Part shown: positions 1-64,000 of the stretch, one piece after another
How the letters are laid out: the number at the start of each line of letters is the position of its first letter
Numbering within the stretch: position 1 is the stretch's first letter
Virus record (IMG/VR): IMGVR_UViG_3300013132_000024
Length of the DNA stretch: 64,000 nt
Origin: an uncultured virus (IMG/VR IMGVR_UViG_3300013132_000024)
Taxonomy: Duplodnaviria > Heunggongvirae > Uroviricota > Caudoviricetes
Reading direction: 5' to 3' (one strand)
Made by a program: the position numbers and the translations under genes
Notes under the pieces: generated by a model
Told to the model about the DNA's origin: nothing
The model's database searches: none
What the model saw: only the letters and a program-made list of their open reading frames with translations

Positions 1-92
1 AGATACTGCTGTACGTACTGCTGTACGTACTTCTAAACTTATATTTATCATAGATCACCAGTTGTCTAGTTATTTAGCTAGTTAGCTAGTGT

Positions 93-121
93 ATTATACT
101 CTCTTTTTAATAAAAAATAAA
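93..121 (-). promoter_or_regulatory. Early (sigma70-like) phage promoter
   Basis: Minus strand TTTATT-N17-TATAAT, same family as 8 other sites. Confidence 0.55.
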
Positions 122-128
122 ATTCTTT

Positions 129-905
129 TTATCTATTATCAGTTTCTTTTATTTTTCTAATAGTCCAGAAATCATCAGATAATTCAGTATTAACAACATA
201 ATCGTAAGGCATATAATAATATCCTTTATCGCCTACTTCAGTTCCCCAGGAATTATGAATAGTAAATAATTTAGTTTCATCATTATAACCACAACATACT
301 ACAGCATGACCTCCTTCAGATTTTTCTTTCGTAGAAGGCATAGGAATAAATCCACCATTATTATCTGCATCATAAGAAGATTCGTACACCATAAATCCAA
401 ATATAAAAGGAAATCCTAATGTTAGACACATTTTTAGATTGTTAATTTTAGCATTATTAATTCTAAAATATTCTATAGTTTTATACATAGAAGCATTTTG
501 ATATGCTTTTGTTACAGGTTTGTTTTTAAATTTAGAAATCTCATAAGGCCATAAAGATTCATCACAAAAACCAATACGATTAACTGTTTTCATACCAGTT
601 CTAATTTCTGCTCCTGCGTCTTCACTAATTGTTCCTTCTAATAATCTTTCATTATAATAAATGAATAACCTAGAAGGAATAAATTCAGGAGTTTCTTTGT
701 TTCTTGTTCTTTCAAATTTAACAGCAGCAGCAATAGATTGTGCAGTACAAGAACCTAAATCTCCTTGATCCCATATAGGCGGCATTTGTGATCTTAAATC
801 TACCATTTTTGGCAACTTATATGCTTTTTTAGGAGCAACAGATGCAAATTTTTTATCTCTAAAGTCTGGAGTATCTGGTCTCCAACCATATTTTCTTTGT
901 TTCAT
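129..905 (-). CDS. Papain-like C1 cysteine peptidase
   Basis: DQGDLGSCTA (Gln oxyanion, catalytic Cys), GGHAV (His), NSWG (Asn). Confidence 0.9.
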   Translation of the reverse strand: MKQRKYGWRPDTPDFRDKKFASVAPKKAYKLPKMVDLRSQMPPIWDQGDLGSCTAQSIAAAVKFERTRNKETPEFIPSRLFIYYNERLLEGTISEDAGAEIRTGMKTVNRIGFCDESLWPYEISKFKNKPVTKAYQNASMYKTIEYFRINNAKINNLKMCLTLGFPFIFGFMVYESSYDADNNGGFIPMPSTKEKSEGGHAVVCCGYNDETKLFTIHNSWGTEVGDKGYYYMPYDYVVNTELSDDFWTIRKIKETDNR

Positions 906-916
906 ATAAATCCTTT

Positions 917-1882
917 TTAATGTAAATCAATACTATCTTCGTTACGTTGACGAAAATATCTACGAATATCATCACGAAGTTTAATGTACTTTTCTCCTGT
1001 ATGTACATTTAATCTTAACATTCCTTGAGAATCTTCAACAACATCTTTATATGGATTATAATGATTCTTAGTTAAAACATCCCATCTTTCAACATACTTT
1101 CTATCTTTTTTAGATCCATGCCAAAAATGCGATATTGTACCAGCAACATATCCAACATTTCTTCTAAAATGATATGTAACCATATCTTGCCAATTATTTA
1201 CATATTCCTTATATGCTTTAGTTATTGTTCTAGGATAAGACCTTTGAGCTTGACCTATTAATGCTAAAGCCATATGATGATCTCCAGCTCCTAATATAGC
1301 TCTATCCAATAAAGGAACTCTATCTATAGCTGACCTTCTTGCTGCCCAAGCCCACCCAGGATGCCAGAAATCTTTCTTTTCTACATAATATCCACCATAT
1401 CCTGCACCCTGTGGTGTACAATTTTCATTATTAAAATATTGATACATAAAAGATTTATGCATATTAACAATTTCGCCAGTAGGACCAAGATCAATTGCAT
1501 GAGAAAACATTTGAACCCAATGATAATGTTGTAACTGTTGTGCAGTTTCTAAAATAATATCTGGTCTTTGAAATTGCACATCACCATCAACCCAAGCAAC
1601 ATATTGCCATTCTGGATCTATTTGATTAAGATATTGAATACCAATATTAATCATATTTTCTTTATGCCATAATTCTTGATCTGTCCTTAATTGAACATGA
1701 AACAAATTATCGCGTTCTGTTAACTGAAATTCTCTTTTACCAAAAGCTTGTTCAACAATAATCAATTTAGCACCAACATTATTCATATATTGTTCAAATT
1801 GTTTAAATAATTGCCATCTTCTTTGATAACGAACTGGATTTGAACATACTGATATTACATAAAATTTAGATATATCTAACAT
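917..1882 (-). CDS. Glycosyltransferase-like (GT-A-like) protein
   Basis: 321 aa; WHKENMIN and WVDGD (DxD) motifs. Confidence 0.5.
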   Translation of the reverse strand: MLDISKFYVISVCSNPVRYQRRWQLFKQFEQYMNNVGAKLIIVEQAFGKREFQLTERDNLFHVQLRTDQELWHKENMINIGIQYLNQIDPEWQYVAWVDGDVQFQRPDIILETAQQLQHYHWVQMFSHAIDLGPTGEIVNMHKSFMYQYFNNENCTPQGAGYGGYYVEKKDFWHPGWAWAARRSAIDRVPLLDRAILGAGDHHMALALIGQAQRSYPRTITKAYKEYVNNWQDMVTYHFRRNVGYVAGTISHFWHGSKKDRKYVERWDVLTKNHYNPYKDVVEDSQGMLRLNVHTGEKYIKLRDDIRRYFRQRNEDSIDLH

Positions 1883-1902
1883 TATTATCCTCTATAATGG
1901 GT

Positions 1903-2376
1903 TTATTTTTCTGCTTGTATTCTTAAAAACTTATCAGCAACAGAAGATGCAGCCCAACTGTCTGGTTTAATTAAAGGCACAACATTACATGTCCCTTTAA
2001 TATAACCAATAGCTTGATCTACTATTTGATTAGAAATATATTTTTTAGAAGGATTTAAATCCAAATGCACTTGTACTTCTCTATCACCTATAGATTCTAT
2101 AAGCTCTAGATACAACTCCGATGCTTTATAAACCTCTTGCATTAATCTAAACAAAGGTTTTCTTTTATCTTTAGTATAATCTATTTGAGATTCTTTTCTA
2201 CCAAATACTTTAGCACCATTTCTTCCATTATGATGTATTACCACAACGGAATAATAATTTACAATCCATTTACCATTTTTTAATTTCTTTACTTCAGAAT
2301 CAGAACCAATATAAATTTTAGAACTCTCGCTCTCATTGAGAATAAATTCTTTCACTTCATCAATATCGAATTTCAT
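1903..2376 (-). CDS. RNase H-like YkuK-family protein
   Basis: IYIGSDS, E, VHLDLN, AASSVAD acidic motifs. Confidence 0.7.
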   Translation of the reverse strand: MKFDIDEVKEFILNESESSKIYIGSDSEVKKLKNGKWIVNYYSVVVIHHNGRNGAKVFGRKESQIDYTKDKRKPLFRLMQEVYKASELYLELIESIGDREVQVHLDLNPSKKYISNQIVDQAIGYIKGTCNVVPLIKPDSWAASSVADKFLRIQAEK

Positions 2377-2662
2377 TTTATTATACCCTATAATTGGTCG
2401 GTAATTTCGCTGATTTAACTATTTCTGTACTTTTATTTAGTTCTTCTTTTTTAGAAATCACTTCTTTAATAGAAATTAAATCATAATCAATCATCATATT
2501 AATAATATCTTCAGCATAGAAAGACAATCTATCTTTCTTCCAAAGCAATACTTGCTCTAGAAGCATTTCTACCCCTGCGTAATTCATTTCTTTCCGTTCC
2601 TGATATTGTTAATACTTTGTAAAATTGGCATATTATAATCTTTCTTCTTGGTATAATCAATG

Positions 2663-3049
2663 TCATATTAAATGTTTTCTTGTTATTTTACATGATACCC
2701 AATAATTATAAAAATTCTCATCTACTAACGCATTCTGATTCAATATTTCTTTCGTTTCGTAATAAGAACACCATCCTTTAGATTTACATAAATGTAATAT
2801 ATGTCTCTCTATTATATGTCCATTTTTTATATCTTCGTTGAGTATATTATTCGAACCTGTATACATAATCCAATCAGAAGATATTCTTTTACGTTTCTTT
2901 TTTTTATTCTTTTGATATATTTTAGATTTTGTAAACAATTTTTTGCCGATATATTTCTTTCCATTGGTAAGATTATGAATAATATATACAAATCCTACAT
3001 TATCTTCTATATAATCTTCTTTAAACTCTTCGTTTTTATAAATCCACAT
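2663..3049 (-). CDS. Short GIY-YIG nuclease-domain protein
   Basis: GFVYIIHNLTNGKKYIGKK motif; TATAAATA just upstream. Confidence 0.7.
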   Translation of the reverse strand: MWIYKNEEFKEDYIEDNVGFVYIIHNLTNGKKYIGKKLFTKSKIYQKNKKKKRKRISSDWIMYTGSNNILNEDIKNGHIIERHILHLCKSKGWCSYYETKEILNQNALVDENFYNYWVSCKITRKHLI

Positions 3050-3074
3050 ACTAGATATCCAATTAAATATCTAG

Positions 3075-3082
3075 TATTTATA
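3075..3082 (-). promoter_or_regulatory. T4-type late promoter
   Basis: TATAAATA 25 nt upstream of 2663..3049. Confidence 0.5.
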
Positions 3083-3085
3083 TGT

Positions 3086-3409
3086 TTACTTGAAAATATT
3101 TTTCAAATCAACACCAACAAAATTAGCAATTTCTTTGATAAATCTAATTTTTTCTTCCATTTCACAATCTGGTTGATTTGTTTTTTCGTCAAATTTCTTT
3201 GCTGCCTCTAAAAGTTTCTTGAGTTCTTCTATTTCTTTTTTAAGAGCCTCAAATTCTTCTTGTGTTGGACCCGATTGAATTGTTGGTGTTATATATGGAA
3301 CAGGAGTTTCTGGTTCATATGGATATGGTATAATTGGTGTTGGATACCATGGATATCTATTAGGAAAATCCTTTTTCCAATAATCTCCTATATTACTTAC
3401 TATGCACAT
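3086..3409 (-). CDS. Hypothetical protein
   Basis: 107 aa ORF, coupled to neighbours. Confidence 0.6.
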   Translation of the reverse strand: MCIVSNIGDYWKKDFPNRYPWYPTPIIPYPYEPETPVPYITPTIQSGPTQEEFEALKKEIEELKKLLEAAKKFDEKTNQPDCEMEEKIRFIKEIANFVGVDLKNIFK

Positions 3410-3630
3410 TATTCTTCTCCTTCTCCTTCTCCTATTTTATCTTCTTCTTGATGTATTTCTTTATATACTATATCGTACATAGGATCTTCTCCTAAACATT
3501 CATCAAGATTATCGTAATCATATTCTTCAAATGCCTGTATTAGTACATTATATACTTCTTTTCTATTCTCTTCATCAATATCTGTTCTTGTTAACTCGTC
3601 GATAATTAATGTCATTAATCCTGAATTCAT
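3409..3630 (-). CDS. Acidic hypothetical protein
   Basis: 73 aa ORF, coupled to neighbours. Confidence 0.6.
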   Translation of the reverse strand: MNSGLMTLIIDELTRTDIDEENRKEVYNVLIQAFEEYDYDNLDECLGEDPMYDIVYKEIHQEEDKIGEGEGEE

Positions 3631-3774
3631 TTATTTTACTCCAAAAAAAGTTATTACAGCAAGAGTGTACATTCTTTGCCACTCTCGCCATTCTCTGGTC
3701 AATTTTTCATATGGACATAATCTAGGGTCTGTTCCTTCTAATCCTGCTAAAAATCCTTCTATTATTGCTTCCAT
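3631..3774 (-). CDS. Small Rmf (ribosome modulation factor)-like protein, 47 aa, not in ORF track
   Basis: MEAIIEGFLAGLEGTDPRLCPYEKLTREWREWQRMYTLAVITFFGVK; G-aromatic-x-AG-x2-G-x5-CPY...W pattern; fills gap between nrdJ stop and next ATG exactly. Confidence 0.6.
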   Translation of the reverse strand: MEAIIEGFLAGLEGTDPRLCPYEKLTREWREWQRMYTLAVITFFGVK

Positions 3775-3775
3775 T

Positions 3776-5674
3776 TTACACTTCACAATTTCCAGCAGTA
3801 CAAGCTAGTGTTTGTACTCCTTCAACATTATCCTCAAATTCTATCAAAGCATTCCAATCAATAGATTTTGGTGTTTTCTCTAATAATTCTTCGTATTTTT
3901 CTTTAGTAACTGTTTCATATGGTGCTTGTCTATATGTACCACCGTCATAAGGTAAGAACGATATACCTGAAACTTCATCAAAATGTTCGTAAACCCATGC
4001 ACCAACAACCATCCATTCGTCTTCTTTAACAGATATTGTTACTGAAGGTTTATGTTCACACCAGTGACGTTGATATATCAACCATAAATTCAAATGATCT
4101 AATGCCGATATATCAGATCTTAAAATAGCTCCTTCTGGTGCTTTCTTAGGAAAAGTAAATACTGCTGTTGTTTCTGGTTTTGTTACATCTGGTTCGCTTA
4201 AAACTCCAGCAGCACTTAAATGTGAAGTAATAGGATCTTTATAATCTGCTCTTACTCTTCTAAAATAATATTGATCGTGTCTTGGATGTATACCTGATGC
4301 AGCATCTACAAGTTGACTAACTGTACCAGAAGGTTTCACTGCTGTTATAGCTGCTGATTGTGGTATACCTATATCTTCTGCAAACTTTTTATTTGTTATT
4401 ACTGCCATTTCTCTAAAAGCTTCTAATCTAGCAGGAAGCTTTTTATCTTTATAATTATTCAATAATGGAGAATCATATATACCAGTAAATGATACTCCTA
4501 ATAATCTTTCGTTTTCTGTATTTTTCTCCCATATTTTTCTAAGATAAGGGAAATATGTTAATGTTGATTGAAACGTCCCTAGAATAGTGGCTAAATATAT
4601 TTTTCTTAATAACTTTTCTTCAGTATCTTCTGCACGAACAATTACTTCAGTCAAATTACAAAATTGATATGGTCTTAATATAATTTCACTGCATGGATTT
4701 GTACCAAAATCATGATCAAATTCTCTTCTTTCGTTTTTTTCTGCTACTCTTTTAGAAGCATCTCTATTAAATATACCTCTTTCGCCAGATTTTGATTGAT
4801 ATAAGGAAAGCCATTCTTCCATAAACATACCTATTTCTGGTTTTTCGGTATATACAGCAGAATTGTTAGATAATGCTCTTTGAATATTAGCTTCCCACCA
4901 AGCACCTGATTTAGCATGACGCATTCTATCATCGGATAAATTGGATAAAGATATCATTGCTGATCTTCTAACACCACCAACAACGACTACTTCTGCAATT
5001 TTACACATAAGATCATGACATTCAATAGAAGTCAATTTTCTTCCTGATGCATTACGAAACATATTTGTAACAAATTTAAATAAATCATTTAATGGTTCTG
5101 GTCCTGAAGATCTGCCACCAAAAGTTTTTAATCTGGCTCCTTTTGGTCTTAGTTTACTTAAATCCCATTTTGGCATTTCACCAGAATATAATAAAGCGAT
5201 TAACATTCTAAGAGCTTTAGACCAACCTTCTTTAGAATCTTTAACTACTATTGTTGTATCTGATTCGAATAATTGATCTGGTATTTCTGGTAATTTATTA
5301 ATATATTGCCTTTCAACAGAAAATCCAACACCTGTACCATTCATTAAAATATGCATAGCTTCGTCAAAAGATTTTGGATCATCTACTGGCAAATAGGAAC
5401 AATTATATCCTGCTGTATTATCTCTTTCTAATGCTTGACCAGCAGTCATTAATGCCCTCATAGATGGCATTATATCCATATTATAAATGGCAAGATATAA
5501 TTCTTCTTTTAATTCTATTCCTAATTTATAATTATGTTTTTTTAAAAGATGATCTTCTATAAAATTGGTATATCTGGCAACAGTTTCGTGCCAATGTTCT
5601 CTTCTATTAAATAAATCTAAAAATCTAGCATATCTTGATTTATGTATATATTGTTGATATATGTCTAATTCCAT
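3776..5674 (-). CDS. nrdJ: Class II (adenosylcobalamin-dependent) ribonucleotide reductase
   Basis: YNCS, VGGVRRSA, TNPCSEI, KPSGT, C-terminal ACTAGNCEV. Confidence 0.92.
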   Translation of the reverse strand: MELDIYQQYIHKSRYARFLDLFNRREHWHETVARYTNFIEDHLLKKHNYKLGIELKEELYLAIYNMDIMPSMRALMTAGQALERDNTAGYNCSYLPVDDPKSFDEAMHILMNGTGVGFSVERQYINKLPEIPDQLFESDTTIVVKDSKEGWSKALRMLIALLYSGEMPKWDLSKLRPKGARLKTFGGRSSGPEPLNDLFKFVTNMFRNASGRKLTSIECHDLMCKIAEVVVVGGVRRSAMISLSNLSDDRMRHAKSGAWWEANIQRALSNNSAVYTEKPEIGMFMEEWLSLYQSKSGERGIFNRDASKRVAEKNERREFDHDFGTNPCSEIILRPYQFCNLTEVIVRAEDTEEKLLRKIYLATILGTFQSTLTYFPYLRKIWEKNTENERLLGVSFTGIYDSPLLNNYKDKKLPARLEAFREMAVITNKKFAEDIGIPQSAAITAVKPSGTVSQLVDAASGIHPRHDQYYFRRVRADYKDPITSHLSAAGVLSEPDVTKPETTAVFTFPKKAPEGAILRSDISALDHLNLWLIYQRHWCEHKPSVTISVKEDEWMVVGAWVYEHFDEVSGISFLPYDGGTYRQAPYETVTKEKYEELLEKTPKSIDWNALIEFEDNVEGVQTLACTAGNCEV

Positions 5675-5838
5675 CTATTCTCCTTTGTCCCTGGTTATAC
5701 CCAATGGATCTAATCTATCTAGTCTACGTTGTAAATGTTTAAGTTTTAATTCTAATATATCTATTCTTGTTTGTAATAGTATTACAGTATTGTTTGATGG
5801 TTTATTTGAAATTGTCATAAACATATTTCTTAACCAAT

Positions 5839-6495
5839 TCATAGTTCAATATCCTTTAATACAGGAAAATGTTCTATTATATTATTCCAACAAGATAAAG
5901 CTACTTCTCTATGTTCTTTTTGAGTTTCTGGCCCCATACGCAAATTACAATAATGTATCCAAGAACGTAAAGATCCATTCATATACATACGAGATATTGT
6001 TAATCCTTCTGGTAAAACTGCTCTAGATTGTTCTTTAGCTATACCATTAATAACAGCCCATCTATAATTCTCTTCTATTAGATCTATAGTAGCTTTTTGC
6101 CTAGCTTTCCATTCTCTATCTAAAATTAGATCGTCATCTGTTATTTCTATGGAATTTTGTCTGTTTTTTGTATCTTGAAATCTTGTTTCTCTAATAATAA
6201 ACCCCAAATCACTAGTAGGGTCAGCATATCTTTGTGAAAATTCTTGAAAACTAAAACTTCTATGCCTTAATATTTGTCTAGCAATATCTCTGGTTGTTTC
6301 AATTTCCATCACAACATTAATCATCTCAAATGGTGACCAATGTTTATGTTTAGCCAAATATTTTATAAGTTTATTAGATGTTAGTGCGTTATTTTGATTA
6401 GAGGGATTAGACACTCTTGCACAATAGGCAATAAATTCGCTAGGAGTAATTAAATTATCTACAGGTTGTGTTATGGCAATAATATTTGTTTTCAT
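5839..6495 (-). CDS. thyX: FAD-dependent thymidylate synthase
   Basis: HWSPFE and RHRSFSFQEFSQRY signature. Confidence 0.95.
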   Translation of the reverse strand: MKTNIIAITQPVDNLITPSEFIAYCARVSNPSNQNNALTSNKLIKYLAKHKHWSPFEMINVVMEIETTRDIARQILRHRSFSFQEFSQRYADPTSDLGFIIRETRFQDTKNRQNSIEITDDDLILDREWKARQKATIDLIEENYRWAVINGIAKEQSRAVLPEGLTISRMYMNGSLRSWIHYCNLRMGPETQKEHREVALSCWNNIIEHFPVLKDIEL

Positions 6496-7052
6496 AATTT
6501 CCTCAATTTAATTGATCAAATTTTATAGATTTCCATCTATTTGGATAATCAGTTTTGGTTATTTTTTTGCAAGTATAGTCTAAATAATTTGCTATACCTA
6601 CTAATCCTAAATCTTCATCATTATCTAATTCCTGTATTAAAGAATTTAATACAGAAGTTGTAGGTTTATTAGGATATAAACATACGTGTACTAAATCTTC
6701 ATCATCATGTGCTATTATAGCATATTTAAAATCTTCTGCTTGTGCAAACTGATATATTCCTTTGTATTTACTCATAGAAACTATTCAATCTTCCATCCTC
6801 CGAAAAATTTTCTTTTTGTAAGTTTTCTAACCCAAACACCTTTTTTTCCACATTTTCTGCATAATACGGTATTTAGAGACCAAGATTCAACATGACCACA
6901 AGAATGTACATACCTTTCTGCCCAATAAGAATCCATTGAATAATCTACTATCCAACAAACTGAAAATATAAATATCAAAGCAAATATAATTGAAGAAGAA
7001 AATAATACCAATAGAAATAATTCTGCGCTCATATTATATAATATATCTTCTA

Positions 7053-8057
7053 TCATATTTTTCTCCATTTACTTAACATTAACTTAGCAGTTAAGTTTGA
7101 ATATGTGTTTTTATCTATTATACCTTCTATTTCAGTAGCAGAATATCCTGCTAATATCATATCATTTACATCTTTTTGTTGTATATTATTTGGCCATATA
7201 CATACTTTATATCCTTGATTTATGGTTTTATCAAGTTTCTTTATTGTTTCTATTGATCTTGGTTCATTATCATACACAATAATCAATGATTCTCTATCAA
7301 AACCTTTAATAGACCCTAAATCTCCACCAGCAGTTGAAATACTGTTGGATATAAACATAGAATCTATTGGACCTTCAAATACACGAACTGGAATATTAAA
7401 ATTTACAGTATCTAATCCATATACTTTTGGTATAGTTTCATCTATAACTATTGTTATATATCTAATATCAGAATTAATATGTACTGCTCTTCCTTGAAAA
7501 GCATGTATTTCTTGATTGCTATTTATAAATGGGATTAATAGCCTAGCTTCGTCGTGATTTAATGCATCTTTAGAAAATTTATTGGTTATTATCTTATTAG
7601 TAAATTCCATAAAATTAGGACAAGCATATAATTTATGATGAAATGTTGTTGGTATTTTTCTTTTTGTTACAAATTTCTTTACTATATGATTAGAAGGTAA
7701 TTGAGATACTTTTTTAAGATCTTTTAATATAATAGATTGTTCATATTTTTTTGGTTTCAGTTTATCTACAAATGATTTATTACTTTCAGTTTTATTAGAT
7801 TGTAAATTTTCTAATACATAATCAGAATACAATCCTTGATCTATTGTTTTTAATAATTGCGATGCAAGTATTGATACACCACAATTATGACAATGATACA
7901 TCCATTTATCTTTTTTTAGATAAATGTATCCTCTAGATTTATTTTTTTTATTTTGAGAATCACCGCATAAAGGGCAACTAAAATTTAGAACATTACCTTT
8001 TCTTTTGAAGTTACGTAAACGAGAGGATAATAATGTTATGTATTTTATTTCGAGCAA
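7053..8057 (-). CDS. 61: DNA primase (T4 gp61-like)
   Basis: CPLCGDS...CHNC zinc finger, FEGPIDS, YDNEPR, KDVND TOPRIM motifs. Confidence 0.93.
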   Translation of the reverse strand: MLEIKYITLLSSRLRNFKRKGNVLNFSCPLCGDSQNKKNKSRGYIYLKKDKWMYHCHNCGVSILASQLLKTIDQGLYSDYVLENLQSNKTESNKSFVDKLKPKKYEQSIILKDLKKVSQLPSNHIVKKFVTKRKIPTTFHHKLYACPNFMEFTNKIITNKFSKDALNHDEARLLIPFINSNQEIHAFQGRAVHINSDIRYITIVIDETIPKVYGLDTVNFNIPVRVFEGPIDSMFISNSISTAGGDLGSIKGFDRESLIIVYDNEPRSIETIKKLDKTINQGYKVCIWPNNIQQKDVNDMILAGYSATEIEGIIDKNTYSNLTAKLMLSKWRKI

Positions 8058-8339
8058 TCACACACCATAAAATAATTTTTGTTTTTAGTACCAATTGAAA
8101 TTAATTCATACAATTGTAATAATGTTACATAATCACAATATCTTGCCATATTTTGATCCATATTGTCTTGAAAATACAACATAAGCTTTTCTAAAGATTC
8201 AGTAAATTTTTCACGTGTTTCATTGCTTAGATATAATCCACTAGATACTTCATTATCAGAAAACATTAATTCTATAAGACCAGTAGGAACTTGATTGTCC
8301 ATGAAACAAACCTTTTTAATACATCATTAAATACAGTAA

Positions 8340-8368
8340 ATTATACTATCTTTTAAAAAACAGGTAAA
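8340..8368 (-). promoter_or_regulatory. Early (sigma70-like) phage promoter
   Basis: AGAAC-TTTACC-N17-TATAAT. Confidence 0.7.
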
Positions 8369-8543
8369 GTTCTGATTATCTTTCAGTAAGAAAATCAACT
8401 GCTTTAGTAGAAATAAAACTAAGAACAGAAGCAATTGAAATATTAAGAAGGTCTATATCAAAATTGGTACCATTGAAATATAAGTAAGAGATACTTCCTG
8501 CTACAATAATTTTTATTGTTATTAACAACGAATTATGAATCAT

Positions 8544-8834
8544 TTATTTTGGCCCCTGTCCATTTGTTAATTTATTTTTCCAGAAATTTATTATGAAATT
8601 TAGCGCTTCAACACCAGCATATCCACCTATTCCAGCAGAAACATATATCCAAGTAGGATAAAAGAAATTCACAAACATGGAACACATATAACCACTAAAC
8701 GAACAAACTACAATAGTAGCAACCATTCTAGAAATAGAAAAAGTTTCTATTCCTTTTAAATATGTATCTAAATATCTTGCTATACCTCCAAATAATGCTA
8801 AAAGAAGTATTAAAATCTCTTCTGGTAATTTCAA
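8544..8834 (-). CDS. Holin-like membrane protein
   Basis: 96 aa, three hydrophobic segments, LFGGIARYL and AGIGGYAG, charged C-terminus. Confidence 0.55.
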   Translation of the reverse strand: MKLPEEILILLLALFGGIARYLDTYLKGIETFSISRMVATIVVCSFSGYMCSMFVNFFYPTWIYVSAGIGGYAGVEALNFIINFWKNKLTNGQGPK

Positions 8835-9167
8835 TTATTTTGTCCCTTTTTATTATCGCTATAATAACAAAATATTATTGAACAATATCTCTTAACGATT
8901 TAGCTTTTTTTGGTTTTCCTGGCAATGCAGCTTTTGCTTGATCTTGTAATTTTTCGTACCAAGGTCTTCTCATGTTTTTATTATTTAAACTGTTTTTAAT
9001 TCCGTGTACTTGAGTTGGTCCTGTATGTCTAGAATTATCTACTTCTATAGGATTCCATCTTTTAAACATTTTTTTTATTTTCAATAATGGGTCAAAAGAA
9101 GCTACTGGTATACCATCTCCAATAGAATTAGCAGGAATAACAGATTCTGTTTCTTTTAAATTTTTCA

Positions 9168-9551
9168 TTAAATATTCCTTAATTTATAGATAATTAAATC
9201 ATCCATAGAAATTTCTCTGGTATCTATAACTTGTTCTTTTCCTACATTATATATTTTATCAGGCAATATATTTAACAATATTAAAAATGGTTTAACATAT
9301 TTCATTTGATGTTTTAATTTTAAATACAATATACGAGATAATGCTTCCGGACCAAAACAATTGTTTAAAACAATTATATGGTTTAATATTAATCTTTCTT
9401 TTAACTCGCCCTTTTCTATATAACGAGTTATAAGTTTCTTAATATATTTTATACGATTAATATCTTCTATGAATTCTTCGGTAGAATGATATCCATAATT
9501 ATCATAATGAGAGGCACAAAATAGAATAAAATTTTCATCGGTTAATATCAT
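9168..9551 (-). CDS. Conserved T4-like phage hypothetical protein
   Basis: EFIEDINRIKYIKKL...LKERLILNHIIVLNNCFG, recognisable from T4-like phages. Confidence 0.7.
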   Translation of the reverse strand: MILTDENFILFCASHYDNYGYHSTEEFIEDINRIKYIKKLITRYIEKGELKERLILNHIIVLNNCFGPEALSRILYLKLKHQMKYVKPFLILLNILPDKIYNVGKEQVIDTREISMDDLIIYKLRNI

Positions 9552-9829
9552 TAGAAACTTGTTAAATTAATTGAAACCCTTCCCCAAGTATTATTAGATA
9601 CACAAACATATATATACGTGTTATCTGCTCTAATCATTCCTGGTGTACCATTAGATGTAGAATTAGCTGGCACAGAATTAGATATTGATACTGAATTAAT
9701 AAAATTGCCTACAGTAATAACTATAACATTAGCAGTTGTTGCTGGACTTTTTATCCCCACCAGTCTATCTGATGAGGATAAAGATGTCGTTAAAGTAACA
9801 TTAGCTAAAGATTTAGAAGAATTAGGCAT
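9551..9829 (-). CDS. Putative virion structural/fibre-associated protein
   Basis: PANSTSNGTPG...YIYVCVSNNTW motif typical of fibre/decoration proteins. Confidence 0.5.
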   Translation of the reverse strand: MPNSSKSLANVTLTTSLSSSDRLVGIKSPATTANVIVITVGNFINSVSISNSVPANSTSNGTPGMIRADNTYIYVCVSNNTWGRVSINLTSF

Positions 9830-10524
9830 TAGCTGTCAGGCAATACTGAATCGTCAGAAGCATCAGCTACAGAAGCTGGTGTACCATAAGGAGCAGATTG
9901 TGCACCTAGTGATCCCATAGCTACTAATGTTTCATAATGAATTCTTCCTGCTCTTCCACCTGCACGAGAAGTAAAAGTAGCACCAGATCCTCCAGATGCT
10001 CCGCCTGTAGAATTAGCTATAGCTACATTAGGAGTAGCATTAACAGCTGTAAATCCGAATCCTGCATTTGTTAATGTAAGCACTAATGCTCCGCCTGTAG
10101 AATTAGTAGCTACAGTAGCAGTAGCATTACCTCCAGCTGCAGGAGAAGATACAGTAATAACGTCAGTATTATCATAATTTGTAGCAGTTCCTGTATAAGA
10201 AACACTAGCTATTGATCCTGTTCCTGCTTTTCTTATTTGCCAACCTGCGTGTGCTAATTTCCCGGCTTGAGCAGTAGTTTCTGCAGCATCAGCACCAAAA
10301 ATACCAACTGCTACGTTTTCCATAAATGCTCCTGGTGTTGTATTACCAAACATATTAACATTTACAGATGCTCTTGATCCGGCAGAAGTATTTCCAAAGT
10401 GAGCGTTAGCCCCGCCTCCTAACTTAACTGCTGTATATGTGCCTAATGGTGCTCCAGTTGTGCTTTCTACTGTTGTAGTAGAATTAGCAGTTACTGATTG
10501 ATCGTTTCTACCGAATAATGACAT
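9829..10524 (-). CDS. Putative virion structural protein
   Basis: Gly/Ala/Thr/Asn-rich; HAGW and GRAGRIHYETLVAM motifs. Confidence 0.6.
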   Translation of the reverse strand: MSLFGRNDQSVTANSTTTVESTTGAPLGTYTAVKLGGGANAHFGNTSAGSRASVNVNMFGNTTPGAFMENVAVGIFGADAAETTAQAGKLAHAGWQIRKAGTGSIASVSYTGTATNYDNTDVITVSSPAAGGNATATVATNSTGGALVLTLTNAGFGFTAVNATPNVAIANSTGGASGGSGATFTSRAGGRAGRIHYETLVAMGSLGAQSAPYGTPASVADASDDSVLPDS

Positions 10525-10684
10525 ATAATTTCCTCGTAATTAATTGTTTTTATTATTTAGTTATCTTCTACTATAAGCATATTTAAAATATATTGAGATT
10601 GTGCTCTTATCTTTTTTTCTTTACCATTTATAACAATTGTTATAAATTTTTCAGGTTTACCAACCTTTGGTTTTTCTTCTGCCA

Positions 10685-12157
10685 TTATACACCTTCTACA
10701 ATTTCTTCTATTTTTAACAATTCTTCTTCAGAAAAATAATCGTACATTTTTGAATCAAAATATTCTTCGACCAATTTAACTTTATGTCTTTTTTCAAAAT
10801 ATGCTTTTAAATGTGCATGATTGTTAGCTTTTGTAGGTTTATCTGGTAATGATCCTGTTACTTTTTTAGTCAAACTCTTAAAAGTAGGAGCATCTAATTT
10901 TCTACTAGCATGATGTAAATGTAATGCAAAAGATTCAGAATCACCTTTATTATTTGCAACAGACATATGTCTATGATGGAAATGTTCAGGATCACCAGTT
11001 ATTTCTAATTTAGGTTTTTTAGCGGCCGGTGTTTTTCTTTCTTGCGCTGCAATTATAGATTTACTTTTTCCTTCTAATGTAGCAATATGATCTATCATAC
11101 CAGCCTTAGTTTTTGGTAAAGGACCTTCGTGTTCATAATGATGTGTTAATAAATGATGAATTTCTGTTGCTCTCATTTTAGAATCATCTCTAAGAGCTTG
11201 TATACCAACTTTATATTGATGACCTTTTGTTGCTGTTAATCTTATAAAATGTGCTTTAGTTTGATTAACATCCAATGGTGCTGCTGTTCTAGTAGCTTTT
11301 AATGCTGCTGATGCTGTTTTTGCCTTTAGTTCAGTATTTACTACTGATTTTGCTACTGGTTCAGCTTTTGCTTTTGGTTCAGTCTTTACTACTGATTTTG
11401 CTACTGGTTCAGCTTTTGCTTTTGGTTCAGCTTTTAGTTCATCAGAAACTGTAGGGTTACGTGGTTTAGGAAGTTTTACCTTTTTTGTATCTATTGGAAT
11501 TTTCTTACCTAATGCAGCCATTGCAGCATCTACAGCACCTTTACCAGCAGTTGATTTAGGTTTAGATTTAGGTTTAACTTTTTTTGGTTCGTCTACACTT
11601 ATTTTATGTCCTGACGCAGCCATTGCAGCATCTACAGCACCTTTTCCTGCTTTTGGTTCAGATTTAGATTTAGCCGCTTTCCATTTATCATATAGGCCAT
11701 GTTTATCTGCATATGCTCCAATAGGATCTATATCTTGAAAACCTGATAAACGTCTTTGGTTTGCTAATACCCTTTTAGCTAATATAGATTGTTGAGTTTT
11801 TCCTGCTACAAGAGTGCCTTTTGGTCTGTTTCTTAATTCTCTTTTAGGATCTGCATCTGCTATTTCTCGTTGTACTTTTGATTTAGATTCTGCTATTCTA
11901 AATTTACTTCTTTTAACAGCAACAGCTAATTCGTTATCAATTCCTTCAGTATTATCGTTATCACCTGGTTTTCTTACTGATGGTCTTAAAAGAGAATTTA
12001 TTTTCTTTCTATAATATGATTTATCAGGAGCTTTAACAGCTCTTAAAGGAGGAATAACTGGTTCTTTTTCTTCATTTATATTGTCTATTTTATTCCCTAA
12101 TACTTTACTTACTGTATCTATTAAAGATTGAGATAGACCGAATTTTTTTATATACAT
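10685..12157 (-). CDS. Lys/Ala-rich low-complexity protein, possible internal head protein
   Basis: 490 aa with repeats EPKAKAEPVAKSVV x2 and AGKGAVDAAMAA x2. Confidence 0.6.
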   Translation of the reverse strand: MYIKKFGLSQSLIDTVSKVLGNKIDNINEEKEPVIPPLRAVKAPDKSYYRKKINSLLRPSVRKPGDNDNTEGIDNELAVAVKRSKFRIAESKSKVQREIADADPKRELRNRPKGTLVAGKTQQSILAKRVLANQRRLSGFQDIDPIGAYADKHGLYDKWKAAKSKSEPKAGKGAVDAAMAASGHKISVDEPKKVKPKSKPKSTAGKGAVDAAMAALGKKIPIDTKKVKLPKPRNPTVSDELKAEPKAKAEPVAKSVVKTEPKAKAEPVAKSVVNTELKAKTASAALKATRTAAPLDVNQTKAHFIRLTATKGHQYKVGIQALRDDSKMRATEIHHLLTHHYEHEGPLPKTKAGMIDHIATLEGKSKSIIAAQERKTPAAKKPKLEITGDPEHFHHRHMSVANNKGDSESFALHLHHASRKLDAPTFKSLTKKVTGSLPDKPTKANNHAHLKAYFEKRHKVKLVEEYFDSKMYDYFSEEELLKIEEIVEGV

Positions 12158-12160
12158 AAA

Positions 12161-12703
12161 TTATTCCTTTTCCGCTTTCTTAATATCTGGTCTAATAATT
12201 ATATTAGAACTCTTTTTATTTTTATTTTTGGGTTCAGTTGGTTTAACCCAATTAGAATCATGATCTTCTTCATCTATAATTTTATTTTGTATTTGAGCTT
12301 TAGTTACAATTCTTTTAATAACAGTCAAAGTTTGGCCAGGAGTACTTTTTTTATAATTATCAACTAATTCTCTAGACCCATCAAATCTAGAACTAGGTAA
12401 TTTAGAATTTTTAGTATGTTTTTCTTCTGATTCTATTAAATCTCTATCTAAATCTGCTGCAAATCCACCCGCAATAAACGAGTTAACCCTGTCAAACGCA
12501 AATTGTGTTCTAGTTCCTTTAAATCCTTTATTCCAGATAGTATATCCTCTATAATATACTTCTTCTAAAATAGGTAAAGATAATCCAGAAATTTTTGATT
12601 TTTTATACAAAGATAATTTTACTTTAGATGGTATGGCCATGGTAGAACCTAAATGTTCTACAAGTTGCTGAGGTTCAATAATGTTTACTAATTTCTTTAC
12701 CAT
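12161..12703 (-). CDS. Hypothetical late protein
   Basis: 180 aa; LEEVYYRG...QFAFDRVNSFI motif. Confidence 0.6.
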   Translation of the reverse strand: MVKKLVNIIEPQQLVEHLGSTMAIPSKVKLSLYKKSKISGLSLPILEEVYYRGYTIWNKGFKGTRTQFAFDRVNSFIAGGFAADLDRDLIESEEKHTKNSKLPSSRFDGSRELVDNYKKSTPGQTLTVIKRIVTKAQIQNKIIDEEDHDSNWVKPTEPKNKNKKSSNIIIRPDIKKAEKE

Positions 12704-12773
12704 TGGAGGTTCCCTATAGGCTTATCCAAGAACATATGCAGGTCTACTCATGGCCTTACTGCACTAACAGTTC

Positions 12774-12781
12774 TATTTATA
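12774..12781 (-). promoter_or_regulatory. T4-type late promoter
   Basis: TATAAATA in intergenic gap. Confidence 0.6.
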
Positions 12782-12845
12782 TATTTTAATTTTCTAATAG
12801 GTTGTTTTAACGAATCTAAATCTTATTTTTTCACAATTTTTTCTT

Positions 12846-13790
12846 TTAAACCTTTAATACAGCAGTATTTGTGCCCCTGAACATATTAACATTACCAGGA
12901 TTACCATTTTTAACAGATATTCTCGATAATACACCAGCTGCTTTATGCAAATGACCTATTACACTAAGTGTAGAATCAAATGCTCTCTTATTTTCATATA
13001 CTTCATCTGACATTTTACCAAATTTCTGTGGATTTCCTGATAATTTTGATTTAAAATAATTCAAATAGCTTTCTGCAGTATGTTTTTCTTGCATACCATG
13101 TTGAATATAATCTTCTATATGACGTTCATGACCTTTTATTGCATCAAAATCATCCGGATCTAATTTTGAATAAGAATTTCTTACAGCGTTCATATGAATT
13201 CTGAATTCGTGTTGAGAATCAACATCAAAATGCAAAGGATTTGATCTTATTTCTGGATTTACAGTATATACATCTGGATGAACTTGAAACTTTGCTTTGT
13301 GTGCATTAGTCAACAAATTTCCTTGATGATCTGACTCAATAGCAATACCCATATTAGCATTAGATTTTGGTAGATAATCTGGTATATCATTTTTATCTGT
13401 ATACAATACTCTTCCTTTATACATACCACCGCTTGCAGGAATAATCTTTGGTAATTCTGATAAAGAAACTTTTAATTTTTTACCAAGAACAGGATTTGTT
13501 TTATAATCGTGATTTATTTCTTCTGGAGAAAAACTATCATTAACACCATTAGATACGAAAAATTTTTTGGTTTTAGGATGTATACCAAAAGTAATTGGCG
13601 TTCCTGGTAAATCTACCATTGTTCTCATAGTAGATTTACGCCCTAACATAGTTTTCCTTAAATTTTCTAACATATCATGTGAAGTAGCTATGCCTTCATG
13701 ACTATGATATAATGGAAGAAATTGTACTTGTTTTCTGTTTGCTAAATCAAATATATTTTCTTCTACTATATAATCTTTAAATTTTTTCAT
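12846..13790 (-). CDS. Hypothetical late protein with capsid-targeting-like N-terminus
   Basis: 314 aa, starts MKKFKDYIVEE. Confidence 0.6.
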   Translation of the reverse strand: MKKFKDYIVEENIFDLANRKQVQFLPLYHSHEGIATSHDMLENLRKTMLGRKSTMRTMVDLPGTPITFGIHPKTKKFFVSNGVNDSFSPEEINHDYKTNPVLGKKLKVSLSELPKIIPASGGMYKGRVLYTDKNDIPDYLPKSNANMGIAIESDHQGNLLTNAHKAKFQVHPDVYTVNPEIRSNPLHFDVDSQHEFRIHMNAVRNSYSKLDPDDFDAIKGHERHIEDYIQHGMQEKHTAESYLNYFKSKLSGNPQKFGKMSDEVYENKRAFDSTLSVIGHLHKAAGVLSRISVKNGNPGNVNMFRGTNTAVLKV

Positions 13791-13812
13791 TTACATCCTC
13801 AATATTTTTACA

Positions 13813-13820
13813 TATTTATA
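13813..13820 (-). promoter_or_regulatory. T4-type late promoter
   Basis: TATAAATA followed by GAGGA RBS. Confidence 0.6.
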
Positions 13821-13824
13821 TAAC

Positions 13825-13858
13825 AAAAAAATCCAGGGGATTGCTCCCCTGGATTTTT
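13825..13858. terminator. Intrinsic terminator (bidirectional)
   Basis: AAAAAAATCCAGGGGA-TTGC-TCCCCTGGATTTTT perfect hairpin with T tracts on both strands. Confidence 0.85.
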
Positions 13859-13884
13859 CTAATCGACGATAGACTGCTCGGCGA

Positions 13885-14076
13885 TCAGTCGCCGGAGTAA
13901 TCCTCCTGAATCTTCCAGAACCGCTTCCAGTAGGAAGGACAGACGATCGTCGCGCCGACGGTCTTGAAGTAGGTGCAGGTGTTCTTGGTCGTAGCGCCGA
14001 CGGCCGAAGACGTAGAGATCGGGACGACGAACACAGAAGCGGCGAACAACACCATCAAAAAGTTCTTCATAGCCAT
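13885..14076 (-). CDS. Small secreted protein, GC-rich
   Basis: Signal-peptide-like N-terminus, two Cys, AAGGA RBS, own promoter and terminator. Confidence 0.65.
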   Translation of the reverse strand: MAMKNFLMVLFAASVFVVPISTSSAVGATTKNTCTYFKTVGATIVCPSYWKRFWKIQEDYSGD

Positions 14077-14120
14077 ATTCCTTTCGTTTTTGTATTGAAG
14101 GAGTACCCCTCAATAATATT

Positions 14121-14149
14121 AATATAGTATTATTATTTTAAGAAGTAAA
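14121..14149 (-). promoter_or_regulatory. Early (sigma70-like) phage promoter
   Basis: AAAAGAAC-TTTACT-N17-TATATT. Confidence 0.65.
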
Positions 14150-14338
14150 GTTCTTTTTATGTAAAATATACTTAAATTCAATTAAAAAAAACGCTGGAGT
14201 CCATCCATCAAACCCTCCTCCTAAATTTAGATGTTTTAATCGTTCTTTAGCTTTTTTTTCGTCTGAAATAGATTGTATAATTTGATCTGTTTGAGTTTCA
14301 TGTATATCTGATTTATTTTTTAATCTATAATTTATCAT
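14138..14338 (-). CDS. Conserved T4-like hypothetical protein
   Basis: LNLGGGFDGWTPAFF motif, downstream of gene 41. Confidence 0.65.
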   Translation of the reverse strand: MINYRLKNKSDIHETQTDQIIQSISDEKKAKERLKHLNLGGGFDGWTPAFFLIEFKYILHKKNFTS

Positions 14339-14347
14339 ATTGTCCTC

Positions 14348-15745
14348 TTAAACAAAATCATCAAACATATTTGTAGAAAATTTCTTCTTTTTCTTTGATC
14401 TTTCTATTTCTTCTTCTCCAAAAGTTGTTTTATCCATTATAGGACCGTCTAATATATCTTCTTGTGCATTTTGTTCAACATCATATAATTTCATTTTTGC
14501 TCTGTCAATACCAACCACAAACCTTCTATTATGAGAAGGATCTGCATCACGATTCTTTAATTGTTTAACCATGATTTGATTAAGTTGTTCTAACTCTTCT
14601 GTAGATATTAACGCAAACATTAAATCAGCAGTAGCTGGCAATCCAAAAGATTCAGAAGTATCTTCCAATCCAATATCGCTATTATTATACCCTCCTCTTG
14701 TTGTTTGAGTAGCTGAAACTACGGGAACATTAAATTCCACCGCTAATCCTCTTAACTCTTCTGCTATTGCTTTTACATAAGTATAAGAATTAACATTAGC
14801 TCCTGCTTTTAATCTAGAAGACATACAAATATTGATATAATCTATATAGATAATATCTGGAATAAATTTCTTCTTAATTCTTAACTCGTTAATTAAATGT
14901 CGAAAATTAGCAGCACCAGCATTCGCAGTAGGATATTCTTTAATAATTAATCTTCCATTAGTTTTATTGTTAAGTTTATGTACTTTAGATTCAAATACAT
15001 CTTTTGGTAATTGTTTTAATTCTTCTATAGTAATATTCATCAAATTAGCATCAATACGTTCTGCTATTTTTTCTTCTGCCATTTCCATAGTGATATATAA
15101 TACATTCAACCCTGCTAAAAGATTAGCAGCAGCAAAGTGACACATAAAGAACGATTTACCAACACCAGTTCCTGCTAAAATAATATTTAAAGTTTTCCTA
15201 GACAAACCACCATTGGTGATTTTATTAAAGTATTCTAAATCGAAAGAAATCTTTATTTCTTTATTATGATAGAATTCGTATCTTTTATCATAATCTGCTA
15301 TAAAATCATGCCCAATATGGGTATCAAAAGATACTGCAAGAGCATCTGAAAGTATCTGTGGTATTAACCCTTTAGATACTTTTCCAGATTTATCACCTAC
15401 AATTTCAATGCTTTTAAACAAAGCATTATGAATTGCTCTTTCTTGACAGAATTCTTCAGTTTTATCGACTAACCATTCTAAATTTTCTTGTTTTAATTGT
15501 AGATTAGATATAATTTCCTTACATTTTTTATTTGTTTCTTCATTTGTATTTACATTATCTAAATCAACGAATAAAGCTTCCTTTGAGGGAAGCTTATTGT
15601 ATTTCTTTATATAAGAATCTATTATGTTATAAAGAATTTTATCAGGATATTCAGAAAAATATTCTTCTTTTATAAATGGAATAACTTTTCTGGTATATTG
15701 TTCGTTATATACTAGATTTGTAAGTATTAAATCTGTAAAATTCAT
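14348..15745 (-). CDS. 41: Replicative DNA helicase (T4 gp41-like)
   Basis: AGTGVGKS Walker A, TMEMAEE, IDYINI, SESFGLPATAD, KQLKNR. Confidence 0.95.
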   Translation of the reverse strand: MNFTDLILTNLVYNEQYTRKVIPFIKEEYFSEYPDKILYNIIDSYIKKYNKLPSKEALFVDLDNVNTNEETNKKCKEIISNLQLKQENLEWLVDKTEEFCQERAIHNALFKSIEIVGDKSGKVSKGLIPQILSDALAVSFDTHIGHDFIADYDKRYEFYHNKEIKISFDLEYFNKITNGGLSRKTLNIILAGTGVGKSFFMCHFAAANLLAGLNVLYITMEMAEEKIAERIDANLMNITIEELKQLPKDVFESKVHKLNNKTNGRLIIKEYPTANAGAANFRHLINELRIKKKFIPDIIYIDYINICMSSRLKAGANVNSYTYVKAIAEELRGLAVEFNVPVVSATQTTRGGYNNSDIGLEDTSESFGLPATADLMFALISTEELEQLNQIMVKQLKNRDADPSHNRRFVVGIDRAKMKLYDVEQNAQEDILDGPIMDKTTFGEEEIERSKKKKKFSTNMFDDFV

Positions 15746-16785
15746 TGATCTCCTTCATCATTTAGTAGTATCACCGTACCTATTTTATACTTGTTTTCTA
15801 TATAATCTTTAAAATCTGTTTTTTCTAAAAGTTCTTTCCAGAAAATAGAATTATCTATAATATCTGATGCACGGTAATTTTTTTCTCCTAATTCACCTGT
15901 TTTACGGTCTACTAACGTATACCAACCCGCCTTGGGCTTAGCTAGGTAATTACCCTCTAAAGCTACGTCAAACAAGCCTGAATACTTATTGATTCCTCCT
16001 TCATATGATATAGTTATAGGGATTTTAGATTTTTCTTTAACATATCTTGATTTTTCAACATTTATAACAAAATGATATCCTGCTATTTCAGTACCATCTT
16101 TATCCTGTTGTCTACCAAGAATCCAGATATTATCCGCACCATAATATGCACCAGTACCACCACCAACAATATCTTTAGGATACATTCCTATTTCTTTGTA
16201 GGTATGATTAACCACTATCATTGGTATATTTTTTAAAGATAAATGTGGCGTGACCATACGAAATAATGATTTCAATTGCTTAGCTCTAGACATATCTGCT
16301 ACAGATTTTTGATCTAAAGCGTCCTCTACTTCCTTCTTTGAAGCAAGATTACCGATAGAATCAATAGCTATCAAAACTTCATCTTCACGATCAATATTCT
16401 TCAATTGATTCATAATATCGAATTTAAGTTCTTCTATATCAGTAATTGGTGTGTGTACTATGGATTCTTTATTAATATTAAAGGAATCAATATAAGATTC
16501 TGGTGTTCCGAATTCGGAATCATAAAATAAAACTATACCATCAGGATGTTTTTTTAAAAATGCTGAAATTAATAATAAAGCAAATCCTGTTTTGAAGTGT
16601 TTAGATGGACCTGCTAACATAGTTAGTCCAGGAGTTAATCCACCATCTAATGTTCCTGATAATGCTACATTAATCATAGGAACAGGAGTCGGTATAATAT
16701 CTTTCTTGCCGTATATTTTTGATTCTGTTAATTTTGATGTATATTTGATTGTACTATTTTTTATTAATTTATCTCTTAAACTCAT
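15742..16785 (-). CDS. uvsX: RecA-like recombinase
   Basis: GPSKHFKT, FYDSEFG, DSIGNLASKKE, VGGGTG. Confidence 0.95.
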   Translation of the reverse strand: MSLRDKLIKNSTIKYTSKLTESKIYGKKDIIPTPVPMINVALSGTLDGGLTPGLTMLAGPSKHFKTGFALLLISAFLKKHPDGIVLFYDSEFGTPESYIDSFNINKESIVHTPITDIEELKFDIMNQLKNIDREDEVLIAIDSIGNLASKKEVEDALDQKSVADMSRAKQLKSLFRMVTPHLSLKNIPMIVVNHTYKEIGMYPKDIVGGGTGAYYGADNIWILGRQQDKDGTEIAGYHFVINVEKSRYVKEKSKIPITISYEGGINKYSGLFDVALEGNYLAKPKAGWYTLVDRKTGELGEKNYRASDIIDNSIFWKELLEKTDFKDYIENKYKIGTVILLNDEGDQ

Positions 16786-17668
16786 GTATTATCTATTACC
16801 TTTCTACATATTTGTCGTATAATTTCTGTATTCATATTTTTCCAATAATACTCATTGCTTCTTTATATGTCGGGTATTCTTTCTTATGTTTTTTTGTCGT
16901 TTTAAGGTCTAATACACCATATTTTGTATAATTCGTTTCTAAAAGTATTATTCATCAACAACTTATAACCTAAATTCTTATCCATATTATTTTCCTTCAA
17001 TATAAGTATTCATTTTCTTAATAAATTCTTCTATTTTTGGTTTTCTGTTTGGCCACTTAATAATTTCGTTATCAGGATTTGCCATCAAATTATTCAATAA
17101 TGGCAAAATCATATCTCTTAGACCATATAGTTTTGTTTTATCTTCTATTGTAAGTTCTATTTCTTTGTGTGTAGAAAACCCAAAATCAAAATCTGTTTTC
17201 ATCTTTGTACTACTCCAATTCTTACCTGCTAATCCATTAAACGCCAAGTCGTCTAAATATTTATGTCTGTTTGCACAATCACATACTTTAAAAACACCAC
17301 AAGGGCATCCTCCACCTTGATCCCATGTTGTCATTATATTGAACTTTCTTCGTATTTACAAGTTGTATAATTATACTCTTGAAATTCTTGACACTTATAA
17401 CATTTTCTATAAAAATATGGTATATTTTGCCAATTGAACCATTCATGTTCACAAAGAGTTTTTATATATGGATGTTGTTTTACTTCTACATCCATAATCC
17501 AATATTTGCCATGATCCATCACATACATAATCTTGGTTATTTCCCAATTAATATACCCTTCTGGCAAACTTCTTTCAATAATGTATCCTATATCTATATA
17601 TTCTTCTATTCTTTTAGTTCTATCTAAATACTTGCCGTTTTCATCATAACAATTTATATATGTTACAC

Positions 17669-18043
17669 TTATTCTGTCGCCCAATCTGGTTCTGTTCCCG
17701 CATCAAACATGTAATCATGAAATAATTCTTCATGTTGCTTAATATCTCGTAAGGCAACAAAATAAACAATATCACCATAAAGTGGATCACTATCCCAAAT
17801 CTTTTCAACATTAGGGTTCAAAGAATGATTTATAATAGTGCCCCAACCTAATACAATTCTGGAAGTTCCATCAGGAAATTCAAAATAGTAGTTCCAAAGA
17901 TTTGTTTTCTTAATAATATCGGAGTCATTCTTGTTAATATATATTGTGTAATTAGCTTCTATGATTTCTCCTTTATTAATATCTACAGCAGCAAAAATAC
18001 CACGTCCCCTTTTTTTGGAGATAGCTATATAAATTTTAGTCAT
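17669..18043 (-). CDS. SET-domain protein-lysine methyltransferase
   Basis: GRGIFA, INHSLNPN, EELFHDY motifs. Confidence 0.88.
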   Translation of the reverse strand: MTKIYIAISKKRGRGIFAAVDINKGEIIEANYTIYINKNDSDIIKKTNLWNYYFEFPDGTSRIVLGWGTIINHSLNPNVEKIWDSDPLYGDIVYFVALRDIKQHEELFHDYMFDAGTEPDWATE

Positions 18044-18236
18044 TTTAAAGTTTCTTTTAATGACATATATTCTTCTTTAGTTAATTCTTCAGATTTACCG
18101 CAATTTGGACATTTCTGACAAGGAATAATAAGCTTTGCTAGAGGAATAAAACTAGCAATCCATTTATACCTATTATTTCTATCATAAGGCCATAATGCAG
18201 TTCCTAATTTCATATCTATATCACATTTATTACACT

Positions 18237-20699
18237 TCATGAAAAGAAATCCTCTAATGTTGATATCTGTTCAGGTTGCCATCCAATAACATTGGTTATA
18301 CTCTTTAATGGTTCTAAAAATCCCTTGTTAAATTGCTCTTCTCTATCAATATACTTATCCAATTCGAATTCAATAGGTAATTTATCAGGAGCAGCTATAA
18401 CTGTATCATTTATAGGATTAGGCTTCTTAAGATATGTGAATTTTATTTTTTCACCATCTTTAATAGGAGGAATATTCTTAATACCATTCTTCTTCAATAA
18501 GCTATTAAACAACAACGAACCTTTTACTTGTATTGGTGTTCCTTTGCTGTATATTGTATTCTTATCGCTATACTTATCTAATCCATTAACACCTCTCGGA
18601 AATGCTATCTCCTCAAAAGATAAAGTGTTAAATTTAGCTCTAAACGAACATACATAATATTTTAAATCTTCTTCGGATTTATTCATTATAATATTTAACG
18701 AATCTTTAATAGCTTTTCTGCAAGCATTAGGAGTAGAAGAACGTACTGCTTCGATACCAGTCATTTTTAATTCTGGTTTTTTAAATTGAACGCCCTCAAT
18801 ATTCCAGGCGTTCAAAATATACATCTTAGCAGCTTTCCAGATACCCTTGTTGGCTATTGTTTCTCTTTTCATACGCATCTTTTGTTGATACGCACCCATT
18901 GTATTATATAACGATTCAAAAGACTTATTAATTATTGGTTGTATTTTGACTTCACAGAATTTATCTATAGCCTTAACAATAGTCAATTCATCAACGTTTC
19001 CTAATGTTTTTGCTAAAGGTTCTAAATTAAGATATATGGAATCTGTATCTGAAGCTATAACATAATCTAAATTATCAGTCATCAATATATTATTTAAGAA
19101 TATATTAATATCTTTTTCAATCCAACGAACCGATAATTGTCCTGATGTAGTTACTGCTTCTGCGTGATTAAAACTAAACCATCTAAAATATTCATTACCT
19201 AATGCACCATAAGCTGAATTCAATTGAATCTTTTTAGCTAACTGTGAATTATGATACTTTGCTATAACTTTCTTTAACTCAGGATCTTTAGTTTCTTCAT
19301 ATTTCTTTTTGGCTTCTATCATCAAGTTTTTGTATTTTACACGATCGTTATACATAGTCTCCATTAATTCAGCCAAGAACCCTTGTTTTTCTTTACTATA
19401 CACACAACCATTAGCTGTTACAGAATATTCTGATTTGTTTTCATAAAACCCATTAATGATTCTGTCTATAGAAGGGAAATTAGGTATTCTTTCAATAAAT
19501 ACATCAGGAGATATATTATATTGCATGATTAAATGTGGATACAAAGAATCAAGATCAAAAGATACTACCCATCGACTTAGCCCTATTTTAGGTTCTTTCA
19601 CATATCCACCAACCAGAGGCCCTGGCATTTTCTGTTTTTTAAATTGTGGAATTACAATTTTTTTCTTCATTAAGTGTTTATGAATAATTACATCCCAAGG
19701 TTTAACCGTGGCTAATGTATCATCATAATTTACTAATGCGTCATAAGCGAATGCTATAACCTGTTGAATAAATCCTAGCTTCTCTTCTAATTTGTCTACA
19801 AGTATAGTATCCTGAATATTATATTCAATGAATTTTTGAAAATTATTTCTATATAAAGAATCTAACGAACCATATTTACTATAATCTAATTTATTTCCAA
19901 CACCCTCTACTTGAGATATGTAATCAAGTTTATAAGATTCTTGATTAGAGAACTTTAATTTTCTATACAATCTATAATAATCTAACGTGGTTATACCAAT
20001 TAGATCGTATATATCGCTTTCCCTATTCTGTATTTCTACTGTTCTTTTTTGTACAATTTTCCAGGGAGATAATGTTTCTGCTAAATATTTACTTAAAATT
20101 ACACATATTCTATTATAGAGATATGGGATGTCAAAAAACTCTACATACCAACCAGTAACAATATCTGGTTTAATATGATTCCAAAGAGCCAGGAATTTAG
20201 AAAGTAGTTGGTGTTCGTCTTTACATTTCATATATTTGATATTTTCATCTTCAGATGTAAAATCACCACAACCGAAGACATACGAAATGCCGTTTTTACG
20301 AACAGTGATAGCTGTTATTTCTTTATCTGCCTTTTCCATATCAGGAAAGCTATCAGCAGAATCAACTTCAATATCTAAAGATACTATGGATATTAGAGAA
20401 GTATCATAATCCATATTCCTAAAATTATCATAGATATATGTATATGTAAAATTGGTTAAACCGTAAATATTAAATCCTTCAACATCTTCATATGATCTGA
20501 TAAATTCTCTAGCTTCTGCTATAGAGTCAAAGTTTATCTTACCAACACGTTTATTATTGATAGTAGAATACTCTGTACCTTTACCTTGTAAAAACAGATA
20601 AGGTTTATATTCTTCTATATTTTGAAACGATCTACCGTCTTCGTAACCACGAGAATATATTTTATTTCCGCGTTGAAATACATTTGTGTAAAATTTCAT
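18237..20699 (-). CDS. 43: Family B DNA polymerase (T4 gp43-like)
   Basis: DIE exonuclease, SFDLDSLYP, KIQLNSAYGALGN, SDTDS. Confidence 0.97.
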   Translation of the reverse strand: MKFYTNVFQRGNKIYSRGYEDGRSFQNIEEYKPYLFLQGKGTEYSTINNKRVGKINFDSIAEAREFIRSYEDVEGFNIYGLTNFTYTYIYDNFRNMDYDTSLISIVSLDIEVDSADSFPDMEKADKEITAITVRKNGISYVFGCGDFTSEDENIKYMKCKDEHQLLSKFLALWNHIKPDIVTGWYVEFFDIPYLYNRICVILSKYLAETLSPWKIVQKRTVEIQNRESDIYDLIGITTLDYYRLYRKLKFSNQESYKLDYISQVEGVGNKLDYSKYGSLDSLYRNNFQKFIEYNIQDTILVDKLEEKLGFIQQVIAFAYDALVNYDDTLATVKPWDVIIHKHLMKKKIVIPQFKKQKMPGPLVGGYVKEPKIGLSRWVVSFDLDSLYPHLIMQYNISPDVFIERIPNFPSIDRIINGFYENKSEYSVTANGCVYSKEKQGFLAELMETMYNDRVKYKNLMIEAKKKYEETKDPELKKVIAKYHNSQLAKKIQLNSAYGALGNEYFRWFSFNHAEAVTTSGQLSVRWIEKDINIFLNNILMTDNLDYVIASDTDSIYLNLEPLAKTLGNVDELTIVKAIDKFCEVKIQPIINKSFESLYNTMGAYQQKMRMKRETIANKGIWKAAKMYILNAWNIEGVQFKKPELKMTGIEAVRSSTPNACRKAIKDSLNIIMNKSEEDLKYYVCSFRAKFNTLSFEEIAFPRGVNGLDKYSDKNTIYSKGTPIQVKGSLLFNSLLKKNGIKNIPPIKDGEKIKFTYLKKPNPINDTVIAAPDKLPIEFELDKYIDREEQFNKGFLEPLKSITNVIGWQPEQISTLEDFFS

Positions 20700-21950
20700 T
20701 TATCCTCTAATTAATGGTGTGTAAATATCATACATAGAATGTGTAGTTATAACCGTAGCAAAATCTTCAGCTACAGCTTGTTTTAATAGAAACCCTAAGT
20801 GAGATATTCCTTTATTTTTGTCTTGTTCAGTAAAGGCTAATTTTACAATTCTTTCGTATCCATTAAAAGTATATTGGACGATTATTCTATAATTCAATTC
20901 AAGATTGTTTTTATCTAACAAACATTTACATTTAAAAGAATTATCATCACAAATAAGAGAAGCCAATATTCCTTTAATTGTTTTTTCACGCATTTCTTCT
21001 AAGATTTTTATAGAATCATCAGTAGGAGCACGATATTCTCGTACATTTTTTGTACCATAATCATGAGTAACTTTTATATCTGCTGAATAGAAATTATTAT
21101 CCATAATATTTTCCTAATGGTTAATTATACTATAATTGGCTAAAAATCAAAACTAAGAAAATTAGCATAAGGTATAAATTCATCATCAGTTAACCAAATA
21201 TGTTCTGTAGTAGAATTTAATATTGTTTCTTCTCTTAATTTCCATTTTTCTAAATGTGTTTTATACCTATTAGATTTATTTTCATATTCAAAATGTACAC
21301 CATATTCACTGTAACAAACATGTCCTAATATTTTTAATGCTTCTTCATGATATCTTTTTTGAGACCAAAATAATTTTCTGATACCTCCTTCTTGAATTAA
21401 TTCGTCAACTTTAGAATTTATTTTTTTCTTTTCAAGATTATCTGCTTCTAAAGCATGTTCGTATTTTTTAGAAAATGTAGTTATAGCAGTATCACATATG
21501 TGCAATAATTTATTTCTATGATATAATAATTTCATTTTTAAACTCCAAAAAAGTTATAAACATCTTTCATAGTGCCAGTAACTATATTAGCATATCCGGA
21601 AGATTCTCCAGATACATTAGATTTTTTACCTTTAGGAGTAGACTTATGCCCACATTTTGGTGTAACGACCCAGATATTTGTACCTGTTTTTATATCAGAA
21701 AACCTTATATCGTCATATAGAGAACCATATAAAGGACAATTATTTTTAAACCATACATACATATTATCTACATCTATTTTATCAGATTTAGATATTCTTA
21801 CAACAATTTTTCCAAGAGTTTCAGTCTTTATATGTAAAGAAGAATCTCTACAAAACCAATCATACCATCCCGCTTTTATTTGTGTTTTTGTGGAAGGATT
21901 ATTAAATTCATTATTATTAAACATTTCTAACCATAATCTTAAAGGAATAT

Positions 21951-22475
21951 TCATTTTATACCCAATTTAGATAATATTTCGTCAATTGTTATTGGAGTGT
22001 AATTAATTTTTTCTACAGAAACATTAAAATAATTATCATCTACTATAGTTTTTTCGTGTATATGCCCATGTATACATAATGGAAACTTAGGATAATTTGT
22101 TTGAGAATGTTGTGGATAGTGACATAAAACAATAGGAACATTATCATGTTTTAAATATCTAGCAGAATATATATTTCTAAAATACTTGTAATATTCTGAC
22201 ATTCTTAAATTATCATGATTGCCAAGAATTAAAGATTTCTTACCTTTTAATCTTGGCATTATTTCATTAAAAACACGTGCATTAAAAGCAATATCACCAA
22301 GAAAATATACTTTATCTTCATTATCAACTACACGATTATGGTTATATACCATAGTTTCGTTCATTTCTTCTACAGAAGAAAATTCTGGTCTAACTTTTGT
22401 TATTCCATCTGTTCTTAAAAAATTCAAAATATTAGCGTGACCAAAATGTTGATCTGATATAACGAAAGTTTTCAT
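21951..22475 (-). CDS. Calcineurin-like metallophosphoesterase
   Basis: SDQHFGH, LGD, GNHD, HGHIH. Confidence 0.9.
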   Translation of the reverse strand: MKTFVISDQHFGHANILNFLRTDGITKVRPEFSSVEEMNETMVYNHNRVVDNEDKVYFLGDIAFNARVFNEIMPRLKGKKSLILGNHDNLRMSEYYKYFRNIYSARYLKHDNVPIVLCHYPQHSQTNYPKFPLCIHGHIHEKTIVDDNYFNVSVEKINYTPITIDEILSKLGIK

Positions 22476-22707
22476 AATATACTTCCATATTTAATGTAAT
22501 TGCTTATTCATTTTTTCTTTTGAAGTTACATATACTTTCTGTTTATCAACATCACATAAATACATTGGAGTCAACCCTACTTTTCTAAAAATTTCTCCAA
22601 AATATATACATTTTTGAAACATGCTTTCTTGATCAGCATTATCAGCACAATTATGTAATACATATTCTGGTATAATTTTTAGATTATTTATTGTTGTTTT
22701 CATATAA

Positions 22708-23241
22708 TTAATCCCATAAATTTTGATAGTATTTTCCAAATAATCTAAATCCATTCTGTAATTTTTTATGATATTTTCTATATTCTTTTATATCAATCTT
22801 ATATTTTACTAATGGATCCTGAGAATCTGTTTCTATAATAAATTGTTCTTCTCCTGGAAGATCATGGGCTACTTGATCAAAAGACCAAATAATTTCATCT
22901 ATTATCCAATTCCATTGTGCATGTACATCATTTTTTCTAAGAGATTTTGGAAGGTCTGAAAGATATACATGTGGAGAACCATGTTTAGTTTCTTTAAGCT
23001 GTATTAACAAAGGTAATATTATTAAAGATAATGTATGATCTAAATTCCAAGTATCAAAATTTTCTATTTGAACTTTAACTTTTCTTTTGGAATTTTTTCT
23101 ATTATTCCAAAAGAAATTTAATATTGATTGTAATGTATTATCAATTTTATCAACTGTGGATTCTTTTAGATATTTTTCTAATCTTTTAGTATATTTATAA
23201 GAAGAAACGTAATCTTTATATGGGCCTATTTCTACTTTCAT
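22708..23241 (-). CDS. Conserved phage hypothetical protein
   Basis: DTWNLDHTL...KHGSP...GFRLFGKYYQNLWD. Confidence 0.65.
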   Translation of the reverse strand: MKVEIGPYKDYVSSYKYTKRLEKYLKESTVDKIDNTLQSILNFFWNNRKNSKRKVKVQIENFDTWNLDHTLSLIILPLLIQLKETKHGSPHVYLSDLPKSLRKNDVHAQWNWIIDEIIWSFDQVAHDLPGEEQFIIETDSQDPLVKYKIDIKEYRKYHKKLQNGFRLFGKYYQNLWD

Positions 23242-23619
23242 TATGAATCCTTAATGCTTTTAAAATTTCACTATTAGTTCTTCTTGTAAAGACTATTTGA
23301 TAATCTTTATCATAAACAGCAATACATTTTTTTCTGTATGGAAGATATGTATCTAATACATATTCGACAGTTTCTAATATACTTAAATCCGGATTTAATT
23401 TCATTGCTTTTTCAATTTCTAATAATAAATCTTTATGCATATTGAAAATTCTCCCTTGACGATGCATTTAAATGCATCATCACACCATCAGGATCATAAA
23501 TTTTCAATATATCCCATGGCTGTAAATAACCAAAATCCATAGCTTCTCTAGCTGAATCAAATTTGTGTTTTTTAATTTCTAGTCCTTTAGCATTCCATTT
23601 GAATAGTTCTACAATAAAT

Positions 23620-24687
23620 TTACTCATATATTTCTCTTGTAAAGTAATTTTCCCATATCTTGCGAGTTTTTTTACAGTACTTACTTAAGAAGTACCTATT
23701 AGTCATTACATTTAATCTAGGATTATTATATGTTTTTTCTATTGCTTCTCTTATAGAGATAGAATCAACAGGATTTGCGTTAAATAAACTAAAAGACCAA
23801 GGTATTTCACTAGATCCTACTATAGGAACACCTTGTACAATATGATCGGCACCGACAATATTAAAAGTTTCTGAAAAAGAAACTTGTAATCCTAAATCCA
23901 TTTGATAACATAAGTTTAAAAATTCATCTCTTGGCATCCATTCATGAGTTATTAACTTATGACCTCTGTCGTACACATGTTCAAATACACCACGTACATT
24001 ATTTAATACTGGTTCGCCTTTCATTTCTACTCTGCCAGTATTTATATGAAAGGCTAATTTCTTATTTATTGATTCACAAAAATCAATTGCTGCTATAACT
24101 TGAGTTAAATGATTCTTTAACGGTCTAACAGCTCCAAAACAACTAATATCTATATATTCTTTATCGTAATTTATTTTAGAAGTTTTAACATACTTTTGAG
24201 GATAATAATTCGGTAAATACACCAATTTTCTATTTAGTTCTTTAAAATCCCATCCAGTTTTTGATCTTAAAAAGACCAACATTTCTCTATACATTCTTGG
24301 TGCATTTGGTGCAAGAATAATATTCTTATAATTAATATAATCACCAAACCATCTAAAAGCCATGCCCTCGTTGGCCATAAACGGTAATTCACTATGTATT
24401 CTAATTATCCATTTAACAGTTGGATGTATTTTTTGTAAAATATAAAATTTATCAGGAACTACCCACAATGCCTCAATTATGACATGAGTAGGTCTGTATA
24501 ATGTTATTTCTCTATCAATACAATTATTGTCAGTTACAACAACAAGTTTTGATTCTATCTTAAAATCGTTAAGTAAATCTGACATAAAAGAAGCAGAATT
24601 ATATAGACCAGTTATCAACCCTATTTTTGTATGTTTCTCTGGATTGAAATCTTCCCTTCTTTTAAGAATGAATAATACTCTTGCCAT
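23620..24687 (-). CDS. GT-B-fold glycosyltransferase-like protein
   Basis: FGAVRPLKN and SFSETFNIVGAD (GT4-like E-x-F motif). Confidence 0.65.
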   Translation of the reverse strand: MARVLFILKRREDFNPEKHTKIGLITGLYNSASFMSDLLNDFKIESKLVVVTDNNCIDREITLYRPTHVIIEALWVVPDKFYILQKIHPTVKWIIRIHSELPFMANEGMAFRWFGDYINYKNIILAPNAPRMYREMLVFLRSKTGWDFKELNRKLVYLPNYYPQKYVKTSKINYDKEYIDISCFGAVRPLKNHLTQVIAAIDFCESINKKLAFHINTGRVEMKGEPVLNNVRGVFEHVYDRGHKLITHEWMPRDEFLNLCYQMDLGLQVSFSETFNIVGADHIVQGVPIVGSSEIPWSFSLFNANPVDSISIREAIEKTYNNPRLNVMTNRYFLSKYCKKTRKIWENYFTREIYE

Positions 24688-24889
24688 TTACCCCTTTGTT
24701 TTATCCGGTTTATCTATAAAAAGTTGTACAAACAATATAATAATCATACATAACATATTTAGATAATAAAATTCTTCGTATAATACTTTATCAAACATAT
24801 TTGGATCTAAACTCCAAATACATAACATGATGCTAGTAAAAAACTGCATGATATATGTACCAGCTTGTTGATAGTCCATCATACTCTCC

Positions 24890-24897
24890 TATTTATA
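24890..24897 (-). promoter_or_regulatory. T4-type late promoter
   Basis: TATAAATA directly before GGAG RBS. Confidence 0.45.
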
Positions 24898-25062
24898 ATC
24901 TATGATACACTATTATATCATAGATTGATGGGTTTCTTTATCAATTTAATACATTTAGTATTATTATTATCATTAATGCAGATAATACTGGTAGAAAATA
25001 TTGATTGTTATATAACCAAAGTAATAATTTATCTATTAACTCTTTCATAGAACCTCTAATAT

Positions 25063-25100
25063 AAAACGGGAGAGGCATTATAGCACAAAATGCCCCTCCC
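25063..25100 (-). terminator. Intrinsic terminator
   Basis: GGGAGGGGCATT...AATGCCTCTCCC-GTTTT on minus strand. Confidence 0.7.
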
Positions 25101-25159
25101 AACTACTGCGACTTCACCCGGATCTCGGCGTTTAATGTAAAAAATCATATTGATACAAA

Positions 25160-25221
25160 CGCTTTTCCACTAAGCTACTCGCGCATACATGATTGGCGCG
25201 CGAGAATGGATTCGAACCATT
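25160..25221 (-). ncRNA. Circularly permuted tRNA-like element, no anticodon arm
   Basis: Order: T arm AATGG-TTCGAAT-CCATT, CTCGCGC-G-CCA, linker ATCATGTAT, GCGCGAG, D arm TAGCTTAGTGGAAAAGC. Confidence 0.8.
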
Positions 25222-25321
25222 GTCTTTTTGTTTCAGTTTTTTACACCTTGATAGATCCAGCACAGTAATACTCAACTTGTCGAATAAGCTAAAATTGATA
25301 CAACCTGATACTTGTCATATC

Positions 25322-25390
25322 CGCGTCTACCGTTCCGCCACCCTCCGTTACATTGATACATTGGTCGGAGGGGTAGGATTTGAACCTACA
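25322..25390 (-). ncRNA. Circularly permuted tRNA-like element with Leu-type D arm, no anticodon arm
   Basis: T arm GTAGG-TTCAAAT-CCTAC, CCCTCCG-A-CCA, 14-nt linker, CGGAGGG, D arm TGGCGGAACGGTAGACGC. Confidence 0.8.
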
Positions 25391-25436
25391 GTTGATTGTT
25401 TTTTTAACTTAACACCAAGATTGAGCTTGGATTCGT

Positions 25437-26171
25437 TTACTTCAAGTAATCAAAGATTCTTGAAGATATATCTGAAACTGTTACCTCTTCTTGCATATTA
25501 GCAGTCTCCCTTGCTTCCTTGATTGCTCTCAATAAGACATCTATTTTAGATAGTAACGATGCCTTAGCAGATTTAGGAATAGCCCCTGAAGTTTTGATCT
25601 GATTCCAATAACCAACCAATATATCTTCAGTTATAAGCTGAGTTTGAGCGGGATGCTTATCAGTAGCATCATATAGAACAATAGGCTTCTGAAGTTTCTT
25701 TGTTCTATGAGTTTTCGTAGGCTCAGTCTTATAAAGACCAGCCTCAGAATCCATCTTCCAAGATTCTGCATCATCAAGTATAGGTAAATTGCCTATAAAT
25801 GTTCTATAGTCAGTAAAGGTTTTTTCTAAGAAAAGCAAGAAAGATACTGGTGCATCTTCAACTAAAACTTGTCCGTCAAGAACAACATCAGCATTAGCTA
25901 CGCAATTAGTATAATCTTTCCTAGCTGTTATTTGTATTATATCTGATAATGTTTGTCTGCCTTCCTCTAATAAAGCTTGTGTTGTATATTGAACAATTTT
26001 CTTTTCCGAAGGTAGTGTTTCTCCATCTTCATCTTTTCTTTCATAATTTTTAGTAAACCCATTAAACAATTCTGCTTTTTGAGCAATTTTATTCAATTCT
26101 GTTAATTTAGAATAAGATTGAGCCTTGACACCTTTCTCAATAGCTATAATATGATTCAATCTGGTTGTCAT
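25437..26171 (-). CDS. Uncharacterised 244 aa protein upstream of permuted tRNA mimics
   Basis: Long ORF with GAGG RBS and own promoter; no catalytic motif recognised. Confidence 0.8.
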   Translation of the reverse strand: MTTRLNHIIAIEKGVKAQSYSKLTELNKIAQKAELFNGFTKNYERKDEDGETLPSEKKIVQYTTQALLEEGRQTLSDIIQITARKDYTNCVANADVVLDGQVLVEDAPVSFLLFLEKTFTDYRTFIGNLPILDDAESWKMDSEAGLYKTEPTKTHRTKKLQKPIVLYDATDKHPAQTQLITEDILVGYWNQIKTSGAIPKSAKASLLSKIDVLLRAIKEARETANMQEEVTVSDISSRIFDYLK

Positions 26172-26219
26172 TTTAACCTCACTATATGTTATATGTTATA
26201 TTTTATAATCGTACTGTAT

Positions 26220-26248
26220 ATTATAACGTCTATTTTATTTATGGTAAA
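26220..26248 (-). promoter_or_regulatory. Early (sigma70-like) phage promoter
   Basis: TTTACC-N17-TATAAT. Confidence 0.7.
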
Positions 26249-26255
26249 CTTTCTT

Positions 26256-26852
26256 TTATCTTTTAAATAATCTAGGAGATTGCCTATTTCCTTGTTCATC
26301 ATCAAAAGCAATTTGATCTCTAGGTTTAATATTATGATAATTAGCTATCATATTAGATGGAAATGTTCTTGTAGATGTATTTAAGGCCTGAACACGTGCA
26401 ATATATCTATTACGAGTCATATTACATTGATTTTCTGTTTGTTTTAACTCTTTTTGTAAAGATAAAAAGTTAGCAGAAGAAGCCATATTTGGTACTGATT
26501 CTGCAACAGCTAATAATCGTGTCATTACAGAACCCATACCTTTTTGAGCTTCAACAAAAGCTTGTATTTGTTCTGTAGTTGGATTATCTGGTAATTTAAT
26601 TTGACCAATTCTAGAACGCATTTCTGCATTTCCTAATACTAAATCTTTTTCTTGTTTAGTAAATGCTTCTACAGTAGATTGCAAATTAGTAAATAAATCT
26701 GCTCTCTTTTGATAACAAGAAGCTATTTGTCTTTCAGCAGCAGTTACTGCTTCGTCTTTACTTTGTAAACCATTATAAGTTCCCCACCAAATTGCTCCTA
26801 CTAATAAAATCAATGAAGTAACTATTATACCGAAAACACCAGTACTGTTCAT
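26256..26852 (-). CDS. LemA family protein
   Basis: N-terminal TM, YNGL..DE, YQKRADL, FLSLQKEL..TEN, RTFPSNMIA. Confidence 0.85.
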   Translation of the reverse strand: MNSTGVFGIIVTSLILLVGAIWWGTYNGLQSKDEAVTAAERQIASCYQKRADLFTNLQSTVEAFTKQEKDLVLGNAEMRSRIGQIKLPDNPTTEQIQAFVEAQKGMGSVMTRLLAVAESVPNMASSANFLSLQKELKQTENQCNMTRNRYIARVQALNTSTRTFPSNMIANYHNIKPRDQIAFDDEQGNRQSPRLFKR

Positions 26853-26863
26853 TTTATTTCCCC

Positions 26864-27286
26864 TTATGGAATGATACTAAAAGCACAAATTAAACCTACA
26901 CATATAGAAAAGAAAGCATGTAGTATTGCTGTTGCTGTGTTCAAATACAGATTTTTAGTCAGTATTTTATCTAATATTTTCTCTAACAATATTTGAAACA
27001 ATCCTATGATTAATACTAATTCTAAAAATCCAAAAACACTGGCTCCAGAATATGAAGCAGATAATAAAGGTATAGTAAATCCTAAACTTACTCCTCCTAA
27101 CATTATAGCCTGTGGAACATCACCATCTTTTATCTTTTGTATATTATCGTGAGGTGTAATATACACAAATATTTTAACAAACAAAAATAATGCAGTCAAA
27201 CTATAAAATACATATAGAAAAAAATTCAAAAAAGCATATATATCATGATTAAACATATCCATCCTCATTAAAAATATGTGGTACAA
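26864..27286 (-). CDS. DUF350 (YjfL-like) membrane protein
   Basis: 4 TM segments, ITPHD..IKDG..AI.LGG motif; context next to ygiC-like gene. Confidence 0.75.
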   Translation of the reverse strand: MYHIFLMRMDMFNHDIYAFLNFFLYVFYSLTALFLFVKIFVYITPHDNIQKIKDGDVPQAIMLGGVSLGFTIPLLSASYSGASVFGFLELVLIIGLFQILLEKILDKILTKNLYLNTATAILHAFFSICVGLICAFSIIP

Positions 27287-28376
27287 AACAAGAATTATTA
27301 GTCGTTATTCCTACATCTTCTCTAATTCCAATACCACAGGCAGTATTTTGTATTATCCAAGAACCTATAACTGGTGTTAAATTATTAAATGTTAATGAAT
27401 CAAATTTTTCTTGTTCTATATAACCAGTTTCTTTCTTAGAAAGAAAAGTTAAATCATAAATGCCTTGTCCTTCTCTTCCTAACATAGGTTTTCTTAAAAC
27501 TCTTTTATAAAAAGGCCAACATTTTTTAGAAGATTTATGAGATTCTAATAATAAGTCATGATTTGGAAACATTTCCCAAAGTTTTACACACAATAATTTA
27601 TTAGATAATAACATTTTCCATGGAGGTTCAATGAATACTGTGGTACTTTTCTTTATATTTTTATAAAAAGAATCTTCTTTAAACCATTCCCAAGGATATA
27701 ATTTAAATATAGCTTCTATTGGTTTATTATTTATATCTACAAATATATTATTATCAGAACAATAACCAATTTCTTCAATATCTATAGATGAAACATTTTT
27801 ATTAGCTTCTGCAGCAGTTTCAAGAAGATAATGTATATTACCCCAATCTTCTAAAGAAGCTTCTTTATTTGTAGAAAAATATATTTTATTATTAGATTTT
27901 TTATACCAAGATTTAATCAATTCTTCATGAATAGAATTAAATTGATCATTAGATGTATTAAAAATATCTTTTTTCCAATTCCATTGTACAACAGAAGCTT
28001 CTAATAATCCTGTAGGTGTATCTGCATTATACTCGAATAGTTTTATTTTACCATCTACACCTATGCCTAAATCAAATCTACCATAGATATATGGATGCCC
28101 GTATGTCCAAGATTTTTCTATAAGACTAATATCGTAATCATCGAAATTGTAATCACTATCATAATCTCCTTTTCGTATAGTATTTGATACATATTCTAAA
28201 CACATAGAATGTAATGTATCTGTAGCAGCTTCTATTTTATCTATTTCTTCACTAGAAAAACAATAAAAGGCATTTTCATTCCAATACATTTTATTATCAA
28301 TGGTATGATAATTCATACCAACTTCTTCTACTTTAACTTTCCAATCTGTTCTTGGCGAAGTTTGCATTCTATACAT
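27249..28376 (-). CDS. Glutathionylspermidine synthase-like ATP-grasp protein (YgiC/YjfC type)
   Basis: YGRFD, EYNADTPT, FKLYPWEW, EPPWK, KPMLGREG, GIRED. Confidence 0.9.
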   Translation of the reverse strand: MYRMQTSPRTDWKVKVEEVGMNYHTIDNKMYWNENAFYCFSSEEIDKIEAATDTLHSMCLEYVSNTIRKGDYDSDYNFDDYDISLIEKSWTYGHPYIYGRFDLGIGVDGKIKLFEYNADTPTGLLEASVVQWNWKKDIFNTSNDQFNSIHEELIKSWYKKSNNKIYFSTNKEASLEDWGNIHYLLETAAEANKNVSSIDIEEIGYCSDNNIFVDINNKPIEAIFKLYPWEWFKEDSFYKNIKKSTTVFIEPPWKMLLSNKLLCVKLWEMFPNHDLLLESHKSSKKCWPFYKRVLRKPMLGREGQGIYDLTFLSKKETGYIEQEKFDSLTFNNLTPVIGSWIIQNTACGIGIREDVGITTNNSCFVPHIFNEDGYV

Positions 28377-28386
28377 TATAAATCCT

Positions 28387-28860
28387 TTAAGAAGAACTAG
28401 ATGAACTAGCTGAAGAACCTATACCACCTCTAGTTACAGATGTACCAACAATTTTTGATGTAGATTTATTAGTTGCTCTTGTATTAGGTGCTGTATATGA
28501 AATACTTTTATTACCGGAAGGCAAAGAAGTAAAATTAGCTGTTCTAACAGAAGAAGTAGTTATTGGTGTTATTTTTCTTCCGTTATGGGTAACAGACCTA
28601 GAATCTCCATAATACGTTGGTCCCATAAAGATAGGAACAAACCCACCGTCAATACTACCAGAAGCTTTAGCCATTTTTTCTGCATGTTCTCTAGCTTCTT
28701 TCATTTCTCGTTGACAGAGTTCTGTGTCACCCCAATCTATTACACAATCTTCTAAAGAAGTATAAACATCTCTTTGAGCAGGTTTGTCAGAACCAGAAAT
28801 ATCACAAGCAGAAACAGTTATTGATAATGCCACAACTATAGGCAAATTAATGTGTTTCAT
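28387..28860 (-). CDS. DUF1190 (YgiB/YjfM-like) lipoprotein
   Basis: Lipobox VSAC, YTSLEDC, C-terminal RGG.G and Ser tail. Confidence 0.7.
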   Translation of the reverse strand: MKHINLPIVVALSITVSACDISGSDKPAQRDVYTSLEDCVIDWGDTELCQREMKEAREHAEKMAKASGSIDGGFVPIFMGPTYYGDSRSVTHNGRKITPITTSSVRTANFTSLPSGNKSISYTAPNTRATNKSTSKIVGTSVTRGGIGSSASSSSSS

Positions 28861-29019
28861 GTCACTATTTTTTTACCTTTAATGTTAAAGCAATAGTTTC
28901 TGAAATATTACAGATTTGTCTAAACATAAAAGCAGCTTTATGTCTATCTGTTTTCTTTTCAGAAGTCATTAAAACAGAAGCTTCTTTTAATAAGACATAT
29001 ATTTGCTGTACATCAGTCA

Positions 29020-30144
29020 TCACATCACCCGATTAAGTTCTACCACTACTGGCATTCTTAGTTTACCATCTGGTGTATAATTCTGAAACCTTACTTTTGC
29101 AGGATTTCCGATGTATTTTTCTTTTTCTTTTAAAACACGAGCTAAATAATCTTCAGTTCCTCGTATACCAGAATCACAAGAAGAACCATTTTTCAATTGA
29201 AGTGATATACTTTTTGCTTTACCAGCCCAATTACCTTTACCTTCAATAATATCAAGAACAATAAATTCTTCATCTAAAAAATTCTTACGTTTTATTAACG
29301 ATTTTGAACGTTTAGCATTTTCATAAGGAATTTTGCCAATTCTTACCATTTGCCCTTCATATCTATCTTCTAGATACGAAGAATATAATGCATCTAATTG
29401 ATCTTGATCGTTTACAATTGTTGTATCTACGAATTTAATTTTTTTGAATTGTTTATTATCTTCAAAAAAGAATCTTAATGCTTGAGATCTTTCAAAGAAT
29501 CCAGAATTTGGGTCTTTATCTCCCAAATCAACATCATATATATGATATTCAACTAATTCTGATGTTTCAGCTAATGTGATTGGATTAATGTTTACAGTTT
29601 TTCTTAAAAGAGAAGAAAGTTTGTTAAAATCATCTTTTAAATCATGATTATATAATTCACCATCAAATACTAAATTCGGCAGCGTTTTAAATACATAATT
29701 TAATTCTTCAAAAATATGAGGACAAGAAATTATTCGTTCTCTTCCTCTACTCCACATCCCATCTTTCTTTACAATACACCTAAATCCATCTAATTTTGGT
29801 TGTGAGTACACAGGAAATTTAAGGGTTTTCACATTTTCATATTTGATCGCTAACATAGGATCAAACATAGTGGAAAGATTATTTAATTCTTCTACAGTTT
29901 CTGCTGCGCCCATTTTAAGGCGCTTCTTATAATGAGCATCAATTTCAAATTCTGCTTGTTGTTCACCAGTAGTTTCGTTCGCGCGTCCAACATTTTTGGG
30001 GTTTGCCAACTTCCAATCAGATTCTACTTTTACACCATTTTCTAATCCTGATATTGTGCGATATTTATCGCCATCGCGTTCCATATACCATACACGAAGA
30101 CGATCAGTTGTATCATATTCGTATAGTGTTTTGTAAGTGATCAT
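29020..30144 (-). CDS. ATP-dependent DNA ligase
   Basis: PMLA, QPKLDGFR, FDGELY, YEGQMVR, RSKSLIK, OB-fold GKLRMP. Confidence 0.92.
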   Translation of the reverse strand: MITYKTLYEYDTTDRLRVWYMERDGDKYRTISGLENGVKVESDWKLANPKNVGRANETTGEQQAEFEIDAHYKKRLKMGAAETVEELNNLSTMFDPMLAIKYENVKTLKFPVYSQPKLDGFRCIVKKDGMWSRGRERIISCPHIFEELNYVFKTLPNLVFDGELYNHDLKDDFNKLSSLLRKTVNINPITLAETSELVEYHIYDVDLGDKDPNSGFFERSQALRFFFEDNKQFKKIKFVDTTIVNDQDQLDALYSSYLEDRYEGQMVRIGKIPYENAKRSKSLIKRKNFLDEEFIVLDIIEGKGNWAGKAKSISLQLKNGSSCDSGIRGTEDYLARVLKEKEKYIGNPAKVRFQNYTPDGKLRMPVVVELNRVM

Positions 30145-30170
30145 TTGTAAGCCCTATTATTTTATATTAT

Positions 30171-30199
30171 ATTATACTATGAAATAAGCGGTGAATAAA
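30171..30199 (-). promoter_or_regulatory. Early (sigma70-like) phage promoter
   Basis: AAAAGAAC-TTTATT-N17-TATAAT. Confidence 0.7.
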
Positions 30200-30734
30200 G
30201 TTCTTTTATTACGTTTGCAGCTACATCTAATAATTCAGAAGAACCTATTCCAGCATACCATCCAGAAGGAGTAGGAACATCATTACATTTTTGCCATTTA
30301 ACATAATTAAATTCGTACCATTGTTGATCATTTGGATCAAAATTGTAAATTTGTATTCTTCGTTCCATAGCCATTAATATGGCCCAAGATGTACCGCCTA
30401 ATGGTTTCATATTTTCATCAAAAGGAGTAGTAGCATATACTTGAGAAGCATATTTAATTTGATAATAATTTCTACGAAGAAGATTATTTACATATTCAGA
30501 ACTAGTAGGCCATGTTCTTTTTAAGTAATCATTGGCAAGTTTTAAATGTTTATCTGCTTCTAATAATTTAGAATAAGAAAGTTGATATATTTGTTCTTTC
30601 GGACAAGGCGAGTAATGTCCTTGAAAAGACCAATGATATACTTTATGTCCTGCTTTTGTTGCTAACTCTCCAAATAATTTATCCGCACCTTTAGAACCAC
30701 CAGAAAAGCATATATTTTTTCCAATTATATTCAT
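30177..30734 (-). CDS. SLOG-like nucleotide-binding protein
   Basis: SGGSKGAD, RRN, GGTSWA motifs. Confidence 0.5.
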   Translation of the reverse strand: MNIIGKNICFSGGSKGADKLFGELATKAGHKVYHWSFQGHYSPCPKEQIYQLSYSKLLEADKHLKLANDYLKRTWPTSSEYVNNLLRRNYYQIKYASQVYATTPFDENMKPLGGTSWAILMAMERRIQIYNFDPNDQQWYEFNYVKWQKCNDVPTPSGWYAGIGSSELLDVAANVIKELYSPLIS

Positions 30735-30959
30735 TTTCGTAATTTCAATTGCGCTTGTAATTTCTCTATTTCAGCAGTCAATAATGCATTAGCTTCTCGT
30801 TCAGAATCTAATTGATTCCTTGCTAAATATTCTAATCTATGATGTTTTTGATAATATCTTAATTGTTCTTCTATACAATAAGCTAATGTTTTTAACGCAC
30901 TGAATTGTTTTAATAAATCATCATAATTATTTGCAGGATTAATCTTTAATATAGAGCTT

Positions 30960-31787
30960 TCATATTTCAATGTGTTGTAATCCTTTAAATTTTTTATAAG
31001 ATGATTCATTATAATACCCACGTTGATTAGCCAATATTCTACATTGACCAATAGTATAATCAAAATTACAATGTGTATGACCATGTACCCAATATTTAAT
31101 ACATGGATTGTCTAATATAAAATCTGATAAATCTGAAGCATAAGCTGGATCTAATCCATTAATAGAATGTAATTGATTTATTGATCTAAAAGAAGGACAC
31201 ATATGTGTAAATATGAATGTATTTTTTTTATGCCATTTAATTGTATCTTCAATATATTTCATACTTTTAATATGTTCATTATAAAACAAATCTGGGGTAG
31301 CCTTAACAGTAGTATAAGGACTAAATGGTCCTTTTTCAGCACCAATTAATACATAATCATTCATATGATTCCATGCTATTTGTTTATCCATAGGATTATT
31401 TTTATTATAATTGGTCCATAATGTACTACCAATAAACAACCAATCTTCTATTACTTTACAATTATTATCAAATAATTCAATAGGAAGTTCTAAATTTTGA
31501 AACGCTTCTTGTAAAGTATTAGCAGATTCTAAAAAATTATATCTATAATGTTCATGATTACCCATTATATAAAATACATATTTATATTTTGAACATAAAA
31601 CGGATATTCGTTTTTGAAAATAACGCTTAATTTTTCTTGCTTCTGAATCATTACTTTTTGTTTGCATATATTTCGCAGGAACAATATCTCCTGCAAATAT
31701 TAAAACATCTCCTCCTTCTTCTTTATCAAAAGAATAAAAATTGCTGTTAATTTCTAAATGAATATCAGATACGTAAGATATTTTCAT
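30960..31787 (-). CDS. Metallophosphoesterase
   Basis: SDIHLE, AGD, GNHEHY, HGHTH. Confidence 0.9.
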   Translation of the reverse strand: MKISYVSDIHLEINSNFYSFDKEEGGDVLIFAGDIVPAKYMQTKSNDSEARKIKRYFQKRISVLCSKYKYVFYIMGNHEHYRYNFLESANTLQEAFQNLELPIELFDNNCKVIEDWLFIGSTLWTNYNKNNPMDKQIAWNHMNDYVLIGAEKGPFSPYTTVKATPDLFYNEHIKSMKYIEDTIKWHKKNTFIFTHMCPSFRSINQLHSINGLDPAYASDLSDFILDNPCIKYWVHGHTHCNFDYTIGQCRILANQRGYYNESSYKKFKGLQHIEI

Positions 31788-32216
31788 AATCTACCTCTTA
31801 GTTTTAAATACAAATAAATCTAAACATATAACAATTAAAGATATAGTGAAAATTATAAGAAAATTATTAAGTATCGCACCAATATACCAAGTTAAATTAA
31901 CCAAAGTAGGATCATGCATTAAAATTTGTGATACATTATACAGATAGTATACATTTTGTCCTGTTAAAAACACAACAATGATAGTTAATAATATTATGAA
32001 CCAACTTAAAAATATATTCATCATAAATCCTTAATAAGTTTGTATACTTTTTCCCCTATTAGGAATGGAAAAACAATATATGATAACAACCATTTAATAT
32101 ACATAGTAATATCGTATATGTATATATTTATTATATAAATCAAAATGACAAAAAGAGTGATAGAAACAAGCCCTATCACCCAATAAAAAAACAAAAATAT
32201 TAAATTTTTCATAATT

Positions 32217-32291
32217 TGGTCTAGCACTGCGGAATCAAACCGCACTTGCATCCTTCCAAGGGACACCGATGACTCAGCCTCTTCGTGCCAG
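32217..32291 (-). tRNA. tRNA-Pro(UGG), atypical D arm
   Basis: CTGGCAC/GTGCTAG-A-CCA, loop CTTGGAA. Confidence 0.7.
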
Positions 32292-32589
32292 TTATTCGTT
32301 ACAAATTCGTATAGAACCCTGATATAATACACAATTTTGAAGGTTTAATCTATCAATATAATATCCTAATGACCAAAGTTTAGACACAGTATTTACATAT
32401 CCTATAACTACAGCATCTATTTCTAGCTGATCGTTATCCATATATTTATGTTTTTCATTTTCTCTTTTATTTGGACATGTTAATAATATTGTATTACCTG
32501 ATAACACTAAACAAGGATGAACAAATTTTCTTGTTTTTACCGTTTCTGGTATTGAAACCGATTTAATCATTGTATCCTCATAATAAAGT

Positions 32590-32681
32590 TGGTTGGCGTG
32601 TACAGATTCGAACTGTATCGAGAACCCTAATCTGGGGCTGAAAGGTTTATAAAACCTCCCTGTGTACCAACACCCACGCCA
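32590..32681 (-). tRNA. tRNA-Ile(UAU)-like with long variable arm
   Basis: TGGCGTG/CACGCCA-A-CCA, loop TTTATAA, T arm TACAG-TTCGAAT-CTGTA. Confidence 0.7.
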
Positions 32682-32686
32682 TTAAA

Positions 32687-32762
32687 TGGTACCCTGTGTA
32701 GGTTTTGCTCCCACTACCTCTGCCGTGTAAAAGCAGCGCTCTCCTAATTGAGCTAACAGGGC
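32687..32762 (-). tRNA. tRNA-Val(UAC)
   Basis: Cloverleaf, loop TTTACAC, CCA; atypical T loop. Confidence 0.85.
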
Positions 32763-33101
32763 TTATTTAAATTTTTCTAATTCTTTAGTCCTCGTATATT
32801 ATACCTTATTTTTAATAAGAATACTAATTCTTCTTATGCTTTTTTACCTCCATCAGATTCACGAAGAAGAATCATTTCTTTAGAATCTTTAATAATTCTT
32901 AATTTAAATCCATCATCTGATCTAGGAGATAATACCCAACTATCAATATCACCATCTTCAACGAAATATTTTAATTCTTGTTGTAATCCATTCCAGAAAT
33001 CTGGTCCATCAGGAAATTGACCTGGATACTCAACTATTAAATCGTCTATAATATTATGAAGATTGTTTACGATATCCATTAATATTCTCCTTTTATTATA
33101 T

Positions 33102-33179
33102 TGGTGCGGCAAGTGAGATTCGAACTCACAAGCATCTTTCGTTTTAAGCGAAAGTGGTCTACCAATTGCCTACTGCCGC
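33102..33179 (-). tRNA. tRNA-Leu(UAA), short variable region
   Basis: Loop CTTAAAA, GTTCGAATC, A-CCA. Confidence 0.9.
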
Positions 33180-33186
33180 TATTTTT

Positions 33187-33262
33187 TGGTGGTTGTGGTG
33201 AGACTCGAACTCACACTTGCTAGTTTCTAAGACTAGTGACTCTACCATTGGCCTACACAACC
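33187..33262 (-). tRNA. tRNA-Leu(UAG), short variable region
   Basis: Loop CTTAGAA, GTTCGAGTC, A-CCA. Confidence 0.9.
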
Positions 33263-33263
33263 T

Positions 33264-33339
33264 TGGTGCTTCTAGAAGGACTCGAACCTTCACTAAACTG
33301 GTTTTGAATCAGTTGACTCTACCGTTGGCCTATAGAAGC
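33264..33339 (-). tRNA. tRNA-Leu(CAA), short variable region
   Basis: Loop TTCAAAA, GTTCGAGTC, A-CCA. Confidence 0.9.
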
Positions 33340-33615
33340 GTATTAATCAAAAGTTCTATCTTCAAATGTTTTTGTAATCCAACCAGTATTTAATTCTTCG
33401 GCTATTTGTACATACGGTGGAGTATTATTATCTGTTTCTTCAGTTATAGGTAACTTAGATATATGATTTTTATACCATTCACGAGCTTCTTCAGAAACAA
33501 ACCACTTTATATTAGCTTCTGGATTTTTAGAATTTTCTATCTTAGAAAATGTGTATAACAACATTTGTTCTAATTTTTCTGTATATTCTTTTCTACGCAT
33601 ATATATCCTCGATAA

Positions 33616-33707
33616 TGGCGGAGTTCAGTGGTCTCGATCCACAATCCTATTTATAAGAACCAGTTCGCTTAGCAGGCGACTCCAACACCCTGATTGGTTT
33701 AAACTCC
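33616..33707 (-). tRNA. tRNA-Ser(GCU)
   Basis: Loop CTGCTAA, long variable arm, G73-CCA, T loop ATCGAGA. Confidence 0.8.
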
Positions 33708-33994
33708 TAAAAATCTTCGTCTTTTTTACATTTATCTAAAATGTTATCTATTTGTATTTTAACTTCTAAAAGTTTAGTTCTATCTATTAATCCAACAGGA
33801 ACTTCTAATTTATCTCTTTTACGAGAAAGAATGTCTACTATTACTTCTTGCGCTTTATTCATTCTCTTTGTTAAGAGAGTCAACTCAGATCTAAATACTG
33901 GCATATTAAATACCCAAAGACCAAATAAACAATGCACCTAATACTATGAACGCGAAAACTAAAATTAAGTCGCCCATATTATTTATCCTTGTAT

Positions 33995-34072
33995 TGGAAG
34001 ACCCGAAGGGAATCGAACCCTAGTTTGACGGTTTAAGAGACCGTTGTCGTCACCAGACTGACAATCGGGTCT
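33995..34072 (-). tRNA. tRNA-Lys(CUU)
   Basis: Loop CTCTTAA, GTTCGATTC, CCA. Confidence 0.85.
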
Positions 34073-34130
34073 AAAATTTATTTATTAAGTTTAATTCAAT
34101 ATTAAATAGTTCTATTTAATTCATTAAAAA

Positions 34131-34206
34131 TGGTGCCAATATCCGGCCTCGAACCGAATCCTATTCCTTACCAAAGAATTATGCTACCAGTGTACACTCT
34201 ATCGGC
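34131..34206 (-). tRNA. tRNA-Thr(GGU)
   Basis: Loop TTGGTAA, CCA. Confidence 0.85.
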
Positions 34207-34531
34207 AATTAAAAATGACTATTTGGATAATAATTATGATCGTTTTTACCAATTTTAAATATTCTCAAAATATTAATAATATTTTTCATAAATCACCAAG
34301 ATTTTATATCAGTTATATTTTGCATATGTTCATGCATATCTGTATCATTTCTTATTTTTAAAAAATCTGTTTGTCCCATGATTAAATGTTTCCATCCTAA
34401 TTCTCCTGGAATAGAAACTAAAACTATATTATCATTATTCTTTTTAGAAGTCAAATATAATTCTGTGATTTCTTTTTTAGTGAGAACAACAAATTTATGA
34501 TACATTACACTAATCCTATTTAGATTTAGAA

Positions 34532-34607
34532 TGGTGCTCCCTCTCTGAATCGAACAGAGTCCCCACGCTCTTCAGGCGTATGTACGCACCAGCTATACCA
34601 AGGGAGC
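34532..34607 (-). tRNA. tRNA-Phe(GAA)
   Basis: Loop CTGAAGA, CCA. Confidence 0.9.
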
Positions 34608-34611
34608 AATT

Positions 34612-34694
34612 TGGGGGATCGTGAGGGAATCGAACCCCTTATGCGTGGATTAAAAGCCCACTGTCGGCCCAGCCTGACTATACATTCACGATCC
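34612..34694 (-). tRNA. tRNA-Lys(UUU), atypical
   Basis: Loop CTTTTAA; 8-9 bp acceptor pairing and extra nucleotides before D arm. Confidence 0.75.
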
Positions 34695-35313
34695 AAATTT
34701 ATTAATCTTCAAAATTAGAAACAGGAGCTTCTATTCCCTTATATTTATCATTTTTTTCTTTCAGTTTTTGAGCCATTAATTTTTTTCTGGCTTTTAAAGC
34801 TCTAATTTCTTCAGTTCTCTTTTTCAACTCTTCATAATTCATTTGTATCTCTTAAGGATTATTCATATCATCAAAAAAGGTTTTTGTCCAACTAGTATCA
34901 ATAGGTTTTCTTTCTACATTATTATCTAATGCAATTTTATCTAATACCTCATTAAAAAATTTCATTGATCTTTGAGCTTTTAACATATCTTCTGTATCTA
35001 ATGATTTCGCCACTTTCTTTTTAGCAGATTTTAATTTTGGTTTGTTTTCATCTGTATCAGATAACAAATATCTGTCTAAAATCGGAAATGATACCTTGGT
35101 TGTTATAGATACTAATTCTATAATAGCTAATACACCTTGTACTTGTGGTATATCTTTAGCCATATTATAAAAATCGTCTACTGTTTTATTCCATTCTTCC
35201 TGAGTAGTTCCTCCTTCTATACATTTTATTATATCTTCGCCTATTGTTAGGAAATGAGGAATAAGTGATATTATATTTAACATTATACTATCCTTAAATT
35301 ATTAAGACTAATA

Positions 35314-35733
35314 CTATTTATCTTTACATGCTTCTTTTAATGCTTTTGCATCTTCTAAAGCATTATGTGGGATAGTAGAATATGTTGGCGGAGAATGTAT
35401 TAAATGAAATTTATATTCTCCTTTTAATCTTATACCCTCAGGTTTACATAATAATTCGAGAAAAAATGCTAAATCTTCTGGCCAATCTGCAACTATATCT
35501 GTTGCAGGAAATTCCAAATTTAATAACCAATCCCAAAGTTTTTTCTGTAAAATTTCTCTAGAAATTGGATCTTTATTTAAGTAAGGAATAACATTTTCTA
35601 ATACCCATGGATGACATTTTTTATCATCCCATTGTAACACTTCATAAAATTCATGTCCTATTTCTGACACAATTCCCAGGGAAATTAAATCTCCCTGGAA
35701 ACTTGTAAATTCTGTATCAATATACAGAATCAT
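35314..35733 (-). CDS. DEDDh 3'-5' exoribonuclease (Rv2179c/RNase AS-like)
   Basis: YIDTEF, LISLGIV, WV.ENVIP.L, ADWPED, HNALEDA. Confidence 0.85.
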   Translation of the reverse strand: MILYIDTEFTSFQGDLISLGIVSEIGHEFYEVLQWDDKKCHPWVLENVIPYLNKDPISREILQKKLWDWLLNLEFPATDIVADWPEDLAFFLELLCKPEGIRLKGEYKFHLIHSPPTYSTIPHNALEDAKALKEACKDK

Positions 35734-37184
35734 TATACTGTTAGTCCTTCTATATCATATCTATTTGATAATATTACATCTAACATTACGTTATATGGAC
35801 TATATCTTTCCATATCGCTCTTTAAAATAGACTTAAAGATAGAAGTAGAAAATCCAGACACAATAGCTGTATTACTATCGTGCATCTTTACCGGATTATT
35901 ATCCGATCTGCCATTAATTTGCCAGAAAACTACTGTTGGTAATACATATCCATATCTTTCGTACATTTCCTTAGCGTTGTTAAACATTGTTTGGTTTGGA
36001 TTCTTTATGCAAGAATTAAATTCCATATCAGACAATATTAACAATACTTTAGGCATATCTTCAGCAGATACCTTATTCTTTATAGCTACCTTAAGAATTT
36101 CTTCAAAAGCTGCTTCTACGTTTGTAGACATAGACCAATGTGATCTTTGCATTTGAGTTATTTTAGAAACTAAATCACCAGAAAGCTTTTGTATCTTAGG
36201 GTCATCTGAGAATGTCATAAACATTCCAGAGAAATCACCTGTTTGCTTATCTGCACAATATAAACCTACCGATAAAGCAATATCCATTGGAGTTACCTTT
36301 ATCTTAGGATCTATTGGTTTTTGACCATAATAACCCCAAGAAGTCATAGATGCAGATACATCTACTACTGGTAATATCTTATTATCACCTAAGTAATTTG
36401 GTAATGCTTCCCATTGAGCTAATGATACTTCTCTATCTCCATTATTCAGAGACTTAATAATATCATATGGATATACTGCTCCAACATTTACTTTACGTTC
36501 GGTTTTACCAGTTTCAGGATCAACTTTCTTTAATCCTTCTTTATATGCCTTATATGCATCACCACAATGGCGAGAAAATGCTTTTTGATAACGTGAGGAA
36601 GCTACAGATGGAACATGATCGAATACAATCTTATCCCATTCACGGGCACACATTTGCTGTTCTACTGTCTTAGACAAATTAGATAAGGTTTTACGATATC
36701 TCTTAGGTGTATATTCTAAAAATTTACGCAATTCTTCTGCTTTAACACCCTTACGTGGCATCCACTTAGCAGTTAAACCATTCCCGTCGTTTAGAGCATC
36801 TTTAATCATTCTGAATGCCTTCGCTTTTATTTTTGGCGAAGTAAATACCAATAAGTCATCCCAGCGGCCTAAGATAGGAATCATCGGTAATAACTTAATT
36901 GCATCATCTTCATAATGTTTTTCAATATGTTTTAATAAATTACGGAAGGTTTCACGTTCACCTGCACCGCCACGAATATCTCTAGTCCATAAAGCTACAC
37001 GATAAGCATGAGATTTATTTTCAGCCAAAGCTAAATCAAATTCATTCTTTAGATCAACTGCACGATTACCAGCAGCACTAAAAAAATCTAATACTCTAGA
37101 TTCGCTAGTTCTGTTAGTAACAGCCCCATTAAAAGTTTTTCCTATCAATTGATCATTCTTTACTGCATTAACAAACGCATTCAT
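35733..37184 (-). CDS. DUF2828-type Ro60/TROVE-like protein with C-terminal vWA domain
   Basis: N-terminal RDIRGGAGER, GRWDDL, AKWMPR, VEQQMC; MIDAS DVSASM...ST...LSDMEF, SGFS. Confidence 0.8.
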   Translation of the reverse strand: MNAFVNAVKNDQLIGKTFNGAVTNRTSESRVLDFFSAAGNRAVDLKNEFDLALAENKSHAYRVALWTRDIRGGAGERETFRNLLKHIEKHYEDDAIKLLPMIPILGRWDDLLVFTSPKIKAKAFRMIKDALNDGNGLTAKWMPRKGVKAEELRKFLEYTPKRYRKTLSNLSKTVEQQMCAREWDKIVFDHVPSVASSRYQKAFSRHCGDAYKAYKEGLKKVDPETGKTERKVNVGAVYPYDIIKSLNNGDREVSLAQWEALPNYLGDNKILPVVDVSASMTSWGYYGQKPIDPKIKVTPMDIALSVGLYCADKQTGDFSGMFMTFSDDPKIQKLSGDLVSKITQMQRSHWSMSTNVEAAFEEILKVAIKNKVSAEDMPKVLLILSDMEFNSCIKNPNQTMFNNAKEMYERYGYVLPTVVFWQINGRSDNNPVKMHDSNTAIVSGFSTSIFKSILKSDMERYSPYNVMLDVILSNRYDIEGLTV

Positions 37185-37199
37185 TTTAATATCTCCTTA

Positions 37200-37237
37200 C
37201 AGATTCATTGTTTAATAATATTGCTGTTTTTGAATCT
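37200..37237 (-). ncRNA. CAGCA-stem unit 7 (minimal), leader of Ro-like gene
   Basis: AGATTCA-AAAA-CAGCAA...TGAATCT-G directly followed by TAAGGAG RBS. Confidence 0.65.
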
Positions 37238-38177
37238 AAATCGGTGTATGGACTTTTTCTTTACCGTATCCAATTGTTCTTTTTACTTTATCTGGATTTT
37301 CTTGCATCCATTGTTGGACAAACCACAATTGTCCACAACCACCACCAATCGTATCCTGCCCCGCCGGATCGAATACTCTTACATTATAACCTTTACATAA
37401 AAGTTTGTTACCAAAATCAACTGCTAAATCTCTTTGATGTTGATTTGTAGCTTCAATACCTTCTGAACGTTCACATATTACAGATACTGTTGCACACCAT
37501 TTACCTGGGTCAAACAGTTTATATAATCTATTCACATCTTCATCGGACACATTATTATCATGTGTACAATAATTGAAATAAGGTTTTCTGCCTGTTGCAT
37601 AAAACCAATTGGTACCACAATCTGCAATTTGTTGCAAGTTTAATTTATTCTTAAATGGTATTAATTTATCTCTAGAATCATCAGTTGATTCATGAATCGA
37701 AAATTGTAACCCTATTTTAGAAATTCTTCTAGATATATCATATACAAGATTATAATCTATTTTAGGTGCTGATGTAGAAATTAATAATGCTGCATGAGGA
37801 TATGTGATATCTAAATCCTCAATAGCTACAATCAAGTTTTTTAAATTAAGCAATGGTTCACCCATTGACATAAACATAATTTGAAGTCTATTAATTTCTG
37901 ATGGTGAAACACCAGTATTTTTTAAGCAATGTTCTACTTGATCAACAATTTCTTCTGGTGTTAATGATCTTACAAAATAATCACCAGCACCACAAAATCT
38001 ACATCCAACAGGACATCCTGATTGTGTAGAACAACAAATTACTGTTCGTTCTGCATATGTCGGGTATCTATATAAAACTGCTTCTGCAACCGCATTATCT
38101 TTATTAAAGATAAATTTGGTTACATGTTCTTTTTGATCTTCAACCGTTTTTACGGATGTCCAAGAATTGTATAACAT
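37236..38177 (-). CDS. RlmN/Cfr-like radical SAM RNA methyltransferase
   Basis: CCSTQSGCPVGCRFC (CxxxCxxC), MSMGEP, SIH, GCGQL. Confidence 0.88.
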   Translation of the reverse strand: MLYNSWTSVKTVEDQKEHVTKFIFNKDNAVAEAVLYRYPTYAERTVICCSTQSGCPVGCRFCGAGDYFVRSLTPEEIVDQVEHCLKNTGVSPSEINRLQIMFMSMGEPLLNLKNLIVAIEDLDITYPHAALLISTSAPKIDYNLVYDISRRISKIGLQFSIHESTDDSRDKLIPFKNKLNLQQIADCGTNWFYATGRKPYFNYCTHDNNVSDEDVNRLYKLFDPGKWCATVSVICERSEGIEATNQHQRDLAVDFGNKLLCKGYNVRVFDPAGQDTIGGGCGQLWFVQQWMQENPDKVKRTIGYGKEKVHTPI

Positions 38178-38195
38178 TATAATCCTTTATAATAA

Positions 38196-38302
38196 CTGAA
38201 TAGTGGGGAAACTAGATTTCTCTAGCAGGCAACCTGCCCAACTCCCCATATGGCGGGGAGCCTTGGAATCGAACCAAGTATATATTTTGCTGTATCTATT
38301 CA
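38196..38302 (-). ncRNA. CAGCA-stem unit with circularly permuted tRNA module (YrlA-like architecture)
   Basis: TGAATAG-ATA-CAGCA...T arm CTTGG-TTCGATT-CCAAG, GCTCCCC-GCCA-TAT-GGGGAGT, hairpins...CTATTCA-G. Confidence 0.8.
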
Positions 38303-38315
38303 AAAAAAATGTAAA

Positions 38316-38537
38316 TTATTTTCCAAATAACGAAAACGATTTATTTCTTCTATCTAATTTAGGATTTTTATAATCTTTTCCTTTTGTTTTAGTTTTATTA
38401 TTACCAGATTTTGCCTTAGTCCATTGCATTTGTTGAAAATAATATTCAAAATATGTTCTTTCAGTGCTTTTACCAAAATTTTCGTTGTAAGCACCAGATC
38501 TAAGACCCCAAAATTCGTTTGATGAAATATTAATCAT
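38316..38537 (-). CDS. Small basic hypothetical protein within the ncRNA array
   Basis: 73 aa ORF between array units. Confidence 0.45.
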   Translation of the reverse strand: MINISSNEFWGLRSGAYNENFGKSTERTYFEYYFQQMQWTKAKSGNNKTKTKGKDYKNPKLDRRNKSFSLFGK

Positions 38538-38567
38538 ATTTTGTCTCTATATACAAAAATGTCATAA

Positions 38568-38668
38568 CTGAATACCTTTTTGTTGCTCTACCTTATGAGC
38601 TATATTTACTAGTTATGGAGGAAATACCAAGTACACACAATTTATGTGTTTGTTGCTGCAAGTATTCA
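38568..38668 (-). ncRNA. CAGCA-stem unit with tRNA D arm
   Basis: TGAATAC-TTG-CAGCA...TAGCTCATAAGGTAGAGC...GTATTCA-G. Confidence 0.75.
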
Positions 38669-38685
38669 AAACTAACAGTATATTA

Positions 38686-38780
38686 CTGGATAGCTGCCTA
38701 CTTTTTTATTACCGTGAGAAATCGAAACTTACGTGGCTTGCATACACTGCAAATATTATTTATTCTGCTGTATCTATCCA
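38686..38780 (-). ncRNA. CAGCA-stem unit with T-loop-like hairpin
   Basis: TGGATAG-ATA-CAGCA...CGTAAG-TTTCGATTT-CTCACG...CTATCCA-G. Confidence 0.75.
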
Positions 38781-38870
38781 AAAGTTTTTGTTAACATTAA
38801 TATTATTAAAAACATCAATATTGTTAACACTAATACAATTTTATCCAACCATTTAGGGTTGTTCATATTA

Positions 38871-38960
38871 CAGAAACCTTTTGACGGAATCGAACCGTTC
38901 TTCCTGTATTAAAACAAGTGCTCTACCATTGAGCTATTTTTATTTTGCTGTAAGGTTTCT
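38871..38960 (-). ncRNA. CAGCA-stem unit with D arm, anticodon-like arm and T arm
   Basis: AGAAACC-TTA-CAGCA...TAGCTCAATGGTAGAGC...ACGG-TTCGATT-CCGT...GGTTTCT-G; no acceptor/CCA. Confidence 0.8.
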
Positions 38961-38974
38961 TTATCTAAAGTTAA

Positions 38975-39040
38975 CTGTATGGTTTTTGTCGATCAAGACA
39001 TAATGGAAGTTATGATCTATTTTTTTGCTGAACCCATACA
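38975..39040 (-). ncRNA. CAGCA-stem unit
   Basis: TGTATGG-GTT-CAGCA...CCATACA-G. Confidence 0.75.
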
Positions 39041-39047
39041 AAAATAT

Positions 39048-39108
39048 CAGGATGCTTTTACTTGCTCGTTTGATACAACGAATGTAAATTGTTTGCTGAA
39101 TGCATCCT
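39048..39108 (-). ncRNA. CAGCA-stem unit
   Basis: AGGATGC-ATT-CAGCA...TTCGTTG-TAT-CAAACGAG...GCATCCT-G. Confidence 0.75.
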
Positions 39109-39509
39109 TAATTATTCCAGAAGTTCTCGTTTATAAAATTATCAAATAAACAATTGATATACATAACAATAAACTGAAATTAACTACTAATCCTACCTTA
39201 TATCTACTAGGATATTTCATCATTTCTGATATATTTCGTATCGTTACCGAACATAATAGAAATGATCTTAACATCAGTAGTAGTGTTACAAGGTTTTTAT
39301 CCATCATTTAAACTCTCGAGCCTTGATTATATACTCGTTTCTTTTACCAGAAGGATAAGACCAGTCAAATTCTATCGCATAGCCTCTTATTATACAACCA
39401 TAATTCGTTATAGCTTCTATATAAACATTCGATTTAAACGGCCCCCAATTCTTTTTATTTTTTCTTAGGATCCATTCCATCAAGAATCTCCAAGTAGCTA
39501 TTATAGAGT

Positions 39510-39538
39510 ATAATACTTTCTAATAATTAGGAAGTAAA
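39510..39538 (-). promoter_or_regulatory. Early promoter upstream of the ncRNA array/Ro-like operon
   Basis: AAAAGAAC-TTTACT-N17-TATTAT. Confidence 0.7.
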
Positions 39539-39577
39539 GTTCTTTTTTTGGTATATTCAACCGAATTAACTTGTAAT

Positions 39578-39652
39578 TGGCAGGGGTAGCCAGAATTGAA
39601 CTGACATCTCTGGGTCCAAAGCCCAGCGTAATAGCCATTATACAATACCCCA
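39578..39652 (-). tRNA. tRNA-Gln(UUG)
   Basis: Loop CTTTGGA, G-CCA. Confidence 0.88.
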
Positions 39653-39659
39653 AAACAGC

Positions 39660-40719
39660 TTATGCTGCTTTATTCCAATATAATACACTAGTTCCTTTTT
39701 TCAATTTTCTATTAATAGAAGTTGATTGAACAAATATCTTATAATGAGAATGATCGCCAGGTGATAATGAAAAATCACTATTCAATGGTAATCCTAGCAA
39801 ATTTCTAGCATGTACACCTGAATAAAAACCACCGTTTTTTAAATCTTGTATTACAATTTTCTTATACGGTTGTATTTTTCTTTCGTATTTAGTTAATTCA
39901 TAGAATGCTGAACCCTTATTTAAGGTAACATTTTTCTTTCTTTGTATAAATTTAGAAATTTGTTCATCTTCTTTATCTACAAAGAACACATCAAATTCTG
40001 ATGTATCAACTGATTTTAATGTATTTTTTACTTTATCAGAAGATACATTAGATAAATCGGAATAAAACCCTCTTGTAGAGGTTAAACCTTTAGATACATT
40101 AGAATAATATGTATCATACGCTGATGTAGTTGCTACTGTAGTATTTAGCATACTTTCTTCAGTTTGATCCCATTCAATAATATTTCCAGCAGGTATACCA
40201 TATCTGGTTAAGTTAGAAGTATACCCTCTTGGTACCCTAAAAGTAAAGGTCCATTTATCTGTAGATTGTAATTCTCTTATAGTTTGTTCTAATTTAGAAC
40301 CTGTGGTTTTAGAAGCATTTTCTGCACCATCGGTAATAACCTGTACTAAAAAATGTTACATTAGGATCATTATAATCCGGAACAGTTTTCATAATACGAA
40401 CAAGTTCCATTACAGAATCAAATAATGGTGTTTGACCACCAGTACCATAATACGATAATGGTTTAATTAAACTTACTTCAGTTAAAAATGTTTCATTTTT
40501 AACATATGTGTCGCAAATAACTGTTGATACATATGTATCAATATCATATTTGTTTGATAAATCTTTAATTGTTTGTATTTGGTTGTTATAATCTTTTAAT
40601 GCTGCACGAGCAATTGAATACATTGATCCTGAATGATCTCTAGATATACCTATATATTGTTTTCTTTTTACAGAAGTATTAGTTGTATTTTTCTTTGTAG
40701 ATTTTTTCTTTGTAGCCAT
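39660..40719 (-). pseudogene. vWA-domain protein split by a one-base frameshift
   Basis: RDHSGSM and GGQTPLFD in 40309..40719; removing one T from T6 at 40348-40353 restores FLVQVITDGAENAS and fuses into 39660..40151. Confidence 0.8.
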
Positions 40720-41042
40720 TTGTATATTCCTTATATTATTTTGTATTAATTATATTTCATTTGTATAAAAATGTAGAACATATGCTCCATTATCAAACAT
40801 TAATGTTCGAAGATATTTAGTCTTTTTCCCATTTATGTATGGAATTTCTTTTCCTGTTTCTACTGCCATAATATATGAGAAAAATTCTTGGTCTGCATTA
40901 GTATCATTCGTATAATAAACTACAACATTATTATACTGTAATTCTACAGTAAGAATTTTTCCGTCATGAAAATGCCATATTTTCTTAGGTTGTAATAATA
41001 ATTCATATGAATTAAGTATGATTTGTTTACATATTACAACCA

Positions 41043-41396
41043 TTATATATCCTTATAATGTTTTTCAATGATATCTGCTATTTTATTGAACGATTTGCCA
41101 TTATCATTTAATTTTGTTAAAGATATTAATTTATCTTTAATAATAAACGAACCATCCATACTATTTACACCAGACCAATCTTGTACTGTTTTTGGCAAAT
41201 ACGAAGGTTCAGAATCATAAAAAAGAGTAGAATTATATAAATTACATTTTACCTTAGATGATTTAGATTTAGTAGCTAGATCGCATAAAACACCAAGACA
41301 ACAGAATGTATTTAATCTATTAAGATATTTTTTTCCTTGTTTATACTTTCCTGAACGAAGTGCTTTTACCCAGCGGTCTGCTATTTTCTTTTTCAT
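41043..41396 (-). CDS. Hypothetical protein, paralog of 42623..42991
   Basis: WVKALRSGKYKQG...FCCLGVLC...LND.G.SF..IADIIEK. Confidence 0.75.
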   Translation of the reverse strand: MKKKIADRWVKALRSGKYKQGKKYLNRLNTFCCLGVLCDLATKSKSSKVKCNLYNSTLFYDSEPSYLPKTVQDWSGVNSMDGSFIIKDKLISLTKLNDNGKSFNKIADIIEKHYKDI

Positions 41397-41400
41397 AAAT

Positions 41401-42198
41401 TTACCTAAGACAATGTCTAGGACAAAAAGTATTTCCTATTAATTCCTTAACTGCATCTGGTTTAGAATTACACAAATATCTTATATATTGTACATCATCG
41501 TTAGAACTACTTTTAAATTGACAAGAATTAAGTATTACTGTTTCTGCTTGTTTCCATAAAGTAACAATATTGTATTTTAATTTAGAAGAATTTAATTCTT
41601 TCCAAGCTTTAGGATATTCTTGTTTAGCTTTATCTAAATACGCTTTAACATAACTCATAAGAGCTACTGCACCATCTCTCCATTGATGTTCTTCTTTTTT
41701 ACTAGATAATTTATTAGCTACATGTAAACCATATGTGTATGCATTAAACTCATCTAATAAGATGGAAAAATTTGTAGCTGAAGACATACTGTTTGGTATA
41801 GTCACCAAATAAAGTTCGGTAAATCTATCTGATTTAAACAATTTTAAATTTAGAGCAGGTCTAAATAAATTATTTCCTAATACAACAGGTATATTTTTAC
41901 CATTTATTAATGGATATGTATCTGTTCTAGTAGTTATATCATGTACAGTTTCATGTACTGCTACAATTATATTGTCTTTAACATTATAACAATCATACCA
42001 CCAAGCATTATCTAAATATGAAGTTTTCCCTCTATTATAAATAGAGTATCCTTCAGGACTATGTTGTTTTAATATTTCTATAGATTGATTTTTAATTGTA
42101 GAAGTACATTTTTGTGTATTAGGCCACTTAATATTCTGTGCATAACTACTAGTAGTTGATAATGCAACCAAAATACTGCTAATAATAATTTTTTTCAT
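41401..42198 (-). CDS. Secreted protein with HExxH motif
   Basis: Likely start MKKIIISS (signal peptide); VHETVH. Confidence 0.6.
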   Translation of the reverse strand: MKKIIISSILVALSTTSSYAQNIKWPNTQKCTSTIKNQSIEILKQHSPEGYSIYNRGKTSYLDNAWWYDCYNVKDNIIVAVHETVHDITTRTDTYPLINGKNIPVVLGNNLFRPALNLKLFKSDRFTELYLVTIPNSMSSATNFSILLDEFNAYTYGLHVANKLSSKKEEHQWRDGAVALMSYVKAYLDKAKQEYPKAWKELNSSKLKYNIVTLWKQAETVILNSCQFKSSSNDDVQYIRYLCNSKPDAVKELIGNTFCPRHCLR

Positions 42199-42213
42199 AA
42201 TATATCTCTTGTT

Positions 42214-42289
42214 TGGTGCCTCGACCTGTGAATTGAACACAGTTTGTTCCCTTATGAGAGGAATTAGGATACCAATCCTACCGTGAGGC
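42214..42289 (-). tRNA. tRNA-Met/Ile2(CAU)
   Basis: Loop CTCATAA, A-CCA. Confidence 0.75.
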
Positions 42290-42401
42290 TTAATTATTTT
42301 TATCTTCTTCGTTATCGCGAACTTTACAATAAGCTTTAACTGCTTTCTTAGCAGTTGTACCTATTCTATTTCAACTTTTGAAACATAACAATTCTTAAAA
42401 T

Positions 42402-42477
42402 TGGTTGCGGAGCGTGGGAGTTAAACCCACTCCTTCAGTTTATGAGACTGACGACTTAATCGTTTGTCCTGCCCGCC
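42402..42477 (-). tRNA. tRNA-Met(CAU), fMet-like 3' end
   Basis: Loop CTCATAA, ends CCGCAACCA with 1:72 mismatch. Confidence 0.75.
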
Positions 42478-42485
42478 TTTAATAA

Positions 42486-42572
42486 TGGTGGGTATAGATG
42501 GAATCGAACCAAACTGCTCCGTAGAGCCACGGTTTTACAGACCGCTCACAACACCAGTTGTTATTTATACCC
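42486..42572 (-). tRNA. tRNA-Tyr(GUA)
   Basis: Loop CTGTAAA, long variable arm, A-CCA. Confidence 0.88.
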
Positions 42573-42582
42573 TAGTTGAAGT

Positions 42583-42611
42583 ATTATAATATTCTATTTA
42601 GTCATAATAAA
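42583..42611 (-). promoter_or_regulatory. Early-type promoter for tRNA cluster
   Basis: TTTATT-N17-TATAAT 10 nt before tRNA-Tyr. Confidence 0.6.
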
Positions 42612-42622
42612 GCGGTTTTTAT

Positions 42623-42991
42623 CTAAAGATCTTCCCAATATTTTTCAATTATATCAGCAATTTGATCAAAAGTATATCCTGTATCATTAAGCTGCCAAAG
42701 TTTTTTATCTAATTCAGGAATATATGTCCTATAATCTAAAGATATATTTGCCCATTTTAATATTGCTACTGGTGGAAATCTTCCCACTTTATTAATTTTA
42801 TTTCCGCCAGCAGAATATGTCATATAATCTAAATTTAATTGTTTATGTATTTGTAATTCATTTGCTGGTGCAATTTCACACAAAACACCAAGACAACAAA
42901 ATTTATTATTCTTATTAAGATATCCCATTCCTTGTTTATATTTTCCTGAACGAAGAGCTGTTACCCAAATATTTGCTACTTCTCTTTTCAT
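42623..42991 (-). CDS. Hypothetical protein, paralog of 41043..41396
   Basis: WVTALRSGKYKQG...FCCLGVLC...LNDTG.TF..IADIIEK. Confidence 0.75.
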   Translation of the reverse strand: MKREVANIWVTALRSGKYKQGMGYLNKNNKFCCLGVLCEIAPANELQIHKQLNLDYMTYSAGGNKINKVGRFPPVAILKWANISLDYRTYIPELDKKLWQLNDTGYTFDQIADIIEKYWEDL

Positions 42992-43003
42992 TATATACCT
43001 CTT

Positions 43004-43082
43004 TGGTACTGACCTCGGGAATCGAACCCAAACCTACAGATCCACAATCTGTCGTACTAAACCTATTATACCAGTGTCAGTA
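43004..43082 (-). tRNA. tRNA-His(GUG) with A73
   Basis: Loop TTGTGGA, ends GTCAGT-A-CCA, no G-1. Confidence 0.85.
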
Positions 43083-43101
43083 ATATACTCTCCTGTTGGA
43101 A

Positions 43102-43177
43102 TGGAACTCCATGAAGGAGTTGAACCCTCTACCTCTTCGTTCGTAGCGAAGCGCTCTATCCGGTGAGCTAATGGAGT
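43102..43177 (-). tRNA. tRNA-Arg(ACG)
   Basis: Loop CTACGAA, CCA. Confidence 0.92.
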
Positions 43178-43252
43178 ATTGTACTATTTATCTTCCAACT
43201 TGGAGTATCAAGTATATTATCACACCAGCCATTAACATTATTACGAACTCGA

Positions 43253-43810
43253 TCATTGTATAGCTTCTTTGGTATAGGTTTCTATCTTCAACGACTCAGC
43301 AGTTTCGTATTTTATACAGTTTAAATCTTCTAATGTTATATATCTAGGCACAAAATCTAGTTTAGATAATACATAAGACATCGCGAATTTATTTGCATCT
43401 GCTTCCCAAGGTTGTGTAAGTGTAGATTTTAAATCATAAATATACCCATTGTATATCACATAATTTGTTTTTATATCTAATATTCCGTTCTGAAATTGCC
43501 AAGAATGTCTTAATTCATGTGCTATTGTAAATGTCCATAAATTCATATTTACAATATCTAAAAATTTATAATCTAATCCTTCCAAATACATTATTAATCT
43601 ATTTTTTATGGTCCATTTATTAATTATAATCTTATTTTCTTTGTAATGAAACTGTCCAAATACTCTAGAATTTATATCAATTATTTCTATTTTAGGAACA
43701 TCAGAAATATTTAATCTCGTTTCCATTATTATGAAGTTCATTAATTCTTGAATTTTTATAAATTTGTCTTTTTTTCTGGTACCATACTTAACATGCATGA
43801 TATACCTCAC
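43253..43810 (-). CDS. Putative zincin metallopeptidase
   Basis: IAHELRHSWQ...PWEADA. Confidence 0.6.
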   Translation of the reverse strand: MRYIMHVKYGTRKKDKFIKIQELMNFIIMETRLNISDVPKIEIIDINSRVFGQFHYKENKIIINKWTIKNRLIMYLEGLDYKFLDIVNMNLWTFTIAHELRHSWQFQNGILDIKTNYVIYNGYIYDLKSTLTQPWEADANKFAMSYVLSKLDFVPRYITLEDLNCIKYETAESLKIETYTKEAIQ

Positions 43811-43817
43811 AAAATAA

Positions 43818-43893
43818 TGGCGGTTCCAGCAGGATTCGAACCCGCACCCCAGGGTTTAGAAGACCCGGACACTATCCATTATGCTATGGAACC
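43818..43893 (-). tRNA. tRNA-Arg(UCU)
   Basis: Loop CTTCTAA, GTTCGAATC, G-CCA. Confidence 0.92.
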
Positions 43894-44423
43894 TTTTACC
43901 TTATATTATAGTAAGAATATATAGAAGTAAAGTTGTTATTTTTATTAAAGAAAACTAAAGATAGATCGTTTTACAAAATATTTACCGTTTTTACCACATT
44001 TTGAATCTGTATTTCTTATATTAATACATAATTCATATTTAGGTTCTCCTGTAACTAAATTAGATTCTGCTTTAAATAAAGTACATCTATATTCTATCTT
44101 ACCATCAGGAAAAACTGGATTTTCATAATTGTATCATTTAGTACAAGAATTACATTTTATACAATAGTTAGTCATTTCTTATATAATCCTTCTAGATATC
44201 CATCATATCTTATATGTGCATCAATATAATGATTTCCGGCTTTACATTTAATGTACATATCACCTTTATGATCACCATTATCTTGTATATAAATCTTATG
44301 ATATCCTTTAGGGATACAAAATATTGATCCATCAGAATATATTCTTGACATATTCTTTACTTGTATATATGATACTCTTTTCATTTCAAGTAACCTATTA
44401 TCTATCATTTTCTTAACAGTAGT

Positions 44424-44452
44424 ATTATACTGATCGTTAAAATATCAGTAAA
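44424..44452 (-). promoter_or_regulatory. Early promoter at strand switch
   Basis: AAAAGAAC-TTTACT-N17-TATAAT. Confidence 0.75.
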
Positions 44453-45489
44453 GTTCTTTTTTTATGTAGATTGATAAAAAAGAGTTTAATATTCTATAAA
44501 ACAATAAGTATAATATTGGTATAAAGGAGAATAATATGCATCCTGATTTTAAAGATTTATTGACTAATAAACAAGCATGGGTATGGATTATGATATATAT
44601 TGCAAGTTCTAGTTGGGTGATATCTAAACTAGATATAATTTTATTTTATAATTCAGTTTTTGCTGGGCCTTTTTTGATTGTAACTTCTTTTATGAATGGA
44701 TATATATTAGGACGATTTGTAATAAAATGGTATTGGGAAGGTAAAAAATGAAACAATTATGTATATTTTATAACAATAATGTTATTTGGATGCACACCAA
44801 CAACAGAAGAAACTGTATATCCTGATATTCAATATACTAAAGTAGAGTATTATAAAGAAAAAGAAAAGCAAGCATTGTCATTTATATCTATGTATAATTT
44901 TATGCATAGACATCATAATATAAAGAAACCATCTCCAGAATTATTAGCAGAACTAAACAGCTACATATTAGGAGCAGGATTAGTTAAAGAGTGTAAAAAA
45001 TCTTGTTATCTAAAATATAAAAACATTAAATTTTATCTTTACAAAGATAAAATTGTGATAAATAATAATAGTATAGAAAATACAGTATTTACAGCAGAAA
45101 ATGCAACAAAATATATTTATGGGATATAATAATGGCACACGAGAGAAAAAATAGGCCACGCAAAGGTCGTCGCAAGATAGGTTCTAAGAAAAGAAGAGCA
45201 ATAAAGAAAAAGAATAAATGATGCCTACTATTGAAAAATTAAGAGAAGCATATTTTGAAGATATAGATGACGTTTATGAGGTAGTCGAAAGTAAAACAGT
45301 TGGTAAATGGCGTCATGGTACAGAAGAACTAGTTATATTTAAAAGAAAAACTGATGATAGTTTCTGGGCTCTTAATTATAGAGCGGACACAAATGGAGAT
45401 TATAATGAATTCAGAGATGAAGATTTAACTGACTCAATAAGACAAGTTCTTCCTATAGAAAAAAAGATAATTGTATATCAGGATATAAA

Positions 45490-46185
45490 ATGAGTATTAT
45501 AAGATTTTCTACCGACGAAGTATTCGGTATTGATTCACAAGAATATGAAATATTAATTAATGCAGCAAGAAAAGTAAATATTCCTGGTGCGATAGTAGAA
45601 ATAGGGACTCGTCGCGGCGGATCTGCTGTAATGATGATGAACGCTTTAGTAGAAAACGGTCAAAATATTAATAGACCGTTTTTTTGTATAGATCCTTATG
45701 GTAATATTGAGATTATATGTACTAATCTTAATATGTCAGTGCATTACCCGGGAACCAAAGTAGAGGGAGACCCTTCTTCGAAAGAAGCTACTTCTCCACA
45801 TAGATTTGATTATACTAATGATATGCGTAATAGAGTGATTCCTTCACTTTATTACTATGCTTACCAACATGAATTCGATTTTAGATTTTTTCAATTAACA
45901 GATTATAGATATTTTGAGTTATATGAAGATGGTGTACCTACATACGATCAAGAAGAAATTATAATAGATAATTATGCTATGGTATTTTTTGATGGACCGC
46001 ATGATTTCAATGCTGTATCAATAGAAACTGTATTTTTCTTACAAAGAACTAAACCAGGAGCAATATTCGTTTATGACGATATTTGGATGTATGATCATGA
46101 TAAAATAGAAAATTTATTATTCATGAATGGTTGGAAAGTCTTAGAAAAGAAAAATATTAAATCATCTTATATAAAAGAAATTTAA
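45490..46185 (+). CDS. Class I SAM-dependent methyltransferase
   Basis: VEIGTRRGGS, IDPY, FFDGPH, KPGAIFVYDD. Confidence 0.8.
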   Translation: MSIIRFSTDEVFGIDSQEYEILINAARKVNIPGAIVEIGTRRGGSAVMMMNALVENGQNINRPFFCIDPYGNIEIICTNLNMSVHYPGTKVEGDPSSKEATSPHRFDYTNDMRNRVIPSLYYYAYQHEFDFRFFQLTDYRYFELYEDGVPTYDQEEIIIDNYAMVFFDGPHDFNAVSIETVFFLQRTKPGAIFVYDDIWMYDHDKIENLLFMNGWKVLEKKNIKSSYIKEI

Positions 46186-46356
46186 TGTAAGGTAAAATTA
46201 AGGTAAAATTAAGGTATGAGGCTATTTGGCGTAGTCTCTACAAAGAAGGGGACAAACAATGAGAGAACGATTATACTCAAAATTTGAAATTCTTATAAAC
46301 CAGGATATGTTATTGAACGGGTTTAACCCTATATGTAAATTAGATATTGAAAGATA

Positions 46357-46632
46357 TTGGAGAACAAAATTAGAATGATAAAAATGTATTCAAAAACAAA
46401 TTGTTCTTACTGTTCATCAGCAAGAACATATTTACAAACTAAAAATATCCCTTTTGAAGAATACAAACTTGATGTAGACTTCAAAAGGGAATTTATTATT
46501 CAACATTTTCCATCCGCTAAAACATATCCGATAATAATAGATAACGACGAATATATTGGCGGATTTGTTGATTTAAAAAGAAAATATGATACTCCTCTAG
46601 TCTTAGAGTATGGAGCTTTCAATGGGGCCTAA
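46357..46632 (+). CDS. Glutaredoxin
   Basis: CSYC, TYPII, IGGF. Confidence 0.88.
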   Translation: MENKIRMIKMYSKTNCSYCSSARTYLQTKNIPFEEYKLDVDFKREFIIQHFPSAKTYPIIIDNDEYIGGFVDLKRKYDTPLVLEYGAFNGA

Positions 46633-46882
46633 AAGAGAAGACCTTTTAAAAGATCTTAAAGAACATGTTATAGAAGTATTTTTTGTTACAGGAGCAGCTC
46701 CTGTTAGGGTAACTCTAAGATTAGAATTAATACCAGAAGATTCTAGAGCCGATGAAACAGAATTTAAACAATTTCATAATATTAATATAAATTCTGTTGG
46801 TTCTTGGAATGTCACCAAAAATCGTTGGGTGTTTTTTGATATAAAAAATGTTAATTATGTTCAAATAGTAGACGGATATTGA

Positions 46883-46890
46883 TATAAATA
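46883..46890 (+). promoter_or_regulatory. T4-type late promoter
   Basis: TATAAATA upstream of SAM decarboxylase and sugar cluster. Confidence 0.55.
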
Positions 46891-46916
46891 GTACATCTTT
46901 AACAACTATATGGGGT

Positions 46917-47282
46917 TTGCATGAAATGGACACACAACACTGGGGATACCATTTAATGCTTGATTGCTCTGGATGCAATCAAGCAGTATCTGATCCAAAT
47001 GTTATAAAAAATTTTAACGACGAATTAATAAAAAAAATAGAAATGGTTCCTTACGGCCTTCCTCAAATCGTTAGATTTGGCGAAGGATATTTAGCAGGAA
47101 TTACCCTAGTTCAATTGATAGAAACAAGTAATATTTGTTGTCATTTTTGTGACGACGGTACTATGTACTTAGATGTATTTTCTTGTAAGCCCTATAATTC
47201 TTCTATTGTTATGGAATTAGTAAAAAAATATTTCTCTCCTAAAAAAGAAAAAATTTTATACATTACTAGAAACGCGGATTAA
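46917..47282 (+). CDS. speD: S-adenosylmethionine decarboxylase proenzyme
   Basis: WGYHLMLDC, LIETSNICCH (pyruvoyl Ser site), YLDVFSC. Confidence 0.8.
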   Translation: MHEMDTQHWGYHLMLDCSGCNQAVSDPNVIKNFNDELIKKIEMVPYGLPQIVRFGEGYLAGITLVQLIETSNICCHFCDDGTMYLDVFSCKPYNSSIVMELVKKYFSPKKEKILYITRNAD

Positions 47283-47284
47283 AT

Positions 47285-48106
47285 ATGAACTTTATATGGT
47301 CTGATTTTAATGTGAATTCTGCAAATTCACAAAAAGGCATCATGGCAAAAAGAATTAATGGACCAGATTACTGGTCCATTATGCGTGAAGTATTTGATTA
47401 TGATTGTAAACATTTACCTTTAAGTAGATTCAGATTATGGGCTTCTGTACATAATGTACCGTTAGTAACTCAACAAAAAACTTCTAGATTTATTGGTGAG
47501 TCTTTTTATGCAGCAGCACATGATGTTAAAATTGCAGATGCATTACAAGAAAATTGGATTGGTATACCTGTTGTTATGTCCGAACAACTTAGAATAGCTG
47601 ATACTGATACTTCTATGCAACGTATACAAGATTTAGCACATTTGCTTATAACAGATTTTACAAATTTCACAGATATAAATTCAATAGTAGAAATTGGTGC
47701 TGGATATGGAGATATGTGTTCAGTAATATATTCTTTAGGGTTTAAAGGAAAATACACTATTGTAGATATTCCTGAACTAAAACCTATTCAAGAATATTAT
47801 CTTAATAAACAAAATATATATCCAACTTTTTCGTTCGAAGATGAGTTAGTAACACATTCAGATTTAGTTATAGCAACTTGGTCTTTATCTGAAACAGATT
47901 TAGAATATAGAAACAGATTAATGCCTAAAATTCGTGATTCTAAACAATGGATGATACTATCTCAATCTAAAATATTTGGTAATTCTTATAACGAAGAATA
48001 TTTTGAAGATTTTTTTAAAGATAAATCTATGAAAAAAATCCCATTGATTAATAGTGTATTAAATACTTGGGATAAAGGGAATACATATTATGTCGTCAAA
48101 AACTGA
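47285..48106 (+). CDS. Putative sugar O-methyltransferase
   Basis: VEIGAGYG, IVDIPE, ATWSLSE. Confidence 0.75.
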   Translation: MNFIWSDFNVNSANSQKGIMAKRINGPDYWSIMREVFDYDCKHLPLSRFRLWASVHNVPLVTQQKTSRFIGESFYAAAHDVKIADALQENWIGIPVVMSEQLRIADTDTSMQRIQDLAHLLITDFTNFTDINSIVEIGAGYGDMCSVIYSLGFKGKYTIVDIPELKPIQEYYLNKQNIYPTFSFEDELVTHSDLVIATWSLSETDLEYRNRLMPKIRDSKQWMILSQSKIFGNSYNEEYFEDFFKDKSMKKIPLINSVLNTWDKGNTYYVVKN

Positions 48107-48506
48107 AACTGGCATTACATTTGGTGCATTCGATTTATTACATTCTGGCCATTTATTTTTTTTAAAATTGTGTAAATCTGAATGTTCTAAATTAATAGTA
48201 GGATTACATGTTAATCCCGCTGCTGAAAGATCTTATAAAAATATTCCAATAGAATCTGTATATGAAAGATGGATGAGACTATATTCTTGTAAATATGTAG
48301 ATGAAATTATACCATACGAAACTGAAAAAGATTTGATAAATATTATAAATACACAAATAATACACAAAAGATTTTTAGACGAACAATACAAAACTGTTGA
48401 ATTTACCGGACAATCAGAATGTTTAGTTAATAATATAGAAATAATATTTTTTCCAAGAAAACATTCATTTTCTTCTACATCACTTAGAAATAGGATAGGA
48501 TGTTAA
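48090..48506 (+). CDS. Cytidylyltransferase-family nucleotidyltransferase (TagD/RfaE-like)
   Basis: GAFDLLHSGH (HxGH), SSTSLR. Confidence 0.88.
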   Translation: MSSKTETGITFGAFDLLHSGHLFFLKLCKSECSKLIVGLHVNPAAERSYKNIPIESVYERWMRLYSCKYVDEIIPYETEKDLINIINTQIIHKRFLDEQYKTVEFTGQSECLVNNIEIIFFPRKHSFSSTSLRNRIGC

Positions 48507-49048
48507 ATTTAGAAATATTACAATCGGCGCCAGAAAGTAGTTTAGAAATTTCTGTAAAAAATGCTTCTCCTGAGGGAATGTTTTTAGAATTTGGGGTAGC
48601 TAAAGGCGAAAGTATAAGAAAAATAGCAGAACATACAACTAATATTGTATATGGATTCGATTGGTTTCAAGGATTACCGGAAGATTGGTTTGCAGAATAT
48701 AATAAAGGTTATTTTGCATGTGATATTCCTATTAATTTACCAGACAATATAAACCTTATAATAGGATTATTTGAAGACACATTACCAGAGTTTGTAAAAA
48801 CTACTCAGAATAATGTGTCTTTTTTACATATAGATTGTGATTTATATAGTTCTACAAAAACTATATTCACGCATTTAACACCAAAGATACAATCAGGAAC
48901 TATAATTGTTTTTGATGAATTATATGGTTATCCCGGATTTGAGCAACATGAATATAAAGTATTTTCTGAATTTTTAGAAAATACTAAGTATGAAATAGAA
49001 TGTATTGGTAAATGGTCTGCACATCAAGCTGTATTTAAAATATTGTGA
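48500..49048 (+). CDS. TylF/MycF-like methyltransferase
   Basis: LEFGVAKG, GFDWFQGLPE, GLFEDTL, HIDCDLYSS, VFDE. Confidence 0.85.
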   Translation: MLNLEILQSAPESSLEISVKNASPEGMFLEFGVAKGESIRKIAEHTTNIVYGFDWFQGLPEDWFAEYNKGYFACDIPINLPDNINLIIGLFEDTLPEFVKTTQNNVSFLHIDCDLYSSTKTIFTHLTPKIQSGTIIVFDELYGYPGFEQHEYKVFSEFLENTKYEIECIGKWSAHQAVFKIL

Positions 49049-49055
49049 GGTATTA

Positions 49056-49637
49056 ATGTTTAGTCAAATGTATATGGAAGAAATAACCAAAATAGCTCGT
49101 TCTATAGATTATGATGTAATAGAAAATATTGTTAGCGATTTGAAAATATTAAAAGAAATGAAAGGACGAGTATTTGTTATAGGTATTGGTGGATCTGCTG
49201 GCAATGCTTCTCACATGGTAAATGATCTCAGGAAATTGTGTGAGATAGAAGCTTATGCTCCTACAGATAATGTATCAGAAATAACAGCCAGAACCAATGA
49301 TGAAGGATTTGATACAATATTCGAAGAGTATCTAAGAATATCTAATTTCGATTCTTATGATATGTTATTTGTATTATCAGTTGGTGGTGGTAATTTAGAA
49401 AAGAATATTTCTGTTGCATTATGTAAAGGGATAAACTATGCACGATCTAAGCATGGCACTATTTGCGGCATTGTTGGTAGAACTGATGGTTATACTGTAG
49501 AGCATGCTCATCACTGCGTAAAAGTTCCATTAACAGAAGAACAAAGAATAACTCCTCATTCAGAAGCATTCCAAACCGTTGTTTGGCATTGTATAGTGTC
49601 ACACCCTAAAATACAAATACGAAAAACTAAATGGTAA
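49056..49637 (+). CDS. gmhA: Sedoheptulose-7-phosphate isomerase (SIS domain)
   Basis: GIGGSAGNASH, TARTND, SVGGG, HSE; start taken at Met 49056 after GAGG. Confidence 0.8.
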   Translation: MFSQMYMEEITKIARSIDYDVIENIVSDLKILKEMKGRVFVIGIGGSAGNASHMVNDLRKLCEIEAYAPTDNVSEITARTNDEGFDTIFEEYLRISNFDSYDMLFVLSVGGGNLEKNISVALCKGINYARSKHGTICGIVGRTDGYTVEHAHHCVKVPLTEEQRITPHSEAFQTVVWHCIVSHPKIQIRKTKW

Positions 49638-50176
49638 AAGCGTGTTTTTTAGACCGCGATGGTATTATTAATAATTTAATAGATCGCGGGCACCAAAAAA
49701 CTGCACCTTGGCATATTAGTGAATTTGAACTTAAAGAAAATATATATGAATATGTTAATATACTAAAGGAATTAGGCTTCCTGGTTTTTGTAATTTCAAA
49801 TCAACCTGATGTAGCGGCAGGAAAACTGAAATATAAACATCTGGAATTAATGAATGCTATAGTTCTTAAATGGATTAAGGTAGATGAAGTTCTAATTGCT
49901 TTAGAAAGAAATACAGAATATTACAAACCAAATAATGGACTTGTCTTAGAAGCTTTAGAGAAGTATAATATAAACGAAACTTCATATATGATAGGCGATA
50001 CGTGGAAAGATATAGTTTGTGGTAATATGAGTAATCTTATTACTGTTTATGTAAATACAGAACCTTATTCTGCTCCAGAACAATTTATAAGTATAAAACC
50101 AGATTATTGGGTCAATAATTTAAAACAAGTAGTTGAATTAATAGGATTTATGGAAAATGATAAAGTTATTTTGTGA
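49631..50176 (+). CDS. gmhB: Heptose bisphosphate phosphatase (HAD IIIA)
   Basis: FLDRDGII, SNQ, KPNNG, MIGDTWKD. Confidence 0.85.
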   Translation: MVKACFLDRDGIINNLIDRGHQKTAPWHISEFELKENIYEYVNILKELGFLVFVISNQPDVAAGKLKYKHLELMNAIVLKWIKVDEVLIALERNTEYYKPNNGLVLEALEKYNINETSYMIGDTWKDIVCGNMSNLITVYVNTEPYSAPEQFISIKPDYWVNNLKQVVELIGFMENDKVIL

Positions 50177-50876
50177 TTGTGCAGATTTTGATCAAATTGT
50201 TGAAGCTACTAAAAACCCCCTGATTAAAGGATTTACTACTAATCCTACTCTAGTAGCTAAAGCTGGAGTAACAAACTATATAGAATTTATAGATAAAACA
50301 ACCTCTTATTTAAAAGAACATCGTCCAGACACTTGTATTTCTTTTGAAGTGTTTAGTGACGATTTAAATGAAATGAGAGATCAAGCTGTACAAATCGTTT
50401 TAAAAAGCAATATAACTACTTATGTTAAAATTCCTGTTATAACTACCAATAATATTTCTACCATTGATATAGTAGAAAACTTATTAAATGCTAATATTCC
50501 GGTTAATTTAACAGCGGTATTTACTTCAGATCAAATAGCAAGTTTTTTTGATATTATGAGACAATACAAAACTCCTTCAATTATATCTATATTTGCAGGT
50601 AGATTATATGATATAGGTATAGATGCAGTAAATTCTATAATATTTGAAACAGATTCTATGAAAGGTTATTTACATAACGTTGAAGTTCTTTGGGCTTCAC
50701 CTAGACAAGTATATGATTATAAACTAGCGCAAGAAGCAGGATGTGATATTATTACTATGACTCCTGAATTAATTAAAAAATTATCTTTGTTAGAAAATAA
50801 AACTATTGACGAGTATTGTTTAGATACTGTAAAAATGTTTTACGAAGACGGAAAAAAAACAGGGTTTAAAATATGA
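50157..50876 (+). CDS. tal: Transaldolase
   Basis: GFTTNPTL, YVKIP, NLTAVF, SIFAGR, LWASPR. Confidence 0.92.
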   Translation: MIKLFCDCADFDQIVEATKNPLIKGFTTNPTLVAKAGVTNYIEFIDKTTSYLKEHRPDTCISFEVFSDDLNEMRDQAVQIVLKSNITTYVKIPVITTNNISTIDIVENLLNANIPVNLTAVFTSDQIASFFDIMRQYKTPSIISIFAGRLYDIGIDAVNSIIFETDSMKGYLHNVEVLWASPRQVYDYKLAQEAGCDIITMTPELIKKLSLLENKTIDEYCLDTVKMFYEDGKKTGFKI

Positions 50877-51877
50877 TAGGATTTGAAGAAAACGAAATAT
50901 CTAAAAATGCATTTGGTGGTACTGAATTAGCTAAAAGAAAATTGGCTAAAATTCTAGATCCTAATTTATTGGATAATTTCCAAATTATTTCATCTAGATT
51001 TAGAGACTTTAATTTTGATAAAATCAGAGTATTTTGGTGTCATGATCTCCCTGAAGACCCTGAGTCTGCTAAATTTAAAGAATCTTCGTTTGTATCAAAC
51101 ATACACAAATATGTTTTTATTTCTAATTGGCAATATCAAAGATACCAATTAATACATGGTATACCATATGATAATAAATCTATAGTAATAGAATCTGGAA
51201 TAGAACCAGCCCCAGAGAATGTGTTTGATAAAAAAGATATAGGAACTATAAGATTAGTATATACTTCTACACCACAAAGAGGATTAAATATTCTTGTTCC
51301 TGTATTTAAGAAATTGTGTGAAATACACAAAGATATACATTTAGACGTTTTTTCATCTTTTAAAATATATGGTTGGGATGAAATAGATAAACAATATGAA
51401 CCATTATATAATGATATAAGAGAACATCCACAAATGACATATCATGGGTTTGTGGAAAATTCTGTTTTAAAAGAACATTTAACTAAAAGTCATATATTTG
51501 CTTATCCTTCTATATGGTTAGAAACATCATGTAGAGCAATGTTAGAAGCTATGTCAGCAGGATTAGTGTGTGTTCATCCGAATTATGGCGCTTTATCAGA
51601 AACATCAGGTTCGTTAAACGTGATGTATCATGGTGATTTTAATAATTTAAATATGCATGCTACTATATTTGCTAATCATTTAAATGCTGCTATTAATCTT
51701 GTAAAAGAATATAAACACCATAATATGATTCGTTTTGGTAAAAGTTACGTAGACTCTAGATATAATATTGATAGGATTAAATCACAATGGGAAATAATGT
51801 TAAAAGATTTAATAGAAGAATATCCTACAATAGAATCTAGACAACGAATAAAACAAGAATTTGTATATAAAACATGA
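50873..51877 (+). CDS. GT4-like glycosyltransferase
   Basis: GGTE, YTSTPQRGL, YPSIWLETSCRAMLEAMSAG (EX7E). Confidence 0.88.
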   Translation: MIGFEENEISKNAFGGTELAKRKLAKILDPNLLDNFQIISSRFRDFNFDKIRVFWCHDLPEDPESAKFKESSFVSNIHKYVFISNWQYQRYQLIHGIPYDNKSIVIESGIEPAPENVFDKKDIGTIRLVYTSTPQRGLNILVPVFKKLCEIHKDIHLDVFSSFKIYGWDEIDKQYEPLYNDIREHPQMTYHGFVENSVLKEHLTKSHIFAYPSIWLETSCRAMLEAMSAGLVCVHPNYGALSETSGSLNVMYHGDFNNLNMHATIFANHLNAAINLVKEYKHHNMIRFGKSYVDSRYNIDRIKSQWEIMLKDLIEEYPTIESRQRIKQEFVYKT

Positions 51878-52851
51878 TAGTTTCTCAAACTCCTCTAAGA
51901 ATATCATTTTTCTCAGGAGGTTCTGATCTTCCTTCTTTTTATCAATATGAAGATGGAGCAGCTTTATCAGTAACCATAGATAAATTTATCTATGTGTGTA
52001 CTCACGAAACTCCATATACTGGTATAAAAACTATGTTTGATGATGTATCTATAAATACATCATTTGAAGGCATGCAACTTGGTATAGCTAGAGAAGTAAT
52101 GCTGAATAATTATACTAAACACCCACAAATTACTATTGCTTCTATGTCTGATATTAAAACTAAAGGTTCAGGATTAGGGTCATCATCAGCATTTACTGTT
52201 GGATTAATAAAGAACGTATTAGCTCATTGTAAGCTTAGTATCTCTAAACTTAATCTAGCAGAAGAAGCTTTTAATATAGAACATAATTTTTGTAAATATC
52301 CTGTAGGTAAACAAGACCAATATGCAGCAGCATTTGGTGGATTTAATTTGTTTGAATTCAAACAAAATGGATATGTTACTAGAACAGAATTACCATTATC
52401 AGACAAAATACTAGAATTTCAAAATAGATTATTATTGGTTTGTTCTGGTCGTGGAAGAAATGGTAATAGTATATTAGGAGAACAAGAAAAAGCCGTTTTA
52501 GATAAAGAAAAATTTAATCTTATTAAAGCGGGACGTAATAAAGCTTATCTAGCGTTTGACCAATTAAAGGTTGGTAATATAGATAATATAGGAGAAATGT
52601 TACACCAAGCTTGGATAGATAAGAAAAAGATAGTATCTTCTATATCCGATGTATATTTTGACGATATATATGAAAAAGCTATAAATGCAGGAGCAATAGG
52701 TGGTAAACTATTAGGAGCAGGTGGTGGCGGATTTTTTATATTCTATGTTCCACTAGATAAGAAAGAAAAAGTTATAAATACATTTAAGAATACTGAATGT
52801 ACAGTATATCAATTTAAATTTACCGAAGAAGGTTCTAAAATTATTCTATGA
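51874..52851 (+). CDS. hddA: Heptose-7-phosphate kinase (GHMP family)
   Basis: TPLRISF.SGGSD, GSGLGSSS, GKQDQY, GGKLLGAGGGGF. Confidence 0.88.
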   Translation: MIVSQTPLRISFFSGGSDLPSFYQYEDGAALSVTIDKFIYVCTHETPYTGIKTMFDDVSINTSFEGMQLGIAREVMLNNYTKHPQITIASMSDIKTKGSGLGSSSAFTVGLIKNVLAHCKLSISKLNLAEEAFNIEHNFCKYPVGKQDQYAAAFGGFNLFEFKQNGYVTRTELPLSDKILEFQNRLLLVCSGRGRNGNSILGEQEKAVLDKEKFNLIKAGRNKAYLAFDQLKVGNIDNIGEMLHQAWIDKKKIVSSISDVYFDDIYEKAINAGAIGGKLLGAGGGGFFIFYVPLDKKEKVINTFKNTECTVYQFKFTEEGSKIIL

Positions 52852-53687
52852 TTATTGTTGATTTTTCTCAAGTAACATATTCAACTTTAATGACACAATT
52901 AGGGTTTGATACTTCTAAAATTACAGAAGTAAACGAAGATATGCTAAGACATATGATCCTAAATTGTTTAAGATCATATAATACAAAATATAAAGATAAA
53001 TATGGTGAAATGGTCATTGCCTGTGATTCTTCTTCGTGGAGAAAAGAATATTTCCCTTATTATAAAGCAAATAGAAAAAAGGCTAGAGATCAATCAGAAT
53101 ATGATTGGGAATCGTTATACAAGATTGTCAATAAAATACGTGATGAAGTAAAGGCTTTCTTGCCATATAGAGTTATTCATATAGAAAAAGCAGAAGCTGA
53201 TGATATTATTGCTGCTTTAGTAATACAATATTCTAAATACGAAAATATTTTAATCCTTTCTGGTGATAAAGATTTTGTGCAGCTACATAATTCTAATATT
53301 AAACAATACGATCCAACCAGAAAAAAAGAAGTATCTCATCCTAGACCAGATATATATTTGATAGAACATATTATAAAAGGTGATAGTGGTGATGGAATTC
53401 CTAATATTTTAAGCCCTGATAATTGTTTGGTTGTTGGTCAAAGACAAAAACCAATAACCAATAAAAGATTAGAAAGTTTAAAGAACGATCCAATTCAAGA
53501 TACATCAATATTAAGAAATTTTACAAGAAACAGAAATTTGATAGATTTGTCCTTAACTCCTCAAGAGATTAAAGATAAAATATTACAAGAATATATTGAT
53601 CAACAAGGTAAAAATAGATCAATGATGCTATCTTATTTTATGAACAATAAACTTAAGATATTAACTGAACATATATCTGATTTTTAA
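52848..53687 (+). CDS. rnh: T4-type RNase H / 5'-3' exonuclease
   Basis: WRK..FPYYKANR, EADD, SGDKDFVQL, GDSGDGIPN. Confidence 0.93.
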   Translation: MIIVDFSQVTYSTLMTQLGFDTSKITEVNEDMLRHMILNCLRSYNTKYKDKYGEMVIACDSSSWRKEYFPYYKANRKKARDQSEYDWESLYKIVNKIRDEVKAFLPYRVIHIEKAEADDIIAALVIQYSKYENILILSGDKDFVQLHNSNIKQYDPTRKKEVSHPRPDIYLIEHIIKGDSGDGIPNILSPDNCLVVGQRQKPITNKRLESLKNDPIQDTSILRNFTRNRNLIDLSLTPQEIKDKILQEYIDQQGKNRSMMLSYFMNNKLKILTEHISDF

Positions 53688-53696
53688 GGAGAAACA

Positions 53697-54371
53697 ATGC
53701 AAATTAGTGTAAGTGAATTTTTAGAAAAAGTATCTAAATTAAAAACAGACAAAGAAAAAATTGAAGCATTAAAATATAATGATTCTCTAGTATTACGTTC
53801 TGTTTTACAAGGAGCGTTTGATCCAAATGTTAAATGGTTATTGCCAGAAGGAACTCCTCCTTATAAATCTAATGAATTAGTAGATCAAGAACATATCTTT
53901 ATAAAAGAAGTAAGAAAATTACCATATTTTATAGAAGGATTTTATCCACAATTAAACCAAAATAAAAGAGAAATGATGTTTGTGGAAATGTTAGAATCCA
54001 TAGATAAAAATGATGCAATTATGTTATGTCATTTAAAAGATAAAAAATTACCTTGGAAAGGTATAACTGGATATCATGTTCAAGAAGCTTTTCCAGATTT
54101 AATGCCTAATTATGTTTACGAACCTAATAAGGAGGAAGATAAAGAAACCTTTCTGGAGAAAAAAGATAAAATCTTATGTCCGCATTGTGGTACTGAAGGT
54201 TCTTCGAAAGCGATGATGAATAGATATCATTTTGATAATTGTAAGAAAAAACCAGTTTTACAACAAGAAACAATAACTAATGATGTAATAGAAATACCAG
54301 ATTCAGTTCACGAAGAAAATAAAATTCTTGAAGGAATAGATTTAACTATATTAGCAGAAAAGGAGCAATAA
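53697..54371 (+). CDS. Conserved T4-like protein with C-terminal CPHC...HFDNC extension
   Basis: FDPNVKWLLPEGTPPY...KREMMF.EMLE. Confidence 0.7.
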   Translation: MQISVSEFLEKVSKLKTDKEKIEALKYNDSLVLRSVLQGAFDPNVKWLLPEGTPPYKSNELVDQEHIFIKEVRKLPYFIEGFYPQLNQNKREMMFVEMLESIDKNDAIMLCHLKDKKLPWKGITGYHVQEAFPDLMPNYVYEPNKEEDKETFLEKKDKILCPHCGTEGSSKAMMNRYHFDNCKKKPVLQQETITNDVIEIPDSVHEENKILEGIDLTILAEKEQ

Positions 54372-54550
54372 AATACAACAATGAGTAAATCTAAACATTA
54401 CAGCAAATACGATTACGAAGACGAAGAAATTTCTATTTCTAAAACTAAAGAAGAAAATAAAAATAAGAGACGACAAAAAAGATTAAAAGCGGCATTAAAA
54501 ACAAAAAATATAGATGAAATATTAAGACAAACTTATGAAGAAGATTATTA

Positions 54551-54793
54551 ATGCCAACATATAAATTTCTAAATACTAAAACAAATAAAGAATACGAAGA
54601 TTTCATGAGTATTTCTGCTTTAGATGATTATTTGAGAGATAACCCTCATATAATACAATTAGTCCATGGTGCTCCAATGATAGTATCTGGTCGTGGTATG
54701 ACCAAACCAGATAATACATTTAGAGATATATTGAAAGAGATAAAAAAGAAAAATTCAAAAGGTATAAGTAAGAGTACGATTAACGATTTTTAG
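54551..54793 (+). CDS. Conserved T4-like hypothetical protein
   Basis: MPTYKF...E.FMSIS...KPDNTFRDILKEIK. Confidence 0.7.
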   Translation: MPTYKFLNTKTNKEYEDFMSISALDDYLRDNPHIIQLVHGAPMIVSGRGMTKPDNTFRDILKEIKKKNSKGISKSTINDF

Positions 54794-54801
54794 GAGTATA
54801 A

Positions 54802-55518
54802 ATGTCTAGAAAAGAAAAAAGAAAAATCCCTTCTAATCTAGAAAATAAATTAAATTTTGAATTAAAAGAAATAATACCATTAACAAACAATCAAAAGAAA
54901 GTCTTTCAATATTACAGTCAAAATAAACATTTAATGTTACATGGACTTGCTGGAACTGGTAAAAGTTTTATATCTATATTTCTGTCTCTAAAAGAAATAT
55001 TAAATAGTACTGACTCTATATATAAGAAACTCTATATCATTCGTAGTGCTGTATCTACTCGTGATATAGGATTTATGCCAGGAAAAATAAAAGATAAAAT
55101 AGGAGTATATGAAGCTCCTTATTATAATATTTGTTCTAAATTATATAATCGTAGTGATGCTTATGAATATTTAAAGAATAAAGGTATCATAGAATTTATG
55201 ACTACTTCGTTTATACGGGGTATTACATTAGAAAATTGTATTATTATTGTTGATGAAATGGCTAATTTAAATTTACATGAATTAGATTCTATTATAACCA
55301 GACTTGGAGAAAATTCTAAAATTATATTCTGTGGTGATTTTTCTCAAACAGATTTTACTAAAGAATCTGAAAAAGCCGGACTTCCTAAATTTATGGATAT
55401 ATTGAGAAATATAAAATCTTTCGGTGTTGTAGAATTTGATAACGAAGAAGATATTGTTCGTTCTGGTATAGTTAAGGAATATTTAATACAAAAAAGAAAA
55501 TTAGGGATATCTACATGA
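54802..55518 (+). CDS. phoH: PhoH-family ATPase
   Basis: GLAGTGKS, IGFMPG, FIRGITL, IIVDE, CGDFSQTD, DIVRS. Confidence 0.93.
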   Translation: MSRKEKRKIPSNLENKLNFELKEIIPLTNNQKKVFQYYSQNKHLMLHGLAGTGKSFISIFLSLKEILNSTDSIYKKLYIIRSAVSTRDIGFMPGKIKDKIGVYEAPYYNICSKLYNRSDAYEYLKNKGIIEFMTTSFIRGITLENCIIIVDEMANLNLHELDSIITRLGENSKIIFCGDFSQTDFTKESEKAGLPKFMDILRNIKSFGVVEFDNEEDIVRSGIVKEYLIQKRKLGIST

Positions 55519-55760
55519 AATCGTTAAAAGAATTTATAAAATCAACAATTGAATTTAATGGAAATTCAGTTTATTCTGTTGCTATTGCTAATGGTTATAA
55601 AAATATAAGAAATCTTGACTCTAGTAATAAAATATACAATCATCCTAATGGTAAATTTATTAGACACAATAGTCGAACAGATGAATGGGCACACGGGGAT
55701 AATGATAATATACAAACTGGGGTTGGTGGAGATGCACTTCACGATCATTTAAGCGGATAA
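55515..55760 (+). CDS. Small putative internal head protein
   Basis: Starts MKSLKEFI; C-terminus similar to 56403..56678. Confidence 0.5.
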   Translation: MKSLKEFIKSTIEFNGNSVYSVAIANGYKNIRNLDSSNKIYNHPNGKFIRHNSRTDEWAHGDNDNIQTGVGGDALHDHLSG

Positions 55761-55761
55761 T

Positions 55762-56406
55762 ATGAAATTTAAACATGAATTTGTGAATTATCTAAAATTA
55801 AATACTGAAACTGTTGATGGTAAAAGACATTATGTTCTTCCTACTGGAGAAAAGTTAAAATCAGTAACAACTGTACTTGACGAAAAATTAGATAAAACAG
55901 CATTATTGGAATGGAAGAAGCGCGTTGGACCAGAAGAGGCTCAGCGCGTTTCAACACAAGCACGTAATAGAGGTACTGCTATTCATATTTTAGCAGAACG
56001 TTATGTTCTTAACGAAGAAAATTATACGCGCGGCGCTATGCCTGTTAATATAGCATTATTTGAAACACTTATTCCACATATAAATAAGGGCCTTGATACC
56101 GTATTAGGTGTAGAAATACCGCTTTATTCAAAAGCTCTAAAGGTTGCTGGGAGAGCGGATTTAGTAGGGGTATATAAAGGTAGGCCCGCCGTTCTAGATT
56201 TTAAAACAAGCAAAAAAACAAAAAAGGTTGAATGGATAGAAAATTATATACTTCAATGTACTTGTTATTCAATGATGTTTGAACGAATGTATAAAATTCA
56301 AGTACCTCAAATAGTTATAATGATCGCTGTAGATAATGAACCCCCTCAAGTGTTTGAACTTGAGAGGGCTAATTATGTTGGTCGTGTATTAGAGATATTT
56401 GGTTAG
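55762..56406 (+). CDS. PD-(D/E)xK exonuclease
   Basis: SVTTVL, RGTAIH, VEIPL, AGRADL, LDFKT, Q...Y. Confidence 0.88.
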   Translation: MKFKHEFVNYLKLNTETVDGKRHYVLPTGEKLKSVTTVLDEKLDKTALLEWKKRVGPEEAQRVSTQARNRGTAIHILAERYVLNEENYTRGAMPVNIALFETLIPHINKGLDTVLGVEIPLYSKALKVAGRADLVGVYKGRPAVLDFKTSKKTKKVEWIENYILQCTCYSMMFERMYKIQVPQIVIMIAVDNEPPQVFELERANYVGRVLEIFG

Positions 56407-56678
56407 TTGTTGTGTAAGTGTAATAAATGTTGAAGTAACTTATTCATACCCCTACCTTCTGTTTCTTTTCCTTTATTATCTACATGCGACCAATATGTTG
56501 AAGTATGGTGAAGAGCTAACCAATTACCGTTGTCATCTGCATGTTCAGTAGTATTTTGACTTTTATTAAACTCTGAACGATCTTCCATATAACCAAATGA
56601 ATTTAATTTTTCTTTATATTTTGGAATACGATAAGGTTTTATTTCTTGTTCTATAATAAATTGTTTAAAGGTTTTCAT
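56403..56678 (-). CDS. Small putative internal head protein
   Basis: Starts MKTFKQFIIE, resembling T4 capsid-targeting MKTYQEFIAE; TAAATA upstream. Confidence 0.6.
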   Translation of the reverse strand: MKTFKQFIIEQEIKPYRIPKYKEKLNSFGYMEDRSEFNKSQNTTEHADDNGNWLALHHTSTYWSHVDNKGKETEGRGMNKLLQHLLHLHNN

Positions 56679-56707
56679 TATTTTCTATTTTTTTAAGAGT
56701 ATTTAAA

Positions 56708-56743
56708 AATAAACCTTCTAACTGTACAGTTAGAAGGTTTATT
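56708..56743. terminator. Perfect 36-bp palindrome, probable terminator after tRNA-Trp
   Basis: AATAAACCTTCTAACTGT-ACAGTTAGAAGGTTTATT. Confidence 0.7.
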
Positions 56744-56746
56744 ATC

Positions 56747-56820
56747 TGGCACCGGAGGTAGGAATCGAACCCACATCTTCTGTTTTGGAGGCAGACGTTA
56801 TACCATTTCACTACACCGAT
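56747..56820 (-). tRNA. tRNA-Trp(CCA)
   Basis: Loop CTCCAAA, G-CCA. Confidence 0.88.
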
Positions 56821-57228
56821 ATATTCTATTTATCCAAATTTCTTCTTTAATCTTTCGTATTCTTTTCTCTCATTTTCTTTTTTCTTCTTTTTATTTATTT
56901 TTTCTGTTTCTAAAGACTTTATATAATTTTTAAGAGCTCTTTGTTCCCATTCTTCTTCTAGTTCTTCTTCAATATATTGTATATAAATAATATTATCGTA
57001 ATCGTAATCTTTTATAACTTTTGCATTATTACGTTGTTCTAATGTTAATTTATTTATATTGCTATGTAAATCTTCTAAAAATGTATCTAAATCAATATTG
57101 TATAAAAAGTTTATTGTTTTATATAATTTTTTTCTTGAGCTAAATTTCTTAGCCTTGGCTATCAATGTTGATGTTATTTTCATTTTCTTTCTTTTAGTCT
57201 CAGATTTTACTAAAAATTTCTATACGAT

Positions 57229-57268
57229 ATGGTAGGTTTCAACTATTTTGTAGATTTCCCATTCTCCT
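57229..57268. repeat. Direct repeat copy 1 (copy 2 at 57891-57931)
   Basis: 34 nt identical core GGTTTCAACTATTTTGTAGATTTCCCATTCTCCT. Confidence 0.9.
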
Positions 57269-57269
57269 C

Positions 57270-57620
57270 AGATTCCAATTTTTCATCGTTTTTGGGGACT
57301 TGGTGCACAACAATTCGTTTTGAAATTTTCAAGGCAAGCGCTTCAACTTGGTACGTGACCGGCTTCGTTATAGCTTCAGGAAGGACCTTCACGGAAGCAA
57401 CAATCATGCCCAATAGCGACACCACAAAGACGGTGCCTTCGAGCAGGTTGCGCGTATTCCCTTGGCGCATAGAGAGTAGTGTTCTACCGTTCATTACGCG
57501 GTCCGCTCATCTCAGTTGGCGACTAGTTGGGCTCTTAGGTGATGAACTGTGGGATAGTATGGCTAGCTGCTCCAGGATTACTTATTAGGTCATATCAACC
57601 TATTTAGTAAATCCTGGAGC
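57270..57620. other. GC-rich tract, candidate structured ncRNA
   Basis: Much higher GC than flanks; hairpin GCTCCAGGA/TCCTGGAGC; long-range GCCCAA/TTGGGC and GTTCAT/ATGAAC. Confidence 0.45.
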
Positions 57621-57625
57621 CTATG

Positions 57626-57712
57626 CGGAAGAGTGGTAGTGTCGATCTCCATGGGTTTTAAGCCACCATCGGTTTTCAAGACCGTGACGAGGGCCGCCTC
57701 GCTTACTCTTCC
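57626..57712 (-). tRNA. tRNA-Ser(UGA), atypical, CCA not encoded
   Basis: GGAAGAG/CTCTTCC-G, loop CTTGAAA, long variable arm. Confidence 0.75.
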
Positions 57713-57890
57713 TTATCTTTATTAAACTTTACAATCACTATATTGTCTTTAATTTCAGTAATTGGTTGTTTATTTCCTTGTTTTATCTTAGCAGCTTCAT
57801 ATTTACTTTTATCGTTAGATATCCACCAAGATTCATCTTTTGACCATATAACACTATATGTTTCTAACATATATTTTTTTAGATAATCAG

Positions 57891-57931
57891 ATGGTAGGGT
57901 TTCAACTATTTTGTAGATTTCCCATTCTCCT
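57891..57931. repeat. Direct repeat copy 2, inside ORF 57703..58200
   Basis: Matches 57229-57268 with one extra G. Confidence 0.9.
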
Positions 57932-58217
57932 GATTGCCATATTAAACCATATTTTAAATACCATGGATGAAATTCAAAATTATCATTAAATGCTTTTAAC
58001 ACAATTTTACGTTTGTTTGTTTTTTTACTTACAAAACAATATATAATAGCTTTAGATGTTATTATTTTTTCTTCGTTATGAAACTTTATTTCAGTATAAC
58101 CCAAATATTCCCATTTACTTAGATTAACTCCAATCAGATATGTATCTTCTTCTTCGTATTTTGTATTTTTAGAGAATAATGTTTTTAACCAAGATAACAT
58201 AACTTAATCTTTTATAA

Positions 58218-58293
58218 TGGTATCCGTTGAGGGAATCGAACCCAACCATCACTCGCTAATCAGGCGAGGGCCTTACCGTTAGACGAAACGGAT
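58218..58293 (-). tRNA. tRNA-Ile(GAU), U37
   Basis: CTCGC-CTGATTA-GCGAG, A-CCA. Confidence 0.85.
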
Positions 58294-58783
58294 ATAATAT
58301 TTACTTCAACCATCCTCTAGTTTTTTGAGGAAACTTTAATGTAATACCTAAGCTTTCAAGCTTTTTAATTAATTCTACATCAGGATTGAATTTTACTAAT
58401 TCATCAAATAATGGTGTTCTAACTGTTAAATTTAGTTTACCATCATGTTCTTCTTCGTAATCTCTAGAACCGTATTTTAATCCAGTTTCTGGATCTTTCT
58501 TATATAATGTAATAGTTATATATACATCAGGATCATTTACATCATAATCTGCGTAAGGAAACAAATCATCAGACTTAACAATTTCGCGAAGAGTTTGTAT
58601 AATTTCCTTAGTATCGACCTTAATTTCAGCCATTATTTATCCTCATATTTTGCTTTTAATCTTTATAATTCAGCTAATTCTTTGTTTTTAATTTTTTTCT
58701 CTTTTATTCTATCTAATTCTTGATGTTTTTCCCACCATATCAGAATCATAATCTTTACAAGCCATTATTTATCTTCATTTAAG

Positions 58784-58857
58784 TGGTGCCGAATATCAGA
58801 ATCGAACTGATGTCACTGGGTTACAAAGCCAGGGTAATACCACTATACGAAATCGGC
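58784..58857 (-). tRNA. tRNA-Thr(UGU)
   Basis: Loop TTTGTAA, CCA. Confidence 0.88.
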
Positions 58858-58932
58858 TGGCGCCTGCGAAGGGAATCGAACCCTCCTCACCCGTTAGACA
58901 GACGGATCGCTTCACCAGACGCGTACGCAGGC
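58858..58932 (-). tRNA. tRNA-Asp(GUC), U37
   Basis: Loop CTGTCTA, G-CCA; abuts tRNA-Thr with no spacer. Confidence 0.88.
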
Positions 58933-59283
58933 TTATTGATGATGAAAGTATTTATTACTTCTTAAATAAGTAAAATCATAGTATTCTAAATCAATAATAT
59001 CTGAAATATCATTATTAAATTGCATTAATGCAATTGCTTTTACTACATCATTTAATTCACGTTCTAAATCTGTTCTATTTCCTTTATGATTCGGATTAGT
59101 AGGATCAAAAGAATTATAACCGTGTCTTAAAATTTTACCAATAGCTTGTTGAACTTCACCTAATTCTTCAGACAGATATGCTAATCTTTCTAATTCAGGT
59201 GGAGTCAATTTGTTGAAAATTTGTACAAGTTGGTGTTCCATTTTCATCATATCTCCATTCGTCAGGAAAATTGGGATCTTCAA
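58933..59283 (-). CDS. MazG-like NTP pyrophosphohydrolase (start uncertain)
   Basis: LSEELGEV..AI.K..RHG...LERELND. Confidence 0.65.
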   Translation of the reverse strand: MKIPIFLTNGDMMKMEHQLVQIFNKLTPPELERLAYLSEELGEVQQAIGKILRHGYNSFDPTNPNHKGNRTDLERELNDVVKAIALMQFNNDISDIIDLEYYDFTYLRSNKYFHHQ

Positions 59284-59453
59284 AATTATTAATTTCAGCT
59301 GCTAATATAATATTTAAATTACAATCCATAGAACCTGTAGTTTCATCTTCAACATAATGTTTACACCCATAACAAAATTTTTCAAAGAATAATTCTGCTT
59401 CGGTTCCATTACTAGGACGATATAACCTCATTATATTAATCCTTATATTAGAA

Positions 59454-59530
59454 TGGAGAGCCAGGTCGGGCTCGAACCGACATTCTTAGGTTTTGCAGAC
59501 CGTGCCGTAACCATTCCGGCGCACTGACTC
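59454..59530 (-). tRNA. tRNA-Cys(GCA)
   Basis: Loop CTGCAAA, U73-CCA. Confidence 0.85.
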
Positions 59531-59682
59531 AATTTCTTCTTTTAATTCTTTTAAAGCTATCTTTTTAAGTTTTTCTTCTTTAAAATTTATAATTTCACAA
59601 CAATTACAACCTAATCTTTTGGTTTTTTTACCTTTTAGATTAAATCTACCAGATTTAGGATATTTCATACTACCTCAATTTT

Positions 59683-59758
59683 TGGTGCGGGCAGAAGGAT
59701 TCGAACCCTCGTCTCTTGGTTGGAAGCCAAGCATAATTAGCCTTTATACTATGCACGC
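59683..59758 (-). tRNA. tRNA-Gly(UCC)
   Basis: Loop CTTCCAA, CCA. Confidence 0.9.
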
Positions 59759-59874
59759 TCTTTTTCTTTTATGATACAATTTTATTTTTCAGAATGATTT
59801 TTACCAATATAAAATTTACCATTAATTTTGTTTGTTATTCTATAAACTGTGTAAACCAATATACCAACCACGCA

Positions 59875-60204
59875 TTATTGTACTTTTGCATTTTCTATAT
59901 AAACTGGAATACATACTCTACTAGAGTCATTTTTATCGTATAAAGCTACAAAGAAAATTTTGTTTCCGTTTGCCCAAAAAGATACTGATACTTTAACATT
60001 ATCAAAATCGTTAGCAACTATTACTTGAAATTTTTCTTGTGAAACAAAAGATTTGAATGAATTTAAATCTAAACAAGGGATTTTGTATTCTTTTTCTGTA
60101 GTTTGTGCCAATGAAACATTACTAAAGCTCAAAGAATTTCTATGAAACAATGAAACATTACTAATGAAAAACAAACTAATTAAAGATAAAAGTAATTGTT
60201 TCAT
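59875..60204 (-). CDS. Putative secreted protein
   Basis: Signal-peptide-like N-terminus, two Cys. Confidence 0.55.
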   Translation of the reverse strand: MKQLLLSLISLFFISNVSLFHRNSLSFSNVSLAQTTEKEYKIPCLDLNSFKSFVSQEKFQVIVANDFDNVKVSVSFWANGNKIFFVALYDKNDSSRVCIPVYIENAKVQ

Positions 60205-60348
60205 TATCTGCCCTTTCTTAATGTAATAAGGCCGCCGTTTTGTTTAAGAAGACGTGGTCTCAGCCTGCTAGAATATAAACAGAATTACTAACGGCACCCC
60301 TATACTACTGTTATACTGACCTTTCTCTGTTACTATTCAGTATCTAAT

Positions 60349-60423
60349 TGGTGGACCCAAAGGGAATCGAACCCTTACTATCGGATTGCAAAACCGACGT
60401 GCTCCCATTATCACTATGAGCCC
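60349..60423 (-). tRNA. tRNA-Ala(UGC)
   Basis: Loop TTTGCAA, G3:U70, A-CCA. Confidence 0.92.
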
Positions 60424-60694
60424 ATATTAAACTTAACAACCTGACATATTATTCCTTATCTTCAGGAACAGGAATATCCTGAGGTTCTTCATTTACTTCT
60501 GTTTCATTAAGTACCTGTGGTTCTGATTTTGCTTCTTCTTTCACTTCTTTATCTTTTAATTGAGCAACATCAGATAAACCTTTCATAATCCCACTTAGCA
60601 AGCCACCCAAGGCTTCGCCAATTTCTTTTCCTAATTGCTTAACGCTTTCTGGAGAACCATCTACCATGTATTTACCCCTTAAAATTTAAGAATT

Positions 60695-60772
60695 TGGTGC
60701 GGCTGACGGGAATCGAACCCGCATTATCTTGATTGAAAGTCAAGTGTCCTAGTCCATTTAGACGACAACCGC
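60695..60772 (-). tRNA. tRNA-Glu(UUC)
   Basis: Loop CTTTCAA, CCA. Confidence 0.92.
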
Positions 60773-61131
60773 ATTAGTAATTATATCAAACACACACCAA
60801 ACGATATCTATGATAACTTCTGGTACATTAGGGAATGTACTTTTTGATTCCCGTATATATTCTTCATAATTATTAGTATTTTCTTTAATTTCTAATAATC
60901 TTATTGCAAGTTCTTTATGTTCCATGTTTATTTATTTCTACAAGTATATAATCATTAACTTGTTCTAATGTTTCATTAATAATTCTAATACCAAAATCTA
61001 GAGTTTTCTCATCTATATTTGGAAACTTTTTTATCATTATTTCTTTAATTATTTCTGTGTCGTCTATTTCTTTATGAGTAGAAACAAACAATTTTATAGT
61101 TTCATCAGTTATTAACATACAAACACCTTTA

Positions 61132-61209
61132 TGGCTCCCATCGTAGGGATCGAACCTACCTCATTCTCGGTTAACAGCCGAGCGCATTCACCATGATTGC
61201 TAGATGGGA
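61132..61209 (-). tRNA. tRNA-Asn(GUU)
   Basis: Loop CTGTTAA, G-CCA. Confidence 0.92.
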
Positions 61210-61216
61210 ATATTTC

Positions 61217-61441
61217 TTAATGACCTACTACTCTATAAGTAGAAGCTGCTGTATCAGTACTATTTAGTACATATTTGCGCTTATTCTTACCTATTCTAAT
61301 TAAATTAATTGGAAATCCTTCCTGGCGCAATATATATATTGGATTTCTAGGATTAGATAAATTATACCTAGATCTAATTTGCTTTGTAGATAAAGATCCA
61401 CCAGAAATCAATTCTTCTAATATCATATCAATTGTACTCAT
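61217..61441 (-). CDS. Small winged-HTH-like protein
   Basis: LSTKQIRSRYNL.NPR..IY.LRQEG pattern. Confidence 0.55.
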   Translation of the reverse strand: MSTIDMILEELISGGSLSTKQIRSRYNLSNPRNPIYILRQEGFPINLIRIGKNKRKYVLNSTDTAASTYRVVGH

Positions 61442-61732
61442 TATATCTCCTATAAATAATCTATTATATTTCCATACTCATCAATTGCTCTTACATGTTC
61501 AGCATTATACATACAAGAAACATTGTTCATCGCTTGAGAAATAGCCCAAGGATTATTTACTGGATAAGCAGCATCAGACCATCCACCCATCCGATTTCTA
61601 TATTGTACTATAACGTTTGCCGCCGGTTGATTGCTTGTAGGGTCAAAATTACAACCAGAATTATTCTGTTGAACTGGTCGTTGAAAAAGCCACCAAACCA
61701 TGGCAAACCTCCAAATTTACTTAGGTAGAGAT

Positions 61733-61761
61733 ATTATACCCCTACAATACCTGTAAGTAAA
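61733..61761 (-). promoter_or_regulatory. Early (sigma70-like) phage promoter
   Basis: AAAAGAAC-TTTACT-N17-TATAAT. Confidence 0.75.
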
Positions 61762-62349
61762 GTTCTTTTATTTCTTCTTTATACTAATTTCAATACTATC
61801 TATATTTTTATCTAGAATATTAAATACATTCATTTTTTGACGAATTTCGTATAATTTATCAGAAACCTCTTTAATAGTTTTTCTTACTACTTCGTCGTTT
61901 ATTCCATTTTCCAGATCTTGTAAGGCTGCTTCTAGATTAGAGTCTAGAGAATAATCTACATAGAATTCTGACCCTTTATTGTCTTGTTTTATTTCAGATT
62001 TAGGGAATAATGTATTTAAAACATACTCTAAATCTTCTTTATCTTTATTTTTAGAATTTGTTTTAAAAAATAAACTAAACATCTTTATAATCCAATTTAG
62101 TTTCTATATCAAATTTGCGTTCTTGTAAAGTCTTTTTTGATTTATATCCATGCCTAGGATTTCTACACATCATACAAGAGCAACATTTCATATGATCAGC
62201 AAATATTGCTGATCCATATATCTTTTTAGATTGTTTCTTCTTACGTTCTTTATTCTTACGTTTTTTAGAATGTTTATATTGGTTTATCACCTTATTTTCA
62301 ACAGGCGAATCTATGTAATCCGTATATTGTGTAAAATATTTTTTAAATT

Positions 62350-62751
62350 TCAATTTACCTTTTTTCTCCCAATATTATATTTTGCCTCAAGGACCCAATT
62401 AGTTTTTTCTTTAAAAGGCACTATTTTAATATGATTTAAAGAAGATATAGGAGATAAAGTTTTACCATCATTTACGATTTTAACTAATCCCCATTCTTGT
62501 AATAAATTTGCTATTGTATTTCTACGGCCTTTATCTTCTTCAGAAAACGTTGAAGTTTTACCATCTAACATAAACAATTCTTTAAAATGAACTATATAAT
62601 ATTTTCCTTGTTTATGTAATATATGACATGTTTGATATAATTTATTGTCCTTTTTAGAAGCTATACCTATCCTAGTCAATGTTTCTTTAATTTTAAGAAA
62701 ATCTTCTTCTTCAGCTATCTTCACTTCTACTAGTTTTTCGATTAGATTCAT
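62350..62751 (-). CDS. regA: Translational repressor RegA
   Basis: DFLKIKETLTRIGIAS...CHILHKQGKYYIVHFKELF. Confidence 0.95.
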   Translation of the reverse strand: MNLIEKLVEVKIAEEEDFLKIKETLTRIGIASKKDNKLYQTCHILHKQGKYYIVHFKELFMLDGKTSTFSEEDKGRRNTIANLLQEWGLVKIVNDGKTLSPISSLNHIKIVPFKEKTNWVLEAKYNIGRKKVN

Positions 62752-63139
62752 TTTTTACACCACCCTTTTCAGTTTTTTCTTTTATCATTTTTATTTGTTC
62801 CTTATTAAGGATAGAAAGAGCTTCTTTAGTTCTTTCGTCATTATATTTATAATATTCTTTCACTAACTGAAAATTTGGGGTTTCTGTTGTTTTCTTCTTT
62901 TTAAAGAACCTCTTCTTAGGTTTAACCATATAAAACAAAAAATCATATTGTAATTTATGATCTAAATGCGCATTCATATTCATTTCATTAACTATAAGAA
63001 TAGTATCTATATAGTTAGATAGAATATTATTGGTTCGCCAAGGAACATACTTATGTTCTATAGCATATACTTCAGTTTCTTCGTATTTCTTACTGAACGA
63101 AATAGAATTCTCGTATCTCCAATCGTATACTATTGTCAT
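62711..63139 (-). CDS. 62: Clamp loader small subunit (T4 gp62-like)
   Basis: LS.YIDTI..VNEMN...LQYDF; synteny 44-62-regA. Confidence 0.85.
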   Translation of the reverse strand: MTIVYDWRYENSISFSKKYEETEVYAIEHKYVPWRTNNILSNYIDTILIVNEMNMNAHLDHKLQYDFLFYMVKPKKRFFKKKKTTETPNFQLVKEYYKYNDERTKEALSILNKEQIKMIKEKTEKGGVKNESNRKTSRSEDS

Positions 63140-63276
63140 TCAATACATCTTTACAGGAAATTTAGAATATGCTCTGTCTTTAAGCATAATTATGTTTAAT
63201 TCTGACCACCAGAAATCTTTATGTACTAATTTTAAATCATTTATCAATTCAGGATTTAATTTAAATATTTCATTCA

Positions 63277-64000
63277 TTATAATTTACACTCTATCATACA
63301 TTCGGTCAAAAATGCCATAAAATTAATATCAGGATTCGCTGAAAACGCATTCTGATATTGATATTTCGCTATCAATAATACCAACATTGGTACTGATTGT
63401 TTTTCAAAATAATCGTATGCTATATCATAAAATTCTCGATATAAGCTATTGATATCAGTATCTAAATTAGCTGATACCCAATGTCTCATATCTGAGTAAT
63501 TTTTACCTTTCATAAGAACTATTAATTCTTTAATAGAAGCTTCCTGTAGATTGGCTAATATACCAGAATCTATATTACCAGTTGAAGAATATTTTTGAAG
63601 CTCGTTAAGAGTCCTTCTCCAATCAGGAAAATACTTCTCTAATACTTTAGCAACAACAGCTTTATCATATTCTATTTTTTCTATATTAAGAATATATTCT
63701 ACTCTTTTAAAGAACATAGAAGCTAATTTAGCCATATCTTTTTTTGAAATTTTAAAATCAACAACCGAACATCTAGAATGTAGAGGTTCAATAATTCTAT
63801 TTTTAAAATTACATGTAAGAATAAATCCACAATTCTTAGAAAATTCTTCCATGAAATTTCTAAGAGCTGGTTGAGTAGAATTTGGATTTAGATAATCTGC
63901 CTCGTCCAAAATTACATATTTTCTACCTCCAGATAAAGATATTGAAGAAGCGAACGTCAATATCTCATTTCTTAATGTATCTATATTACCGTTCATAGAA
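63277..64000 (-). CDS. 44: Clamp loader large subunit (T4 gp44-like), 5'-truncated by window
   Basis: ILDEADYL, QPALRNFMEEFS, LHSRC, FPDWRR. Confidence 0.93.
   Translation of the reverse strand, partial: SMNGNIDTLRNEILTFASSISLSGGRKYVILDEADYLNPNSTQPALRNFMEEFSKNCGFILTCNFKNRIIEPLHSRCSVVDFKISKKDMAKLASMFFKRVEYILNIEKIEYDKAVVAKVLEKYFPDWRRTLNELQKYSSTGNIDSGILANLQEASIKELIVLMKGKNYSDMRHWVSANLDTDINSLYREFYDIAYDYFEKQSVPMLVLLIAKYQYQNAFSANPDINFMAFLTECMIECKL

Follow-up and report, generated by a model that had tools for sequence, protein, structure and literature searches.

An acceptor-less tRNA-like unit closed by a handle stem

What purpose could a tRNA body serve in a phage genome if its acceptor stem has been replaced by a stem that also closes its neighbours? 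Such an element lies in the window analysed here, a 64-kb stretch of DNA from an uncultured tailed phage, where the original prediction described a tRNA body closed by the stem of an RNA array and a CAGCA handle, and proposed a decoy for anticodon nucleases or a substrate of a neighbouring RlmN-like enzyme. We find that the element, here called unit C, is probably a gene for a ~90-nt small RNA belonging to a modular family analogous to the Y RNAs.

Unit C lies at 38868..38964 on the minus strand and is ~89-97 nt long, as delimited by its match to the covariance model R1 and by its minimum free energy (MFE) fold. Although it was outside the R1 seed, it matched the model with 25.8 bits (E 7.8e-4). 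The MFE fold is a cloverleaf minus the acceptor stem (-22.4 kcal/mol, z -3.12), which was equalled by one of 200 shuffled sequences. Read along the minus strand, it starts with the 5' arm of the handle stem (AGAAACCUU, 38952..38960), followed by one unpaired A and the conserved single-stranded CAGCAA (38945..38950), which together with the preceding bases forms CCUUACAGCAA. The exact string CCTTACAGCAA occurs only in unit C among the seven units of the window. An A-rich linker then leads to the D arm (38920..38934), with the stem GCUC/GAGC and the loop AAUGGUA containing the conserved GG. Next come the anticodon-like arm (38903..38918), a CUUGU/ACAGG stem with the 6-nt loop UUUAAU, and the T arm (38884..38898), an ACGG/CCGU stem with the loop UUCGAUU. 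Both the D arm and the T arm are supported by the fold, the Rfam tRNA match and the alignment, and the anticodon-like arm by the fold and alignment A3. A UCAA linker joins the T arm to the 3' arm of the 9-bp terminal stem (AAGGUUUCU, 38872..38880), and the next GU completes the conserved CUGU end. The closure of the tRNA body by the array stem and the handle, as originally described, is thus confirmed by both the fold and the R1 match.

No acceptor stem, discriminator or CCA was found in unit C, whereas the resident tRNAs compared with it do end in CCA. ARAGORN called 21 tRNAs in the 64-kb window, none of them at unit C, and the Rfam tRNA model (RF00005) matched unit C only at its positions 8-63 of 71, with 30.3 bits, the gathering score being 29. 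The D, anticodon and T arms occur in the order of a tRNA, with GG in the D loop and UUCGA in the T loop. Of the anticodon-like hairpin that had been predicted, the CUUGU/ACAGG arm is present, but the loop is not canonical, having 6 nt instead of the 7 nt with U33 and a purine at 37. Because unit C lacks an acceptor end, aminoacylation should be impossible, as the original prediction had also proposed. Judging from its sequence, unit C may form a tRNA elbow that could not be charged, with the handle taking the place of the acceptor stem.

A seven-unit array built on one handle

Unit C is one of seven tandem units that share the handle, located at 37197-39112 and all on the minus strand. Their common plan is a constant handle with a variable module. 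In the handle, the 5' and 3' ends pair over 7-9 bp, the third pair being a conserved G-C and the terminal one usually U·G, a single-stranded CAGCAA follows ~3 nt past the stem, and the A-rich 3' side ends in C-N-G-U. Units A (39045..39112; R1 E 6.9e-9; 22.4 bits with Rfam Dicty_Class_I) and B (38972..39044; R1 E 1.2e-7) carry short hairpin modules. Unit D (38683..38784; R1 E 3.3e-4) has a CAGCAG variant of the handle and a module with a T-arm-like hairpin, and the module of unit E (38565..38672; R1 E 2.9e-5) ends in a D arm, recognised by a D-arm motif match. Unit F (38193..38306; R1 E 9.9e-6) folds as a permuted tRNA mimic, with a T arm, an 8-bp closed acceptor-like hairpin holding GCCA and two (D-like) hairpins in this order, i.e., a YrlA-type topology. 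The earlier description of this unit as having a geometry opposite to that of unit C is therefore correct. Unit G (37197..37241; R1 E 8.2e-3) consists of little more than the handle and stops 13 nt ahead of the start codon of the downstream DUF2828 gene, a location that is typical of units in related loci.

R1 was built from 37 handle units, with units A and B of the window in the seed and units C-G outside it. When the 64-kb window was searched, the best seven of the 46 matches listed were all on the minus strand within the array, with E values from 6.9e-9 to 8.2e-3, and the eighth-best match had an E value of 0.32. The array stem and CAGCA handle of the original prediction are therefore real beyond chance. 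The terminal stem was also present in the MFE folds of all seven window units. In alignment A2, which contains the 37 units from many loci, the G, CAGCA and C..G positions are invariant. The 8-bp stem is 95.3% paired in A2, a percentage that arises partly by construction because the seed units came from a scan that required a stem, and six pairs are changed on both sides. The covariation of the stem was 0.641, compared with 0.147 in shuffled alignments, and none of 500 shuffles equalled it; neither this covariation nor the strand bias of the R1 matches is affected by the stem requirement of the seed scan. The terminal U·G pair was found in 28 of the 37 units, which is consistent with an RNA transcribed from the unit strand, because the opposite strand would have an A·C mismatch in place of T·G.

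A promoter scan of 35200-40300 gave 22 promoter-like sites against 29 expected, and a terminator scan of the same region gave six terminator-like sites, none of which is positioned to delimit the units. A megablast search with 36000-42000 found no match in the phage collection. Among sequencing runs, the region 37150-39700 was present in two DNA runs, possibly from the source sample, and in no RNA run.

Linkage of the units to a DUF2828 gene

The strongest associate of unit C is a gene that the original prediction did not mention, namely the gene of a DUF2828/DUF7788 protein with a predicted Ro60-like fold, at 35733-37184. A query with this protein alone retrieved no contig other than that of the window, and 80 related viral loci were selected through an alignment of homologues, solely because they encode a DUF2828 homologue. 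R1 found 154 matches at E<=0.01 in 72 of these 80 loci. All 154 lie on the strand of the DUF2828 gene and none on the opposite strand; 135 are upstream of the gene and 46 end within 50 nt of its start codon. In 51 of the 80 loci, a unit ends no more than 100 nt upstream of the gene. No R1 match at E<=0.01 was found in the remaining eight gene-bearing loci, three of which are without upstream DNA, and in two of the eight, long-insert units were found by the stem-scan script only.

The linkage extends to distant phages whose DUF2828 proteins are 30-39% identical. In FelixO1, four units by the stem scan, three of which R1 also found at E<=0.01, flank the DUF2828 gene; the FelixO1-type units lie at 9719-9785, 9886-9943, 10340-10407 and 10427-10551 of locus L082. 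Units also lie beside this gene in the Listeria phages LMTA-57 and cka15 (three each), Staphylococcus phage S-CoN_Ph7 (two), Mycobacteriophage Snenia (two) and Campylobacter phage F207 (one). In a reciprocal search that started from the RNA pattern, a DUF2828 gene was present within 4 kb in 22 of 80 loci, always on the same strand, and absent from this distance in the other 58. Among 15 records with confirmed units and no such gene within 4 kb, nine carry a DUF2828 gene elsewhere in the record, including both of the CheckV-complete records. The gene was found nowhere in the other six, all of which are fragments (9-62% complete).

A predicted Ro60-like fold and the neighbouring genes

The proposed partner of the units is the 483-aa product of the DUF2828 gene (35733..37184, minus strand). 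Pfam matched it at E<=0.01 only with PF25043 (E 1.2e-42) and PF11443 (E 2.5e-18), and not with TROVE, and the PHROG match was family 850, an 'RNA-binding protein' (E 5.7e-136). A phmmer search of the PDB sequences returned no Ro60. The AF2 model (pLDDT 87, pTM 0.86) was compared with the PDB by Foldseek, and the top 11 matches were all Ro60/TROVE structures (E 2e-9 to 1.2e-5), followed by vWA domains. The full-length matches 9kop, 2i91, 1yvr, 2nvo and 1yvp gave TM scores of 0.46-0.61, with only 12-14% sequence identity to Ro60 structures. The protein is thus predicted to have the Ro60 fold, i.e., a TROVE/HEAT-repeat ring plus a vWA domain. Unit C therefore lies near, and on the same strand as, a putative Ro60 orthologue whose Ro60-like fold is known from a predicted structure only.

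The DUF2828 protein has at least 7387 homologues, and its gene is present in 710 of 50,697 deposited phage genomes, including FelixO1 and the Listeria and Staphylococcus biocontrol phages. All DUF2828 clusters found in the Protein Atlas were viral, with no lead to eukaryotes. In the literature searched, DUF2828 is mentioned in plants and in a tardigrade genome study, but never alongside an RNA.

The start of the next gene on the minus strand (35314..35733) overlaps the stop of the Ro60-like gene. Its product resembles DEDD-type 3'-5' exoribonucleases (RNase AS/Rv2179c-like), matching NCBIfam NF033638 (E 2.2e-7, short of the cut-off for that family) and PHROG 2259 (E 1.7e-27). No constant partner was found downstream of the DUF2828 gene across 36 loci, where the ORFs are heterogeneous: metallophosphoesterase in three, RNase H-like, PTH2 and vWA in two each, and single cases of cREC_REC, SNase and others. 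On the other side, a radical-SAM gene (37236..38177, minus strand) interrupts the array after unit F and before unit G. As had been proposed, it is RlmN/Cfr-like, with matches to TIGR00048 (E 1.4e-29; 103 bits, the cut-off being 290) and to the PDB RlmN structure 6fz6 (E 4.7e-17).

Explanations for unit C

From the structure, conservation and covariation of the units, their strict same-strand linkage to the gene and the predicted fold of its product, we infer their expression, processing, binding and biological role as follows. Unit C is likely to be a Y-RNA-like ligand of the Ro60-like protein, equipped with a tRNA-mimic module. The seven units would be transcribed together with the phage tRNA cluster and excised at their conserved flanks, and the DUF2828 protein encoded just downstream, with its predicted Ro60 fold, would bind the handle. 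The tRNA-like module may then show a tRNA shape to proteins that recognise tRNAs, and either tether them to the Ro60-like ring or sequester them. The DEDD gene, presumably coupled in translation, suggests an RNA-surveillance or degradation particle analogous to the Ro60-Y RNA-PNPase complex. Taken together, the data point to a widespread and previously undescribed phage RNA-protein particle.

Considering that the body of unit C is matched by the Rfam tRNA model and that its anticodon loop is short by one base, it might be taken for a decayed tRNA, a pseudogene that has lost its acceptor stem and happens to be flanked by an inverted repeat. However, the handle is itself a conserved feature of the family, and the same handle-closed, acceptor-less layout of D, anticodon and T arms recurs in eight other phage loci. 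In alignment A3, made of these nine sequences, 19 consensus pairs were predicted and 13 of them showed compensatory changes, which occur in all three arms and include four of the five pairs of the anticodon-like arm. The Rfam tRNA model also matched the relatives L045 (positions 5-66, 52.8 bits) and L022 (positions 6-65, 38.7 bits) with the acceptor stem unmatched. Homologous loci thus do not hold the intact tRNA that, according to the original prediction, would have indicated simple decay. Because eight other loci share this layout with compensatory base changes, unit C is not a decayed tRNA; this reading is already largely refuted, and we regard it as extremely improbable. A recent pseudogene copy of a resident tRNA was rejected separately, the best local score of the unit C body against 24 resident tRNAs being 22/53. 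The proposal that unit C is a dedicated substrate or guide for the neighbouring methyltransferase is also very unlikely. The radical-SAM gene sits within the array, with units F and G on either side, and is indeed RlmN/Cfr-like. RlmN methylates A37 in some tRNAs. However, its family score is far under the cut-off, the 6-nt loop of unit C has no clear equivalent of A37, and tblastn (E<=1e-5) detected a homologue of this gene in none of the 80 related loci, though these loci keep the units. Because it is absent from all of them, the RlmN-like gene is not a core partner, and the suggested link to this enzyme is not conserved.

The other proposal, a decoy or sponge that takes up anticodon nucleases or other host defences directed at tRNAs, acting with or without the Ro60-like protein, would also be compatible with a Y-RNA-like ligand, as its downstream role. 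Canonical anticodon-type hairpins (a stem of at least 4 bp with the loop Y-U-NNN-R-N) were found in 58 of 213 distinct candidate units across the loci, whereas 20 shuffles of the inserts gave 14 on average and never more than 24, and the dominant loops were CUUGUAA (UGU, 17 cases), UUU (six) and UCU (three). Units also lie inside phage tRNA arrays, with 108 tRNA/tRNA-Sec matches in eight loci, and phage tRNAs are described as countering tRNA-targeting defences in the available text of two studies (PMC10264068, PMC11555353). On the other hand, none of the seven window units has a canonical 7-nt anticodon-type loop, and no gene next to the array was recognised as one for defence or counter-defence. 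The loop of a faithful decoy would be expected to reproduce that of its target, but it is UUUAAU in unit C and AUAUCAA and CAUCAAA in its two closest relatives. As the main explanation, a decoy is therefore rather unlikely. It is more doubtful still that the handle mainly serves as a cis-acting signal and yields no stable RNA, either as a processing site in tRNA precursors or as an autoregulatory operator in the DUF2828 leader. The 46 of 154 units whose end is at most 50 nt away from the DUF2828 start codon, the position of unit G and the interleaving of units with tRNAs would agree with such a signal, but many units lie kilobases away from the gene or downstream of it, and arrays that reach nine or more units, with elaborate, covarying tRNA-like modules, exceed what an operator or a cleavage site needs. 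Moreover, if the unit nearest to the gene were autoregulatory, binding of the handle by the protein would still follow.

If unit C and its relatives are Y-RNA-like ligands of Ro60-like proteins, several consequences follow. Animals, some bacteria and a few phages are known to have Ro60/Y RNA particles, whose RNA partners have been hard to find. The signature of a terminal stem, CAGCAA and a CUG end is searchable and would mark the likely partners of a protein family that is very large and uncharacterised. Phages would build panels of tRNA-shaped modules on a single handle, and these handle units would explain unannotated gaps in phage tRNA regions. The possible functions, i.e., RNA surveillance, tethering of tRNA enzymes or protection from tRNA-cleaving defences, can now be tested directly.

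Comparison with known systems

Unit C shares with the canonical tRNA (RF00005) a GG-containing D arm, a 5-bp anticodon-type stem and the UUCGAUU T loop in their natural order, but it differs in having no acceptor stem, discriminator or CCA, a 6-nt loop, A-rich single-stranded linkers and a foreign closing stem. Close parallels are the bacterial and phage Y RNAs, namely YrlA of Salmonella, Mycobacterium and mycobacteriophages, and Yrn1 of Deinococcus (Chen et al. 2014, PMC4201824). Like the units, these RNAs are closed by a stem that pairs their ends and carries the presumed protein-binding site, bear a tRNA-like effector module, and are encoded, often in multiple copies, on the same strand within a few kb of the gene of a ring-shaped Ro60-fold protein. 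Unit F has the topology of YrlA (T arm, closed acceptor-like stem, D arm), and unit C that of Yrn1 as presented in the available part of PMC4201824, where the anticodon position, between the D and T arms, is taken by a stem-loop. The systems differ in the protein, which belongs to Pfam TROVE in the Y RNA systems and to DUF2828/DUF7788 in the phages, and in the motif. The phage handle has CAGCAA adjacent to the stem, whereas the Ro-binding motif of YrlA is given as GNCGAAN0-1G in that part of PMC4201824. Because GNCGAA was found in none of the seven window units, binding of the units through a Ro-like surface is proposed by analogy only. Rfam families of the Y RNA type gave no match on the units, and neither a Felix nor a Listeria phage is among the 22 phages of Chen et al., according to a search of their supplement.

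A homologue of the DUF2828 protein has been noticed in the Listeria phage CKA15. According to the accessible sections of PMC12282133, HHpred gave CKA15_055 an Rsr-like match, the protein was detected in virions, and the 2 kb upstream contain three non-coding regions with high transcription, which the authors speculated to be Y RNAs. The most transcribed of these, 26,236-26,727 (2489-2980 in our locus L087), contains no handle unit on the strand of the gene, so the published transcription is not assignable to the units.

The handle also resembles that of the Dictyostelium Class I RNAs (RF01414), as far as they are described in the available text of Kjellin et al. 2021 (PMC7919456). In both, a short stem joins the ends, structure is conserved over sequence, a conserved G near the 5' end pairs with the C of a 3' CUGU, and the remainder is variable. 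The 11-nt unpaired motif of Class I RNAs, CCUUACAGCAA, lies directly past the 5' arm, and unit C holds this exact string together with a CUGU end. Short phage units (55-70 nt) approach the 42-65 nt of Class I RNAs, while unit C is longer. RF01414 was the sole Rfam family that recurred on the units, with six matches in three small searches (the window, FelixO1 and a Staphylococcus phage) at 19.5-22.4 bits, well under its gathering score of 41.5; unit C scored 19.5 and unit A 22.4. No RF01414 match reached the gathering level in eight further loci, and none had E<=0.1 in a 60-kb search. Unlike Class I RNAs, the phage units often carry long tRNA-like inserts and belong to bacterial hosts, and the same text of PMC7919456 assigns to Class I RNAs a DUSE promoter and the RRM protein Rnp1A as a binding partner, and reports none outside Dictyostelia. 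It is conceivable, though doubtful, that the phage CAGCAA-handle RNAs and the Class I RNAs form one ancient class, the cognate ligands of DUF2828-type Ro60 paralogues. If so, Class I RNAs would not be exclusive to social amoebae, their mechanism would run via a Ro60-like ring protein, for which the uncharacterised DdR-21 pull-down protein DDB_G0281243 would be a candidate, and phages would deploy their arrays as programmable adaptors on which pieces of tRNA (anticodon arms, elbows and acceptor minihelices) are displayed. The likeness of the handles thereby offers a concrete hypothesis for a class of RNAs whose mechanism has been open since 2004.

Another close system is that of Thermus phage phiLo, whose phiRo60 structure (PDB 9KOP) is also the best structural match of the window's DUF2828 protein (E 2e-9, ~14% sequence identity). 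As presented in the portion of PMC12135203 available to us, phiRo60 was recognised through UniProt as a homologue of Ro60, unlike the DUF2828 protein, and its two RNAs, phiRo60-Yrl1 and phiRo60-Yrl2, were picked by a bulge CGAA motif and are not arrayed tRNA-shaped modules. In phiLo as in our window, a Ro60-fold protein is preceded by small RNAs just upstream on the same strand, and phiRo60 binds both these Y-like RNAs and the host PNPase (PMC12135203). By analogy, the phage units described here are best read as a variant of the Ro60/Y RNA kind, in which the DUF2828 protein would bind the common handle.

Structure of unit C

Unit C (minus strand, 38964-38868), one of seven tandem small-RNA units, folds with an MFE of -22.4 kcal/mol (z -3.12), a value equalled by 1 of 200 shuffles. 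In this fold, a 9-bp terminal stem pairs AGAAACCUU (38960-38952) with AAGGUUUCU (38880-38872) and is followed by a single A, then CAGCAA (38950-38945) and an A-rich linker; the terminal stem and the single-stranded CAGCAA are hereafter called the handle. The stem encloses a D arm (38934-38920), an anticodon-like arm with a 5-bp stem and the 6-nt loop UUUAAU (38918-38903), and a T arm with the loop UUCGAUU (38898-38884), after which comes the linker UCAA. ARAGORN called no tRNA at unit C, and of the 71 positions of the Rfam tRNA model only 8-63 matched, scoring 30.3 bits (gathering score 29). The fold, the partial Rfam match and the missing ARAGORN call bear out the layout in the original prediction, a tRNA body whose acceptor stem is replaced by the handle; the one exception is the anticodon-like loop, which has 6 bases rather than 7.

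When 213 distinct units detected by script were sorted by T-loop and D-arm motifs, the D arm preceded the T arm in 10, of which two were artefacts spanning true tRNAs, leaving unit C and seven others. The covariance model of the handle (R1) added one natural-order case, L022 7556-7654. RNAalifold on the nine natural-order sequences recovered the handle stem and the D, anticodon and T arms, with compensatory changes in 13 of 19 pairs. Two of the nine were also matched by the Rfam tRNA model, with the acceptor stem unmatched: L045 925-988 (model positions 5-66, 52.8 bits) and L022 7576-7636 (positions 6-65, 38.7 bits). An intact tRNA at homologous loci had been named as the sign of a decayed gene; no such tRNA was found at these loci, which show the acceptor-less layout. 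The conservation of this layout rules out a decayed tRNA: unit C is real and not a pseudogene. Its origin as a copy of a resident tRNA was ruled out, the best local score among 24 resident tRNAs being 22/53.

The array in the window

The window is AT-rich and phage-like (29.5% G+C), and all its tRNAs, 21 genes by ARAGORN and 22 matches by Rfam, lie on the minus strand. Three Rfam tRNA matches had no ARAGORN call (34134-34206, 42406-42476 and 59457-59530, minus strand, 38.8-42 bits). The ARAGORN tRNA-Ile(UAU) at 32590-32681 (minus strand) is unusually long for its type at 92 nt, and no Rfam match over it reaches the gathering score; the gene may contain an intron or be aberrant.

A script searched for CAGCA with a stem arm before it and the complement of that arm downstream. 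It returned a cluster of six minus-strand units, from 39108 to 38197; its remaining candidates were scattered within coding regions, with arms of 6-8 bp. In all six, the 5' arm of a terminal stem of 7-9 bp is followed after 1-3 nt by CAGCA(A/G), then by A-rich sequence, an insert that varies and the 3' arm, which ends in C-N-G. R1 was seeded with 37 short units, two from the window (A and B) and 35 from other loci, so that C, D, E, F and G stood outside the seed. Run on the whole window with filters off, it placed the six script units and a minimal unit at 37241-37197 as the best seven of the 46 matches listed (E = 6.9e-9 to 8.2e-3); the next-best match had E = 0.32. Unit F (38193-38306, minus strand) is a permuted tRNA mimic with a T arm, then an acceptor-like hairpin of 8 bp, the 3' strand of which runs into GCCA at the loop, and then two more hairpins. 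By motif classification, this YrlA-like order, T arm before D arm, occurred in eight of the 213 units, and eight loci carry such units.

Three genes lie directly downstream of units on the same strand. One, inside the array, encodes an RlmN/Cfr-like radical-SAM methyltransferase of 313 aa (38177-37236, minus strand; TIGR00048, E = 1.4e-29, far under the cut-off), which is missing about 60-70 N-terminal residues of RlmN and had no homologue in 80 related loci. The DUF2828 gene (37184-35733, minus strand) encodes 483 aa matching Pfam DUF7788 (E = 1.2e-42), DUF2828 (E = 2.5e-18) and PHROG 850, 'RNA-binding protein' (E = 5.7e-136). Its stop is overlapped by the start of a gene for a DEDD RNase AS/Rv2179c-like 3'-5' exoribonuclease (35733-35314, minus strand), an arrangement that suggests translational coupling. 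In L066 and L070, homologues of the exoribonuclease gene immediately precede the DUF2828 gene. Elsewhere in the window, the adjacent ORFs 39660-40151 and 40309-40719 (minus strand) match positions 195-345 (C-terminal) and 3-125 (N-terminal), respectively, of phrog_26613 (345 positions), and this gene appears split or interrupted.

The DUF2828 family is very large, with E<=1e-10 in 7387 of 8000 scored candidates. Homologues occur in 710 of 50,697 deposited phage records, including FelixO1-like, Listeria, Staphylococcus, Campylobacter, Bacillus, Vibrio and mycobacterial phages. An AlphaFold model built with 22 homologues (pLDDT 87, pTM 0.86) was compared with the PDB using Foldseek. The best 11 matches were all Ro60/TROVE structures (9kop, 2i91, 1yvr, 2nvo, 1yvp, 9nf8, 9nep, 9nfa and 9nen among them; E = 2e-9 to 1.2e-5, TM 0.36-0.61), followed by plain vWA domains. 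By sequence, the protein matched neither Pfam TROVE nor any Ro60 chain; together with the structural matches, this makes it a distinct family whose predicted fold is Ro60-like.

Linkage of the units to the DUF2828 gene

We selected 80 viral loci solely for encoding a DUF2828 homologue (the best 80 of 558 confirmed among 593 candidate stretches). In a crude scan, a qualifying stem followed CAGCA at 312 of its 1409 occurrences on the strand of the gene against 149 of 1581 on the opposite strand, and for nine control 5-mers the share was about 8-19%. At E<=0.01, R1 gave 154 matches, distributed over 72 of the 80 loci and without exception on the strand of the gene; 135 were upstream of it and 46 ended within 50 nt of its start codon. 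A unit ended within 100 nt upstream of the gene in 51 loci. Among the eight loci with no R1 match, three were without upstream DNA and two had long-insert units seen by the script only. The handle stem was paired in 95.3% of cells, a figure partly built in because seeds were chosen for the stem; both sides changed in six of eight pairs, and the covariation score of 0.641 (0.147 in shuffles) was reached by none of 500 shuffles.

The linkage persists in phages whose DUF2828 protein is only 30-39% identical to that of the window. FelixO1 has four units among tRNAs right after the gene by stem scan, three of them matched by R1 (E<=0.01). Listeria phages LMTA-57 and cka15 have three each, 72-341 nt upstream, and Campylobacter F207 has one shortly upstream. 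Two units lie immediately downstream of the gene in Staphylococcus S-CoN_Ph7, and two in an unannotated gap past it in Mycobacteriophage Snenia. Genes for RNA repair or related to tRNA turn up repeatedly around the DUF2828 gene, none of them constant across loci: an RtcB-type 'tRNA-splicing ligase' in Listeria phages (L083 7850-9061, L087 6852-8063), PTH2 peptidyl-tRNA hydrolase (two loci), a cREC_REC cyclic-phosphate receiver domain and metallophosphoesterases (three loci), with downstream ORFs including those of L068, L079 and L004.

Conversely, viral contigs were searched with the pattern TAGGATNNNTTCAGCAA; at least 138 stretches matched, and 80 loci were fetched. The DUF2828 gene lay within 4 kb in only 22 of these, on the same strand in all 22, which argues against very tight adjacency. 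Among 52 distinct pattern loci without the gene, R1 confirmed units in 31 (89 matches, E<=0.001) and found none in 21, which are most simply chance pattern matches. In whole records with confirmed units, the gene was found elsewhere in 9 of 15, and thus units can spread across a long tRNA region. It was present in both complete genomes with confirmed units, the only two examined, at a distance of 7-12 kb; the six records in which it was not found are all fragments (9-62% complete). It was not found in any of five records with a chance pattern match only, two of which are 98-100% complete. In two related viral contigs, the tRNA/handle-RNA region also contains another RNA element: a permuted tmRNA in one (L022 5659-5873, RF04321, 79.3 bits), a group I intron in the other (L061 1974-2177, RF00028, 50.2 bits).

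Inserts and a possible decoy role

Across loci, the inserts are tRNA pieces: lone anticodon-type stem-loops, a T arm with a closed acceptor hairpin and a D arm, or acceptor-less full bodies. Canonical anticodon-type hairpins occurred in 58 of 213 candidate units, against 14 on average, and at most 24, for shuffled inserts; the commonest loop was CUUGUAA (UGU, 17), followed by UUU (6), UGA (4), GCA (4) and UCU (3). A decoy role, raised in the original prediction, is therefore possible for the family. For unit C it is weakened, since none of the seven units of the window has a canonical anticodon-type loop and the loops of its two closest relatives, AUAUCAA and CAUCAAA, are atypical.

Comparison with known RNAs

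The handle RNAs form a large and conserved family, of which unit C is one member that bears a module. The only Rfam family recurring on the units was RF01414, the Dictyostelium Class I RNA, with 22.4 bits for unit A, 19.5 for unit C, 20.1 and 19.7 for two FelixO1 units and 22.4 each for two Staphylococcus-phage units. All unit scores were under the gathering score of 41.5; no match reached that level in eight loci, and none had E<=0.1 in a 60-kb search. Class I RNAs are described as 42-65 nt long; they start with AAG and end with CUGU, their 6-bp stem is conserved in structure but not in sequence, and the 5' arm is followed by an 11-nt motif, while the remainder varies. None is reported there outside Dictyostelia (PMC7919456). 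The phage handle agrees with these features one by one, and the 11-nt motif occurs as the exact string CCUUACAGCAA in unit C. Unit C is thus Class I RNA-like in architecture and not a member by the Rfam threshold. The preprint version of PMC7919456 names an uncharacterised Class I pull-down protein, DDB_G0281243; our literature search found no work treating Class I RNA together with Ro60 or Y RNA.

Titles and abstract openings retrieved for DUF2828, DUF7788, PF25043 and PF11443 named no RNA partner. The search by Chen et al. was limited to genomes annotated with a TROVE protein, and a term search of its supplement found no Felix or Listeria phage among its 22 phages (PMC4201824). In Listeria phage CKA15, the DUF2828 homologue CKA15_055 is described as Rsr-like by HHpred and was found in virions, with 20 peptides and 57% coverage in purified particles (mSystems 2025, PMC12282133, Table 1); phage particles may thus carry the Ro60-like protein and deliver it along with the genome. 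In the 2 kb upstream, the same paper describes three non-coding regions with high transcription, for which it speculates on a Y RNA identity and defines no motif. We found no handle unit in the most transcribed of these, the only one with published coordinates (record 26,236-26,727; L087 2489-2980), so this region, beside tRNA genes, is probably a different structured RNA of about 490 nt.

The Ro60 of Thermus phage phiLo binds two upstream RNAs with a CGAA motif, and also host PNPase (PMC12135203). The YrlA binding motif, GNCGAAN0-1G (PMC4201824), was absent from all seven units of the window. Since this motif and a TROVE sequence match were both looked for and not found, we class unit C as Y-RNA-like in working and not as a YrlA member. 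By the linkage and the predicted fold of the protein, the handle RNAs are most likely Y-RNA-like partners of the Ro60-like DUF2828 protein; their expression, binding and function are inferred. With the YrlA and Yrn1 Y RNAs (PMC4201824) the phage units share a terminal stem for the protein, which in the phages would be the handle, a tRNA-like module, and a same-strand gene adjoining that of Ro60 or a putative Ro60-like protein.
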